This document shows positions 1-52,890 of a stretch of 52,890 nucleotides of DNA, one piece after another; position 1 is the first letter of the stretch, and each line of letters begins with the position of its first letter. Source of the DNA: a virus (Duplodnaviria; Caudoviricetes). Location of the stretch: positions 1 through 52,890 of the IMG/VR virus record IMGVR_UViG_3300033412_000021. One strand, 5' to 3'. The position numbers and the translations under genes are program-made. The notes below the pieces were generated by a model. The model searched no databases. It was not told the origin of the DNA and saw only the letters and a list, made by a program, of their open reading frames with translations.

Positions 1-127
1 TTTGCGCAGGTAGACGGCACAGTGCATACCCTTTTGAAGATCAACAGGGATGCGACTGGGTTGCACTGGACCAACAGGCAGTTGCCAGAACCCTGGGGGA
101 GGGGTAACGTGGGGGGCGTGGTACTTG
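1..127 (+). repeat. Left inverted terminal repeat (127 bp)
   Basis: 1-127 is the exact reverse complement of 52764-52890; first mismatch at position 128. Confidence 0.97.
82..110 (+). promoter_or_regulatory. SigA/HrdB-like promoter inside the terminal repeat (mirror copy at 52781-52809, - strand)
   Basis: TTGCCA-N17-TAACGT, pointing into each arm, whose genes are co-oriented with it. Confidence 0.7.
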
Positions 128-378
128 ACCTGGAAGAGACTGCACGAGCGATGCTCGTAGACATCCCGGCGTGGATCAGCGAACCCGACGACCCACTGGA
201 GCGGCTGCGTCGCAGCGACGCCGCCTACGTGGCAGTGGCCGAGCTGATCCGTCTCATCGGCGCCGAGGGCCTGCGCGGACACGCAGCCCGCGACCTTGTG
301 CACGACCACGGCCTGGACAAGGCGGCGGCACTGGCCGGGTACACACTGCCGACGATGCGGCGCGTCGCGTGGAAGTAG
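118..378 (+). CDS. Hypothetical protein, possible C-terminal HTH; probable leaderless GTG start
   Basis: In-frame GTG 7 nt after the -10 box; C-terminal LDKAAALAGYTLPTMRR. Confidence 0.55.
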   Translation: MVLDLEETARAMLVDIPAWISEPDDPLERLRRSDAAYVAVAELIRLIGAEGLRGHAARDLVHDHGLDKAAALAGYTLPTMRRVAWK

Positions 379-698
379 ACCTCACCGATGAAGAGGTGGC
401 GCAGATCCGTGGCATCCTCGCGACCGTGTCCCACCGGGCCCAGTTGAACGTTGAACTAGAACGGCTGGACTTCGACTACAACGTCTTGAGGATCCTCGTC
501 AACACGCAGCGGCGCAGGCTGAAGAAGAACCACTACAACGACGAAGGCTTCCAGGAGTTGTCCCGGATCACCGGCCTGAGCGGCACAGCGCTGCGCAAGT
601 TCTGCCACGGAACCAGTACGCCCACCGTGAGGACAGTGATACGCCTGATGGCGTGGGTGGGTTACTCCGATTTGGAGGACTTCCTCACAGAGGAGTAG
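369..698 (+). CDS. XRE-type HTH DNA-binding protein
   Basis: FQELSRITGLSGTALRKFCHGTSTPTVRTVIRLMAWVG. Confidence 0.7.
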   Translation: MEVDLTDEEVAQIRGILATVSHRAQLNVELERLDFDYNVLRILVNTQRRRLKKNHYNDEGFQELSRITGLSGTALRKFCHGTSTPTVRTVIRLMAWVGYSDLEDFLTEE

Positions 699-838
699 GA
701 AATGTCTGATTCTTTAGGCCCCTGGGATGAGTCCTGGGGGCCTTGGCTTACCCCGGCCGACTGTATCGGCCCCGAGTTCATCATCCGGGGGATGTGGTAC
801 ACTTCCCCTATGACAACTAAGGGGAAGGGGGGAGAGCA

Positions 839-1018
839 GTGCAAGACAGGCCACGACTCATCCAAGTCGACAGCCGACGACGCATCAGCCTCGGCTGGAC
901 CAAACTAACCGCCGACTTCTACACCGTCACCGTCGAATCCGACGGCGTCATCATCCTCACGCCGGTCCGAATGTCCAAAGTCGGCGTCACCGTAGACCCG
1001 GAAGCCGAAGATGAGTGA
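839..1018 (+). CDS. AbrB/MazE-like small DNA-binding protein (59 aa, not in ORF track)
   Basis: RBS GGAGAG plus GTG; VDSRRRISLG...FYTVTVESDGVIILTP swapped-hairpin pattern. Confidence 0.6.
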   Translation: MQDRPRLIQVDSRRRISLGWTKLTADFYTVTVESDGVIILTPVRMSKVGVTVDPEAEDE

Positions 1019-1397
1019 CCCCAACAAAATCTACATTGGACAACCCGGGCACATGCGCCTCGAAATCGCCTGCGCCCTCATACACCACGCCTACGGGCCC
1101 TGCTATCTCGTCGGACGCTGCCTCACCCACCGCGACTACCGCCACGTCGACATCCGCGTCATCCTCGACGACCAGGCCTTCCTCGCCGAGTTCGGTGTTC
1201 CCTACGAGACGGCCCGCCACACACCGCGCTGGCTATGCCTCAGCGTCGGGCTCAGCGCCTACGTGGCGCAGGCAACCGGGCTGCCAGTCGACTTGCAGAT
1301 CCAGTCACAAACATGGTCCGACCTGTGGTTCGCCGATGAACGCCGGGTGCCGGTCGGAAACCCGATCACAGCAGAGGGAGGTCAGAGCGATGTTTGA
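1011..1397 (+). CDS. Pol-beta-type nucleotidyltransferase-like protein with degenerate motif
   Basis: CYLVGRCL...YRHVDIRVIL and PVDLQIQ resemble hhGS...DxD...D. Confidence 0.65.
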   Translation: MSDPNKIYIGQPGHMRLEIACALIHHAYGPCYLVGRCLTHRDYRHVDIRVILDDQAFLAEFGVPYETARHTPRWLCLSVGLSAYVAQATGLPVDLQIQSQTWSDLWFADERRVPVGNPITAEGGQSDV

Positions 1398-1743
1398 GTC
1401 AGCCGCTGAACTGCGGGCCGCCGCGCAACGGCTGCGGACCCTCGCCGAGGCCGCCACGCCGGGCCCGTGGACCCTTCACGAGACCAGCACGCTCTACATG
1501 AGCGGCAAAGCTGCGTACCTCCTCCGCCGGGACGGCAAGCCCGGTCCGATTGTTGACCTCACCAGTCACCAGGGAGACGCCGAGCTGATCGCCGCCATGC
1601 ACCCCGGCGTCGCCCTGGCCCTCGCCGCGCTGCTGGACAGCTACGCAGGTGTCTTACTCGAAGAGGCTGATGCGGGCACCAACGTCGAGGTTGTCTACCG
1701 TGAGGAGCTTGCCCTTGCACGGCTCGTGCTGGAGGCGAAATGA
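1390..1743 (+). CDS. Ead/Ea22-like phage protein
   Basis: LAEAATPGPW...DAELIAAMHP motif; RBS GGGAGG. Confidence 0.65.
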   Translation: MFESAAELRAAAQRLRTLAEAATPGPWTLHETSTLYMSGKAAYLLRRDGKPGPIVDLTSHQGDAELIAAMHPGVALALAALLDSYAGVLLEEADAGTNVEVVYREELALARLVLEAK

Positions 1744-2015
1744 GTGACTACAAGCACCACGTGTCTTTCGAACCGTTTACCCAACGCGATGGGTACGTCT
1801 GGCGGGCAAAGGTACACATCGTCCGTCGTATGGTGTGGCCCCGGTCGGGACGGGAGCATCTCTACGAGAACACCATCGACCTTGGCTGGTACTGGAGCCA
1901 GAGGAAGGCATGGGTGCGAGTCCTCGCCTATCGCGACAGCGCCGAACGGATCAGTCGACTCGCTGGCCACATCGTCGAACGGGAACCTCATGAGCAAGAA
2001 GACCCGGCTGCGTAG
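1740..2015 (+). CDS. Hypothetical protein
   Basis: ATGA overlap with the upstream gene; RBS GGAGG. Confidence 0.55.
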   Translation: MSDYKHHVSFEPFTQRDGYVWRAKVHIVRRMVWPRSGREHLYENTIDLGWYWSQRKAWVRVLAYRDSAERISRLAGHIVEREPHEQEDPAA

Positions 2016-2142
2016 GCACCGGACCGGCAACCCGTGCTTCTGCTGCAACCAGGACATGCCAGCCGACTACCCATGGATGATCTGCGACGACTGTTGCCCC
2101 CCACCGGGGTCGATCAAGCGGGTCGGCAGGAAGGAGGGATAG
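1990..2142 (+). CDS. Small Cys-rich putative zinc-binding protein
   Basis: CFCC...CDDCC; fills the gap between neighbouring genes. Confidence 0.45.
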   Translation: MSKKTRLRRHRTGNPCFCCNQDMPADYPWMICDDCCPPPGSIKRVGRKEG

Positions 2143-2577
2143 ATGTTCAAGATCCACAGTTATGTGCTGTACACCCAGTGGAGGGGCGCAACCAATGAAC
2201 GCGGCTACGTCGTAGCTCCGTACACCCAGCCCTTCAGCCGGTGGCTGATTGCCAAGGCATACAGCTGGTACGACATGAAGATCCAAAAGATCCCCGGCTA
2301 CCAGCTGGCGGGGTTCTTGCACATGTACTGGCACGCCCGGGTCCTGCGGACCCCGCCCGATGACTACATGCCCCTGTCGGTGTTGCAGGACCTGAAGTGC
2401 TTCTACCTAAGCCGCAAGGGACGCGTGGAACTACGGGGGGCGGAGATCAGCGGCGACGACTACAAGAAGCTCGGCGGCCACCACCTATGGAGAGAGGACA
2501 ATGAAGACGCAGAAGGACCCGATGGGGGACCGGTTCAAGAGGTACGAGGCGGCGACCCAGCAGCTCCTACCCCGTAG
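2143..2577 (+). CDS. Hypothetical protein
   Basis: RBS GGAGGG; abuts the previous stop. Confidence 0.55.
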   Translation: MFKIHSYVLYTQWRGATNERGYVVAPYTQPFSRWLIAKAYSWYDMKIQKIPGYQLAGFLHMYWHARVLRTPPDDYMPLSVLQDLKCFYLSRKGRVELRGAEISGDDYKKLGGHHLWREDNEDAEGPDGGPVQEVRGGDPAAPTP

Positions 2578-3349
2578 GACCTACACGATCATGCGCCTGG
2601 ACGGCAAAGCGTTCCACACCGTCACTGCGGGCATGGACAAACCGTTCGACGAGAACCTGGCCTGGGTGATGGACCAGGTGGCAAGGATGCTCGCAGCTGA
2701 GGTCCAAGGCACCGTGTTCGGCTACACCCAGTCCGACGAGATCAGCCTCCTGCTCCAAGACTTCGAATCAATCGGCACCGAACCCTGGTTCGACGGCAAC
2801 GTCCAGAAGATGACCTCCATCTCGGCGGCCATCGCCTCCGTCCGCTTCAACGGGTTCGGACTCAGCACCCAGCGCAGCACGGCGTACTTCGACTCCCGGG
2901 TCTTCACCATCAGCGACCCCGTTGAGGTGGCGAACTACTTCATCTGGCGCCAACGAGACGCCGTCCGCAACTCCATCCTCGCGCTGGCCCAGGCACAGTT
3001 CGGGCCGAAGCGAGTCCACGGCGTCAACACAACCGACCTGCTGCACATGCTCAACGATGAAGGCGTCCACTGGACGGAGATGCCCGGCCGGTTCACCCAC
3101 GGGGCCCAGGTCATCAAGTACGAATACTACGTAGACCCGATCCCCCCAGCTCGGGAGGCAGCGATCCGGACCGGCTGGCTGACCGAGGCAGTCGACGATG
3201 CTTGGACGGTGAACCATCTGATGCCGCTGATTCCGCAGCTACATGGCGGGGAGGACACCGAAGGTGAAGATCGCCAAAGCGACCCCGAGCCAGCCAAGAG
3301 CCACCCGGGAGCCGACACCGAACGCGGCCAGGCCGCAGAGGATCGCTGA
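2501..3349 (+). CDS. thg1: tRNA(His) guanylyltransferase Thg1-like protein (TLP, 3'-5' polymerase)
   Basis: RLDGKAFH, KPFD, YTQSDEISLL, WFDGNVQK, FDSRVF and YFIWRQRDAVRNSI are Thg1 family motifs. Confidence 0.92.
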   Translation: MKTQKDPMGDRFKRYEAATQQLLPRRTYTIMRLDGKAFHTVTAGMDKPFDENLAWVMDQVARMLAAEVQGTVFGYTQSDEISLLLQDFESIGTEPWFDGNVQKMTSISAAIASVRFNGFGLSTQRSTAYFDSRVFTISDPVEVANYFIWRQRDAVRNSILALAQAQFGPKRVHGVNTTDLLHMLNDEGVHWTEMPGRFTHGAQVIKYEYYVDPIPPAREAAIRTGWLTEAVDDAWTVNHLMPLIPQLHGGEDTEGEDRQSDPEPAKSHPGADTERGQAAEDR

Positions 3350-3411
3350 CGCGAGGTAGAGCACCGTAGACAGGCCCATAGTGGCCTGTCTACCCATAGA
3401 GAGGAGAAACG

Positions 3412-3558
3412 ATGCGCCATGCCCTGACGTTTGCCGTGGGCCTTGGGGGACTGATCATCGGAGGGATCAGCTACGCCCGTAACAAGAGCGCCATAGGCGC
3501 CCTTCTGGTGTATGCCAGTGCCGCCCTAGTGGCCTTGGCCCTTCCGATCTGGGGCTGA
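3412..3558 (+). CDS. Small 2-TM membrane protein (48 aa, not in ORF track)
   Basis: RBS GAGGAG; MRHALTFAVGLGGLIIGG...IGALLVYASAALVALALPIWG. Confidence 0.55.
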   Translation: MRHALTFAVGLGGLIIGGISYARNKSAIGALLVYASAALVALALPIWG

Positions 3559-3559
3559 G

Positions 3560-3853
3560 ATGAACCACTGGCGCACAGACAGCTGGCAGCAAGACGGTTG
3601 GACCCGCGTTCAGTACACCTGCACCAAATGCGGGCTTCGGTTCGAATACTTCCAGGCAGGGGTTAGTTCCAAGTGGCTGATTAGCCGCCGCGAGGAACAC
3701 GAGAAAGAGTGCTGGGAGCCAGAACCTCGGTGCGCGTTCGTCCTCCACCCCGACGCCGTCCCGGTGCTTCGCTGCGGACTGGCGGCCGGGCATCCGGAAG
3801 GCCCCCAGTACGACTGGTTCACTGACTACAACGGGCACGTAATAGAGAGGTAG
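3560..3853 (+). CDS. Putative zinc-binding protein
   Basis: CTKC, HEKEC and CGLAAGH motifs. Confidence 0.55.
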   Translation: MNHWRTDSWQQDGWTRVQYTCTKCGLRFEYFQAGVSSKWLISRREEHEKECWEPEPRCAFVLHPDAVPVLRCGLAAGHPEGPQYDWFTDYNGHVIER

Positions 3854-3858
3854 AGAGC

Positions 3859-4230
3859 ATGTTCTGGACAAGACGGAAGGTTGTCGAGGCCCCGGTTCCC
3901 CTACGGGAGACGCCAAGACCGGACCCGCCAAGACCGGACCCGGAGACGGTCGAGATCGAAGAGAAGATTTACCGGATTTATCTGGATTGGGACACTCCTC
4001 CCGAGTGGCAGATCGTGGCCAGCGGCTACACGTGGGACACCTTTTCTGAGCAGGCCATGTTCTACGTGATCAACAAGTACCGCTGGGAGAGGGCCCAGCA
4101 CCCCGGATCGGATGCTATCCACTGGTACAAGCACTCCGGTCCGCATGAGCTGCTCCTCAGTATTCGCAGCTCAGACATCAAGGCGATCGAGGTCATAGGC
4201 GCACAGACCCGAGAGATTCCCTGCGAGTAG
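3859..4230 (+). CDS. Hypothetical protein
   Basis: RBS GAGG; contiguous + strand operon. Confidence 0.55.
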   Translation: MFWTRRKVVEAPVPLRETPRPDPPRPDPETVEIEEKIYRIYLDWDTPPEWQIVASGYTWDTFSEQAMFYVINKYRWERAQHPGSDAIHWYKHSGPHELLLSIRSSDIKAIEVIGAQTREIPCE

Positions 4231-4236
4231 GTGCCC

Positions 4237-4265
4237 TTGCTTCCACCCCCGCCCCGGGGTAAAGT
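4237..4265 (+). promoter_or_regulatory. SigA-like promoter for a leaderless gene at 4272
   Basis: TTGCTT-N17-TAAAGT, then 6 nt, then GTG. Confidence 0.65.
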
Positions 4266-4271
4266 GGGGAC

Positions 4272-4508
4272 GTGGAAGACCCTGAAGCTCAAACCCGAGA
4301 CCGCATCGATCGGGGCAGACGCGACATCAGAATGAGCATGCGTACCTACGCCGAATGGGCGCGGATAGCAGCCGTCACGATTCGGGAAGAACTCGTCGAG
4401 GGTGCCGAACCCGACACCCTCGACGACGCCTTCCGCGAACTGCGCAACAACGCAGCGACCCTCATGTCCCTGCTCGACCGCTACGAAGCCCTGAAAGACC
4501 TCGGATGA
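4272..4508 (+). CDS. Hypothetical protein
   Basis: Leaderless start after the promoter; helical ORF. Confidence 0.6.
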   Translation: MEDPEAQTRDRIDRGRRDIRMSMRTYAEWARIAAVTIREELVEGAEPDTLDDAFRELRNNAATLMSLLDRYEALKDLG

Positions 4509-4795
4509 TCGACCCAGGCACCAGAGCCCGCCTTCGGCTCATCGAAGGCCATGCCACCGTCAACGGCCGCGACCTGTTCGAAGACCTCGACCGGGCCAAG
4601 CTCCTGGCCACCCAGGAACGACTCACCGAAGCCCAGATCTTCGCCCTGCACTCTGCTCTTCAGCAGCTGGCGGAACAGCCGACACAGGCCATCGTCAACC
4701 TTGGCGGCGGCCAGAACACCGCAGCTGATGCACACCGGGGAGCTGTCGAGTTCCTCAACTTCATCATCAGCCAGTTCGAACGGAGAGGTAGATGA
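4505..4795 (+). CDS. Hypothetical protein
   Basis: ATGA overlaps at both ends. Confidence 0.6.
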   Translation: MIDPGTRARLRLIEGHATVNGRDLFEDLDRAKLLATQERLTEAQIFALHSALQQLAEQPTQAIVNLGGGQNTAADAHRGAVEFLNFIISQFERRGR

Positions 4796-4986
4796 ACAAC
4801 GACCTGCGCAACATCTTCTTCGTCGCCGTCATGGCAGTCCTGGCCCTGGTGGCGGCGTACAAGGCACGCAACAACCACGAGGCACGGCACACGCCCGTCG
4901 CTGTCGGCAGCCGTTACGGCCGGTCCGTCGGCCAGATCCAGCGCCGCCTCGAAACGGAGCGGCTGCTCCTGGCCACCTGGAACTAG
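4792..4986 (+). CDS. Small membrane-anchored protein
   Basis: Hydrophobic IFFVAVMAVLALVAAY; RBS GAGG. Confidence 0.55.
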   Translation: MNNDLRNIFFVAVMAVLALVAAYKARNNHEARHTPVAVGSRYGRSVGQIQRRLETERLLLATWN

Positions 4987-4993
4987 GACCAGC

Positions 4994-5173
4994 ATGGGCG
5001 TAGACACGAAACGCAAACTCGACCCACCATGCCAGCGGTGCGGGGAAGAATCGTCAGAAGAGTGCCACCGATGCGGTCGCACCCTATGCGTCGAATGTCT
5101 AGGTTGTCACATGGCTACCGTTACGTTCGGTTTCCGCTACGAAACCCTGACAGGAGTTCCCTGTGGTGGATAG
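4994..5173 (+). CDS. Small B-box-like zinc-finger protein (59 aa, not in ORF track)
   Basis: CQRC...CHRC...LCVEC..CH. Confidence 0.5.
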   Translation: MGVDTKRKLDPPCQRCGEESSEECHRCGRTLCVECLGCHMATVTFGFRYETLTGVPCGG

Positions 5174-5480
5174 AAGCGACCTGTACTGCGACACCTGCCC
5201 CAATCGGTTCGCCGATCGGGGTGGACAGGCAGTAACAGACGAGTACGCCCGCGCTGCCGGATGGCACATCTACCGGGGACCGTCCATTGTGGACAGTCTC
5301 GTAAAATTGACCAAGGCGCTATGTCCCGAATGCATGGGAACATCTCGAACCCGGGGCGAAAAGATCATGAATCTTCAGGGCCAGCTTGACCTGGCGGACG
5401 TGTTCTTCTTCGTCGTAGATCAGGCGCCGAAGCCTAAGCCCCAGCCGAAAGGCAAGAGGAGGAAGGAAGGAATCAATTGA
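5163..5480 (+). CDS. Zinc-ribbon protein
   Basis: LYCDTC...ARAAGW...LCPEC. Confidence 0.55.
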   Translation: MVDRSDLYCDTCPNRFADRGGQAVTDEYARAAGWHIYRGPSIVDSLVKLTKALCPECMGTSRTRGEKIMNLQGQLDLADVFFFVVDQAPKPKPQPKGKRRKEGIN

Positions 5481-5641
5481 CCTGGCTCCAAGAACGACAG
5501 GAAAGGAGCGGGATCAGGAGCGCCTACGGCCTATCTGAGCGGTCGCTTCAGGTTTTGCAACTGGAACTCCTGGACCAAATCCACGAACGACTCATCGAAA
5601 TCCATGACCTGCTCCGCGACGGGAAGGAGGACCCGCAGTGA
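5477..5641 (+). CDS. Small coiled-coil protein (not in ORF track)
   Basis: TTGA and GTGA overlaps with its neighbours; LQLELLDQIHERLIEIHDLL. Confidence 0.45.
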   Translation: MTWLQERQERSGIRSAYGLSERSLQVLQLELLDQIHERLIEIHDLLRDGKEDPQ

Positions 5642-5970
5642 ACTACGCCGAACAGTCCAGGCGGTACTACGAACTTGCTGAGCAGGAAGAACTCGCCGCC
5701 AACTGGCGCAAGGACCAGATCATCCACCAGGAACAGTCCCGGCTGGAGAACATGCGCCAGTGGAACCCGCTCATGCGCGACAACGTGCGGTTCCGGGCGT
5801 ACCTCGAAGCTCGCATCAGCGCCGCCGTGGAGCGAGACGAGGAGTACAAGAGCCACATCGGCATGCAGCAGCACTACCTACGCAAGTCTGACGCGGCGGC
5901 GAACCAGGCGTACCTGCACGGACACACCCTCGTGTTCGAGTCTGAGCTTGAAGACGGGGCGAGCGAGTGA
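5638..5970 (+). CDS. Hypothetical protein
   Basis: RBS GGAGG; GTGA overlaps. Confidence 0.6.
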   Translation: MNYAEQSRRYYELAEQEELAANWRKDQIIHQEQSRLENMRQWNPLMRDNVRFRAYLEARISAAVERDEEYKSHIGMQQHYLRKSDAAANQAYLHGHTLVFESELEDGASE

Positions 5971-6221
5971 AGAGGTGCCTCGTTCGCCGTAACGACAGAG
6001 AAACCCAGCGCACCCTCGGCTGGCGGTTGTACCTGAGGCGACCGTGGGTGTGGTTCTGGGGCCCACGGTTCTACGGCATGGAGTGGCATCACGTCACCAA
6101 GGACGTGGTTTACGGCCCATACCTGCGCCGATTGACCAAGTTCGAACGCTACGCTTTCCGCCACGGAGTTACACACCTGAGCCGCATCGAGATGGAAAGG
6201 AGTGACGATGTCCAACGATGA
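5967..6221 (+). CDS. Hypothetical protein
   Basis: GTGA overlap within the operon. Confidence 0.45.
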   Translation: MKRCLVRRNDRETQRTLGWRLYLRRPWVWFWGPRFYGMEWHHVTKDVVYGPYLRRLTKFERYAFRHGVTHLSRIEMERSDDVQR

Positions 6222-6594
6222 TGGCACCGAGATCGACCTGAAGAACCACCGAGACCTGGTCAAGGCGTACTTCAACGCGAAAGAACTCCAGCGGTTACAT
6301 GAAGGAGAAGCCGAAAAGTACGCCAAAGCCGCCCGTGACATCGCCGACAAGGCCCTGGCCAAAGTGTTCGGCGACGCCACCGACGGCTACCTCGACGGGA
6401 AGCTGGTCCTGCGACGCCGACAGACGACACAGTTCGCCTCGGCTAGATTCGCGAAGGACTACCCGGACCTGGCCAAAGAGTTCGAGGAAGCCGAGCTGAA
6501 ATACGTGATCGACACGGGCGCCTTGGAGTTGGCCGAGCCGGACCTGTACAAGAAGTACCTCACCACCCGCTGGTACGACACCCCGGACGGATGA
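6208..6594 (+). CDS. Hypothetical phage protein
   Basis: RBS AAGGAG; FASARFAKDYPDL and LELAEPDLYKKY internal repeat-like motifs. Confidence 0.6.
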   Translation: MSNDDGTEIDLKNHRDLVKAYFNAKELQRLHEGEAEKYAKAARDIADKALAKVFGDATDGYLDGKLVLRRRQTTQFASARFAKDYPDLAKEFEEAELKYVIDTGALELAEPDLYKKYLTTRWYDTPDG

Positions 6595-6779
6595 TGATTC
6601 TCTTCGACGAACCGATGAACTGGCAGTGCTGGCGCTGTAAGCGGGTTGTGTCCGGCACTGCCGAAGACGTCGCCGAGCATCTGCTGCGTCGCCACGGATA
6701 CGCTGCCGCCAGGTGGCCCGATGGGGGGCTCGTCGTCGACATGTCCGAAGTACCCGAGCTACTGGAGGAGGAACGATGA
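6591..6779 (+). CDS. Small C2H2-like zinc-finger protein
   Basis: CWRC...HLLRRH; ATGA overlaps. Confidence 0.55.
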   Translation: MMILFDEPMNWQCWRCKRVVSGTAEDVAEHLLRRHGYAAARWPDGGLVVDMSEVPELLEEER

Positions 6780-7093
6780 GTGAGCACATGATCTTCCTGA
6801 CACATGAGGATCGCAGGATCAAGGAACTGGAGACTGAGAACACCCGCCTTCACCTGGAGATTGCCCAGCTCAAGGGGGAACTAGCCACATACAAGCGAGG
6901 CGAGCGGCATGTGGTCGAGCTGCGGGAAGACGGCTGGACGATCCAGCATCCGCTGTCCTGCCGTCCCAACCTGTTCGACTGCATCGTGAACTTCGCTGCA
7001 CGTGAATGGGAAGAAGTGCGACAGCACCCCCACGGGAGGTTCTATTGCACCGTGGACGCCGGAGACTTGATCATCCAGGAAGAAGTCAGCTGA
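6776..7093 (+). CDS. Hypothetical protein
   Basis: RBS GGAGGAGG; HVVELREDGWTIQHPLSCR. Confidence 0.6.
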   Translation: MSEHMIFLTHEDRRIKELETENTRLHLEIAQLKGELATYKRGERHVVELREDGWTIQHPLSCRPNLFDCIVNFAAREWEEVRQHPHGRFYCTVDAGDLIIQEEVS

Positions 7094-7638
7094 TGCCACC
7101 GGGAGCTAAGGCGCTGAAGGTCTGCAAGGACTGCCTGGCCGAGTACCAGAAAGCCCAGGACGCCTGGACGAACCAGTACTGGATACACCCTGAAGCTGTT
7201 GAGCCGAAGCTCCCGAAGCGTGTAGCAGACAAGCCCGGCCCCCGATGCGCGACCCACTGGAGATCTGCACATAAGCAACAAAGAGAACGAGCCCACGAAA
7301 CTCGGACACAACGGGTCTTTGGGTTAGAACCAGGAGAGTATGGTGCTCTCCTGGCATATCAAGGGGGGACCTGTGCTATCCCACGGTGCCCAGCCAAAGG
7401 CGTGGTTCGACGCCTGGCCGTTGATCATAATCACGCTACTGGCGCTGTACGCGGGCTACTTTGCTCCCCCCACAACCGGCTCATCGGGCAGTCCTTCGAC
7501 GACCCGCAAGTGTTCGAAGGGATTGCCGAGTATCTGAGGAACCCACCCTACGAGAGGATGAGGAATGCCGAGCACCAAGAGCAAGCAGATCGTCCGGATG
7601 AAACCCCGGAACATCATCGGCACGAAGCCAGCGACTGA
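7093..7638 (+). CDS. Recombination endonuclease VII family protein
   Basis: YGALLAYQGGTCAI..C...LAVDHNHATGAVRGLLCSPHNRLIG. Confidence 0.88.
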   Translation: MPPGAKALKVCKDCLAEYQKAQDAWTNQYWIHPEAVEPKLPKRVADKPGPRCATHWRSAHKQQRERAHETRTQRVFGLEPGEYGALLAYQGGTCAIPRCPAKGVVRRLAVDHNHATGAVRGLLCSPHNRLIGQSFDDPQVFEGIAEYLRNPPYERMRNAEHQEQADRPDETPEHHRHEASD

Positions 7639-7780
7639 GATCCAAAGGGCCCAGCACCAAACCGCCGCATTCGTCTACGACCTTGCCCTGGAAGGGGGCG
7701 AGGACGCCGAAGAGGCCATGAAAGAGGTCCTGGATATGCTCGGCATCCGCGCCTGCGTTGACGAGGAGTGCTGCCCGTGA
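7565..7780 (+). CDS. Hypothetical protein
   Basis: RBS GAGG; operon position. Confidence 0.45.
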   Translation: MPSTKSKQIVRMKPRNIIGTKPATEIQRAQHQTAAFVYDLALEGGEDAEEAMKEVLDMLGIRACVDEECCP

Positions 7781-8046
7781 CCATGGACGAAGAGGACGGA
7801 ATCAAAGTCCGGATCAAACATGTAGGCGACGAGTTCTGGATCAACGCCCGAGAGATGATCGACTACCTCAACCAGATCGCTGTCACATCCGAGCAGCTTG
7901 CCGATGAAATCGGTCCCCGTGATCCGTTGCGCGGAGTTGGCTACCTTGCCTGCGCCGAGAAGTTCGGAACACTGGCCCAGGCTATGGACCTGTGTCTCAT
8001 CGAAGCAGCCTCCGGCACGGTCACCGAGGAAGACAAGGAAGAATAG
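7777..8046 (+). CDS. Hypothetical protein
   Basis: RBS GAGGAG; GTGA overlap. Confidence 0.55.
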   Translation: MTMDEEDGIKVRIKHVGDEFWINAREMIDYLNQIAVTSEQLADEIGPRDPLRGVGYLACAEKFGTLAQAMDLCLIEAASGTVTEEDKEE

Positions 8047-8300
8047 TGGTCAAGTCTCGCATCTATGCACAAATCGAAACCCAGCCTGAGATCTACCAGA
8101 TCGCAGAAATCGAATACGACGGAAGCGAATTCAGCACAGCAACAACCCTCCCGGACGGAATCGCCTACGTCACCGAATCCATCCTCGAACTTCTCCAAGA
8201 GATCTACCAGGTCGCAGGAGAGATGCGGCTAAACGGCGCCACGGGCGGAGAACGCTCGGATGGCGACACCAGCACCGGACACATTCAGCAGCAGTTGTGA
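8046..8300 (+). CDS. Hypothetical protein (last gene of the left arm)
   Basis: TAGTG overlap; converges on the structural operon. Confidence 0.45.
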   Translation: MVKSRIYAQIETQPEIYQIAEIEYDGSEFSTATTLPDGIAYVTESILELLQEIYQVAGEMRLNGATGGERSDGDTSTGHIQQQL

Positions 8301-8582
8301 CCCGTACGCCGACACTGGAAACACCCCAGTGAAGTAGGTCCCGTTGCTGGGCAGCGGATACGTCCGGTCCGACACCACCAGATCCAGGTCGAACCCGGAC
8401 GGGATGTCCAACGTCACCGTCCGGGCCACGCCGCCGGTGAGGACCAGCTCCAGCCACGTGTAGCCGTCGTTCGGGGCGACGTTGCCGTTGGTGACGTCCA
8501 TGTTGACCGGCGGAGCTGTCGTTGATGTCGTCAACGCGAACCGGCTCACCGGATACACCGCCAGCACAGTCCTGCTAGCCAT
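8229..8582 (-). CDS. Small beta-rich protein, possibly virion-associated
   Basis: RBS GGAG; DVTNGNVAPNDG...GVFPVSAYGSQL. Confidence 0.6.
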   Translation of the reverse strand: MASRTVLAVYPVSRFALTTSTTAPPVNMDVTNGNVAPNDGYTWLELVLTGGVARTVTLDIPSGFDLDLVVSDRTYPLPSNGTYFTGVFPVSAYGSQLLLNVSGAGVAIRAFSARGAV

Positions 8583-8931
8583 GACCCATCTCCCTCTCCC
8601 GGGCCCGAAGCCACCGGGTACCCCGATGCATATGGGCTGGCTTCTTGACCTTCTCCTCGGACACGAGCTGCAACGGCACGTCAGTGAACTTGTCGAACTC
8701 TGTTAGCAGGATCCGCGCCCGGCGCCCCACCCACCACTGGTCCCGGTCGGTGACAACGATCTCGAACTCCAGCACCCCGAACGCCATGCCCCGGATCTCC
8801 GCGTTGTAGAAGTTCTGCGGGAACTCGGCCATCACATTCTCAAGGACCGCCCGGACTTGGACGCCAAGCGTTTCCGCGTCCGTCGGGACGTCGGGTGTGT
8901 AGCGCCACGTGTACTTGCGGTGGGTCCACAT
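8575..8931 (-). CDS. Hypothetical protein
   Basis: Contiguous downstream of the lysin. Confidence 0.55.
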   Translation of the reverse strand: MWTHRKYTWRYTPDVPTDAETLGVQVRAVLENVMAEFPQNFYNAEIRGMAFGVLEFEIVVTDRDQWWVGRRARILLTEFDKFTDVPLQLVSEEKVKKPAHMHRGTRWLRAREREMGHG

Positions 8932-8932
8932 G

Positions 8933-9700
8933 CTAAAAGTTGGCCGTCCAGGTGCCGTTGAACGTGCCTCCGGTCGCGGCCCCGCCCGAACCCCCGGCCA
9001 GGATCCGGTCCAGCTTCTCGTCCATGGCCGCCAGGCGGGCCTCGATCCGCTTCTGGCTGTCCAGCAGAGTGGACAGTGTGCCGCCGTTGGTGGATGCCTG
9101 GGAATCGATCTTCTTCCACAGGGCGACAGCCTTCACCACAGCGCTGTAGCCGCCGTACCCGCCGACTACCTTCGTCTTATCCGCCGCCGGGATCTTCACC
9201 ATGTCCGCCAGCTCGGCCATCGCCTGAGCGAAGAACGCGCCGGTGTACTCCTCAAGCCACATCGGGTCAGTCACGAAACCCTCCAAGTCCCAAAGGGTGC
9301 TGGTGTCGCTGATCGGCGCGTCCAACACCGAAACGTGTACGTGGTTGGTGTGCAGGTCCTCGCCGGAGTACGGCCGCCACGTCCATGCCGGGTAGCTACT
9401 CGTAGCGTACGAGGAGAACATCCTCTTGTTGCTGATGACGTACTTGATCCGCGCGTCACGGTGGATCCGCAGCACCTCGGCGAACTTGTACGAGTCGAAG
9501 CCGCCATCCGGATCGTGGGTAAGGTCAAGCGCGGTCACCATCTCCGAGCCGACGCCGGGCACGTTGTGCGGGCAGTGGTCGGAGGTCGTCGGATGGTTCT
9601 GGTCGCAGACCGTCCCGTCGGCACCCTTGTTTCGGTTGGGTGCGATCAGGTTCACCTGGTTGCGTAGAACCAGGATGCTGTTCATTGCCCGCCAGGCCAT
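8933..9700 (-). CDS. Endolysin, zinc-peptidase (LAS/M15-like) type with coiled-coil C-terminus
   Basis: SDH...ALDL...IKYVIS...WTWRPYSG..HTNHVHVS (H-x-D...HxH); follows a holin-like gene. Confidence 0.75.
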   Translation of the reverse strand: MAWRAMNSILVLRNQVNLIAPNRNKGADGTVCDQNHPTTSDHCPHNVPGVGSEMVTALDLTHDPDGGFDSYKFAEVLRIHRDARIKYVISNKRMFSSYATSSYPAWTWRPYSGEDLHTNHVHVSVLDAPISDTSTLWDLEGFVTDPMWLEEYTGAFFAQAMAELADMVKIPAADKTKVVGGYGGYSAVVKAVALWKKIDSQASTNGGTLSTLLDSQKRIEARLAAMDEKLDRILAGGSGGAATGGTFNGTWTANF

Positions 9701-10086
9701 CAGGGCACCAGCTCTTCAGGGATCTTCGCGTCCGGCGGCACCAGCGCCGCCAGAGCAATGGTCACCTTGTGCTGCGCGTCGAGCTGCTGGCGCATCTCCT
9801 GGCGCTCCAGGGCAGCCTGGGCCCGCTCGAAAGCCATCTGGGTACGCAGCGCTTCGTTGTTGCCGTTGGCCAGCTCTTTGACCTGGCCGATCTGCTCGGA
9901 CGAGACGGCGTTGTTCTTGTAGTTCTGGGCGGCATTGAACCCGAGGGCGCCCAGGATCAGTACCCCGAGGCTGGCGATGGCTCCTAGCTGCTGACCGAGC
10001 GCCACCAGCAGCACCAGTGTGGTGCACAAGATGAGCACCAGGGAGACCACGTGCCATCCATTCAGCTTGTCCATGATCCCTCGCAT
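9700..10086 (-). CDS. Holin-like 2-TM membrane protein
   Basis: Two N-terminal hydrophobic helices plus a coiled coil, directly upstream of the lysin. Confidence 0.65.
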   Translation of the reverse strand: MRGIMDKLNGWHVVSLVLILCTTLVLLVALGQQLGAIASLGVLILGALGFNAAQNYKNNAVSSEQIGQVKELANGNNEALRTQMAFERAQAALERQEMRQQLDAQHKVTIALAALVPPDAKIPEELVP

Positions 10087-10122
10087 TCTCCGATCATGTC
10101 ACCTTTGTACCCGTTTGACCAG

Positions 10123-10815
10123 TTAGGCCACTCGCCACACGTGCATCCTGCTGCGCGCTCGAAGCGTCGTGTTCGTTGCCAGAGCCGACGCCTGGGCAAA
10201 CTGCATTTGCACCGTGCCGTTGGCGCCCGCGATGATCTCCCCAATGATTGAACCAGTGATCACGGTGCCGACACCCGAACCGCCATAAGTGATGCCAACA
10301 CCGGACGTGTTCTGGGTGGCGTTCTTCACGACACCCGGAGAAGTTGCACCTACATCCATCATTCCGATGCCACCCCAGCGCACCGTGGAACCACCCGGCC
10401 ACGTGTATGCGAACTGGATGTCCTCGGTAGTCGACGAGTCGTAGAACAGATCGCAGCGCCACTGATACGTGGCCGAAGTCACCACAGTGAAAGAGAACCC
10501 GGTCACGTTGGTCAAGGCGGCGCTGTTGTTGACGACCTGATCGACGGTGATCCGCAGCTGCCCGTACAGGGCGCGGGTGAACAGGGAGACCCAGTTTGCC
10601 GAGTCGAAGATCTCCGATCGGTCCACGTCGAGTAGCGCCGAAATCTCATTCTCGTTCGGGGCTGCGTTACGGCCGGTCCGGTCGGCGATGGAGGCATACC
10701 GCTGGGCCAGCCGGTTCTCCATGACGCCGTCCCACGACACCTGCGCGGACGGCAGGTTCGCCGGGTCGCCGCCCTGCTGCTCCGGAATGCCCTGGTTGGC
10801 ACTGTTGACAGGCAT
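10123..10815 (-). CDS. Minor tail / receptor-binding protein
   Basis: End of the tail module; RYASIADR motif; beta-rich C-terminus. Confidence 0.65.
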   Translation of the reverse strand: MPVNSANQGIPEQQGGDPANLPSAQVSWDGVMENRLAQRYASIADRTGRNAAPNENEISALLDVDRSEIFDSANWVSLFTRALYGQLRITVDQVVNNSAALTNVTGFSFTVVTSATYQWRCDLFYDSSTTEDIQFAYTWPGGSTVRWGGIGMMDVGATSPGVVKNATQNTSGVGITYGGSGVGTVITGSIIGEIIAGANGTVQMQFAQASALATNTTLRARSRMHVWRVA

Positions 10816-10816
10816 A

Positions 10817-11371
10817 TCAGACTCCGTAAGAAACGAGGACAGCCGCAAGCTGCGGGAAGGTGCTGAAGTTGTCGGTGCCGGTGATGGTGACCCGGACCGT
10901 GATCTGATCGGCAACAGCAAATCGCTGCAAGATCTCCACCGGGATGGGGGTGGGTGGCGATGTCCCGGCGAAACCCGGACCCGACTTGAAAGAGGAGATC
11001 GGGTTGCCGTTGAGCAGGATCTCGCACTTGTGCGACGTGTTATTCGACAGGTTCGTGGAACAGACCACGGTCACCAGATAGGTGCCTGCGGTATTGATGG
11101 TGACGATGGTCGGCGCTGCCGCCGTCCACATCCCATTCGTATCGACGTCCTCGGTGTTGAATGAGACGACGACGGGGACACCGACGGTAAAAGGCGTACC
11201 GGCAGTGTTGCGCAGCAGGACCGCCGGGCGCAGCAGTGCTGTGGTTGCCGAGGCGTCCACAGTGGAGATCGCCGCTTCGGTTCCCCGAGCCAGAAGTTCA
11301 AAGTTCGATGGGTTGACGGCCTCGGTCACGCAGGGGACTGTGATCCCAAAAGCGGGGCTGGTGTATGGCAT
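10817..11371 (-). CDS. Minor tail protein (C1q/TNF-like jelly-roll)
   Basis: VSFNTEDVDTNGMW...VTINTAGTYLV. Confidence 0.65.
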   Translation of the reverse strand: MPYTSPAFGITVPCVTEAVNPSNFELLARGTEAAISTVDASATTALLRPAVLLRNTAGTPFTVGVPVVVSFNTEDVDTNGMWTAAAPTIVTINTAGTYLVTVVCSTNLSNNTSHKCEILLNGNPISSFKSGPGFAGTSPPTPIPVEILQRFAVADQITVRVTITGTDNFSTFPQLAAVLVSYGV

Positions 11372-11997
11372 CAGATCACCAGTCCCGTTCCCAGGTACTG
11401 CACCCAATAGCGGGCCCCAGTGTTGACCTGCATCGTGGAAGCGGTGTTCTTGTGGACGAAGTTGACGAGCAGCAGATAGTTGCGCAGCCCGTCAGCGAAG
11501 AACATCCCTGTCACCGTGGCCGCGTCCGCTCCGGTGTTCGATTCATAGGTGCTGTGTACCGACTGCTGGTCCCACTGGTTGATGCCGTTGACGGCATATG
11601 ACCAGGTGAGGATCAGGTCCCGGCGCGTGTTGGCGCTGACTGCTCCAGTTGTCTGGAATGTGCAGGTCGCCCCGGCCAGATACCACCCGGCCGGGGGAAC
11701 AGTCATCGTTGGCAGCCCCGACAGCCCGAATGCTGTCGTCGAATGGGCCAAGCTGCTGACTGCTACACCACCACTTGGCTGGGTGCCCAGGACGAAGTCG
11801 TTCAGGGTGTTGTTGGACGTGGCGCTGGCGGTGGTTACCGCTGTTGCCCAGGGTCGGTTGTTGTAGGCGGTCAGCCCCGTATTCAGGGTGAGCAGGGAGC
11901 TGTCCGCCTGCGCGGCGGAACACTGTTCGGCCAGCGCGACAGCTGCGTAGTCCTTGCCGGTCAGGCAGATCAGACCGCTGTCGGTCGTCTTCGTCAT
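11371..11997 (-). CDS. Minor tail protein
   Basis: Tail module position; Thr/Ala/Gly-rich. Confidence 0.6.
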   Translation of the reverse strand: MTKTTDSGLICLTGKDYAAVALAEQCSAAQADSSLLTLNTGLTAYNNRPWATAVTTASATSNNTLNDFVLGTQPSGGVAVSSLAHSTTAFGLSGLPTMTVPPAGWYLAGATCTFQTTGAVSANTRRDLILTWSYAVNGINQWDQQSVHSTYESNTGADAATVTGMFFADGLRNYLLLVNFVHKNTASTMQVNTGARYWVQYLGTGLVI

Positions 11998-12590
11998 GGC
12001 AGATCACACAGCCAGAACAGGCCCATCTCGGCCCGCTGAACAGTGACCACATCGGCCCCCTGGATGAATGGCGCATAGGTCATGGTGATCGCAGTCCCGG
12101 AGGTGGTCACGAACCATGATCCGGTGGCCGACTGGTAGATGGGGGTGCCGCTGGTGTAGGGCATGCTGTCGAACAAGAAGTTGCCCCCGGCCCCGGCGAT
12201 GTCGACATGGATCGATGATGTGGTGAGCAGGGCCGCGCCGGTACTTGTGGAGTAGAGGAACGCGTAGGCCCCATAGACGCCGGGGGTGTTGACCGTCACC
12301 TGGTCCGGGAACGCGGCGGTGAACATGTTGTCCGTGTCAACCAGGGCAGAGTCGAAGACGATCAAGCTGCTGGGGACGCCGGGCCCATACAGGGTGGGCA
12401 CCGTCATCGCGACCTTCACCATCGGCGTGGTCACCGAGGTCCGGTTCGCCACCCCCTGCAACCTGTCGATCTCCTCCTGGACCGCGTCGTTGAACGCGCA
12501 CATGGTGTCGTCGATGTTGCACGGCGCCGAGGCCCCCGTGGCGTACGGCAGCTGGTAGATCGGGGTGCAGGTGTCGCCGACGAAGCTCAT
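11994..12590 (-). CDS. Minor tail protein (C1q-like)
   Basis: IVFDSALVDTDNMF...VTVNTPGVY, similar to 10817-11371. Confidence 0.65.
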   Translation of the reverse strand: MSFVGDTCTPIYQLPYATGASAPCNIDDTMCAFNDAVQEEIDRLQGVANRTSVTTPMVKVAMTVPTLYGPGVPSSLIVFDSALVDTDNMFTAAFPDQVTVNTPGVYGAYAFLYSTSTGAALLTTSSIHVDIAGAGGNFLFDSMPYTSGTPIYQSATGSWFVTTSGTAITMTYAPFIQGADVVTVQRAEMGLFWLCDLP

Positions 12591-13075
12591 TGGGTGTACT
12601 CCTGGGCCTGCCACTGGACATCGACGTTGATGGTGCCCGGAGCGGCTCCGAAGATGAATGCCGTGAAGCCGGTGGTGCTGACACCGATAGCCCGTGAACC
12701 CCATCCGGCGACAGACCCGGACCCGGAGTTGATGTTGGTGGCAATGGCCGGGAGCCGGGTGAACGGCCGGGCGAACGTAACCACTGCGGTTGCCGAAGTG
12801 GCGGCGACTACCACAACGATCACCGATCCGGACTGGAACACCGGACCGGTCGCCGTGTTGTCCGCCGACGACGTCTTGCCGAGGATCAGCCACGTCTGGT
12901 CCTGGCGCAGCACTGCCACGTTGTCTCCGACGACCGGGGTGTACGAGCCGACCGCGTGACCGGGTAGCGACGTGCCCTGCACGTTCACGGTTACGGGGGC
13001 GACACTGTCGATGATCCCGACCCGCATCCGGTCGTCGGGGGGCAGCGCTTCTTGGATCGCCTGGGGCAGCGTCAT
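12587..13075 (-). CDS. Minor tail protein (OB-like N-terminus, H-lectin-like C-terminus)
   Basis: SYTPVVGDNVAVL...WLILG; VTFARPFTRLP...STTGFT. Confidence 0.65.
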   Translation of the reverse strand: MTLPQAIQEALPPDDRMRVGIIDSVAPVTVNVQGTSLPGHAVGSYTPVVGDNVAVLRQDQTWLILGKTSSADNTATGPVFQSGSVIVVVVAATSATAVVTFARPFTRLPAIATNINSGSGSVAGWGSRAIGVSTTGFTAFIFGAAPGTINVDVQWQAQEYTQ

Positions 13076-14205
13076 GATGCGTCCAGCAGTCCGGGAACCT
13101 GGGCGCGACCGGTGACACTCATGGCACCAGCAGCCTCCAGGGATATGACAAAAGCGGACACAACTTGAATAATGCCCGATTCGCCCCGAGCATTCAAGGT
13201 CACTACGTCCCCCAGCTCCAGCGCAGCGTCCATCGGCTGCCCCCACGCCCACGTTTCCGTCAACGCGATCGACGCCCTGAGATAGTCATTCGCCGCCGTT
13301 TGTGCTGACCCTTGAGTCTGGGGGGTCTGCAAGTTCAAGGTCGTGTGCCGCAAGCCGAAGTTCCCACGAACATAGGTAGGGCTCGCTGGGTTCAGGTCCT
13401 GCGCCAGCGCCCACACGGGGGCAGAACCGTCGGCTCGCTCCCCCGTGACTGTGACCGAGTTGTAGATGTTCTGCCGCCCCCTACTCGGAGCGGCCCTAAC
13501 GGTGCCACCAGTGCCATCCGTGAGTGTCAACACTGACGGTGCGCCTGTAGCGAAGGCGTATTTGCGCAGGACGAAATCGCCATTGGCCAAGGCATACCAG
13601 TACGTCCCGGCGGAACGTGTCATCTCGTCGAGGGCACCCGCCCGATCCGACTCCCACGTCAACTGCGGGACAGGCAGGGGCACGGGGTCGCTGGCGCCAA
13701 AGGTCGCATCGGGTACGCCGTCGGTCACTAGTCGTTGGAACTCGGCGTACACGGTGTTGCCAACAGTCGAGTTCTCCGGGCGGACGAACTTTGCTTCGAC
13801 TACCTCGTTAGCCCGGTCCATCGCACCGACGGTGACCTGGCCGTTAGCAGAGTTCACGTCGTCCTGGAGCCGACCGGTAAAGATCACCCATCGGTAGGTT
13901 GTTCCTTCAGCGAACTGGATCCCAGCCCAGACCCGGACCCGGTTACCGTAGGGCGCCAGGATGAACCCTGGTCCCACTGGGTACAGGGTTTCGTCGAGGG
14001 TCAGGTCCAGGGCGCGGGTGGTTCGGTTCCCCAGCGTCGCGGAGACAGTTCCCCCGATGAAGATCAGACCGCCCTCGTCGGAGCGTCGGTCGGCCGGGAC
14101 TGGCAGCACATTCCCGGCCCCGTCCAGAACCTCCACAAGGAAGTAGGGGCTGTGAGAAGTTGCCAGAGCCTGGCGGTAGGTGGCGTCGAGCCCCCCGGGC
14201 AGCAT
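13072..14205 (-). CDS. Minor tail / baseplate hub protein
   Basis: Second gene after the tape measure; LAPYGNRVRVWAGI, YNSVTVTGE, SPTYVRGNFG. Confidence 0.75.
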   Translation of the reverse strand: MLPGGLDATYRQALATSHSPYFLVEVLDGAGNVLPVPADRRSDEGGLIFIGGTVSATLGNRTTRALDLTLDETLYPVGPGFILAPYGNRVRVWAGIQFAEGTTYRWVIFTGRLQDDVNSANGQVTVGAMDRANEVVEAKFVRPENSTVGNTVYAEFQRLVTDGVPDATFGASDPVPLPVPQLTWESDRAGALDEMTRSAGTYWYALANGDFVLRKYAFATGAPSVLTLTDGTGGTVRAAPSRGRQNIYNSVTVTGERADGSAPVWALAQDLNPASPTYVRGNFGLRHTTLNLQTPQTQGSAQTAANDYLRASIALTETWAWGQPMDAALELGDVVTLNARGESGIIQVVSAFVISLEAAGAMSVTGRAQVPGLLDAS

Positions 14206-15830
14206 CAGGCACCATCCAGCAAGTCGTCCCAGTCGGCGTTGCCCGCGTTGACGGCAGTCCAGTTGGCGTAGGTGGCGTTGACATCGTTCCAGGTGCGCTC
14301 CACCGTATCCGGGATCGGGGTGTCGTTGGACGCCTTGCCGCGCAGCAGATCCGCCCACGTCAGCCCGGCGGCAGCCACTGCGTTCCAGGTGGCGTAGATG
14401 TCGCATAGGTCATCGACCCGCGTACCGCATACGCCCTGGCTGGGGCCTGACGGGCGGGCCACCTCACTGTGGGGCATTGTGATTGCCCGTGGAGTCACCC
14501 GATGGTCGGAGACGGGACGCACCTCGACCACATCATCTACGCTCATGTACCTGTCGTTGATGCCGTACTGCGCAGGTCCGCGCAGGAACAGGGGAGACCC
14601 CGGATCGTTGAGCCTACGCATCGCATCCCGGTCCGGGAACGTCCGCGAAACCACAGTTAGCGTGGATGTAAGCGCCTGCCGCTGACGGTTGATCGCAATC
14701 GGATACTTCGAGTTCACCGGCATGAACAGCCCGGAGTTCGCCGGGGCGGTCTCGTCGGCCATGTTCCCGAAGAAGAGCCCCTGTGTGGGAACACAGGCCG
14801 GGTCGATCGGGGCGTCGAACAGCAGCGTCACATCGTTGCAGGGGCGGACGGGGTCGCCGAGGCGGAAGTCACCAGACGACGGCACCACCAGATCGTCGGA
14901 GCAGGTTTCGATTACCTGGTCTTCGGCGCAGGGGTCGTAGGCCCGGTAGTTGTCGAAGGCGGCGATCGGGTTGACGTTGGTGTTACCCGCTTCGGCCCGT
15001 GACAGCAGCATGCCCTCGGTGAACACGGTGATACCAGTGTCGTTGCCGGTCAGGGTCCAGTCGGGGGGCTCGGGAGATGTTGTGGGCCAGATCTTGACAC
15101 GTTGCAGCCCAACGTAGGACTCCTGGGTGACGGTGAACTGGGTCCCGGCAGCATAGGTTCCGACGGTGATTGCTGCGGTGACAACAGTGCCGACACCGGC
15201 GAGCAGCCGGTTAATACCGATTTGCACGTTTCCGGCGGTGGTGAAGTCAACCCGGGCCTGGTACTGGTTGTTCAGGTCTGAGCCGAGCCCCATGCGGGCG
15301 GTGAGGCTAGCTCCCGTTGCCAGTTGCGACATGTTCATCTGTACCTGGTGGGCGCTGATGGTGACACCACCGGCACTGATCTCCGCGTTGCGCATCACGT
15401 TGACTGTCGACATAGTCTGGAAGCCCTTGGTGCCGTTGACGAGGAAGTCGGCGGCCGCCGGACCTGTCGTCGTCCACACCTGCCCCGACGTGGCCGTGCC
15501 CCACGAGTTGGCCACGTTGCGGGTGAACAGGTCGAAGATCAAATCATCAACTGGCTCGGTAACCAAGGCCCCAGCCGCGTCGATCGCCTGGGTGCAGTAG
15601 TAGACGCAGCGATCCAGCTGCGGCTCGGTATCCCAGAAAATCCCGTAACCGCACGACAGGGTCAGGAAGTCCCCGTTGAAACAGACGTACGGGCGCAGTG
15701 GCACCCGCTCACCAGTCAAGCAGTCCACACGGTAGACAGCTGCACCTGTGGCATTGCCAAGGTCAGCCCAGTTCACCTCGACCCGCACATACGCCGGGGC
15801 TGGGTACAGCATGGTGGAGATAGCTGGCAC
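14205..15830 (-). CDS. Distal tail-like protein with an inserted beta-sandwich domain
   Basis: First gene after the tape measure; DLFTRNVANSWGTATSGQVW insertion. Confidence 0.7.
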   Translation of the reverse strand: MPAISTMLYPAPAYVRVEVNWADLGNATGAAVYRVDCLTGERVPLRPYVCFNGDFLTLSCGYGIFWDTEPQLDRCVYYCTQAIDAAGALVTEPVDDLIFDLFTRNVANSWGTATSGQVWTTTGPAAADFLVNGTKGFQTMSTVNVMRNAEISAGGVTISAHQVQMNMSQLATGASLTARMGLGSDLNNQYQARVDFTTAGNVQIGINRLLAGVGTVVTAAITVGTYAAGTQFTVTQESYVGLQRVKIWPTTSPEPPDWTLTGNDTGITVFTEGMLLSRAEAGNTNVNPIAAFDNYRAYDPCAEDQVIETCSDDLVVPSSGDFRLGDPVRPCNDVTLLFDAPIDPACVPTQGLFFGNMADETAPANSGLFMPVNSKYPIAINRQRQALTSTLTVVSRTFPDRDAMRRLNDPGSPLFLRGPAQYGINDRYMSVDDVVEVRPVSDHRVTPRAITMPHSEVARPSGPSQGVCGTRVDDLCDIYATWNAVAAAGLTWADLLRGKASNDTPIPDTVERTWNDVNATYANWTAVNAGNADWDDLLDGA

Positions 15831-15831
15831 G

Positions 15832-17700
15832 TCAGCTCCTCGGTCCCGTGGTCAACTGCCGGGCAGTGGCCCGATTCGCTTGAGCAATGCGGTAGTCCGT
15901 CCGGGCGTCGAGCTGCTCGTTGCCGACGAACACGTTCACCACAGGCTGCTGGCCACCTGCGAGGACGTCGAGCATCCCCGCCTCGGCCAAGATGGAGCGG
16001 TTGCGGGCGACAGAGTTGGCGGGGTCGAGGATCGGTTCGCCTTGGTGAACTACGGCCATCTCGTCGTGGGGGACAACGCCGCCGCCCGAGAACCGGTCAA
16101 GGACGACACCGCCAAGGCCGCCGAGTGCCTGGCCGGGGGTTACCTTCTTGATCGGATGGGAGTTGATCCACTTGATGGCTTCCGCAATTGCCAGATAGGT
16201 TCCCAGGATCAGCTTGACGAACTTCAGCGCGATCTCCAGCGCGTCCGCAAATTGCCCAGCCAGGGTCACCAGGTCCTGCATCGCCTTCTTGCCCTCGGGG
16301 GACTTGATCCACGCGGTGATCTTGTCGAGGGTCTTGGTGACCTTCTCCAAGAAGCTGCGTCCACCCTCGTCGGTCTGGGCGAACATCTCCCCGAACAAGG
16401 TGATCAGCGACTGGATCAGATTCCAGATGGCCTTCAAGTCGTCCTTGCCACGCTGTAGCCACTTCTCGAACCGGCCGTCGGTGATCGCCCCCTCGATCCA
16501 CCCGCCAAACTTTGTCAGGAAGTCGCTGAACGCCTGCAACAGATCCAACACCATCGGCAGTGCAGCCTGAGCAGCCAATGTCAACGCCGTGAACAGCCCC
16601 GCGAGGACTGTCGAGTTGTTGGACAGGAACGTTGCGATCATGTCCATGATCTCGATAAGGGCGCCGGTGACCTCGGGGCTGGCCAAAGCCGCCAGCAGGT
16701 TCTGGATCCCCACACCCAGCGCCGAGGCGATGTTTGAGAAGCCGACCAGAAGCACCGACAGGATCTCACTCAGCGTCGGACCCAGCTGCTGCAAGATAGG
16801 ATCGAAGAACGCCTTCTGAACAGTCTTCTGGAGACGCTCCAGTTCCGTGCGGAACGGCCGGATCGTCTTGACCAGCGCCTGCATCGTCGGACTGAGCTTC
16901 TTCAGCCCCTCGGCGAACTTCTTCGGATCCTTCTCGAAGACCAGCGACATGGCGTCGCCGAGGCCCTTGAACGCAAGCACCAGCGGCAAGATGACGGTCA
17001 GCAGCACGCTGAGCGCCGCCGGGAGAAGCAGGGCCAGGTTCAGCAGGCCAGCGAACGGGGCGAGGATGACAACCAGCACCCCGGCGAGGGCAACAACAGC
17101 ACCGACAAGCAGGCCGATCATCACCACCGCGCCGATCAGCCCCGGCAGGAACCCGATGATCTGGGAGCCGAACGCCAGCCACGCCTTGCCCGCTGCGGAA
17201 GCAGCTGAGGCGAAGTTGCCCAGCACTTCGGTCGTGTCGACAGCGAGGCCGAACAGCACCTTGAACCCGGCGATGGAAGCAGCGCCGAAGGCGGCGGCGA
17301 GCCCGACGCTTGCTTTCCCAGCGCGGCCCATGGACAGGGCAAGCCTGCCTATGCGTTGGGTGAGTCGGCCCGCAGAAGCGATCATCTGACCGAACAGACG
17401 GGTCAGGATGAAGTTGCCCTTCGACATCTTGTCAAAGGGCGCTAGGAGCTTATCGACCCAGCTCTTGCCTTCCTCGCCGATCTTGTTGCCGGTTTTGCGG
17501 AAGCTTTGGCGAATCTTCTCGGAGTCTTTGTCGACGCCGTGGGCAACACCCTGGGCAATCTTCTGCCCGATCCCCACAGTCTCGGGGCTGATCTTCGCGT
17601 CTACCGACTTCAGGATCGCCTTGAGCTGAGTGGCCAGTTCGCGGGCAAACGGCTTGGTGTCCGCATGCACCTCGATGAAGGCTTCGCCCAGCGTCGTCAC
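15832..17700 (-). CDS. Tape measure protein
   Basis: LGEAFIEVHADTKPF N-terminus; long amphipathic and hydrophobic helices; follows the chaperone genes. Confidence 0.88.
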   Translation of the reverse strand: MTTLGEAFIEVHADTKPFARELATQLKAILKSVDAKISPETVGIGQKIAQGVAHGVDKDSEKIRQSFRKTGNKIGEEGKSWVDKLLAPFDKMSKGNFILTRLFGQMIASAGRLTQRIGRLALSMGRAGKASVGLAAAFGAASIAGFKVLFGLAVDTTEVLGNFASAASAAGKAWLAFGSQIIGFLPGLIGAVVMIGLLVGAVVALAGVLVVILAPFAGLLNLALLLPAALSVLLTVILPLVLAFKGLGDAMSLVFEKDPKKFAEGLKKLSPTMQALVKTIRPFRTELERLQKTVQKAFFDPILQQLGPTLSEILSVLLVGFSNIASALGVGIQNLLAALASPEVTGALIEIMDMIATFLSNNSTVLAGLFTALTLAAQAALPMVLDLLQAFSDFLTKFGGWIEGAITDGRFEKWLQRGKDDLKAIWNLIQSLITLFGEMFAQTDEGGRSFLEKVTKTLDKITAWIKSPEGKKAMQDLVTLAGQFADALEIALKFVKLILGTYLAIAEAIKWINSHPIKKVTPGQALGGLGGVVLDRFSGGGVVPHDEMAVVHQGEPILDPANSVARNRSILAEAGMLDVLAGGQQPVVNVFVGNEQLDARTDYRIAQANRATARQLTTGPRS

Positions 17701-17733
17701 AGAAGAATCATAGAGGCCAAAACGGACGAAAGG

Positions 17734-18333
17734 CTACCTACTGCCCTTCATCGCCGCAAGGAAGGCAAGACTGTTCGCCTCCTCGTCAAAGTTGCGCCCC
17801 TCCGAAGGCGGTGGTGTCGTCAGGGCCCGGCTGAACTCCTCGGCAGTCTTCGGCTTCTGGCCATGAAGGATCAAGTAGATGAACGTTGTATAGGCGGCAT
17901 CCAGCCAATACGACAGTGGCACCCCGAACGGCGTGACCCCGTTCCTCGCCAGCTCCCCGCCGACCGACTCCCAGTTCTTGCGCAACGAGTAGCACAGCCG
18001 TGAAGTGATCCACCAGGCCCGACCGGACACCGATTCGAGCATGTCCAGGATCGCCCGCTCCAGATCCTCCGGCAGGATGTCTCCCGCCAACAGCATCTGG
18101 TTGACCTCCAGCACCGTCTCCGGCCCCGCCAGCCCCGGGAACAGGGCCTCGAAGTCGACAGTCTCCGCCAGGAGGACCTCCAGCCATGTCGCCGCGTCCA
18201 GCGACGGCACCCGGAACTCCTTGCCACCCAGCGAAACAGTCGCCCCCCACATTGTCATCGAGGCAACAGGATCCGGGTTCACCGCAGACAAAGTGATGCG
18301 CTCCGGGCCCCTCTGGGTGGGACTACTTGGCAC
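17734..18333 (-). CDS. Tail assembly chaperone (second)
   Basis: Immediately upstream of the tape measure gene. Confidence 0.55.
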   Translation of the reverse strand: MPSSPTQRGPERITLSAVNPDPVASMTMWGATVSLGGKEFRVPSLDAATWLEVLLAETVDFEALFPGLAGPETVLEVNQMLLAGDILPEDLERAILDMLESVSGRAWWITSRLCYSLRKNWESVGGELARNGVTPFGVPLSYWLDAAYTTFIYLILHGQKPKTAEEFSRALTTPPPSEGRNFDEEANSLAFLAAMKGSR

Positions 18334-18706
18334 GGGTCGCCTTCTTCGCGGGCGTCTTCTCCTTCTCCGTCTTCGGAGTCATGTCGTCGATCAGTTGGTG
18401 GATGTGCTCCAACTCCAGCTCTCCGGCCAGCATCTGCTCCGTCAACCACTCCTGGTCGATAGGGTCCACGGCCAGACGCTGGATCATTGTCAGAAGCTGT
18501 CCGATGCCGTCCATCCCAGCCGACAGGGCTCGCTTAGACGACTCAGACAGGGGCTGGCCGTCGGCTTCGGTGATGGAACTAGCAGCAGCCGACGCGATCT
18601 TCCCGATCCGGTGGGCCATGGTGAGCTGGACTTCGTTGAACGGTTTGAAGATGATGGGCCGTCCGAGCACCATCACGGAGATCAGTTCCTTGGGCTTCTC
18701 AACCAT
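18323..18706 (-). CDS. Tail assembly chaperone (first)
   Basis: Position; leaderless start TAAGTT-N6-ATG. Confidence 0.5.
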   Translation of the reverse strand: MVEKPKELISVMVLGRPIIFKPFNEVQLTMAHRIGKIASAAASSITEADGQPLSESSKRALSAGMDGIGQLLTMIQRLAVDPIDQEWLTEQMLAGELELEHIHQLIDDMTPKTEKEKTPAKKATRAK

Positions 18707-18723
18707 AAGCGGAACTTACCAGA

Positions 18724-19218
18724 TTAGGACAAATCTGACCACAAGGTCCGGGTCACCACACGGTATCCCATCCCCCGGCCAACGATTCGCAGTGTCCGAG
18801 TCAGATAGCCGTTGCCGTCCATGCCGGGGTGACGGACAAACTTGAGGGCCACGTGTCCGTCGTAGCGACCGCCACGGGTGCGGGGGATGTACGCCGGTCC
18901 TTTGTCCCACTTGAACGACAGGTACTTCTTGAACCGGGGCTTGATGATGTGGAAGTCAGCGCCGCTATTCGCGGCTGCCGCATAGTCCAGGTTGGAGCCT
19001 ACGCGGCCAGTGACCTCGGTCCAGGTGCCGCCCATGCTCCGACCGATCGAAGCTCGCAGACGTCCGCCTAGGCGGCCGTTCTCGTTCGGCTTACGGACCG
19101 GGGCCTCAGCTTTCGCCATCGACTCCATGCGAACCGTTGTCTTCGTCACGTACTTCCACGTCAGCTGGTGGCTGTGGGACCTCACCATCGCCTTGTCCAG
19201 CCTTAGCCTGTTTGCCAC
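18724..19218 (-). CDS. HK97 gp10-like tail completion protein
   Basis: AKAEAPV...GRLRASI...VGSNLDYA...VRHPG...YL. Confidence 0.75.
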   Translation of the reverse strand: MANRLRLDKAMVRSHSHQLTWKYVTKTTVRMESMAKAEAPVRKPNENGRLGGRLRASIGRSMGGTWTEVTGRVGSNLDYAAAANSGADFHIIKPRFKKYLSFKWDKGPAYIPRTRGGRYDGHVALKFVRHPGMDGNGYLTRTLRIVGRGMGYRVVTRTLWSDLS

Positions 19219-19423
19219 GGGGCCTCTTCACCACCTTCGCTGGCTGTGGTTCCAGATCATAGGTACCTGGCTGCTCTGGCACTACCTCCTCGTCGGAGGC
19301 CAGTGACTTCAGCCAGCCTGCCTTCACGAGGATCTTCGTCCGGGCGTTGTCGCGGTCACGGAACACGACCTCGCCGCGCAGCTTCCCCTCATGTCCGATG
19401 AGAACCTGGAATGCGTCGCTCAC
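19106..19423 (-). CDS. Small hypothetical protein
   Basis: RBS GGAGG; FQVLIGHEGKLRGEVV. Confidence 0.5.
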   Translation of the reverse strand: MSDAFQVLIGHEGKLRGEVVFRDRDNARTKILVKAGWLKSLASDEEVVPEQPGTYDLEPQPAKVVKRPRGKQAKAGQGDGEVPQPPADVEVRDEDNGSHGVDGES

Positions 19424-19426
19424 TTG

Positions 19427-19939
19427 CTACCTCCCCGGGAACAAGTCCACCTGGATCGTCATGGACGAGCCGACACAGCCGCCCTCAACGGGGGTCGTCT
19501 GCCACTCGCCGAACATGACACTCTTCTGTTCCCGCTGCTTGATGAAACAACACACTGCCGCCAGCAACGTTAGCCGGTCGTTGAGCAGATCCACATGCAG
19601 GCAGTCCCAGTCGCCCTGGGTCGGAGGCGCCTCCATGTTTCCCATCGGAGCACAGCGCCACATCGACAGTTCGATCTCGGCACCCTTCGGCTGGGCGCAC
19701 GAGAAAGACGTCGCCGTAGCTGTAGGCACCCCAAACGACGGATAAGTCCGAATTACCCTGATAAAAGCTGCACCCTCGCAGCATTCGTCCTCGTTCAACC
19801 CCGCGAGGACCTGCCCCGTGGTACCCGTGCGGAAACCGACAATGTTCGGAGGCTTCGGATTCTCGGCCGCCGCCGTCCGCAGACACTCCAGAATCTGACG
19901 CGTCACCGGCAGCAGATGGCCATCGGGATAGCTCGTCAC
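19427..19939 (-). CDS. Tail terminator-like protein
   Basis: Position; DECCEG and EGGCVG Cys motifs. Confidence 0.6.
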   Translation of the reverse strand: MTSYPDGHLLPVTRQILECLRTAAAENPKPPNIVGFRTGTTGQVLAGLNEDECCEGAAFIRVIRTYPSFGVPTATATSFSCAQPKGAEIELSMWRCAPMGNMEAPPTQGDWDCLHVDLLNDRLTLLAAVCCFIKQREQKSVMFGEWQTTPVEGGCVGSSMTIQVDLFPGR

Positions 19940-20730
19940 GGGAAACTCGTCACAATCGGGCCGTCGATGTCAGGACTCAGCAGAACAGTCCGCCCCTTCT
20001 GGCCATACGGATTGACCAAGGCAATAATCTGGTCCACCGACTGGATACCGGTCAAACCCTTCTCCAGCAACACATCCACATCGACGTTCTGGAACGTCGT
20101 ACCCTGGCGCGTCAATGTCACCACCCGCGAAGGAATCAGGCACTTGTCTCCCCGACACATCTTCGCCCACTCGCAGGCGTACGTTCCGGCGGCGGCCAGC
20201 AGGTAGTCGGGGACGGGTGTGCCCCGGGTATAGGACACGATGAAGGTTCCCGCTCCAGAATCCTCATCAAAGTCCTGATGCGACGGCCAACAGTTGGCGG
20301 CCCCAGCAGCGTCTGTGCCAGTTCGGACCAGCCACCGATAATTGTCCACCCGGTAGGTGGCCGGATCGACGACCACACCGTCAAGGGTGACCGACGTGAC
20401 CGTAGCCACAGGACCTGGCAGATAGACCCGGCAGCTGGCGCCACAGGAGCAGACGCCGACACAAGCACAGTTGAACCACTGTCCGTCGATGACATACGGC
20501 GTCCAGATTCCCTGATTCCAGAACCAGCCGCCAATGCCGTCCTCGCAGGGCCAACGGCCGCACGGACGGACGGTGACGGGGCACGGGCCGAACTGGCGGC
20601 CGGTTGCCGCCCACAGGACAAACGTAGCCGCTGCGGAGGCTGCTGCCCGCTCATCGGGGGTAAGTGTGCCCCAGAACTCGGAACAGCAGTCTGTCTGTCC
20701 CGTAATGTCCCAGGAGCAAGGAGCGGCCAT
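19936..20730 (-). CDS. Head-to-tail adaptor
   Basis: LWAATGRQFGPCPVTVRPC; LTRQG...LTGIQSVDQIIALVNP. Confidence 0.75.
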   Translation of the reverse strand: MAAPCSWDITGQTDCCSEFWGTLTPDERAAASAAATFVLWAATGRQFGPCPVTVRPCGRWPCEDGIGGWFWNQGIWTPYVIDGQWFNCACVGVCSCGASCRVYLPGPVATVTSVTLDGVVVDPATYRVDNYRWLVRTGTDAAGAANCWPSHQDFDEDSGAGTFIVSYTRGTPVPDYLLAAAGTYACEWAKMCRGDKCLIPSRVVTLTRQGTTFQNVDVDVLLEKGLTGIQSVDQIIALVNPYGQKGRTVLLSPDIDGPIVTSFP

Positions 20731-20776
20731 GGGGAGAGTTTAGCCCCCCATGGCCCGAAATGTCTCTATGCGGTGG

Positions 20777-21349
20777 TTACAGCGAAGAGTTCGGCAGCGG
20801 AACCTTCACGATCGTCTGCCCCGAGTCCGTGGGACTCGACACGTCCGAAATGGTGATCGTCCACGTGCCCGGGTACGGGTACGTGTGGTTCGACGAACCC
20901 GACTCGGCCGCACCCGCAGTCGACGTCCCGTCGCCCCAGTCGATGTTCACAGTGCCCGCGCCACCGACGTTGGCGTACGTCAGCGTCGTAGCCACCGGGT
21001 TGCCGCCGACGTTGGTCACGAAGCTCGTCACCGTCGGCTGGTTCGTCGAAGCCGGGCACGTGTTCACGTTCTGCAACATGCTCAGGCCGTTACCGGCGTT
21101 GACGATCATGTTGCTGGACGCGACGAACGTACCCGACGTGCCATAGTCCGTCCCGGCCCGCTTCAGGACCAGAGCAGCAGGCAGCGCCGCCTCCGGGATC
21201 ACCAGACCCCAGCCAGCGCCGTTGCCGGAAGCCGAGTTCACCTGAACCTGGCCCCGGTTACCGGCCGACACCTGGCACAGCACCCGCTGTGCCACAGACT
21301 GAAGCTGCGCGTAGGTGTCGACAGTGAGCGTCAAAGAACCTCCGGCCAT
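20777..21349 (-). CDS. PKD/Ig-like domain virion protein
   Basis: IDWGDGT...HTYPYPGTWTITI. Confidence 0.7.
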   Translation of the reverse strand: MAGGSLTLTVDTYAQLQSVAQRVLCQVSAGNRGQVQVNSASGNGAGWGLVIPEAALPAALVLKRAGTDYGTSGTFVASSNMIVNAGNGLSMLQNVNTCPASTNQPTVTSFVTNVGGNPVATTLTYANVGGAGTVNIDWGDGTSTAGAAESGSSNHTYPYPGTWTITISDVSSPTDSGQTIVKVPLPNSSL

Positions 21350-21360
21350 CTGCGTTCTCC

Positions 21361-22314
21361 TTACGCGATCGGGGTGGAAGCTGCGACATAGGTAGGCGAA
21401 GATTCGCCCGTCGGACGGTAGGTCGGGGCGTAGTTGCCCGGCGCACCGTAGGTGTGCGTAGCGGTCGTGCCCGAGGTGACCGTGGTGGTCATCGCATCGC
21501 CCCAGGAGATAACGCCCGGCAGGATCGGCAGACCGTTGCGCAGCGGCAGAGTCACCGTGCCCATCAGTAGACCGGAGTCGGCGAACGTCAGAGACGGGGT
21601 GATGTCCAGGCAGTCACACGCGGCCACCGGCGGGGGCAGCGTTGTCAGCGTCATCCGCTTGAACGCAGTCGCCGGGATGGCAGAGAACTCCGGGACCGGC
21701 TGCCCCAGAGTCGCAGTCGCCTGCGACTTGTACACGTTGTAGGGACCGGTGCCCCAAGGGCTGTTACGGACAGCGATAGCGTTCACGACAAAGTTCGCCA
21801 GGTCGTTCTGCATGGTGAAGTCACCCAGCGTCCCCTCCTTCACGAAGGGGTAGACCACCTTGCCATAGAACACCGAGCCGTCGTCTGTGCAGCCGTCCAG
21901 GTCGTCACAGGTAGCAGCGATCCGGGTCCAACCCTCCAAGGCAAAGTTCGCCGTGGTAGCCGAGTTGTACACCTCGTCGATGCCGATCTTGTTCGGCGTC
22001 ACCGTGTCGTCGTCGTCGAGAACGATCGGGTTGCCAGTCAAGAAGTTGGCCAGCTGCGGGTTCGTGTCGTTGAACGTCAGGACCAGGTTGCGCCACTTCA
22101 GCTTCGGAGGCGTAGTCACCGTGGCGCAGAAGTTGCCGTCACCGTTCTCGAAGAACCACTCCTCGCGGTCCTTGTACTCGCCGGTGTCCTCCACGCTGAC
22201 GACACAGTCGTCAACGAAGTAGGAGCAGCTGGACGTGTCTGGAACCCCGCAGCTGTTCAGCTTGGTAACCCGAACATTCGTCAGCTTGTACTGGATGTAG
22301 CCTTCATTCGCCAT
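21361..22314 (-). CDS. Major tail protein with C-terminal PKD-like domain
   Basis: VRVTKLNSCG, NFALEGW and SPWGTGPYNV; ISWGD...HTYGAPGNY. Confidence 0.8.
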   Translation of the reverse strand: MANEGYIQYKLTNVRVTKLNSCGVPDTSSCSYFVDDCVVSVEDTGEYKDREEWFFENGDGNFCATVTTPPKLKWRNLVLTFNDTNPQLANFLTGNPIVLDDDDTVTPNKIGIDEVYNSATTANFALEGWTRIAATCDDLDGCTDDGSVFYGKVVYPFVKEGTLGDFTMQNDLANFVVNAIAVRNSPWGTGPYNVYKSQATATLGQPVPEFSAIPATAFKRMTLTTLPPPVAACDCLDITPSLTFADSGLLMGTVTLPLRNGLPILPGVISWGDAMTTTVTSGTTATHTYGAPGNYAPTYRPTGESSPTYVAASTPIA

Positions 22315-22600
22315 CGGTCACCTCCTTAGCTGCGGCAGCCTTCTTCGGGCGCCCGACCTTCTTCTTCGGCTTCTGCGGCTCGTCTTCGGGTTCCTCGTCC
22401 GGCTCCGGCTCGTCGCCAGTAGCCAGGTCCCGAACCATCTGCACCCAGACCTCGTCCGGAACGCGGAACGACAGCCCGTATAGGCCGCTAGAGGTCGTTT
22501 CCACCACACCCGGCGGCAGCCCCAGCGTTTCCGCCGCCGCCAGAAGCCGCTGAGCCATCTGAGTGGCTTCCTCGGCTGGCATATGAACTTCAGCCACCAT
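22304..22600 (-). CDS. Small head-region protein
   Basis: RBS GGAGG; acidic then basic tail. Confidence 0.55.
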   Translation of the reverse strand: MVAEVHMPAEEATQMAQRLLAAAETLGLPPGVVETTSSGLYGLSFRVPDEVWVQMVRDLATGDEPEPDEEPEDEPQKPKKKVGRPKKAAAAKEVTDGE

Positions 22601-22605
22601 GCCTC

Positions 22606-23466
22606 CTAGCAGCAGGCCTCAATGTTCGCCAGGACTGCGAACGAGACACATTCGAAAGTGACCACATACGCCCGCTCCGCGAACCGGTGGATCTGGTTTG
22701 TCGTCTTGTCGATCGACTCCGCCCACGGCGACACGAAGATGTCGCTGTCGTCCTGGCGCCACACGTTGACCGGGCCAGTCAGATAGATCCACCGGTGCGC
22801 AGCATCGGCGGGAGCCACATCGGTGGGTCCGTAACCCTGGTAGTTGCCGATCGAGATGGCAGTTCCCACAGCCGTACGCCACACACCCGACGAGTCTTTG
22901 TCCGCCAGGTGCCCATTGGCCAGCTGGCCGCTAGCCTTCAGCGGCAGGTGGATGACACCTGGCAACCCGAACGCTGCTCCGTACGCCCCCTCAAGGGCCT
23001 GGATGGCGTTGACGAGATTGTCGGTAGCCGGGGTGGGCACCGTGACCGTTCCGACCGCTGTGGACAGGCCGGGAGCCTGCCCCGACAGTCCGCGCGAGAA
23101 CACCGACTCCACCAGTCGCTGCTCGAACGCCTTCAGCTTGTTGATCACCAGGTCCCGGGTGTACTCATCCGGGCTGCGGTCATTGTCGGTGGTGATAGCG
23201 CCACACTCAGACCCCGCCAGGACGACAAACGGATCGCCGGTAACTGTGGTGTAGCCGCCCGTCAGGGCCGAGTTCTTCGACCCCGGCGGGCAGTTCACTA
23301 CATAGCTAGAAGGAATCGAACAGAACGGAGTCTGATACTCGACACCAGCGATGTCGCCGTGTTCGGGCATCGACTGCGGCCGGGCCACCGTGAACAACCC
23401 ATACGGCTGCGTCTCCACGCCCGGACCCGGGCGCGGAACGAAGCTGCGGGGCATCAAGGAGGCCAC
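22606..23466 (-). CDS. Minor capsid / capsid-associated protein
   Basis: PYGLFTVA, GDPFVVLAG..C and AERAYVVTFEC; second gene after the major capsid. Confidence 0.65.
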   Translation of the reverse strand: MASLMPRSFVPRPGPGVETQPYGLFTVARPQSMPEHGDIAGVEYQTPFCSIPSSYVVNCPPGSKNSALTGGYTTVTGDPFVVLAGSECGAITTDNDRSPDEYTRDLVINKLKAFEQRLVESVFSRGLSGQAPGLSTAVGTVTVPTPATDNLVNAIQALEGAYGAAFGLPGVIHLPLKASGQLANGHLADKDSSGVWRTAVGTAISIGNYQGYGPTDVAPADAAHRWIYLTGPVNVWRQDDSDIFVSPWAESIDKTTNQIHRFAERAYVVTFECVSFAVLANIEACC

Positions 23467-23469
23467 GGA

Positions 23470-24084
23470 TCACCCGATCCAGAGCGTGATGTCGCCAACG
23501 GCCGTGGTGACCACAGACGCCGTGATGCCGTTGCTGTAGGCGACCGGGACAGGGATCGTGAACAGCTGCGTGTTCGCAGCGGTCTGCGTCGGGATCGTGA
23601 TCGAGTACAGCAAGGTACCCGTTGACGTGGTCGCATTGTCGAAGAAGTTGATCGTCGAAGCGCCACCCGTGTTCGACGCGTTCACCGAGAACCCAACCAG
23701 CGACTTACCGCCAGTAGCCGTAGCCACCACGTTCGTAGCCGTCGCCCCGGCGATACTCAGCGCCTTGAACTCCTGCGGCCCGCCACGGCGGTACACCGAA
23801 CCAGCGCCACCAGCCGCCGAAGCGTTGATCGTGACACCGTTCACGGCCGAGATCCCGACCGGGAAGTTGTACGTGCCCGAGACACCAGTGCCCAGCGTTG
23901 CCGCGAACAGCACCGTGCCCGAGTTCGTAGTCGCATTGTCGAACACCCGGAACGTGGCACCAGCAGCGCCACCGTTCAGCGTGAAACCCGTAACCGTTGT
24001 CGGCACAGCCGACACGACCACGTTGCCGATACCGCCGGAATAGGTCACCGGCCGGGCGACAGTTCCGTCAAGCATGACGGCCAT
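23470..24084 (-). CDS. Putative capsid decoration protein with two tandem similar beta domains
   Basis: FDNATTNSGTVLF...PVGISAVNGVT and FDNATTSTGTLLY...PVAYSNGIT. Confidence 0.6.
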   Translation of the reverse strand: MAVMLDGTVARPVTYSGGIGNVVVSAVPTTVTGFTLNGGAAGATFRVFDNATTNSGTVLFAATLGTGVSGTYNFPVGISAVNGVTINASAAGGAGSVYRRGGPQEFKALSIAGATATNVVATATGGKSLVGFSVNASNTGGASTINFFDNATTSTGTLLYSITIPTQTAANTQLFTIPVPVAYSNGITASVVTTAVGDITLWIG

Positions 24085-24135
24085 ATGTCCTCCTAGGTTT
24101 GAAGGGGCCCAGTCGCCTGGGCCCCCGGTGACTTA

Positions 24136-25827
24136 TTAGGAGCAGTCCACCGCGCGCTGGTCGCCGGTCGAACCGCTCGGGCAGATGTTGACGGTGTACA
24201 CACGGCTCAGCGGGCACATGCGCATCATCTTCCAGCCGGTCTCCGTGAACAGCTGCGTGTTCTGGTTCGTGACCAGCTTCGTGCTGTCGTAGATCGCGTT
24301 CAGGGTGATGACGTCGTTGACCGCGCGGACCCACGTACCCGTCGGATAGATCAGGAACTTCACACCGGTCGGGAACTGCTGGATCGCCGTCGCCGAACCC
24401 GGAGCGTTGCCCGCAGCGCCGATGACATCGGTCGGAGCGAACGCGTCCTGCCAGTCGTAGACCCACTGAACGCGGGCGTTACGCGTCGAGAACCACGAGT
24501 TGATCTGGGCGTCGGTGACGTTCTGGCGGGCCAGCGCGTCGCCGCCGTTCTGACGGGACAGGTCCGCGCGGAACTGCGCCAGAACCCACCACGGGAACAC
24601 AACGTCCAGGGTTGCGTTGCGGCTCATCCGCAGCCGGTACTTCATGTCGACGATGGCCATCTCGACAGCTGCGAGCAGCTGCGAAGTGACCGTCAGGTCC
24701 GTGGTCCATGGGGCTGCCGCGAGGACGACCGCCGTCGAGCCGGACACGACGTCGGCGATCTGAAGCGAGTTGATCTGGTGTGCGGACACGACCATCGCCG
24801 CGCGCATCCAGTCCTTGACGAACTCCGGGTAGCCACGGTTCTGGAGGATGTTGCCGGTGATGCAGATACCCGTCACGCCGAGGCGGTCGTCGACGAAGCT
24901 CGGGCAGGGGATCTCGATACAGGTCTTCGCCGTACCCGAGATCACCTGGGCCTCGGACAGGTTGAAGAAGCCAGTTCCAGCGCCAAACACGCCCGTGAAG
25001 TCGATGCCCTGGTTGTGGCGGATGCCGCCACGACGGGCCTGGACCTCGGGAACGTCGAGCAGGCCGTCGATAACACCCTGGAAGCAGGTGTCGTACAGCG
25101 TTTCCGACGGGGCGCACCAGCCGGTCGCGGCGACCATCGAGTCGAGAACCAGCGGGTTCTTCGCCAGCTGCTGGCGACGCTGGTCGAGGCTGCGCAGCAG
25201 CGAGCCACCCGGTAGACGGGTTTCGTCGGTGACTCGGTCCAGCGTCGCCAGGTCGCGGTCGTCGCCGAAGACACTCAGGTCGCTCGGGTAGTCGCGGGTC
25301 AGCGTCGCCACGGTGTACGTGACCGGCTCAGAGTTGTGCAGGGTGCCCAGTGACGGGAACGTGCGCACCTTCGACAGGAACGCCTCGGTGAGTTCCTTCA
25401 GGTCCTTCAGCTCGGACCCCATCGGGAACTTGTCGAGGTTCGCGGCGGCGAACATCCGTCCGAACTGGCCCGGTTCGACGATTTCGCCTTCGATTGCCGG
25501 AGTGTGGGGGGCGACTTCGCCTACCGAAGGGGCAGCGAACTCTTCCTCAGCCTTGTCGGCTACGGGCTCATCGCCTTCGATGGCCAGGGGGGCATGCTCG
25601 GCCAGTTCCTTGGCGGCCAGTTCGCGGCTTTCCTTCTCCGCCTTCGCGTCCAGGGTGAACTGGCGCAGCGCGGACAGGTCAGCGCGGTTCTCGGCAGTGG
25701 CCAGGGTCGGGTCTTCCTGAAGCGAAGTCAGGAGGGTGTTGTATTCGGTGACGGCCTGCGTGCTCATCTGAGTCAACGCGGAGGCCGTGAAGATGCTGAG
25801 ATCCTCAGGGATCTGGAAGATCGGCAC
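24136..25827 (-). CDS. Major capsid protein with N-terminal scaffold-like domain
   Basis: GTG after RBS GGAG; MVAATGWCAPSETLYD, LLDVPEVQARRGGI, QWVYDWQ, QLFTETG. Confidence 0.88.
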   Translation of the reverse strand: MPIFQIPEDLSIFTASALTQMSTQAVTEYNTLLTSLQEDPTLATAENRADLSALRQFTLDAKAEKESRELAAKELAEHAPLAIEGDEPVADKAEEEFAAPSVGEVAPHTPAIEGEIVEPGQFGRMFAAANLDKFPMGSELKDLKELTEAFLSKVRTFPSLGTLHNSEPVTYTVATLTRDYPSDLSVFGDDRDLATLDRVTDETRLPGGSLLRSLDQRRQQLAKNPLVLDSMVAATGWCAPSETLYDTCFQGVIDGLLDVPEVQARRGGIRHNQGIDFTGVFGAGTGFFNLSEAQVISGTAKTCIEIPCPSFVDDRLGVTGICITGNILQNRGYPEFVKDWMRAAMVVSAHQINSLQIADVVSGSTAVVLAAAPWTTDLTVTSQLLAAVEMAIVDMKYRLRMSRNATLDVVFPWWVLAQFRADLSRQNGGDALARQNVTDAQINSWFSTRNARVQWVYDWQDAFAPTDVIGAAGNAPGSATAIQQFPTGVKFLIYPTGTWVRAVNDVITLNAIYDSTKLVTNQNTQLFTETGWKMMRMCPLSRVYTVNICPSGSTGDQRAVDCS

Positions 25828-25920
25828 GGTGGCTCCATCGGATGCGTGTCGGGGATCCGATAGGCCCACAGCCATCACCGGCGCGTCTGCGGTGCGGCCC
25901 ACAGCCAGCCACCTTTGATC

Positions 25921-25949
25921 AAGATAGCGGCAGTTGAACCAGTTGTCCA
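25921..25949 (-). promoter_or_regulatory. Promoter for the capsid operon
   Basis: TGGACA-N17-TATCTT on the - strand. Confidence 0.55.
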
Positions 25950-25994
25950 TATTGCCCTAGGACTATTCGGGCACTGGTGATGTATTCTCCCAGA

Positions 25995-26240
25995 ATGGAC
26001 GAAGATCTGGTTCAAGTAGCCTTGGCGAAGATCCGACGCAAGCAGCTGCTGAAGCCCGGAGAAGTGGCTGCCGTTCTGGACTGCGACCCGAAGACTGTGA
26101 CCCGGTGGGCGTCGTCTAAGCCGCCGAAGATCCGCAGCATCCGCACCCTCGGCGGACACCGGCGGTTCTTCGCCGCCGACATTGCCTTGATCCTTTCTGG
26201 CGGAAAGCCTCCCGTACGCAACGAAGGCCCCCAGGGGTAA
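25995..26240 (+). CDS. BldC-like MerR-type HTH regulator
   Basis: LLKPGEVAAVLDCDPKTVTRWA...SIRTLGGHRRF matches the BldC signature; leaderless TATTCT-N6-ATG. Confidence 0.85.
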   Translation: MDEDLVQVALAKIRRKQLLKPGEVAAVLDCDPKTVTRWASSKPPKIRSIRTLGGHRRFFAADIALILSGGKPPVRNEGPQG

Positions 26241-26287
26241 ACCCGGGAGCCTTCGTTGTGGCGGCATCTCTTCGCTGGGATCGTGGC

Positions 26288-26509
26288 TCACTCTACCTTG
26301 AGCCGGTAGGTAGCGATCTGATCCTGCGGCGCGTCCGGCGGGCGACTCTCTGGCCGGGTCACCCGCGTCCGAGCGGTCTCCAGGTCCGGCACTTCCTCAA
26401 CGAATCCGTTGAGGTACATGACCTCGTAGGGGCCATCCCCTACCGGCGTACGCGCCACCGTCTCCTCAGCCACAGCTACCCCTCCGCTCGTCGAGTTGCA
26501 TCCACACAA
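26288..26509 (-). CDS. Small hypothetical protein (MCGC start)
   Basis: RBS GGAGG; lies between the protease-like and capsid genes. Confidence 0.55.
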   Translation of the reverse strand: MCGCNSTSGGVAVAEETVARTPVGDGPYEVMYLNGFVEEVPDLETARTRVTRPESRPPDAPQDQIATYRLKVE

Positions 26510-26510
26510 G

Positions 26511-27701
26511 TTACACCTCCAGCAGTGTGAACTCGGCCAGCAGAGCCTTGCGGGCTTTGGCCTCGTCCTCGGTCAGCAGAAGTTCGTATCCGGCAAGCTT
26601 GTTACCCGGGCAGCCGCAATCCTCGTCTGCTTTCGACGCCATCTTCGCGTTGTCCTTCGGGTCTTCTTCCTCATCAGCGGGATCCTGCTCATCCGCCGCA
26701 TCCTCGGTGTCGTCGTCTTCCTCGGCAAAAACGCCGAATGATGCGATCAGGCACACCTGCCGGTCCTCGTCGTCTACGCGGATGATCCGGTCACCAGCTT
26801 CCAGGTCAGCCCACACCGACTCTTCGTCGTCGCCGATAGCCGCGAGAACAGGGAAGCCGGGGGTGTTCGTCGCGAGAACAGCAACAAGTTCAAGGTTGCC
26901 GTTCAGGTTCCGCCAGTCGCCAGACGGCGGGGACTGGCGCATCTTCTGGAACGCCGCCTCCGACGCGTTGGGCCGCATACCACCCGCGAACCAGATACCG
27001 CCGTTGTCGAGGTCGCCGACCCGGACATCAGCTACCGCCTGGCCGGTGTCTTCGTAGTGGGCAACCGCCCGACGGGCACCATAAGACTCGTCAGCGTGGG
27101 TCGTGTCCCAGACGATGACACCCGTGTGAAGCAGGTCCCCTTCAGCGGTCTTCGTGGTGCCAGTGTGGAAGTTGGAGTAGCCGTTGCGGGAACGGGGCGG
27201 CATCTGGCAGTAGCCAGCCGCCGACAGGGCACCCCGGTGGCAGGTGTCTGGGGCTACCCAGCCGTACACCTGGCCGTCGTCGGTGACGACAACCTTCTGC
27301 TTGCCGGTGATCTGGGGCCGGTTGAACCACGCCTTTGGCGGGTGGACCGGCGCGGACGCAACCAGGCTCATCTGTTCACCCTCGCTGTAGCTTTCGGACA
27401 ATCTGTCCAGGATCGTAGCAATCTTCGCCTTATCGGCGGAAGGGATGTCGCCTCGGTCCAGGTATGCCTTCGCCGCCCGGACAGCAGACAGGAACACGGT
27501 GAGCTTGCCATCAACCGGCATCGCGATCGGGAACTTGTACGACGTTTTCAGGGCCGGGTCTGCGCCGACCCACAGGAAACCCCGGGCGTATTTGGCCATG
27601 TTGTCCCCGGCCCAGGCGTCCAGCGCGGCTCGGGCGCGCCCTTCGTCCCAGCTGCTGCGTGACGTTGGCAGTCCCGACCAACCTGATGTCCGGACACCCA
27701 T
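26511..27701 (-). CDS. Capsid maturation protease-like protein (second module)
   Basis: VTDDGQVYGW..CH, AVADVRVG...GIWFAG, SGDWR...LELVAVLATNTPGFP. Confidence 0.7.
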   Translation of the reverse strand: MGVRTSGWSGLPTSRSSWDEGRARAALDAWAGDNMAKYARGFLWVGADPALKTSYKFPIAMPVDGKLTVFLSAVRAAKAYLDRGDIPSADKAKIATILDRLSESYSEGEQMSLVASAPVHPPKAWFNRPQITGKQKVVVTDDGQVYGWVAPDTCHRGALSAAGYCQMPPRSRNGYSNFHTGTTKTAEGDLLHTGVIVWDTTHADESYGARRAVAHYEDTGQAVADVRVGDLDNGGIWFAGGMRPNASEAAFQKMRQSPPSGDWRNLNGNLELVAVLATNTPGFPVLAAIGDDEESVWADLEAGDRIIRVDDEDRQVCLIASFGVFAEEDDDTEDAADEQDPADEEEDPKDNAKMASKADEDCGCPGNKLAGYELLLTEDEAKARKALLAEFTLLEV

Positions 27702-27725
27702 GGCTACACCTCGCATAATGGGGTC

Positions 27726-27878
27726 ATGGCTGATACACGAAAAATCGTAAGCGAGACCTTCGTGGACGAAAAGGGCAACGTGGTCAAAGATGCGAAAGAC
27801 GCCGCCCGGATCGAGGTGGTGGAAAAGCTGCCCAATGGGGAAACCCAGTCGACGGTGCTCATCAGAAAGGGTTCCTAG
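27726..27878 (+). CDS. Small antisense-strand protein (50 aa, not in ORF track); candidate inhibitor of the adjacent zincin domain
   Basis: MADTRKIVSETFVDEKGNVVKDAKDAARIEVVEKLPNGETQSTVLIRKGS; CGGACA-N17-CATAAT-N6-ATG. Confidence 0.6.
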   Translation: MADTRKIVSETFVDEKGNVVKDAKDAARIEVVEKLPNGETQSTVLIRKGS

Positions 27879-30800
27879 GGCCGTGCCGGGACTGCTGCTG
27901 CCCCGGCAGGTCTCCTCGGGCCCGCAAGATTGCGCGTTGCTGCTCGGCGATGTCGGAGAACACCCGGTCCAGTAGGGCCGCCCTTTGGGGGAACAGGTCC
28001 CGGAAGAAAACCGGCAGGGATCCGTTGGGGTGTTGCCCGTGGGCGTGGACCCTGCCGACCTCGTGTTGCAGGTACATCATCACCGATTCGGCGAAATCCT
28101 CCAGGAGGGAAGATTTTCCATAATCGGTGACACCGTCGGGGACTTCCCGGCCCGCACCATGCTTCTTGTCGACTCCGTCCTCCAAGACGTTATGGGGAAC
28201 GAAACCCGGCGGTAGGGGGACGTGGGAGTCCGCGCCGATTGCAGCTCTCCAGGCGGGCCCTTCCGAGTTGACTTTGGCTAGCAGCGCCGGTCCGCGTCCG
28301 TCCACGTTGTGTCCGTACTCGTGGCGTAGCGAGAATTCGACATCGTTCGGGTGCATGCGGGTGCCAGCCCCCCAGACGTGTACCTTTCCCTTGCTTGCCG
28401 TCATCGCCGATACGTGTTCCGTGCCGAACCGTTTCGCCCAATACCCATCGTCGGGGTTTGCACCGTTGAGCCAGGCGATTCCGTGCTGAAGGGTACGGGC
28501 GTGGGGCAGCGACGACTGGAACCTGTCGAGGAAGCTCACGACGGCGTCATGGTTCTGGCCTGGCTGGTCCTCGATCAGATACGTGGTGCCGTTCCTGCGG
28601 ACCATGCGGCCCCGCCCCACGACATACCCACTGGACAGTTTCAAATCGCGGACCGGTACGCCGTCGGCGTCGGTGTCGCCGGGGGGCAATTGTCGATGCC
28701 ATTCGTCACCGTGGTCGCCTGTGATCACCGGCCCGCTAGGCGGTGTGGCGACTGGAACCTTTGCTCGCCCCTTCGCTACCACCGTTGCGGAGCCCCGAGC
28801 GGCTCCCGGGGCGTCAGCTTTTCCCGGCGGCTCCAAAGCAGAACGGTCCAGTTTTTCGACATCTTCGATGGCTTTACGGACCGCTGCATCGATCTCGAAT
28901 TTGCCTTCCTTCGACTCGTGGCGACGGTTGGCGAGGTCGCGTAGCCGGGAGATGAGACGGAACTTGCCCAACTGCCCAGACTCCCAATCGTGGGCAATCT
29001 TGGAAAGTAGTTCCAGCTCCGATCCTTGATGATCGGTGTCGTGAGCTAGCGGGACCTGCGCCAGTTTCCGCATCAGCGTCTTCAGCGGCGCCGGTGTAGC
29101 CTCCGGTAGCTCCGGCGTCTTCCCTTCCGGAACTGACAGCTTCTCCACAGCGGCAGCCACAGCCGCCTTCGCTCTTGACCCGGCGGGCAGTTGTGCCTCC
29201 AGCGCCTTCAGCTTCTCCAGTTGCTGTTTAGCAGTGGTTTTTCCCGCCACAGTGTCGGTAGCGATATGGCCGAGGACATTGTCGAGGCGGTCACCGTCAA
29301 CGTTTAGGCCCGCGTCCGTGCCCAGACCAGAGATGGCCACACCGATAGCTCCGTCGGGATGGAAGTGGACATCTCCAGGCTTGCGCAGGCCACCCCAACT
29401 GTTTGCAACCTTCGCCTTCGTAGACATGCGTCCCGCCATGACTGCCGTCTGCGGGGACGACGGAGCCTCCGGGCCACTTTCCGGTCGCTTGACTCTCGAC
29501 CCGAGGATCGCGTTGCTGTCCTCGCTGGCGCCTGCCCAGCGGATCAGAGTGTTGCGCAACTGCTGGGCGGTGTCGCTCTTGCGGTAGGGAACGTTGCCCT
29601 CGTCGGCCAATGCGACCAGGTCCCGTTTCGGCAGATCCTTGATCATCTCGCGGGCCTTGTCGCGACTTTGCAGCGCGTCGAACTTCTTCCACTGCTCCTT
29701 GACGTCCTGAGACTCTTTCGCTGGGGCCGCCACCGTGGCCACATCGGCTTTGGACAACTGGAGTTGGTCTCCGCCCTCGTTTACCGCATGGCCGGGCCGG
29801 ACAACAGTCACTTTCGCGCCCTTAGCTGGGGCCTTTCCTACCGCCTTGTGTTTCGCCGGGTCGAACGCCACCGTCTCTCCGGCCCGGCCGATCGGGGACA
29901 ACCCGGCCCCAGCATGGGCACCCCTGGCGACGGCATCCATTTCCTCGATCGAATCTGCTGCTGCAAGCCTCTTGGCCAGCGCCTGGACCTGCGCGTTGTC
30001 TGGATATTGGCGAGCCTTCCCGGCCACTCGGCCCTTCGCCACATCGAGATCTGCCCCAGATCCGCGCATTTCATCGACTTCAGCAATGACGTCAGCCACC
30101 TCGGTTGCCTTCGCCAACTTGGCCCGAGACTCCCGAGCTGCTGTCGCCTTCGCCACGACCGTCTTACCTGCGGGTTTCTCGGCCTTCGGGGCTGGAGCTT
30201 CCGACTTGGTACTGGGTTCACTTGTAGCAGCAGGGGTCTCCTGGGCAGGCTTCTTCTCCTCCGGGCCCAGGCCGAGATGCTCACGGCCCTTGGGCGTCAG
30301 GAAGTAGTGCGAGGTCTTCAGCGTCCCGGCGCCAACCTTGTTACCTTCGTCGTCTCGACGTTCGATCAGGCCCCGATCCTCCAGGCGCCGGAGGGTAGTC
30401 ACGTTGAGGCCCTTGCCCCCGGAGCGGCCACGGGCGATAACGCCAGCTTCGATCTTCTCCCCGCGCCCCTCCCGAGCAGCGACTTCTTCCAGGTTGCGCT
30501 GCTGGGCATCGGTCAGATCGCCCCTGGCGACAACCGTCTTCCCGGCGGGCTTCTCAGCTACTGACGCCCCAGCTGCGCTGACATCAGAAGCTTTAACGCC
30601 GCTACGGATCGCTTCAGAATTACGTCGGCTTCCTACCGTATGCTCACGAATATTCGCTCGGATATCAGCTACAGGGCCATTCGGGGAAACGTAGTAGGAC
30701 CGGGCCAAATCCTTGAGCCGCTGTCCCTTTACTTCGGCTAGGATCCGGTCCGCCTCTTCGCGGGTTTTGACCTCACCCAATTTCCCACGAATGTCGTCCA

Positions 30801-33645
30801 CGCCATCGGATCCTGCCCCCTTGGCAACTACTGTCCTCCCAGCGGGCTTCTCCGGCTTTGCCGTTTCTGGCTTCTGCGCCTCAGCCTTCGGGATGAGACC
30901 TTCGCGTTCGAGAACCTTCCGGGTGGCGGGGTGGATCTTCGCATTCGGGTCAGCTTTCAGCGCATCGATAGCCTTCTGCTGCGCCGGGGTGACCTTGTGT
31001 TCCTTCTTCGCGACGATCGTCTTCCCGCCGACCTCCTTGCCGGTCTTGGCATCGACTACCGCAATCCGACCGCCCGGGCTCTTTTCCTTCTCGCGCATTG
31101 CCGAAGCGGTCTGGTCAATGAGACGGTCCTTCTGCTCATCAGACAGGCCGTCCCAGACCTTCTTCTGCTCCGGTTCGAGCATGTTCCCAAGAACGTCACG
31201 ACGAATCTTCAGCTTCTCTTCGTCGGTCATCTTCGGGTCTTTGGCCTCGGCAGCGTCTACCTTCTCTTCGACCCGTTTCGCATCAACCTCAGGTACTGCC
31301 ACATCGACAACCGGACGGCGCAAGGTGATGTCCTTCTCGCCGTCGTTCAAGGTGTAGCCCGGACGGACGATCTCCACCTTCTCGCCCGGACGGTGGTCAT
31401 CTGATCCGATCCGCTGATGCTTGGTGCGGTCGAACGGCGTAACCTGACCCGCCCGCCCGGACCTGCTCAGGCCGTGGGATTCGGCGTACTGGTTAGCGAT
31501 CCGGCTCATCTCTGCCGTGGTCTTCGCAGCCTGAAGCTTGTCGTTCAGCTCGGCCAAGTCGTCTCCGCCGGGTTCTCCCTTGAACCGTTCGGCCATCGAC
31601 GCCATGCGCTTCTTGGACTCGTCGAGGGTGTTCTCGTTGAAGTCCAGCTCGTCCATGGCGGAAGCCATCTCGGCTACAGCTCGGGCCCGGTCAACGTGAT
31701 GCTGACGGGTACGTCCCTCGTCGTGAGTGCCTGCTGCTTTGACCTGCTCGCCGATGTGGCCCCGGCCCTTAGTCGGCTCTGGCGCTTTCTTCTCGGCGTT
31801 GCCCATGTCTTCGAGCTGCCGGTCAACCTGCTCCAAGCGGATGGAGACACGCTGGTGCTCGTCGAGCAGGGCCTCCTTCCGGTCACCGGTGACTCGTCGA
31901 TCGGACTCTAGACGATCGTTGATTTTCATCAACTTTTCGCCGAGCTGGTCTCGCTCCTTACGCAAAGCATCTGCCGAAGTTGCCTTCTTCTCCGGGGCTT
32001 TCTTCTCCGGCTCTTTGGTCGGAGCAGCCTTCTTCTCTGGCGCCTTCTTCTCTGGCGCCTTCTTCTCCGGCTTCGGCTCCGGCTTCTTGTCCTCTTTCGG
32101 CTCGGGGCGGTGGCTGCCAGCCGCCGCTACATCGCGGAGGTGGGCGGCTCGTTTCCGGTCCGCTTCCCGCTCGGCATCGATGTCACTTTTTTTAGCGACA
32201 ACTGTCTTACCGCCACCCTTCTTGGCGATGGCACGAGCCGACGCCTCCGGGTTCTTGGCGCCCTTAGCCGGGTACACCCACTTGTTGCCGACCTTCACCT
32301 GTCCGTGCGGGCCACGCCCGGGAACGTCTTCGAACTCGCCACCGTGGGGGTTGTCGATGTGGCGACTGCGACGGGCTCCAGGTACGCCGGGGACCCGGGG
32401 CTGACGGTGTCCGCCGGGCATGTCCCGGAACTCTTCGAGAGCTGCTCCGACAGCAGAAACGAGAGCGGCTTCGGCTACTCGCTCACTGCTGGGGTGACGG
32501 TCCCACGGGGCCTGGATGTTGGGGTCGTCGAGTTCGGCGGCAAGGTGGTTGTAGATCTGGGTAATGACGCCGCGCAGGCGGATTTTGTCTTCTTCGGGGA
32601 TGTTCGGCAGGCCACCGTGGGCGCCGGACAGCAGGGCCGCAGCGGCGTAGACGGCATGGTAGATGAGGTAAGGCTTACCGTCGATGATGTCGCCCCAGGG
32701 GAGCTTGTACCCGTCACGGCCCAGGGCGTCGCCGTTCGGGTTGACCCACAGGAACATCTTGTCGAGCTGCGCCCGGTCCTGACCTGCCCACGCTTCGATC
32801 CGCGACACGGCATCGTCAGCGTCGAACTCAGCTTCCCGGGGCGCAACGGGTGCACCTTTCCAACCCGTGCCGTTGACGCTGAAGTCTTCGATGTCGTCGA
32901 TGGCGGCGGTGACAGTCTCGGGTTCCTCGTCGTCGAACTGGAGCCGCAGGTCAGCGAACGCGGGGATGCGCACGATCGTCGCTGACCGCATCCGACCCTC
33001 TTTCAGGGTCTGGAGGTGCTTGCCGTCCGCGCCGGGACGCAGGGCTGCCGTGTACGAATCCAGGTCTACGCTAGCCCCGGCAACACCGTGTTCGATCAGG
33101 TGTTCGGCTTTGCGCACCTCGGGGATGATGTCCGGGTCGAGCATGTAGCCACGTCCCCAGATGAACGGCTGCCCATTATGCATGCGTTCCTCGGCATGCT
33201 CAATGACAGCAACGGTTACAGCGCCGTCGTGGCCGCGTCCGCTGTGTTCCTGCCATCCGAACGGCATCGGGAACGTCTGATATTTGAGGGTGTTCGGGGG
33301 GAAGATGCGACCGTCACCGGTCGGGGTGCCGATCGGTGCCAGCGGCCCGGACCAGGGGCGGCCTTTGAATCCGCTGCCCATGGCAGCGATGAGGTAGTCC
33401 AGGGCATGGGCGCCCTTGTGGGCGTTGACGCCGGGCCATTCACCGGTGGCGAGCTTGTGCAGGTTGGCGCAGAAGCCTTCGATCATGTGACCGGGAATGC
33501 CGTGCGCACGGGCGAAGGCTTCGCAGCGTTTGAAGTCGCCGGGACTGCCCCAGCCGATCTCGGCCGCGCCTTTGCCGTGGGTGTCCGAGCGGATCAGTTG
33601 CGGCGGGATCCGTGTGGTGACCGTGTTGTCGGCCAGGGTCTCCAT
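27862..33645 (-). CDS. Giant multidomain head protein: protease-like N-terminus, GrpE-like, HeH and wHTH modules, C-terminal zincin
   Basis: ~1927 aa; TGDGRIF...GHDGAV...GASVDLD; two FDxxKH...VRPG domains; HEYGH...VTDYGKSSLLEDFAES. Confidence 0.75.
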   Translation of the reverse strand: METLADNTVTTRIPPQLIRSDTHGKGAAEIGWGSPGDFKRCEAFARAHGIPGHMIEGFCANLHKLATGEWPGVNAHKGAHALDYLIAAMGSGFKGRPWSGPLAPIGTPTGDGRIFPPNTLKYQTFPMPFGWQEHSGRGHDGAVTVAVIEHAEERMHNGQPFIWGRGYMLDPDIIPEVRKAEHLIEHGVAGASVDLDSYTAALRPGADGKHLQTLKEGRMRSATIVRIPAFADLRLQFDDEEPETVTAAIDDIEDFSVNGTGWKGAPVAPREAEFDADDAVSRIEAWAGQDRAQLDKMFLWVNPNGDALGRDGYKLPWGDIIDGKPYLIYHAVYAAAALLSGAHGGLPNIPEEDKIRLRGVITQIYNHLAAELDDPNIQAPWDRHPSSERVAEAALVSAVGAALEEFRDMPGGHRQPRVPGVPGARRSRHIDNPHGGEFEDVPGRGPHGQVKVGNKWVYPAKGAKNPEASARAIAKKGGGKTVVAKKSDIDAEREADRKRAAHLRDVAAAGSHRPEPKEDKKPEPKPEKKAPEKKAPEKKAAPTKEPEKKAPEKKATSADALRKERDQLGEKLMKINDRLESDRRVTGDRKEALLDEHQRVSIRLEQVDRQLEDMGNAEKKAPEPTKGRGHIGEQVKAAGTHDEGRTRQHHVDRARAVAEMASAMDELDFNENTLDESKKRMASMAERFKGEPGGDDLAELNDKLQAAKTTAEMSRIANQYAESHGLSRSGRAGQVTPFDRTKHQRIGSDDHRPGEKVEIVRPGYTLNDGEKDITLRRPVVDVAVPEVDAKRVEEKVDAAEAKDPKMTDEEKLKIRRDVLGNMLEPEQKKVWDGLSDEQKDRLIDQTASAMREKEKSPGGRIAVVDAKTGKEVGGKTIVAKKEHKVTPAQQKAIDALKADPNAKIHPATRKVLEREGLIPKAEAQKPETAKPEKPAGRTVVAKGAGSDGVDDIRGKLGEVKTREEADRILAEVKGQRLKDLARSYYVSPNGPVADIRANIREHTVGSRRNSEAIRSGVKASDVSAAGASVAEKPAGKTVVARGDLTDAQQRNLEEVAAREGRGEKIEAGVIARGRSGGKGLNVTTLRRLEDRGLIERRDDEGNKVGAGTLKTSHYFLTPKGREHLGLGPEEKKPAQETPAATSEPSTKSEAPAPKAEKPAGKTVVAKATAARESRAKLAKATEVADVIAEVDEMRGSGADLDVAKGRVAGKARQYPDNAQVQALAKRLAAADSIEEMDAVARGAHAGAGLSPIGRAGETVAFDPAKHKAVGKAPAKGAKVTVVRPGHAVNEGGDQLQLSKADVATVAAPAKESQDVKEQWKKFDALQSRDKAREMIKDLPKRDLVALADEGNVPYRKSDTAQQLRNTLIRWAGASEDSNAILGSRVKRPESGPEAPSSPQTAVMAGRMSTKAKVANSWGGLRKPGDVHFHPDGAIGVAISGLGTDAGLNVDGDRLDNVLGHIATDTVAGKTTAKQQLEKLKALEAQLPAGSRAKAAVAAAVEKLSVPEGKTPELPEATPAPLKTLMRKLAQVPLAHDTDHQGSELELLSKIAHDWESGQLGKFRLISRLRDLANRRHESKEGKFEIDAAVRKAIEDVEKLDRSALEPPGKADAPGAARGSATVVAKGRAKVPVATPPSGPVITGDHGDEWHRQLPPGDTDADGVPVRDLKLSSGYVVGRGRMVRRNGTTYLIEDQPGQNHDAVVSFLDRFQSSLPHARTLQHGIAWLNGANPDDGYWAKRFGTEHVSAMTASKGKVHVWGAGTRMHPNDVEFSLRHEYGHNVDGRGPALLAKVNSEGPAWRAAIGADSHVPLPPGFVPHNVLEDGVDKKHGAGREVPDGVTDYGKSSLLEDFAESVMMYLQHEVGRVHAHGQHPNGSLPVFFRDLFPQRAALLDRVFSDIAEQQRAILRARGDLPGQQQSRHGPRNPF

Positions 33646-34352
33646 CACGCCTCCAAGACGGCCGTACACCGGCAGTTGATCACTTCTTCGGGAGGTCCCG
33701 CTTTGTCGCCGGGGTACTGCATCGGCCACGTTCCCACCAGGAATGGTTCCAGAAGCGGACGAACCTGTCCATCTGCCTCTTTATGTGTCGGGCGTACATG
33801 GTCGTCGTGGGAGGCGACCCACCGTTTCGTCATCGGAGTGCCGAGGTCACGTTGGGCCCGCTGGGCGCTGGCGAACCAGCCAGCGTTGTGGGCACCGTTC
33901 ACCTCAGTTACTGCGATCACGTTTGCCCTGTTCTTCCAGTTTTGCCCGTTGGTGTCCAGAATCGTATTGATACGTTCAGCAATGGTCTGTGTCGAGTCAC
34001 CATTGGCGGTGCCTTTAGCGATCTCGTCACGGATCTCAGCGAACACTTCGTCCGGGATCCTCCGGAGAAGGTTCCGGACTTGGGCCAGGTGTTGCTGAAT
34101 GAGCTGGGTGGGCGTATAGGGCGTGGTGTCGGGTACCGAGTCCCAGCCTTCGCGGACCGGGCGCCGCTCCAGCGAGTCGATTACCGTTTCGACGGACCTG
34201 AACCAGTCGTCGTTGTCGGAGTAGACGCCGCCAGGATCAGGAAGCATCCCCCATTCGGTCCAAGGAAACATCACCTTCTTGGCGATCCCTTTCACCCATC
34301 GGATGAGGATCGCCAGAATGAACGTGGCAAATGCGGCCTCCATGGGGGTCAC
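33645..34352 (-). CDS. MuF-like (SPP1 gp7) minor head protein
   Basis: RANVIAVTEV, KRWVASHDDHVRPTHKEADGQ, MQYPGD...EEVINCRC. Confidence 0.92.
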   Translation of the reverse strand: MTPMEAAFATFILAILIRWVKGIAKKVMFPWTEWGMLPDPGGVYSDNDDWFRSVETVIDSLERRPVREGWDSVPDTTPYTPTQLIQQHLAQVRNLLRRIPDEVFAEIRDEIAKGTANGDSTQTIAERINTILDTNGQNWKNRANVIAVTEVNGAHNAGWFASAQRAQRDLGTPMTKRWVASHDDHVRPTHKEADGQVRPLLEPFLVGTWPMQYPGDKAGPPEEVINCRCTAVLEA

Positions 34353-36256
34353 AGTAGGCCCCCACGCTCCAGATAGCCGCGCATTAGCCGGGGCTCATGC
34401 TGCTGATGGTTGACCATCAACGTCGCCGTGTACTCGGTGAGGATCTTGCGGACCAGGTCTGGGTCGCCGGGGATCGCCTGCCCGTTCATCGTCGACTCGA
34501 TGTGTCCGAAGCTCGCCGCCAGCAGCTGCCGGGCCCGGTCCTCGGTCACATCCAGAGACAGGTACGCCTCGTCGGCGGCCATGTTGCGGAACTGGGCGCC
34601 GCCCGGACCGCGCAGCAGAGCCTTGCCTGCCTTCTCCAGTGCCTGGCGTACGTGCAGATCGGCCATAGTGACCAGGGCCCAGGTGGCAGAGGCCGTCAAC
34701 TGCCGGTCCTTCGGGCCCGGGGTGGCGTTGTTCGGGGCGCCCGGCAGTGTGGACCGCTGCGGCTGCGACGAAGGGTTGATGTCCTTCAGGGTCCGCTCAG
34801 GCGGCGGCGGAGCTGGCGGCCGTCCCTGCGCGCCACCGATTCCAGGACCGCCAGGCTGACCCGGAAGTGGCGGGGCGGGCATCGAAATGTCCTTGATGCC
34901 GAGTTCGGCCTTCTCCCGGATCTCAGGGATCTGCAACAGGTTCGCGGCGTCAGACTTCAGCAGGGTCCGGATGAAGTTGCGCTGGTCTTCTTCCTTGCCG
35001 ATCTTCGCCGACTCGGGCAGATCGGCCGCCTTCAACACCTCATCTACGCCGACCATGCCCTCAGCAAACATCTCCATCGTCTCTTTGAGACGATTGGGCC
35101 GGGTGACCAGGGAGGCACAGTCGAACCAATACTTGTACCTGCCCGGATCCTTACCCTTCATCCTCAGGACAGGCTTCAGATAGTTGTCGGTGAGCGCGTT
35201 GCAGATACGCGTCATGACCGGCTTGACCACATTATCCACTGTGGACTGTTCGATGCCGGGTCCGTTCCAGTGGTTGCTGTCGGACATGCCGTTGACGATC
35301 TCGGGCGCCACGTCCATGCCCCGCGACACCGTTCCCCGGCACTCGCCACGCAGTTCCATGGCCTGCTGGGACAGGATGGAGCCGAAGATGATCGGGTCTT
35401 TGATCGCGGCCAGGGCTTCAGGGTCGGCTCCGGCGAGAATGGGAACGAGCTGTGAGGCGTTGCCGAAGTTGTTGATGTTGAACTTGGCGCCGTCCATCAG
35501 CCGCCGGAACAGCCCGTCCATGCCCGCCGGATAGTCGTCAGACGCCGGGAAGTCCAGGTTGTTCGGCAGGAACCAGACACCACCAGACGCCAGGCGGCTA
35601 CGGGCCTGGGCGAGGATGTACTGGGTGAGGATCTCCAGCTCGATCAGTGTCATCTGCAACGAGCGGCCCGGGGAGTAGGCGGCGATCGTGTTCTGCGGAT
35701 GCGGGGTCCAGGTGCGGAAGATGATGTCGCGGCCTTCGCGCAGCGTGTATTCCTTGTTGCCGAAGCTGTAGGCGAACTGGCGTTGCGGCTGAGCGCCGGG
35801 GTACTGGAAGAAGTCTTCGAGACGTCGCAGCTCGTTGAACTGGACAACGAACCAGCGGTCGAATTCTTCGCCAGCACCGAGCGCGTCCAAGCCGATCGTC
35901 CAGAACTCTCCGGACACCATCTGGGCGGTGCCCATGAGATTCAACAGTTCCGGCTGAGCTTCGGGTCCACCGAGGACAGTTGAGGCGAGCTTGCCGACAG
36001 GGTTCGTCGGGGCTACTTCCTTCTGGATCTGGCCACGGTCGTCGACTTCAGCAACATAGATCCGGACCCGGGAACAGGCTTGGCCGACATAGTTCGCGCA
36101 TCGGGCAAACTCGGGCACACAGTCGTATAGACGCCACAGTTCCTGCTGCCAAGCAGAGTCGAGGGACGCGTAGATCGGCCACAGCGGGTTGTTGAGGTCA
36201 ACGGCTGCCGCCGAGGCGATGACGCCTGGCGTCTTTTTGCGGCGACCGATGGCCAC
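34349..36256 (-). CDS. Portal protein
   Basis: Position between terminase and MuF; WQQELWRLYD.VPE, SRLASGG, NHWN. Confidence 0.8.
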   Translation of the reverse strand: MAIGRRKKTPGVIASAAAVDLNNPLWPIYASLDSAWQQELWRLYDCVPEFARCANYVGQACSRVRIYVAEVDDRGQIQKEVAPTNPVGKLASTVLGGPEAQPELLNLMGTAQMVSGEFWTIGLDALGAGEEFDRWFVVQFNELRRLEDFFQYPGAQPQRQFAYSFGNKEYTLREGRDIIFRTWTPHPQNTIAAYSPGRSLQMTLIELEILTQYILAQARSRLASGGVWFLPNNLDFPASDDYPAGMDGLFRRLMDGAKFNINNFGNASQLVPILAGADPEALAAIKDPIIFGSILSQQAMELRGECRGTVSRGMDVAPEIVNGMSDSNHWNGPGIEQSTVDNVVKPVMTRICNALTDNYLKPVLRMKGKDPGRYKYWFDCASLVTRPNRLKETMEMFAEGMVGVDEVLKAADLPESAKIGKEEDQRNFIRTLLKSDAANLLQIPEIREKAELGIKDISMPAPPLPGQPGGPGIGGAQGRPPAPPPPERTLKDINPSSQPQRSTLPGAPNNATPGPKDRQLTASATWALVTMADLHVRQALEKAGKALLRGPGGAQFRNMAADEAYLSLDVTEDRARQLLAASFGHIESTMNGQAIPGDPDLVRKILTEYTATLMVNHQQHEPRLMRGYLERGGLL

Positions 36257-36258
36257 TG

Positions 36259-36573
36259 TCAGCTCCCGTTGTTGAGACGACCGGCTGCGTGGGCTACCGA
36301 CCAAGCGGCTAAAAAGTACAAACCCCACAACTGTGTATTCATGATAGGGAACCAGGCAGCTGCCGTCACGGGCCAGGCGGTCCACCATCCAGCGCACCAG
36401 GGGCAATGTGCCCAGCGGGTGGCCAGGTGCTGGGAGCCAAGGTGCTTGATCAGCCAGGCCCGCCACGGTTCTGTGATCTCATCTTCGGCGATAAGCCGAG
36501 CAACCCGGGCATTAGCCCCGTGGGCTACGGCCAGCGATACCACAAGCATGGCAATCGTCGCAAGATCTGGCAT
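36259..36573 (-). CDS. Membrane protein (DUF1360-like)
   Basis: ARVARLIAEDEITEPWR...CPWCAGWW; leaderless TATCCT-N6-ATG. Confidence 0.7.
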   Translation of the reverse strand: MPDLATIAMLVVSLAVAHGANARVARLIAEDEITEPWRAWLIKHLGSQHLATRWAHCPWCAGWWTAWPVTAAAWFPIMNTQLWGLYFLAAWSVAHAAGRLNNGS

Positions 36574-36634
36574 GCGCCCAGGATAGTGGCAAATCGGGCA
36601 GCTTGTCACCAACCCGGATTCTTGCCACTCGCAC

Positions 36635-36663
36635 TTGTCGATCGCCGTTTCCCTTATTAGTGT
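36635..36663 (+). promoter_or_regulatory. SigA-like promoter of the array/Cas7-like cassette
   Basis: TTGTCG-N17-TAGTGT; predicted start ~36670, at the first array base. Confidence 0.7.
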
Positions 36664-36669
36664 TCTGAG

Positions 36670-37284
36670 AGTCACGGCTAGCCGGGGTTAGGCTAGGCGG
36701 GTCACGGCTAGGCAGCCACGGCTCGGCCTGGCACGGCGGGTCTAGGCAAGGTTCGGCTAGGCAAGGCAGCCAAGGCGCGGAGCGGAAGCGGCGTGGCAGT
36801 CAAGGCTAGACAAGGCGCGGTTGGGCTGAGCGAGGCAAGGCAGCCACGGCTGGACGTGGCGAGGCAAGGCTCGGCATGGCGGGGCAGCCACGGCGAGGCA
36901 AGGCCCGCATAGGCAAGGCTCGGCTGGGCAAGGCTAGGCAGTCAAGGCGAAGCCAGGCGTGGCAAGGTCCGGCAGGGCACGGCTAGGCGGGGCATGGCAG
37001 CCACGGTTAGGCAAGGCTCGGTAGGGCATGGCACGGCCAGGCAGCCAGGGCTAGGTAGGGCTAGTCGCGGCGGGGCTCGGCTAGGCGCGGCAGCCAGGGA
37101 ACGCAGTGGCTGGGCCCGGCACGGCTGGGTACGGCGTGGCAGTCACGGTTGGACCCGGGGCGGCATGGCCTGGCAAGGCGTGGCATGGCAAGGCAGCCGA
37201 GGTGAGCGCTGGAGACGCGAGGCATGGCTAGGCGCGGCAGTCGAGGCGCGACGGGACGTGGCAAGGCAAGGCACGGCAAGGTCC
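36670..37284 (+). repeat. GGY-NN pentamer array 1 (13 units separated by GGCAGYC); putative guide-RNA array
   Basis: 5-nt period with variable NN; separators at 36711, 36765, 36795, 36839, 36883, 36937, 36996, 37040, 37089, 37138, 37192 and 37236; spacings 9+5n except one. Confidence 0.92.
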
Positions 37285-37314
37285 ACATTGTTCAAACGAG
37301 AGAGGAATGAGAAG

Positions 37315-37932
37315 TTGGCACAGGCGGAACGAGAAACAACGATTGATCTTCAGCCGATCAAGCGGTCCATCATCCCGGTGGAGATCGTGGGCGTAACGCC
37401 TCTGATCCCTCATAAGTGGTCCGAAAAAGCCAAGCGGCTCATGCGTGAGGCCCAAAGCGGCGTCAAAACCAAGGCCGCCAGGGATCCGAAGGTCCCCCAA
37501 GAGGAGGCCGAGGCGAGCCTGTATCGGCTCCCCGACGGAACCCCGGGCATGCCCTCGACAGCGTTCAAGGCAGCCATGGTCGGCGCAGTCCGACTGTTTC
37601 AGGGACTGACCATGGTCCAGGCGAAGTCTTCCCTGTTCGTTCTGGGCGAAGGCCCGGACCAGCTGGTACGCATCGACGCCGGGGATCTGATCCTGCGCGA
37701 GGACACGCCACGTAACGCGAACGGCAACGCCGACCTGCGTTACCGATACGCCCTGTGGCCGTGGACGGCGGTGCTGGAGATCGAGTATCTGGAGTCGTTC
37801 ATCAGCGAGTCTTCGGTGGTCGCGCTTCTGGATGCTGCCGGTGACGGCGGCGTCGGGGACTGGCGTCCGAGCGCGCCGAAGTCTCACACGGGCACGTTCG
37901 GTCGTTTCCGCGTGAAGGCGTTGACGGCCTAA
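37315..37932 (+). CDS. Cas7/RAMP-like RNA-binding protein (Vipr-like)
   Basis: TTG after GAGAGGA; VEIVGVTPLIPH, GMPSTAFKAAM, DLRYR...W, and G-rich loop AGDGGVGDWRP...GTFGRFRV. Confidence 0.8.
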   Translation: MAQAERETTIDLQPIKRSIIPVEIVGVTPLIPHKWSEKAKRLMREAQSGVKTKAARDPKVPQEEAEASLYRLPDGTPGMPSTAFKAAMVGAVRLFQGLTMVQAKSSLFVLGEGPDQLVRIDAGDLILREDTPRNANGNADLRYRYALWPWTAVLEIEYLESFISESSVVALLDAAGDGGVGDWRPSAPKSHTGTFGRFRVKALTA

Positions 37933-38387
37933 TGACTGATCCCACGCAAATGATCGACGATCCGGAGGTTGTCGAGGCGCTCGAAGTGATCGCCAAGGAT
38001 GACCCGGATGGTTTGGTCCAGCCAGAGAAGGTGGTGGAGGCGGCAGCGGATCCGTTGTCTCCGCTACACAAATTCTTCGAATGGGACGATTCGGAAGCCG
38101 CACATCAGTGGCGGCTGGTCCAGGCCCGCAAGCTCGTGGTCCGGGTCGTGGTTCGAGATGCTAGCCACAAGCCCGCACGGATGAACGTGATCATTCAGCG
38201 GGCCGACGGCAGCAAGGGTCAGGGCTACATCCCGACCGAGCGAGCCGTGAACGACGAGGAGCTTTGCACTCAGCTGATGCACGACGCGAAGCGGGCGCTG
38301 ATCGCGTATCGAACGCGGCTTGCGCCTTTCGAGCGGGCCCAGGACGTCATCGCCAAGCTGGACGAGGCTCTAGAGCAACTTCCGTAA
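37932..38387 (+). CDS. Accessory protein of the array cassette, unknown function
   Basis: TAATG coupling to the RAMP-like gene; VVEAAADPLSPLHKFFEWDDSEAAHQWRLVQARKL. Confidence 0.8.
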   Translation: MTDPTQMIDDPEVVEALEVIAKDDPDGLVQPEKVVEAAADPLSPLHKFFEWDDSEAAHQWRLVQARKLVVRVVVRDASHKPARMNVIIQRADGSKGQGYIPTERAVNDEELCTQLMHDAKRALIAYRTRLAPFERAQDVIAKLDEALEQLP

Positions 38388-38390
38388 CGC

Positions 38391-38690
38391 GGCAGCCTTG
38401 GCTCGTCAGGGTTGGGCAAGGTTGACCAGGGCGAGCCGAGGCGTGGCAGGGCAGCCAAGGAAAGGATTGGCCAGGCTCGGCACTGCGGGGCTTGGCGCGG
38501 CGCGACTGGGCCAGGCATGGCGGTCACGGAGTGGCGCGATGCGGCGCGACTAGGCAAGGCCCGGCTGGGCCAGGCGTGGCAGCCATGGAGAGGGTTGGCG
38601 AGGCTGGGCGGGGCTCGGTATGCAATGGCAGTCTTGGCAAGGCGCGACTAGGCAGGGCAAGGCTTGGCTCGGCCAGGATTGGCCCGGCTG
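38391..38690 (+). repeat. GGY-NN pentamer array 2 (5 units)
   Basis: Separators at 38391, 38450, 38519 (GGCGGTC variant), 38578 and 38627; spacings 59, 69, 59 and 49. Confidence 0.9.
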
Positions 38691-38691
38691 G

Positions 38692-38723
38692 GAAGCCCCG
38701 GGGTCTTCGGACCCCGGGGTTTC
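38692..38723 (+). terminator. Intrinsic terminator closing the cassette
   Basis: GAAGCCCCGGGGTC-TTCG-GACCCCGGGGTTTC hairpin with cUUCGg loop. Confidence 0.8.
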
Positions 38724-38740
38724 GTATGTACGGTGGTCCC

Positions 38741-38962
38741 ATGGCCGAAGGCGACTGGCACGAGAACTCCGGCGGGCAACCGTTTCTGGAGACACTGCAC
38801 GGACCGAACGTAACTCGTTCATGTATCGATTGTGGGCACGTGTGTTACAGCGTCCCCGATTATCCTGATCCTCGGTGTGAGGAATGTTCTATCGCCCGGC
38901 GGGGGGCATTACGTCCAGTGGACCGGATGACCTTGCGAGTTAAGTTCCCTCGCGCTCGCTGA
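38741..38962 (+). CDS. Small zinc-ribbon protein
   Basis: CIDC...CEEC; leaderless TACGGT-N6-ATG. Confidence 0.55.
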   Translation: MAEGDWHENSGGQPFLETLHGPNVTRSCIDCGHVCYSVPDYPDPRCEECSIARRGALRPVDRMTLRVKFPRAR

Positions 38963-40501
38963 TCACCAACGGGTGTAGTCGAATCCGGCGCCAAGACCTT
39001 GGTCGAAACGGTCGAGGCTGTTGCGATCATAGGTGCGGGGGTCCAGGACCCGGACCTTGTTCTTTTCGCTGAGCATGTGGAACCGGCACGCGTGGACGAG
39101 CGCGTCCAAGCGGTCGGGGGATTCTTTGCCATCCCATTGGTTGAACTGGGTCAGTTGGTCTTCGAGCCGTTCGAACACGCCGACCATGTGCAGACGTTTC
39201 TGTTGGGAGCGCATGGCGACAGGTTCAGCTCGGGTCCTCTTGCCGAGCTTCGCGTCGACTCCCTCGAAGAAGGGTTCGGTGTCGGCGGGCATGAGTCCTT
39301 GCAGCTGCAACTCCCGGTAGGCGTCGTGGAACACGTCGCGCATCCACCGTTTCGCTCCGACGTCTTCGCAGACAACCCGGGAGGCGTTGTAGCGCAGGGC
39401 AACGAGCCACACGTGGACGGCTGCGCTGCGCCCGGCGGCTTGAATGGATTCGTCGGCGAGGACCCACAGGTCGTCGTCGCGGGTGCGGGCTACAACGATG
39501 ACACCCATCTCGTCGTGGGATTCGGCGGACGTGCGCCGAGGGTTGGCCAGGTTGCCCTGGTCGTCTACTTGGGCTGGGTCTACTCCGACCACAATGGATA
39601 CGATGTCGGCGTCGAGGGGCATGTGGTCCACGCGGGCGACGTCGAGGTCGGTCCGGGCGAACAGGGCGCCGTCTTCGTCTTCGAGGATTTCTCCGTACAG
39701 CTCTTGGCGGCCGATGCTGGTTCCGGCGTATCGGTTTTCGAGGGCTTGGAGGCTGTGGCTGTTGAGGTTGCTGGCGTTGTCGAAGGTGCTGCCTCGGATG
39801 ACGCGGATGGCGCCGGACTTTTTCGGGTCAGGGGATTGGACTTCTTGGAGCCAGCGGCGCAGGAGATGTGATCCCTTTTTCGGGGTGCTGGTGGCGAAGA
39901 CGCGGGGGTGGTCTCCGGGGATGTCGACGCGTAGGGCCGGGACGAGACCTTCGTCGTAGGTCGCCACAGCAGTTGGCCATTTGCAGATCTCGTCGCACCA
40001 GATGGAGACGAGGTTGTAGCCACGTCCGGCGTCTTCGTCGTCGGCTCCCTCGCACATGATCTTCGCGCCGGAGGAGAAGATGATCGTTGGCTTCGGCGAC
40101 TGCTTGTAGCGGTAGTCGATGTCACGCACAAGTCCGCGCCGGGTGAGGGCGTTGAGGACGCCGGAGTCACCTTCCATGCAGATGTTCTTGGCGTCGGCGA
40201 GGGTTTCGGCGACAACCAGGTGTTCGGTGGGGATGCCTGCGACGGATAGGGGATAAAGCAGGGGCCGTTCGGCTATCCATTCGGCTCCGGCTCGGGATTT
40301 GCCGAAGCCGCGACCGGCGAGGATGAGGAACAGGAACCAGTCTCCGGGCGGGGGTACCTGGGCTGGCCGGGACTCCCACCACCAGGCTCCTCGGATGATC
40401 TCTTCGAGCAGTTCGACGTCTTGCTCGGCCAGCCAGGCTTCCCGCTCGGCCTTGGTGCAGAGGGCGAAGCGTTCCCGCAGGCTCATATCCCTGGCGTCCA
40501 T
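38963..40501 (-). CDS. terL: Terminase large subunit
   Basis: Walker A AGRGFGKS, Walker B IWCDE, ATSTP, GRQELYGE, VGVDP, SPDRLDALV. Confidence 0.95.
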   Translation of the reverse strand: MDARDMSLRERFALCTKAEREAWLAEQDVELLEEIIRGAWWWESRPAQVPPPGDWFLFLILAGRGFGKSRAGAEWIAERPLLYPLSVAGIPTEHLVVAETLADAKNICMEGDSGVLNALTRRGLVRDIDYRYKQSPKPTIIFSSGAKIMCEGADDEDAGRGYNLVSIWCDEICKWPTAVATYDEGLVPALRVDIPGDHPRVFATSTPKKGSHLLRRWLQEVQSPDPKKSGAIRVIRGSTFDNASNLNSHSLQALENRYAGTSIGRQELYGEILEDEDGALFARTDLDVARVDHMPLDADIVSIVVGVDPAQVDDQGNLANPRRTSAESHDEMGVIVVARTRDDDLWVLADESIQAAGRSAAVHVWLVALRYNASRVVCEDVGAKRWMRDVFHDAYRELQLQGLMPADTEPFFEGVDAKLGKRTRAEPVAMRSQQKRLHMVGVFERLEDQLTQFNQWDGKESPDRLDALVHACRFHMLSEKNKVRVLDPRTYDRNSLDRFDQGLGAGFDYTRW

Positions 40502-40543
40502 ATGCCCGAATAGTACAGGTTAAGCCACGTTCTCCGGTAGTCC

Positions 40544-40573
40544 TTGCACCCCCGGACCGGGGTGTGCTACGTT
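40544..40573 (+). promoter_or_regulatory. Promoter for the tRNA/ncRNA cluster
   Basis: TTGCAC-N18-TACGTT with TG extended -10. Confidence 0.55.
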
Positions 40574-40695
40574 TCTGAGGCGCAAGTCGCGGCGAGGGTT
40601 CCGGAAGATTCGGTGAGCCGATTCATACGGGGGTATGGCCGGTCCCGGGTTGTAGACGCGCAGGCCCCTGTTCTCTTCTCAGGTACAGGGTCCAA

Positions 40696-40765
40696 GGCGC
40701 ACAGGTGTAATGGTGCACACGGGGTGCATAACCCCGAGGACTCCGTTCGAATCGGAGGCAAGCCA
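40696..40765 (+). pseudogene. Degenerate tRNA-like element (CAT anticodon)
   Basis: Anticodon arm CGGGG-TGCATAA-CCCCG and T arm CTCCG-TTCGAAT-CGGAG are intact; acceptor stem has 3 mismatches. Confidence 0.55.
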
Positions 40766-40828
40766 CTCCATATCGGGGGATGTGGGTGAAAGGCCCCTGG
40801 ATCTTTGGGTGGGGATCCAGGGGCGCAT

Positions 40829-40902
<74 letters not shown>

Positions 40903-41122
40903 CGAAGGATGCCGCCATGGTGTCCAGGGAGATCCTGGAACGGGCGTGTTTGGTGTGTTCGGCCTACATGAAACAGCGGCATTCTTGAATACCTCCCTGA
41001 CGGTCCCCGTCCGTGATCAGGGAGGACGTGGGAACCGAGGCGACGTCAACGAGGGAGCCTCCGTGAGGCCAGGTGGTATGGGTTTGACCTGGTGAACAAC
41101 TGCCCCGGAGAGATACTGGGGT

Positions 41123-41156
41123 GAACCCCGAGTCTTAGGACTCGGGGTTTCTTTTT
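41123..41156 (+). terminator. Intrinsic terminator
   Basis: AACCCCGAGTC-TTAG-GACTCGGGGTT followed by TCTTTTT. Confidence 0.8.
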
Positions 41157-41160
41157 ACAC

Positions 41161-41189
41161 TTGCGGTTACCGGGGGGCCGGGGTAATGT
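41161..41189 (+). promoter_or_regulatory. Second promoter of the tRNA/ncRNA cluster
   Basis: TTGCGG-N17-TAATGT directly after the terminator. Confidence 0.7.
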
Positions 41190-41255
41190 AGTTGGTAGCC
41201 GGGCCCCTGTCGAGGAATGTGCTGAGGGGCGTAGAGCCGATTGGGCCCGGTGTTC

Positions 41256-41348
41256 GCAGGGGTCTGTTTCTTGGTCACCCGAGAGTGCGCATACCGGTGA
41301 CTCGGTGCAGATGGCAGCTTCGACCGGTTCAAGCCCCGGTCCCCTGCT
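41256..41348 (+). ncRNA. tRNA-like RNA without canonical D or anticodon arms
   Basis: GCAGGGG/CCCCTGC acceptor-like stem; ACCGG-TTCAAGCC-CCGGT T-like arm; internal GTCACC/GGTGAC hairpin. Confidence 0.45.
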
Positions 41349-41479
41349 CGGTGAGGGTGTACAACTTCACAAGTCGGTCCCCCTATCCGGTTTGACTCCG
41401 GTCAGGTGAAACACCAGCGGATGGCCATCCAAGGTGAAGCGGGTTCGAGTCCCGGCGGACGCCCGGGGTCCGGCGTCTA

Positions 41480-41563
41480 GGGGAGGGAGACCCCCGGAAA
41501 CGGGACATCCGATAGGCAAACCGGTTAGTTACCGGGAGCTGGGTTCGAGTCCCGGCCTCTCCA
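41480..41563 (+). ncRNA. Atypical tRNA-like RNA (AGT anticodon-like loop, expanded D region)
   Basis: GGGGAGG/CCTCTCC-A acceptor; CTGGG-TTCGAGT-CCCGG T arm; CCGG-TTAGTTA-CCGG arm. Confidence 0.5.
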
Positions 41564-41761
41564 CGGTGTTCGCTGCTACCGCCCATGCACCAACCCCAAA
41601 AGCAGCAAGCAAGCAAGACAGGATCGGGGTCCAACACACTGCGGACTGGCAACGTCTGGGTGGCGTCCGCACCCAGAGCCCCGATCCTTAACGGCAGGAG
41701 CCTATGACCAGGGGTTCGACAGCCAGTTCCAGCACACTGGTCCTGCGAAAGTGCTGGGCAG

Positions 41762-41858
41762 GGGAAAGTAGCTCAAAGGGGAAAGCGACGCGTAGCAGAC
41801 CCCGTGGCAGAGCGGGACGGTAAGTCCGAGGTTGCTGGTTCAAGTCCAGTCTTTCCCA
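41762..41858 (+). ncRNA. Atypical tRNA with a D-loop insertion and a shrunken anticodon loop
   Basis: GGGAAAG/CTTTCCC-A acceptor; TAGCTC...TGGCAGAGC split by a GGGG...CCCC hairpin; GGAC-GGTAA-GTCC; GCTGG-TTCAAGT-CCAGT. Confidence 0.6.
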
Positions 41859-41949
41859 CAAGTGCATGGCTGAGGTACAGCGTCCGGGGCCGGGGCCTCC
41901 GCTATGCACCAGGGAGACGTTCTGTACCAAGAGGCGTCTCCCGGATCTA

Positions 41950-42021
41950 GGGCCGGTAGCTCAGGGGTAGAGCAGGGGATTCTTAATCCCTGTGCCGGGG
42001 GTTCGATACCCTCCCGGCCCA
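41950..42021 (+). tRNA. tRNA-Lys (CTT)
   Basis: GGGCCGG/CCGGCCC acceptor; anticodon loop TT-CTT-AA; GGTTCGATAC. Confidence 0.88.
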
Positions 42022-42169
42022 CAAACGCAGCCTCCCACCAGAGGATCGAGAAGACACCGGGTGGAGCAAGGGGCGGCGTCAGGGAGGTCCGTGTGCGCAC
42101 ACGGGCATGGGCGGCAGTCCGGAACGGTGGAAGATGACCCCGGGCGGTCATGCAGTCCCTCCCGGGCCT

Positions 42170-42243
42170 TGGCCTATAGCACAATTGGTAGTTGCAGCGG
42201 ATTGTTAATCCGCAGGTTCCTGGTTCGAGTCCAGGTAGGCCAG
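42170..42243 (+). tRNA. tRNA-Asn (GTT)
   Basis: TGGCCTA/TAGGCCA acceptor; GCGGA-TTGTTAA-TCCGC; discriminator G. Confidence 0.92.
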
Positions 42244-42256
42244 CGTAGGAGAAGAC

Positions 42257-42397
42257 ATGGAAGCTACACGAACGTCGAGGCGTCTCGATCCTGTCGACAA
42301 GGCAGCTCGGGACAAGATCGTGAAGCGGGTTCTGGGCCAGGACAGGCTGAACCCAGCGCCGCCGGTGGATGTGGCAGCGTTTAGCTCTTCAATCTGA
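42257..42397 (+). CDS. FxSxx-COOH (FxsA-like) short peptide, 46 aa, not in ORF track
   Basis: RBS AGGAG; MEATRTSRRLDPVDKAARDKIVKRVLGQDRLNPAPPVDVAAFSSSI-stop. Confidence 0.6.
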   Translation: MEATRTSRRLDPVDKAARDKIVKRVLGQDRLNPAPPVDVAAFSSSI

Positions 42398-42409
42398 AAA
42401 GGGGGGCAG

Positions 42410-42646
42410 GTGGTTCGACGGGTCCAGGAAGGTCCGTGCGAGGCTGGCGTCAGTATCGACTATTCGAGCCGACATCCGGTGGTGATCAGGTGTCACCAGC
42501 CTGGTGTCCTACGTTCTGATTTCAGGTGGTTCGGCGTGGTCCTGTGCGACGACTGCTACGAGATGATCAACCAGCCGGAGCTGATGGGCAAAGGAGGTGA
42601 ACAATGGCAGCGAAGCGACGCAAACCTGGAGACTGGCGCAGCGTAG
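42410..42646 (+). CDS. Small Cys-containing hypothetical protein
   Basis: GPCE...RCH...LCDDC. Confidence 0.4.
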   Translation: MVRRVQEGPCEAGVSIDYSSRHPVVIRCHQPGVLRSDFRWFGVVLCDDCYEMINQPELMGKGGEQWQRSDANLETGAA

Positions 42647-42760
42647 CGGCATCCCGCAACCAGATCCCCCGCCACGCCGAACGTGGCAAGGGACTGACCA
42701 ACATCCCCGGAATGAACGAGACTGGCAGTGCCGCATATCGGCGGCTAATGAAGAAGCACT

Positions 42761-42833
42761 GACCCCGTAGCTCAGCTGGTAGAGCAGGGGACTTTTAATC
42801 CCTTGGTCCTCGGTTCGAGTCCGAGTGGGGTCA
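42761..42833 (+). tRNA. tRNA-Lys (TTT)
   Basis: GACCCCG/TGGGGTC acceptor; anticodon loop CT-TTT-AA; GGTTCGAGTCC. Confidence 0.92.
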
Positions 42834-43005
42834 CGACAGGAGCGCATGCACCTGCCATTTGGGGGTAACAGGGGGAACGTTCACGCCTTGCCCTTCAAGG
42901 CAAAGGACAGCCATGACCCTGGTGTGTGGGGTAGCTGCACCTGCGTTCCCTCTGACCCCATAAGCTTCCGGCCGGGATCGTGGATGCTCAGCCTGGCCGG
43001 GAAAC

Positions 43006-43049
43006 GAAAGCCCCCAGTTACCTGCATGCGCTGGGGGCTTTCACCTTTT
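43006..43049. terminator. Probable bidirectional terminator
   Basis: GAAAGCCCCCAG/CTGGGGGCTTTC hairpin between convergent units. Confidence 0.65.
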
Positions 43050-43378
43050 CAGACGACGCGTACGTTGCCTGCTTCGAGGACGGGGATCTCGGGGTTGTCG
43101 GTCACGCGTACCCACATGCGGTAGGTCCCAGCGGGTAGGTCGATGACGGCTCCTGGCCCGGGGCCAACGAGGGCCCGAGCGAAGTAGCTTGTTCCTTTGG
43201 TTTCCCAGGATCCCAGCCTCCAGTCAGGGGCGGCAGGGTTCGTCCCCGGGGCTACGAAGGCCGCCTCCACCACGTCGCTGGTGGGGTTGTAGGGGTAGAC
43301 GCCGTTGACGGTAGCCGTCACCTGGCTCTTGAAGTACACAGTGGACAGAACACTCTTCGTGGCGCTCATCAGCAGCAA
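43049..43378 (-). CDS. Small beta-rich virion-associated protein
   Basis: LVGPGPG...LPAGTYRMWVRVTDNPEIPV. Confidence 0.6.
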   Translation of the reverse strand: MLLMSATKSVLSTVYFKSQVTATVNGVYPYNPTSDVVEAAFVAPGTNPAAPDWRLGSWETKGTSYFARALVGPGPGAVIDLPAGTYRMWVRVTDNPEIPVLEAGNVRVV

Positions 43379-43965
43379 TCCTCCTCGGGTTCCAAAGCTG
43401 CCCAGCCGGTGACAGGGCCACCGACGTACCAGTCGGTGACAGGTGAGCTGGCATACCAGCCGGTGATCGGTGACAGGGCGCAGAAGTCGGGCTGTGGTCC
43501 CGGCGGGGTCGGTGCAACGACGCCTTCGGCCCGGGTGAAAACGGTCGGGGGCCGTGTTGTCCTATGTGGATTAGGGCCAGGGAAGACGTATGGTCCCAGC
43601 GGCGGTGAGCCTGGTACGTTAGGGGTATCAGGCAGTCCCGTTATCACGATCGGCCGGGGCGCGAGAACCTTCGGGTTGCGTGGGTACACCACCAATGTCG
43701 GGCCAGGAACTGGCTCGGCGAGGCCCTGGCCGATCGTCGGACCCGTGATACGCAGCAGCGTCCGAGGAACTGGGGCTGCCACAACCACGATGGGGCCTGG
43801 AACGGGCTCGGCTGCGCCTTGGAGCACCCGTGGCTGGTACACCTGCTTGAACCGGCGGTCCACGGGCGTAGTGACAACCGTGATCTGCGGGACACCGGAC
43901 ACAGCAACGCCGGACCCGATCACAATGATCGCGTCAGCTGGCTGTCCTCTACCGAGTTGGGCCAC
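43369..43965 (-). CDS. Pro-rich repeat protein, possibly a virion fibre
   Basis: MAQLGRGQP start; repeated AEPVPGP and SPxTxW. Confidence 0.55.
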   Translation of the reverse strand: MAQLGRGQPADAIIVIGSGVAVSGVPQITVVTTPVDRRFKQVYQPRVLQGAAEPVPGPIVVVAAPVPRTLLRITGPTIGQGLAEPVPGPTLVVYPRNPKVLAPRPIVITGLPDTPNVPGSPPLGPYVFPGPNPHRTTRPPTVFTRAEGVVAPTPPGPQPDFCALSPITGWYASSPVTDWYVGGPVTGWAALEPEEDCC

Positions 43966-43968
43966 GGG

Positions 43969-44688
43969 TCACCACGTCGAGGCTCGGATGACGGCGGCGG
44001 GCGGCGACACGATGATCAGCTTCGGTGATTCGCCAGCTGCCGCAACAGGTGGAATGATGCCGACCCACGCGTTCATACGGTTACTGGATACGTTGGTCGC
44101 CTGCGGGGTCGTAGTTGCCGGGGTGGGCATCGTCAGGTCGGCGAAGGTGACGATCCGGTCGTTGGCATCCCACTGTTCGGTGTAGCCAGTCGGCGGCGTC
44201 CACGCTCCTCCGGCCCAGTTCGTTGCCACATAGAAGGCGTAGCAGTCGTTCTGGGCACTGGTTGACGAAACCGATGGGGCGGTGGAGACGTTGGTGTTGC
44301 CCGATGTGGCACCGCTGGGGGTGCCTTCCCAGACTGTCCCGGCGTTCTGGATCGCAGCCGACCGTCCCTCACAGAAGGGTGTCGGCGATCCGATGCCAGG
44401 GACGACGGTGAAGGTGTACGGACCGGCCCCGACGGCGGAGAAGGTGCCGTAGTACACGTTGAGACTGTGGGATGGGGATCCTGCTGCCGGGTCGTTGACT
44501 TGGGGGCTTCCAGTCGCCTGGAGGAAGCCGGTCGGCAGCGTCCCGGACACGCTGGTACGCCCGTCGTCTTGGAACCAGGCGCAGATGATGAGGTCGGCTG
44601 CAACGGCTCCGGCCGGGGCAGAGAAGCTCGGGGTGCCAGTCGACGACGCGAGGACCGTGCCCAGCGCCCGCAGGGACGGGGCGGCCAC
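43969..44688 (-). CDS. Beta-rich virion-associated protein
   Basis: Ser/Thr/Gly-rich; WTPPTGYTE. Confidence 0.6.
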   Translation of the reverse strand: MAAPSLRALGTVLASSTGTPSFSAPAGAVAADLIICAWFQDDGRTSVSGTLPTGFLQATGSPQVNDPAAGSPSHSLNVYYGTFSAVGAGPYTFTVVPGIGSPTPFCEGRSAAIQNAGTVWEGTPSGATSGNTNVSTAPSVSSTSAQNDCYAFYVATNWAGGAWTPPTGYTEQWDANDRIVTFADLTMPTPATTTPQATNVSSNRMNAWVGIIPPVAAAGESPKLIIVSPPAAVIRASTW

Positions 44689-44697
44689 CGGATCTCC

Positions 44698-45168
44698 TTA
44701 GCAGCGCTCGAAGTGCAGTGTTGCCCGCAGGTTGACGATGGCAGCGAATGTGCAGCGGATCACGAAACCAGCCGACACGGCGTTGTCAGGGCTGGTGCCC
44801 AGCGGGTAGTCGTAGATGACCAGGCCGCCGGTCGGGGTCAGCGGCCACGAGTCGATGACCGACAAGACGGTCGGCTCGGCGGTCCAGTTGTATGCGGCGG
44901 TGAAACCGGCGGTGATGCTGCGGCCGTAGTCCTGCTGGACGGTGGCCGAGGTCGAGTTGGTGCCCGGGGGGTTGGTCGCGAAGGTGGCTGCGCACAGCTC
45001 AACGAGACCAGGGACGGCGCCTGCGGTGATGCCCGTGAAGCCGATACGGAACTTGGTCAGGTCCACGCCGAACTGGGCGGGGGACAGGACTCCGATGACA
45101 CTCTTCGCAGTGGCCGCTGCCAGGGCCACATCAGCCTGCGTTGTCGCAGAGTATCCGGCCTTGGCCAT
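44698..45168 (-). CDS. Virion-associated protein
   Basis: RBS AAGGAG; VALAAATAKSV...WTAEPT. Confidence 0.6.
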   Translation of the reverse strand: MAKAGYSATTQADVALAAATAKSVIGVLSPAQFGVDLTKFRIGFTGITAGAVPGLVELCAATFATNPPGTNSTSATVQQDYGRSITAGFTAAYNWTAEPTVLSVIDSWPLTPTGGLVIYDYPLGTSPDNAVSAGFVIRCTFAAIVNLRATLHFERC

Positions 45169-45236
45169 GGGGGCGCTCCTTTGAAGGGTTGTGCGCCAAA
45201 GGTAACACGAGGTCCCGTTGGTCTCAAGTGTCCGCT

Positions 45237-45431
45237 TTAGCCGAACTCTCCAGCCTTGACGCCCGCGAGGAAAGCACCCCATTCGTCCTGGTCGAACCAC
45301 ACGATCTCTCCGGGCACTCTGCTGTTGCGCACAGCAACTAGCGCCTGCCCGTCAAGAGCTGTATCGACTTCGAGGAAAACCTCTACGCATTCGCCGCCCC
45401 CGCATGCGGTGCTACGGATCCACTCGATCAT
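45237..45431 (-). CDS. DUF397 (BldB-like) protein
   Basis: WIRSTACGGGECVEV...VAVRNSR...EWGAFLAGVKAGEF. Confidence 0.88.
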   Translation of the reverse strand: MIEWIRSTACGGGECVEVFLEVDTALDGQALVAVRNSRVPGEIVWFDQDEWGAFLAGVKAGEFG

Positions 45432-48003
45432 GCCAGTCCTCTCGTTTCGGTCCCGAGGTGTTCCAGGTGGGGCCGGTCCAGCGCCATCCGACGATCAACG
45501 TCTCCCCGTTGCTGCGCCTCTTCGTGTACTTCATCAACATCGCCAGGGATACCCCGAACCTTTGCGCAGCAAGGGAATGATAACCCTGGTCTTCGCACCA
45601 GTAGGCGTTGGCGCGGCGCAGGTGGCTGATGTTCGTCTCAGCGGCCGGGTCCTCAACCAGGTCCCCGCGCTCCTGGGCGTACGCCACCCACTGTGCCAGC
45701 GGGTCTGTCTCGGCCCGGTGGTCGGCGACGGAGTCTTTCAGCTCCTGCGGTTCAACGAGCCGACCAGCGGCCCGGTACCTGCGCAGAGCTTCGAGGAGCA
45801 GGTTGAACAACCCCGCCCCTTCTTCGGTGGCAAGCGTGCGGCCGATGTTCGGGATGGCCTGGTAGCCGCTGGAGCCGTCGTCGGTGAACTCGTTGGTGAA
45901 CCTGATGGTCTTGATGCGCCGCCACATGGCTTCGCCGTCGGAAGAGAACCGGGGCAAGTTGTTGGTGGCGATCCAAACGGCACACTGCGGAATCCACCAC
46001 TGGGGCTTCTCGTACAAGGTCCGGGTGGTCATGGTGTCTTTGCCGGTGACCCGTTTGACGAGTTCTTCGTCGAGCTGGATGTCGTAGCTGGTTTCGGAGG
46101 TGTACACGAACCGGGCACCGCGCATCGCGTGGAGTTCGGCGTTGGGACCGTGTTCGCGGCGCTTGGTGAACGTGCCCGGGGAGACGGAGACGGCGTAGTC
46201 GCCGAACATTCCCTGCATCATCTCCGCGACCTGGGTTTTGCCGCTGTTCGACGGGCCCTGGGAGATGAAAAGGGCCTTGCGGTCTGCTTCGCCGGTCATC
46301 GAGTACGCCAGGGAAGTGAGGGTGAACTCACGCATGTCCTCACTCGGCAGCAGGTCCGAGAAGAAGGCTTCGGTGCGGGGGGCTTTCGCGTCGGGATCGT
46401 AGGAGACACCGGCGACCTTGGTCAGCATGTACTTCGGGTCGTGGGGCAGGAAAACGTCGTCTACGAGGTCGTAGACGCCGTTCTGGAGGTTCATGTAGCG
46501 GGGTTCGGTGTCGAACTCGGCGATGTGGGCGGTGACTTTGTTGCCGATAGACGACAGAATGTTGGCCTTGTTGCCGTTTCGGCACGTTGTGACATGTTTG
46601 CGTAGCGCTTTGGCTATCGGCATCTTGTCCGGGTCGGCTTCAGCTTCGGCTTCGAGGGTGGCCAGTTCGTCGAGCATGACCTCGGTCATGGAGACGAAGG
46701 CTTCGGAGACGCTGGAGCCGGTCTCGTCGCGGTCCCAGAAGGTGCCGTTCCACACCCGCCAGGAGCGTTCCTCGACGACGTAGCGGATGATGTCGCCCCA
46801 GGTGTTGACGAACCGGGACGCTGCACCTTCGATGGTGTAGTCCTGGCGGCCTTTGGGGCGGGGAAGCAATCGGCTGTCCACGGGCGCCGGGCTGTTAATG
46901 GATCTGTCCACATTGGAGACCGGCTTCGGCTGGTCGCCGTAGCCTTGGCGGCCGAGGTCGCGGGCTGCTGCCTTGTGGTCCCCGTTGTGGTGCAGGAGAC
47001 TGTAGGCGTGGAACTTGGTGATGGGCTCCCAGGCGGGGAATTCGGTCTCAGTGGACATGACGAACAGCCGGTCGCGGGCGGAGTCGTGCCCGGTGGTGGC
47101 GCTGTGGCCGTCCCTGCGGGGCTTGCCGGGCCGCGTCCAGTAGTCAGTTTGTCCAGTGCGGTGGTGCCAGGTCCATCCGGCTGGTTCGAGAATGTCAGCC
47201 CAACTGGTTCGGTTTTCGTAGTCGTCTCCGGGGGTCAAACCCTCGGACGTGCGTGGCTGAACTCGTGGATTCGCGACCGGGGCGGGCTCTGGGATCGCTT
47301 GTACGGCTGAAACCAGAGCATCTTTGAGTTCGTCGAGGGTGTAGCTGCGGTCCCAAGTGTCTTCGATGACCCGGCAGGGACGGGCGAGGCCCTCTTTCCG
47401 GTTGATGGTGCCAGGCAGGCGCAGGACTCGTGACAGGTCGCCTACGCCGGACCCGTAGTGCAGGCCGAGGGTGCTGGCGGCGTACGCAATGACTTCTTGC
47501 CATTTGGCACACAGGACCCGCAGCTGTTCGAAGTCTTCGCGGCTGGCGATACGGTGACTGTGGGCGAGGAGCCACATCGGGTACAGGCCGCCACCGGAGT
47601 GGACCCAGACGGTTGGGGTGGGCAGGTTCGCGGCGGCGAGGATCCGTTGGGCGTCGCCGAGGGTTTCGGGGAGCCGATGGGTGGTTTTGTGGCCGGGCCC
47701 AGCGAGGTCGATGTCTGCCCAGAGGCCGGGGAAGCTGGCACTGTCGGTGTCAGATCCGCGTTTGCCAGGTTCGAGCGCGCCGAGGAGCGTGGTCACACGC
47801 AGGTAGATGCCTTGGGCGTTGTCTTTTGCCCGGATGTAGCGGGCGGCGTCTTCGCGTTCAATGGCCCAGTCGAAGCTGCGGCCTTCCCAGTCCCCGAAGG
47901 CACAAAGGTGGACAAATCCAGGAGAATCTCCGTGGATGATGTCGATCCAGTTGAGACAAGATTCAACATCCAGTTGCGGCGGACCTTCAAAAGTGTCTAT
48001 CGT
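45412..48003 (-). CDS. Primase-helicase (N-terminal primase domain plus P4/D5-type SF3 helicase); start codon uncertain
   Basis: GLWADID, VHSGGGLY, DLSRVLRLPGTIN; D5_N NLQNGVYDL; Walker A GPSNSGKT; VKRVTGKD; ATNNLP; frame stays open 69 codons upstream of the 47796 GTG. Confidence 0.88.
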   Translation of the reverse strand, partial: TIDTFEGPPQLDVESCLNWIDIIHGDSPGFVHLCAFGDWEGRSFDWAIEREDAARYIRAKDNAQGIYLRVTTLLGALEPGKRGSDTDSASFPGLWADIDLAGPGHKTTHRLPETLGDAQRILAAANLPTPTVWVHSGGGLYPMWLLAHSHRIASREDFEQLRVLCAKWQEVIAYAASTLGLHYGSGVGDLSRVLRLPGTINRKEGLARPCRVIEDTWDRSYTLDELKDALVSAVQAIPEPAPVANPRVQPRTSEGLTPGDDYENRTSWADILEPAGWTWHHRTGQTDYWTRPGKPRRDGHSATTGHDSARDRLFVMSTETEFPAWEPITKFHAYSLLHHNGDHKAAARDLGRQGYGDQPKPVSNVDRSINSPAPVDSRLLPRPKGRQDYTIEGAASRFVNTWGDIIRYVVEERSWRVWNGTFWDRDETGSSVSEAFVSMTEVMLDELATLEAEAEADPDKMPIAKALRKHVTTCRNGNKANILSSIGNKVTAHIAEFDTEPRYMNLQNGVYDLVDDVFLPHDPKYMLTKVAGVSYDPDAKAPRTEAFFSDLLPSEDMREFTLTSLAYSMTGEADRKALFISQGPSNSGKTQVAEMMQGMFGDYAVSVSPGTFTKRREHGPNAELHAMRGARFVYTSETSYDIQLDEELVKRVTGKDTMTTRTLYEKPQWWIPQCAVWIATNNLPRFSSDGEAMWRRIKTIRFTNEFTDDGSSGYQAIPNIGRTLATEEGAGLFNLLLEALRRYRAAGRLVEPQELKDSVADHRAETDPLAQWVAYAQERGDLVEDPAAETNISHLRRANAYWCEDQGYHSLAAQRFGVSLAMLMKYTKRRSNGETLIVGWRWTGPTWNTSGPKREDWHDRVDP

Positions 48004-48224
48004 GGCACCGTCCTCTCACCGCTAAGGCTTGTGACCGTCCTCCGAGCCTGTGGTGATGACCATCGGCCCCGGTGCTCACAACACGCGGGGCCGCTTAGCA
48101 TCTAGCGGCCGAAGGTTCCCTGAGGCTACTCCTGATCACGTCGCTGGCGCCAGTGCCAACACGCGTGATAAGTTTGGTCTAGTGGATCTGCCCGAGTCCT
48201 CGGTGCATGCTTCTACTCCTCTCG

Positions 48225-48264
48225 GAAACGGCCCCGGTGCCTAGGCACCCGGGCCGTTTCTTTT
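48225..48264 (+). terminator. Hairpin with a + strand T-tract between the SSB-like and primase genes
   Basis: GAAACGGCCC..GGTGC-CTAG-GCACC..GGGCCGTTTC-TTTT. Confidence 0.7.
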
Positions 48265-48272
48265 GCCGAGGA

Positions 48273-48920
48273 TCAGAACGGCGGCTCGTCGTCTTGTTCC
48301 TGGCCCCAGTGGTTGGTGGCCTGGGCCTGGTCGAGGAATGAGCCACCGGAGTTGCGTGGGCTGTCGTTGCGGTCGTGCTGGCCCCAATTCTGGGCTCCGC
48401 CTCCGCTGCTGCTACGCCCGTTGTTCTCGACCTGCTGCTGCTCCTGGCGCTTCTGGTCGTCGAAGTTCCACGGCGGCGGCGGGGGCAGCTCGTCGAACTC
48501 GGGGTGCCGAGCCAGGAATGCCATCCCGGCAGCGAGGGCTCGCTCGTTGGACTTCATCTCCGTAATGGCGTACGGCGAGGACTTGTCGCTGCGGTCCTTC
48601 TTGTCCCACATGATGAGGATCTTGCGGCCGACGTCTGCCTTCAGGTCGGCGACCAGCAGCCCGGTGAAGATCATGACCTGCGGGTAGATCTTGCCTGGCT
48701 GCCCGTCCTCGTTCAGTTCGTCGATGTCGGCAACAGCGCAGCGGACCGCGTTGTTGGGGTAAGACCGGCCATTGCGTTCCACGTAGCCGGTCTTGCAATA
48801 GGGCGTGATGACCGGGGACACCTCGTCGAAGACGCGGACCACGAGCAGGTGGCCGAGGTGCTCTCGGGGGTCGAACTTCTCTCGGGGCTCATTGGCCCTG
48901 GAGTCATCGAAGCCGCTCAC
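48273..48920 (-). CDS. ssDNA-binding-like protein
   Basis: Between exonuclease and primase; G/Q-rich linker and acidic tail EQDDEPPF. Confidence 0.6.
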   Translation of the reverse strand: MSGFDDSRANEPREKFDPREHLGHLLVVRVFDEVSPVITPYCKTGYVERNGRSYPNNAVRCAVADIDELNEDGQPGKIYPQVMIFTGLLVADLKADVGRKILIMWDKKDRSDKSSPYAITEMKSNERALAAGMAFLARHPEFDELPPPPPWNFDDQKRQEQQQVENNGRSSSGGGAQNWGQHDRNDSPRNSGGSFLDQAQATNHWGQEQDDEPPF

Positions 48921-49858
48921 TTCTTTCCCTCTCTCTTCATGTTCCAACCCGGGCACCCCTTGTCGGTGGCGGGCTGGTCGGCGGCCATTTCCTTGTTGAA
49001 CAGGCCGCACCAGGTACATCCGAAGCCAGGCGTGGGAGCAATCGTCTCCCACAGGTCCGGATTGCTACGAATGTCTATTTCCTTCAGGTGTCGGGCGATC
49101 CCATACGCCCGGGTCAACGCCGCCACTGGAACGTTCGGATCATATGGGGCCGCCCAAACGAACATGTCACGCAGCCATCCGGCCCTGGGCAGGTAGACGA
49201 TTGCTACCTGGGTGATCGGGTGTCCGGCTTCGTTGAGCCCCTTGGCGTATGAGTTGATCTGGACTAGGTACTTGCGGCTGGGGCCTTCTTTGCGGGCCCG
49301 GTCGATGACGTCTTTGCCGCCGGACTTGAAGTCGACGACGAGCGGGGACCGGACGATGTCGGCGTGACCGGAGATCAGGGGATCGACAACCACCTGGTTT
49401 TCGATCAGCCACGCGCCGCCGTGTTCCTTGGCGTATGCCCGGATCACGTCTCCCAAGCGGGCGTGGATGGACGAGCCAACGAACCCCGGCCAGGGGTCGC
49501 CGTGGTTGTACCCCCTGATCCCGGCGATCTTGTAGGCGAGTTCCCGGTCGCATTCGGTGCCGAGGTCGCTGGGTCCGAGCCCGAGCTGCCGGGAGCGGGG
49601 GGTGAACTCTTCATGCCAGCGGATCATCGTAGTGAACTCTGCCTGAAGGTCCGCTGCCAGCTCGGCCAAAGGGATGAATCCGTTGCGGACGGCCGAGTCG
49701 TCGAACGGGTTTACCTGGTTGACCGAGGCTGGGTTGTGCTGTTCGGCAGGTACACCCTCCACCGAACAGCCGGGATGGGACATCATGCCAAGGGACGCCA
49801 TGATGGGATCCAGCATGTCGGGACACACCGCGCATTTGCGCTGGATCACTTTAGGCAT
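48917..49858 (-). CDS. Cas4-like PD-(D/E)XK exonuclease
   Basis: GPSDLGTECDR, GSSIH, GHAD..VVDFKS, QINSYAKG, CTWC. Confidence 0.85.
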   Translation of the reverse strand: MPKVIQRKCAVCPDMLDPIMASLGMMSHPGCSVEGVPAEQHNPASVNQVNPFDDSAVRNGFIPLAELAADLQAEFTTMIRWHEEFTPRSRQLGLGPSDLGTECDRELAYKIAGIRGYNHGDPWPGFVGSSIHARLGDVIRAYAKEHGGAWLIENQVVVDPLISGHADIVRSPLVVDFKSGGKDVIDRARKEGPSRKYLVQINSYAKGLNEAGHPITQVAIVYLPRAGWLRDMFVWAAPYDPNVPVAALTRAYGIARHLKEIDIRSNPDLWETIAPTPGFGCTWCGLFNKEMAADQPATDKGCPGWNMKREGKK

Positions 49859-49888
49859 ACGACCACCCTAGATTCGGGGTCTGACAGT

Positions 49889-50260
49889 TTAGTCGCGTCG
49901 GCATGCGGCCAAGTCCTCGTCGGTGGCCCACAGTCCGAGCGTGCCGAAGTCCCACAGTTCCCGTTTGCGGCGTTTCATCATGGATTCGAAGGTGTGTGCC
50001 GACACCCCTAGTTTCATGGCGACGATCCGGGCTGGTGTGACGTCGTCCCAGGTGAGGCCCTCATCGTCGAGGGCGTCTGACGCGGCGAGGAAGTCGTCGA
50101 GCAGGTCGTTGAACTGCTGCTGGGCGTCTATGGGGATAGTTTCGGAGTCGGTTTCCCAGCGGAGGATGGCGGTGGGGGAGTAGCCGAAGATCTCCGACAG
50201 CTGGTTGCGGGATATGCCGGTGATGCGTTTGACATGTGCCAGGGTCACGGACGGCTTCAT
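49889..50260 (-). CDS. HTH DNA-binding protein (two HTH-like segments)
   Basis: GISRNQLSEIFGYSPTAILRWE; VAMKLGVS. Confidence 0.7.
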   Translation of the reverse strand: MKPSVTLAHVKRITGISRNQLSEIFGYSPTAILRWETDSETIPIDAQQQFNDLLDDFLAASDALDDEGLTWDDVTPARIVAMKLGVSAHTFESMMKRRKRELWDFGTLGLWATDEDLAACRRD

Positions 50261-50349
50261 ACCCGGTGATCATAGGCTACCGGGGGGCCCGGGTAAACAG
50301 TAGCCCCGGCTCCGGGGAAGTGGGGCCGGGGCTACCCGAGGGGATGGGA

Positions 50350-50526
50350 TCAGTTGGGCTTCAGCCTGAACAACTTGCGCCACCAGGGACGGTCGTCCAT
50401 AGCTGCCTTTTCGAGGCAGGCCCGGCAGCCAAAGTGGCAGCAGTAATGGCACTCGCCCCCACACCCGCACTCTTCCTCGGGTTCATACCGGTGAAGATCT
50501 TCGCAATCTGGATCCTGGCACCTCAT
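50350..50526 (-). CDS. Small Cys-rich protein (58 aa, not in ORF track)
   Basis: ATGA overlap; RBS GGAGG; MRCQDPDC...ECGCGGECHYCCHFGCRACL. Confidence 0.5.
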   Translation of the reverse strand: MRCQDPDCEDLHRYEPEEECGCGGECHYCCHFGCRACLEKAAMDDRPWWRKLFRLKPN

Positions 50527-50759
50527 CGGACCGCCTCCTCTCCTCGCTCAACGAAGCCCTGAGAACGGTCGAGGAGGCCCGAGGAATCGAATTCCACCCA
50601 TCCTCTCAACTCGGCCACCAGGCCAACGCCTATCCGGACGAGGGACTCCAGGTCTTCGTAGGCGTCCAGTAGCTCTTCGACCGCCATGCCTTGCTCCTTT
50701 GAAGCGAAGGGTTCGCGGCGCAGCTTGTCGGTGATCTCATGAACGAATTTGCTGGTCAC
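50523..50759 (-). CDS. Hypothetical protein
   Basis: GTGA overlap; operon position. Confidence 0.5.
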   Translation of the reverse strand: MTSKFVHEITDKLRREPFASKEQGMAVEELLDAYEDLESLVRIGVGLVAELRGWVEFDSSGLLDRSQGFVERGEEAVR

Positions 50760-51112
50760 TGGCCCCCCTCTTCCCGGAGTTCCTTGGCTGCCGCGCGGAG
50801 CAGATCCTGGACCTGTTCCTTGGTGCGCAGCGGGGCATCGTTCCAGGCGATCAGGGGCACGGGGATGATCCCGGTTGGCACTGGCAGTCCCAGGACCCTG
50901 CTGGCGGTTTGCCAGTCGAAGGACCAGATTGTCCAGAATGGGTTGCCGAGCCGTTGCCCCGCAGCTTTGCGCAACGCACCTGCCAAGCAGGCGGGCTTAC
51001 CTGGGTGGCCAAACTGCCCCTGGCACCAGCCGTCGATGTCGAGGATGTCGGCAGCGTTGTCGTAGTCCTCGGCGATGAACTCGACCCGGTCTGCGGTTTC
51101 GCCCATGATCAT
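50756..51112 (-). CDS. DUF6197-like protein (paralog B)
   Basis: AADILDIDGWCQG...CLAGAL...AWNDAPLRTKEQV. Confidence 0.65.
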   Translation of the reverse strand: MIMGETADRVEFIAEDYDNAADILDIDGWCQGQFGHPGKPACLAGALRKAAGQRLGNPFWTIWSFDWQTASRVLGLPVPTGIIPVPLIAWNDAPLRTKEQVQDLLRAAAKELREEGGQ

Positions 51113-51489
51113 TAGGACCGCCCCTCGTTGCGCAGCTTCTTCGCCGCGAACTCCAGCCGCTCGATGACCTCTTCCTGGGTCCGCTCCGGCTTGTCGTTCC
51201 AGTCCTGGACGCAGACGTAGCCGTCGAGTTCCATGTCTTCGGCGACCCGGGAGCCCTCGATTCGGAAGTCCGTGCCCACCATCCGTTCCTGCATCGCCGC
51301 CACCATGACGCCACCGGCACACATGCCGCCGTCTACATCCTCGGCGACACCCTTGGCCAGGCCACCGCTACGCAGCATCTCTGCTGCTCGTTCGTAGTCT
51401 TCGGCAACGGGGGTCAGCATCGGCCTCGCGAGCCAACGCATGGCTTCGACCGCCGACATGCGGTCCGGTACTCGCTGTACCTTCACCAA
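51112..51489 (-). CDS. DUF6197-like protein (paralog A)
   Basis: AAEMLRSGGLAKG...MCAGG...DWNDKPERTQEEV. Confidence 0.6.
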   Translation of the reverse strand: MVKVQRVPDRMSAVEAMRWLARPMLTPVAEDYERAAEMLRSGGLAKGVAEDVDGGMCAGGVMVAAMQERMVGTDFRIEGSRVAEDMELDGYVCVQDWNDKPERTQEEVIERLEFAAKKLRNEGRS

Positions 51490-51607
51490 TATCTCCTTAC
51501 TCCTCTCGGCCGGAATCTCATCTTGAGACGCCGGTATCTACGAACTTTGGCGAGAACTACGAGCCGGTGAACCGATTTCTCGAAGCTCAACGGCTCGTAG
51601 TCTTCGT

Positions 51608-51886
51608 CTACTCCTTCTCCTGGATCACCAGTTCCATGCCCAACAGGTCCAGAAGTTCCAGCAGGTCGTGGGGGTGGACCGTCCGTTCCGCTCGTTCCCA
51701 TTTACCCACCACGCTCACAGTTGTGCCGAAATGGTCCGCAATGTCACGGGTGGACTTCCCCCCGGCGATACGTGCCCGACGGAGGGCCAGCATCAGTTTG
51801 CGCCACTCCTTTGGAGTATTGGCCTGGGTGATCTTCCGCCGCGACATCTGCTTCCCTACCGTAAGACCACGATTGGGGTTCGTCAC
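51608..51886 (-). CDS. XRE-family HTH regulator
   Basis: LRRARIAGGKSTRDIADHFGTTVSVVGKWERAE. Confidence 0.8.
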   Translation of the reverse strand: MTNPNRGLTVGKQMSRRKITQANTPKEWRKLMLALRRARIAGGKSTRDIADHFGTTVSVVGKWERAERTVHPHDLLELLDLLGMELVIQEKE

Positions 51887-51887
51887 G

Positions 51888-52724
51888 TCAGTTGACCTCC
51901 GGCCACTTCTCCGGGCTCTTGCCGCCCATGCGGAAGCCGATCTGCTGGATGTCGGTGCGGCCCTCCAGGTACCAGTTCCACACCTTGATCAGGACAGCGG
52001 TCTGCCAGACGACGTTGCGCTTGGACTTGTCGCCGCTGCTCTTCCAGTCCAGCGACTGGCGGCGCAGCTCCCAGACCGGGTTGCCGCGTCCCATGTTCTG
52101 CCCGTCGGCGAGACGCTCGAAGAAGGTGTCGGCTTCCTCCGGGTTCGCCTGCTCGAACAGCCACATGCACAGGCCGACGACGGACGGGGTCAGCCCGGCC
52201 TTCTTGGCGACCGTAGCGGCCCGCGACACGATGAATCCCAGCTCAGGGTGCTCCAGGTACGTGTGGGTGAGCTGCTTGCCCGAGGGGATGTAGCCGCTGG
52301 AGCGGTACTTGTAGCCGCGCTTCCACAGGAACACGGCCCGGACGAGGGCGGCGAGGGCCAGGTAGTTCGGCTCCTTGAACGTCATCCGCAGATCGTCGGC
52401 AAACTTGCGGGCCGTGTTGCGGTCGATGGTCGCCTGGGCGCTCATCTTCAGTCCCCGCACGACGAGCAGGGTCTGCGTCTTGCCGCTGTCCTTGATCGCC
52501 TGGAGGCGGTGCTGTCCGTCGATCAGGGTGTTGTCTTCGGCGAACTTGATCGTTTCACCGTTGAGGTCCCACTCGTCGGCTTCCATGTCGACGGCGTAGG
52601 AGCCTGCGATGCGGTAGCGCATGTTGCGGTTGTGCGTGTTCCACGCGTCAAGCCACTCGGTGGCCTGCTCGGGGGTGACGTCGATGAACTCGACGGTCAC
52701 TCCGTCCTTCTCGATTCTCTCCAT
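51888..52724 (-). CDS. ParB-like / DGQHR-motif DNA-binding protein
   Basis: VTPEQATEWL, HNRN, WDLNGETIKF, LIDGQHRLQA; purine-rich RBS. Confidence 0.8.
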   Translation of the reverse strand: MERIEKDGVTVEFIDVTPEQATEWLDAWNTHNRNMRYRIAGSYAVDMEADEWDLNGETIKFAEDNTLIDGQHRLQAIKDSGKTQTLLVVRGLKMSAQATIDRNTARKFADDLRMTFKEPNYLALAALVRAVFLWKRGYKYRSSGYIPSGKQLTHTYLEHPELGFIVSRAATVAKKAGLTPSVVGLCMWLFEQANPEEADTFFERLADGQNMGRGNPVWELRRQSLDWKSSGDKSKRNVVWQTAVLIKVWNWYLEGRTDIQQIGFRMGGKSPEKWPEVN

Positions 52725-52763
52725 GTCCCTTCTTCCTCTCACGCGGTACATGTCCCTGGTGAA

Positions 52764-52890
52764 CAAGTACCACGCCCCCCACGTTACCCCTCCCCCAGGG
52801 TTCTGGCAACTGCCTGTTGGTCCAGTGCAACCCAGTCGCATCCCTGTTGATCTTCAAAAGGGTATGCACTGTGCCGTCTACCTGCGCAAA
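52764..52890 (-). repeat. Right inverted terminal repeat (127 bp)
   Basis: Exact reverse complement of 1-127. Confidence 0.97.

What the first reader, a model, noticed from the sequence alone, without database searches (positions are those of the whole stretch)
36670..37284. Array punctuation predicts guide boundaries: the transcript begins with the same AGYC that follows each separator
Seen: separators are GGCAGYC-NN, a 9-nt break in the 5-nt phase, with spacings 54, 30, 44, 44, 54, 59, 44, 49, 49, 54 and 44. The promoter puts the start at about 36670, at AGTCAC, the 3' part of a separator. Inference: processing at GGC/AGYC would give every guide the same 5' handle as the primary transcript. 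Non-GGY triplets (GGA, GAC, GCA) tend to lie in the 5' half of units, suggesting polarity. The 30-nt unit at 36765 has an extra base and may be decayed.
Basis: partly seen in the sequence, partly recalled or inferred. Interest (0 to 1): 0.75.

Follow-up and report, generated by a model that had tools for sequence, protein, structure and literature searches.

The report
VIPR guide-RNA array in soil phage
The repeat tract is the guide-RNA array of a VIPR system, a phage-borne relative of CRISPR first described in 2026 preprints, and its regular one-base phase breaks most likely mark where one guide ends and the next begins.

Summary
Window 36670-37284 carries GGY-NN pentamers broken by 12 GGCAGYC separators at exactly the listed spacings, against 0.22 expected by chance.

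It is a vrRNA array of a VIPR system (bioRxiv 10.64898/2026.04.26.720920). The next gene (37315-37932) folds as a Cas7-like RAMP. Its only PDB sequence match is the SUSP1 Vipr protein, sharing the GVGDWRP G-loop.

All 15 phase breaks in the window shift the 5-nt register by -1, as do 117 of 132 in relatives. This fits the "staggered arrays" the preprint names but did not confirm by sRNA-seq.

Three results support separators as guide boundaries:
- Unit sizes are 9-13 repeats.
- Related mycobacteriophages differ by whole-unit insertions or deletions ending at the separators.
- Soil variants share units 5-6 in otherwise different arrays.

The 5'-half decay of GGY is real (51/77 versus 71/77).

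The exact cut site and transcript start remain unproven. No RNA data exist and no targets were found. This is a new member of a known kind.

The parts
36635..36663 (+). Candidate SigA-type promoter: TTGTCG (36635-36640), 17-nt spacer, TAGTGT (36658-36663). It would start transcription at about 36668-36672.
   Evidence: Read by eye. The consensus scanner did not call it. A related locus, L013, has TTGACG, a 15-nt spacer and TATACT ending about 7 nt before the first punctuation pentamer of its array. Inference only.
36670..37284 (+). vrRNA array 1: 13 units of GGY-NN pentamers. Each interior unit runs YCRN + (GGYNN)n + GGCAG. Units are 36672-36715, 36716-36769, 36770-36799 (decayed), 36800-36843, 36844-36887, 36888-36941, 36942-37000, 37001-37044, 37045-37093, 37094-37142, 37143-37196, 37197-37240 and 37241-37284.
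36770..36799 (+). Decayed 30-nt unit with one extra base and an internal register slip.
   Evidence: A contig of run X4 skips 36776-36833, with 16 other letters in between.
37300..37307 (+). Ribosome-binding site GAGAGGAA, 7 nt before the TTG start.
   Evidence: Sequence.
37315..37932 (+). vipr gene: a 205-aa minimal RAMP (Cas7-like). G-loop GVGDWRP at residues 180-185, thumb arginine R144, H33.
   Evidence: (phrog_4652).
37932..38387 (+). vap-like accessory gene, 151 aa (phrog_15946); fold not assigned.
   Evidence: Homologs lie beside vipr in 17 of 73 loci.
38391..38690 (+). vrRNA array 2: five units (38396-38454, 38455-38523, 38524-38582, 38583-38631, 38632-38690). It opens with a full GGCAG-CCTT punctuation 3 nt after the vap stop codon.
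38696..38729 (+). Terminator-like hairpin CCCCGGGGTC-TTCG-GACCCCGGGG followed by TTTCGTATGT.
   Evidence: One search gives the sequence. One search lists the stem at 38705-38719 with the T-rich tail.

Best explanation
The tract is the upstream vrRNA array of a phage-borne VIPR (Viral Interference Programmable Repeat) cassette. The cassette runs: own promoter, array 1, vipr, vap, array 2, terminator. It sits on the opposite strand between the large terminase and portal genes of an uncultured soil actinophage-like virus.

By analogy with the solved SUSP1 system, one Vipr protomer binds each GGY and presents the two variable bases. These read double-stranded DNA with a one-base skip and silence a competing mobile element.

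Each separator inserts 4 extra bases (YCRN after a constant GGCAG pentamer). The 5-nt register therefore moves by -1, and a Vipr filament cannot run across it. The array is thus divided into guides of about 9-13 repeats. The preprint calls this a staggered array.

What is shown: the anatomy, the protein family, the rule of the -1 break, and unit-wise evolution.

What is inferred: that the units become separate RNAs, where the cut lies, the transcript start, and the target rule in this clade. My guess for the cut is trimming of the unprotected YCRN linker by a host RNase.
For: Protein family.
- The A1 profile hits only the SUSP1 Vipr protein in the PDB (E = 0.0022). The alignment pairs R144/D182/W183/R184 with SUSP1 R138/D177/W178/R179. 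Section 5 of 10.64898/2026.04.26.720927 names those residues as the GGY contacts.
- H33 pairs with SUSP1 H17, but only in a weak stretch (score -2.3).
- The AF2 model (pLDDT 85.1, pTM 0.81) matches Cas7-family RAMPs: type VII Cas7, Csm3 and Cmr4, E about 2e-6, probability 1.00.

Arrays.
- GGY/5-nt arrays lie beside vipr, on its strand only, in 54 of 56 related loci. None lies on the other strand.
- Phase breaks are -1 in 15 of 15 cases in the window and 117 of 132 in relatives L001-L017.
- Window interior unit lengths are 44, 49, 54, 59 and 69 nt, plus one 74-nt run formed by the decayed unit and its neighbour. The preprint gives 9-16 repeats per vrRNA.

Unit-wise evolution.
- L010 equals L007 minus one 59-nt unit. 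L009 equals L008 minus two units (59+54 nt). In both cases the ends fall at GGCA|GGC.
- Contigs from runs X4 and X10 share 36833-36943 and 36830-36941 (units 5-6) with 1 and 3 other letters, inside different array contexts. One joint falls exactly at 36941.
- In run X6, 4 of the 5 listed differences in unit 6 (36904-36921) fall on NN positions and the fifth is a C>T at the Y position.

Punctuation opens arrays. Window array 2 opens with it 3 nt after the vap stop. The Saal-type arrays open with CTCTGGCA|GGC.

Polarity. 51/77 versus 71/77.
Against: - No RNA run holds the locus, so expression, ends and processing are untested.
- No natural target was found under the 1-nt skip rule. I searched 1.8 Mb of related loci counting both strands, the phage's own genome, five exact scans of IMG/VR, and 201 genomes of the genus of G001 with one guide of a prophage relative.
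- NN composition in the window (TA 11%, CG 0%) fits codon positions 1-2 of GC-rich genes no better than a uniform model.
- The consensus scanner called no + strand promoter.
- The vap fold could not be assigned.
- I could not see fig. S18 or the supplementary tables. Identity with the published staggered type rests on a figure legend.
- Breakpoints at separators could partly reflect recombination between the most conserved motifs.
Confidence: 0.8

Rival explanations
1. Same VIPR system, but the arrays are not cut into guides. Vipr filaments assemble segment by segment on one long leader or trailer RNA, beads on a string. The separators only break the register.
For: There is no ribozyme, tail or other Rfam family in 36000-39200. 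No nuclease gene lies in the cassette. The preprint did not confirm staggered arrays by sRNA-seq.
Against: All VIPR types tested so far gave discrete vrRNAs of about 100 nt or less. The legend of fig. S18 speaks of individual processed vrRNAs. A guide tethered to the vipr mRNA would couple silencing to translation of that mRNA.
Confidence: 0.15
2. The separators are scars of how the array grows, by unit duplication or recombination at a conserved motif. They are not a signal read by any machinery.
For: Units are duplicated within arrays. In L011 one duplicated junction carries one extra G, which puts two units in phase. Indel ends necessarily fall in the most conserved sequence.
Against: The -1 shift holds in 132 of 147 breaks (15 in the window, 117 in relatives), across lineages with different separator sequences. 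Arrays open with a separator that has no unit before it. Each lineage keeps its own constant terminal pentamer.
Confidence: 0.04
3. It is a DNA-level element (iterons, a packaging site or a centromere between terminase and portal), or a protein-titrating RNA like the TRAP-binding triplet repeats, with no guide function.
For: It lies between the terminase and portal genes. Triplets spaced by two bases recall TRAP sites (recalled, not tested).
Against: In relatives the same array-gene cassette sits in the early region or between tail genes, not at the packaging genes. Arrays lie strictly on the vipr strand in 54 of 56 loci. The partner protein is a RAMP that carries the GGY-binding residues.
Confidence: 0.01

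Closest known systems
VIPR systems with staggered vrRNA arrays (bioRxiv 10.64898/2026.04.26.720920; Results, Discussion, the type-classification method and figure legends read; figures and supplements not seen)
   Same: A minimal RAMP (Vipr) plus a small vap gene. GGY-NN pentamer RNAs lie on the gene strand in the flanking intergenic regions. The cassette is phage-borne. Units abut without tails. Relatives use GGCA|GGC, which reads as two pentamers sharing one G and so fits the legend's "1 nt overlapping positions".
   Different: In the window the junction is 9 nt (GGCAG + YCRN), not a 1-nt overlap. The first repeat of each unit is in effect G-Y-C, not G-G-C. I cannot tell whether the preprint's set includes this dialect, this clade or any actinophage. 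'Mycobacter', 'Actino' and 'Gordonia' have 0 occurrences in its main text.
Type II VIPR of Escherichia phage SUSP1 (PDB 36pp; cryo-EM preprint 10.64898/2026.04.26.720927, sections 5 and 6 read)
   Same: The G-loop GVGDWRP, the thumb arginine and the beta-sheet histidine are shared. There is one array before and one after the genes. Guides hold about 9-16 repeats. The 3' part dominates: protomers resolve 3' to 5' in SUSP1, and canonical GGY is kept in the 3' halves here.
   Different: Sequence similarity is barely detectable (E = 0.72 for the single sequence, 0.0022 for the profile). Units here have no invariant 3' tail or pseudoknot. They are packed head to tail.
Class 1 CRISPR-Cas Cas7 backbone with crRNA
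   Same: The protein has a RAMP fold. The protein periodically kinks the guide so that some bases are withheld from pairing (recalled; the preprint states it).
   Different: There are no repeat-spacer units, and no cas1/cas2 or other cas domains among the 8 neighbouring proteins scanned. The period is 5 nt with 2 informative bases, not 6 with 5.

Membership tests
VIPR system | The Vipr protein is a minimal RAMP (RRM core, G-loop, thumb). | tested here: met
   The AF2 model has pLDDT 85.1. The top Foldseek PDB matches are Cas7-family RAMPs at E about 2e-6. The A1 profile hits only the SUSP1 Vipr protein, E = 0.0022.
VIPR system | GGY-contact residues of SUSP1 Vipr are present (H17, R138, D177, W178, R179). 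| tested here: met
   The HMM alignment pairs R144, D182, W183 and R184 with R138, D177, W178 and R179. H33 pairs with H17 in a weak stretch. H33, R144, W183 and R184 are invariant, and D182 is kept in at least 90%, across the 27 sequences.
VIPR system | vrRNA genes are tandem GGY-NN pentamers on the vipr strand in the flanking intergenic DNA. | tested here: met
   Two arrays lie in the window and none elsewhere in its 52.9 kb. 54 of 56 relatives have arrays on the + strand only. 66 of 94 GGY-to-next-GGY gaps (95 triplets) are exactly 5 nt, against 3.3 in shuffles.
VIPR system | NN positions are hypervariable while GGY is conserved. | tested here: met
   Units differ almost only at NN. In run X6, 4 of 5 listed differences in unit 6 fall on NN and one is C>T at Y. 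That table shows only 40 of 215 differences, so this is a sample.
VIPR system | An adjacent vap accessory gene is present. | tested here: met
   A 151-aa gene overlaps the vipr stop codon. Homologs lie beside vipr in 17 of 73 loci by tblastn. Which of vap1-6 it is could not be told, because the supplements are closed.
VIPR system | Guides match natural DNA targets under the 1-nt skip rule. | tested here: inconclusive
   Nothing stood above the skip-0 and skip-2 controls in the loci held. There was no self-target. Five exact IMG/VR scans gave 0, 0, 0, 0 hits and 4 hits in phages of about 30% GC, read as chance. The nearest cultured phage portal is at most 28% identical, so competitors are probably unsampled.
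VIPR system | vrRNAs are expressed and bound by Vipr. | not testable with these tools
   No RNA run holds the locus.
Type II (SUSP1-like) VIPR architecture | Each vrRNA ends in an invariant structured 3' tail (pseudoknot). | tested here: not met
   Units abut with only 4 extra bases between them. No Rfam family matches.
Staggered-array VIPR architecture | [quoted passage not shown] | tested here: met
   -1 register breaks occur every 44-59 nt, 15 of 15 in the window. The published definition is known to me only from a figure legend.
CRISPR-Cas | A repeat-spacer array and adaptation genes are present. | tested here: not met
   Only 5-nt-based periods were found. None of the 8 neighbouring proteins scanned has a cas domain.

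The most novel reading that the evidence does not exclude
In this actinophage clade the register break is itself the measuring device. Vipr filaments stop where the 5-nt phase slips by -1. The 4 unprotected bases (YCRN, whose second base is always C in the 17 window units) are cut by a host RNase. Guides are thus made without a ribozyme, tail or dedicated nuclease, and the primary transcript mimics a processed 5' end. This would be a third, protein-templated route to guide maturation. The lineage-specific junction dialects (GGCA|, GGCAG+YCAN, GGCGT+TCAR, GGCCG+CCGG) might then keep co-infecting VIPR systems from using each other's arrays.
Probability: 0.3. Interest if true: 0.6.

Novelty: new member of a known kind. 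Interest (0 to 1): 0.42.

Why it matters
VIPR was described only in 2026 preprints, and its staggered arrays were not confirmed there by RNA sequencing.

This locus and its relatives give a concrete, testable rule for where guides begin and end in that architecture: a -1 break of the 5-nt register. About 27 records of isolated Mycobacterium smegmatis phages, including Saal, SwagPigglett and Donkeykong, carry the same system. Natural whole-unit variants already exist among them to compare.

The locus also shows that gene callers run into these arrays. The window's own protein is on record at 255 aa and Gordonia phage UmaThurman gene 40 lies on its array, so such loci are mis-annotated in public records.

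The system itself is no longer a surprise.

Tried and rejected
RNA evidence. No RNA holder was listed for window 36600-38750, so ends and expression could not be examined.

Target search under the 1-nt skip rule.
- All 18 window units against 1.8 Mb of held loci (both strands counted): no excess over the skip-0 and skip-2 rules. The perfect skip-3 hit of each unit longer than 30 nt is that unit matching its own array.
- 1292 nine-repeat windows from all arrays, all against all: one hit at 17 of 18 under each of the three rules.
- Own genome: best matches about 70-75% under every rule.
- Exact IMG/VR scans with window units 6, 7 and 16 and with mycobacteriophage units b and h: 4 hits in phages of 28-33% GC, read as chance, then 0, 0, 0, 0.
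- One guide of the Mycobacterium szulgai prophage relative. In its own genome there was 1 hit at 3 mismatches and 1 control hit. In 201 genomes of the same genus there were 4 hits against 1 control hit. I examined two: one lies in a glutaredoxin-like host gene and one at the start of a peptidase-like host ORF, so both read as chance.

NN composition against codon-phase models: no model beat uniform.

Accessory protein.
- Pfam, NCBIfam and PADLOC gave nothing credible for the vap protein.
- The PDB profile gave E = 1.1 to MinE.
- Foldseek's best was E = 0.17, with some winged-helix rows.
- VIA matched only the C-terminal helical hairpin at Z 6.7 or less.

An automated test of whether arrays start but do not end with a separator was too noisy to use: 7 versus 17 of 42 arrays, with imprecise array ends.

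RNA folding of array 1 gave z = -2.9 against 20 shuffles, which I do not interpret.

Rejected ideas: a coding pentapeptide repeat (TAG occurs in every frame), a TRAP-like titration RNA, an R-loop origin and a pac site (see the rival explanations).

Earlier findings of this scan were not open. Relatives of a virus record cannot be drawn.

Full report
**1. The observation.**
The tract 36670-37284 is made of GGC-NN pentamers. GGCAGYC occurs at 36711, 36765, 36795, 36839, 36883, 36937, 36996, 37040, 37089, 37138, 37192 and 37236.

Twelve copies lie in 615 nt, against 0.22 expected from the rest of the genome (P about 2e-17). Ten of 11 spacings are 4 mod 5. For 66 of the 95 GGY triplets the next GGY lies exactly 5 nt on, against a mean of 3.3 and a maximum of 12 in 1000 shuffles.

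A phase-tracking segmentation shows what a separator is. After a constant in-phase pentamer GGCAG come four extra bases (YCRN). Each unit therefore moves the 5-nt register by -1, in 15 of 15 breaks in the window.

GGY is kept in 51 of 77 pentamers in 5' halves and in 71 of 77 in 3' halves (P = 1.1e-4, 17 units, decayed unit left out).

**2. The surroundings.**
The window is a whole 52,890-base virus record. It came from soil metagenomes. Its portal is at most 28% identical to that of any cultured actinophage.

The array is followed by:
- a ribosome-binding site and a TTG-started 205-aa gene, 37315-37932;
- a 151-aa gene, 37932-38387;
- a GC-rich hairpin with a T-rich tail.

This + strand cassette lies between the large terminase gene (38963-40501) and the portal gene (34349-36466), both on the - strand.

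**3. What it is.**
The 205-aa protein has no Pfam family. Its only PDB sequence match is "SUSP1 Vipr protein" (36pp). The E-value is 0.72 for the single sequence and 0.0022 for a 27-sequence profile. The aligned stretch carries GVGDWRP and the LRYR arginine.

The cryo-EM preprint 10.64898/2026.04.26.720927 (sections 5 and 6 read) names H17, R138, D177, W178 and R179 of SUSP1 Vipr as the contacts to the GGY motif. The alignment pairs them with H33 (weak stretch), R144, D182, W183 and R184 here.

The AF2 model (pLDDT 85.1) matches Cas7-family RAMPs at E about 2e-6.

The preprint 10.64898/2026.04.26.720920 (Results, Discussion, type-classification method and legends read) defines VIPR as follows:
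- a minimal RAMP plus a vap gene;
- vrRNAs of 9-16 GGY-NN repeats in the flanking intergenic DNA;
- mostly phage-borne;
- the NN bases read double-stranded DNA with a 1-nt skip.

The window meets every feature I could test (see the membership table).

**4. Relatives.**
The protein family is large: 891 proteins at E of 0.001 or better, and 2743 clusters at 50% identity.

In 54 of 56 related loci a GGY/5-nt array lies beside vipr on its strand. None lies on the other strand or elsewhere in up to 20.7 kb of flank.

Twenty-seven mycobacteriophage records (Saal, Quico, Florinda, Brocalys and others; Vipr 62% identical) carry the array upstream of vipr, in the early region. In four Gordonia phages (UmaThurman, Pipp, Ecliptus, ODay) the genes were found. 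In the two whose DNA I read (UmaThurman, Ecliptus), the array lies between vipr and vap, and Ecliptus carries the cassette between tail genes. The cassette therefore moves as a unit.

**5. Do separators delimit guides?**
I could not test RNA, because no RNA holder was listed. Four indirect lines point the same way.

(a) The -1 break is the rule in relatives too: 117 of 132 breaks in L001-L017, with 7 at +1, 3 at +2 and 5 at +3. The junction sequence nevertheless differs by lineage: GGCA|GGC, GGCAG+YCAN, GGCGT+TCAR, GGCCG+CCGG.

(b) Units are 44-69 nt in the window, which is 9-14 repeats counting the two boundary pentamers. This is within the published range for a vrRNA.

(c) Mycobacteriophage arrays differ by whole units. 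L010 lacks one 59-nt unit of L007, and L009 lacks two units of L008. The ends fall at the punctuation.

(d) Contigs from other soil runs carry units 5-6 (36833-36943) with 1-3 other letters, while the neighbouring units differ. One joint falls at 36941, the last base of unit 6. These are metagenome contigs laid at 80% likeness in repeats, so single joints are weak evidence.

**6. Where a cut would be.**
The constant AG belongs in phase to the upstream unit's last pentamer.

Arrays open with punctuation that has no unit before it. Window array 2 starts GGCAG-CCTT three bases after the vap stop. Saal-type arrays start CTCTGGCA|GGC.

The transcript start is inferred only. My reading of the promoter is TTGTCG, a 17-nt spacer and TAGTGT, and the scanner did not call it. 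In L013 a near-consensus TTGACG, 15-nt spacer and TATACT ends about 7 nt before the first punctuation pentamer. That is a similar layout, with the start offset by about 3 nt relative to the pentamer.

**7. Polarity.**
In SUSP1, intermediates always show the protomers near the 3' end, and further protomers appear 3' to 5' (passage found). Stronger conservation of GGY in the 3' halves here fits a 3'-anchored process. This is analogy, not a test.

**8. Negative results.**
No target was found, the accessory protein's fold is unassigned, and the NN composition did not fit codon phases. Details are under Tried and rejected.

**9. Verdict.**
It belongs to a system already described in 2026 preprints. 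What remains open and testable is how staggered arrays are turned into guides.

Noticed in passing
window 38391-38690: A second vrRNA array of five units lies directly after the vap stop codon and ends in a terminator-like hairpin (38696-38729). The listed ORF 38492-38962 overlaps it and is probably spurious.
   Followed up: yes
window 36994-37932; L003 3634-3957: Open frames run through the arrays. The window's own Vipr is on record as a 255-aa protein, against about 195-208 aa in homologs. Gordonia phage UmaThurman gene 40 (hypothetical protein) lies entirely on its array. These are probably mis-annotations.
   Followed up: partly
window 27862-33729 (- strand): A 1955-aa ORF lies downstream of the portal and Mu-F-like genes. 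Its N-terminal part matches PHROG families listed with portal or minor head proteins. The rest is unassigned.
   Followed up: no
window arrays, NN positions: The variable dinucleotides are not random. In 115 NN positions of the window AA is 16%, TA 11% and CG 0%; CG is 2.5% in 997 NN positions of close relatives. Either targets are AT-richer than the phage's genes, or C is avoided to keep the G-rich RNA unfolded.
   Followed up: partly
L011 8583-8727 and 9010-9149: One array holds a duplicated block of units. In the second copy one extra G at the junction puts two units in the same register. This looks like a natural fusion of two units.
   Followed up: no
L001, L007-L010 array ends (e.g. L001 3222-3250): All six mycobacteriophage arrays end with the same short unit, GGAATGGCGGGGCTTGGCTGGGCAACC. 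It is not followed by punctuation. It may be a conserved terminal element or a conserved guide.
   Followed up: no
L078 (Mycobacterium szulgai contig) and L079 (Phycisphaerae MAG): These are the only two hits among GTDB species genomes. One is a prophage-borne relative (58% identity) with two staggered arrays. The other is a 47% relative in a planctomycete MAG, which hints at spread beyond Actinomycetota.
   Followed up: partly
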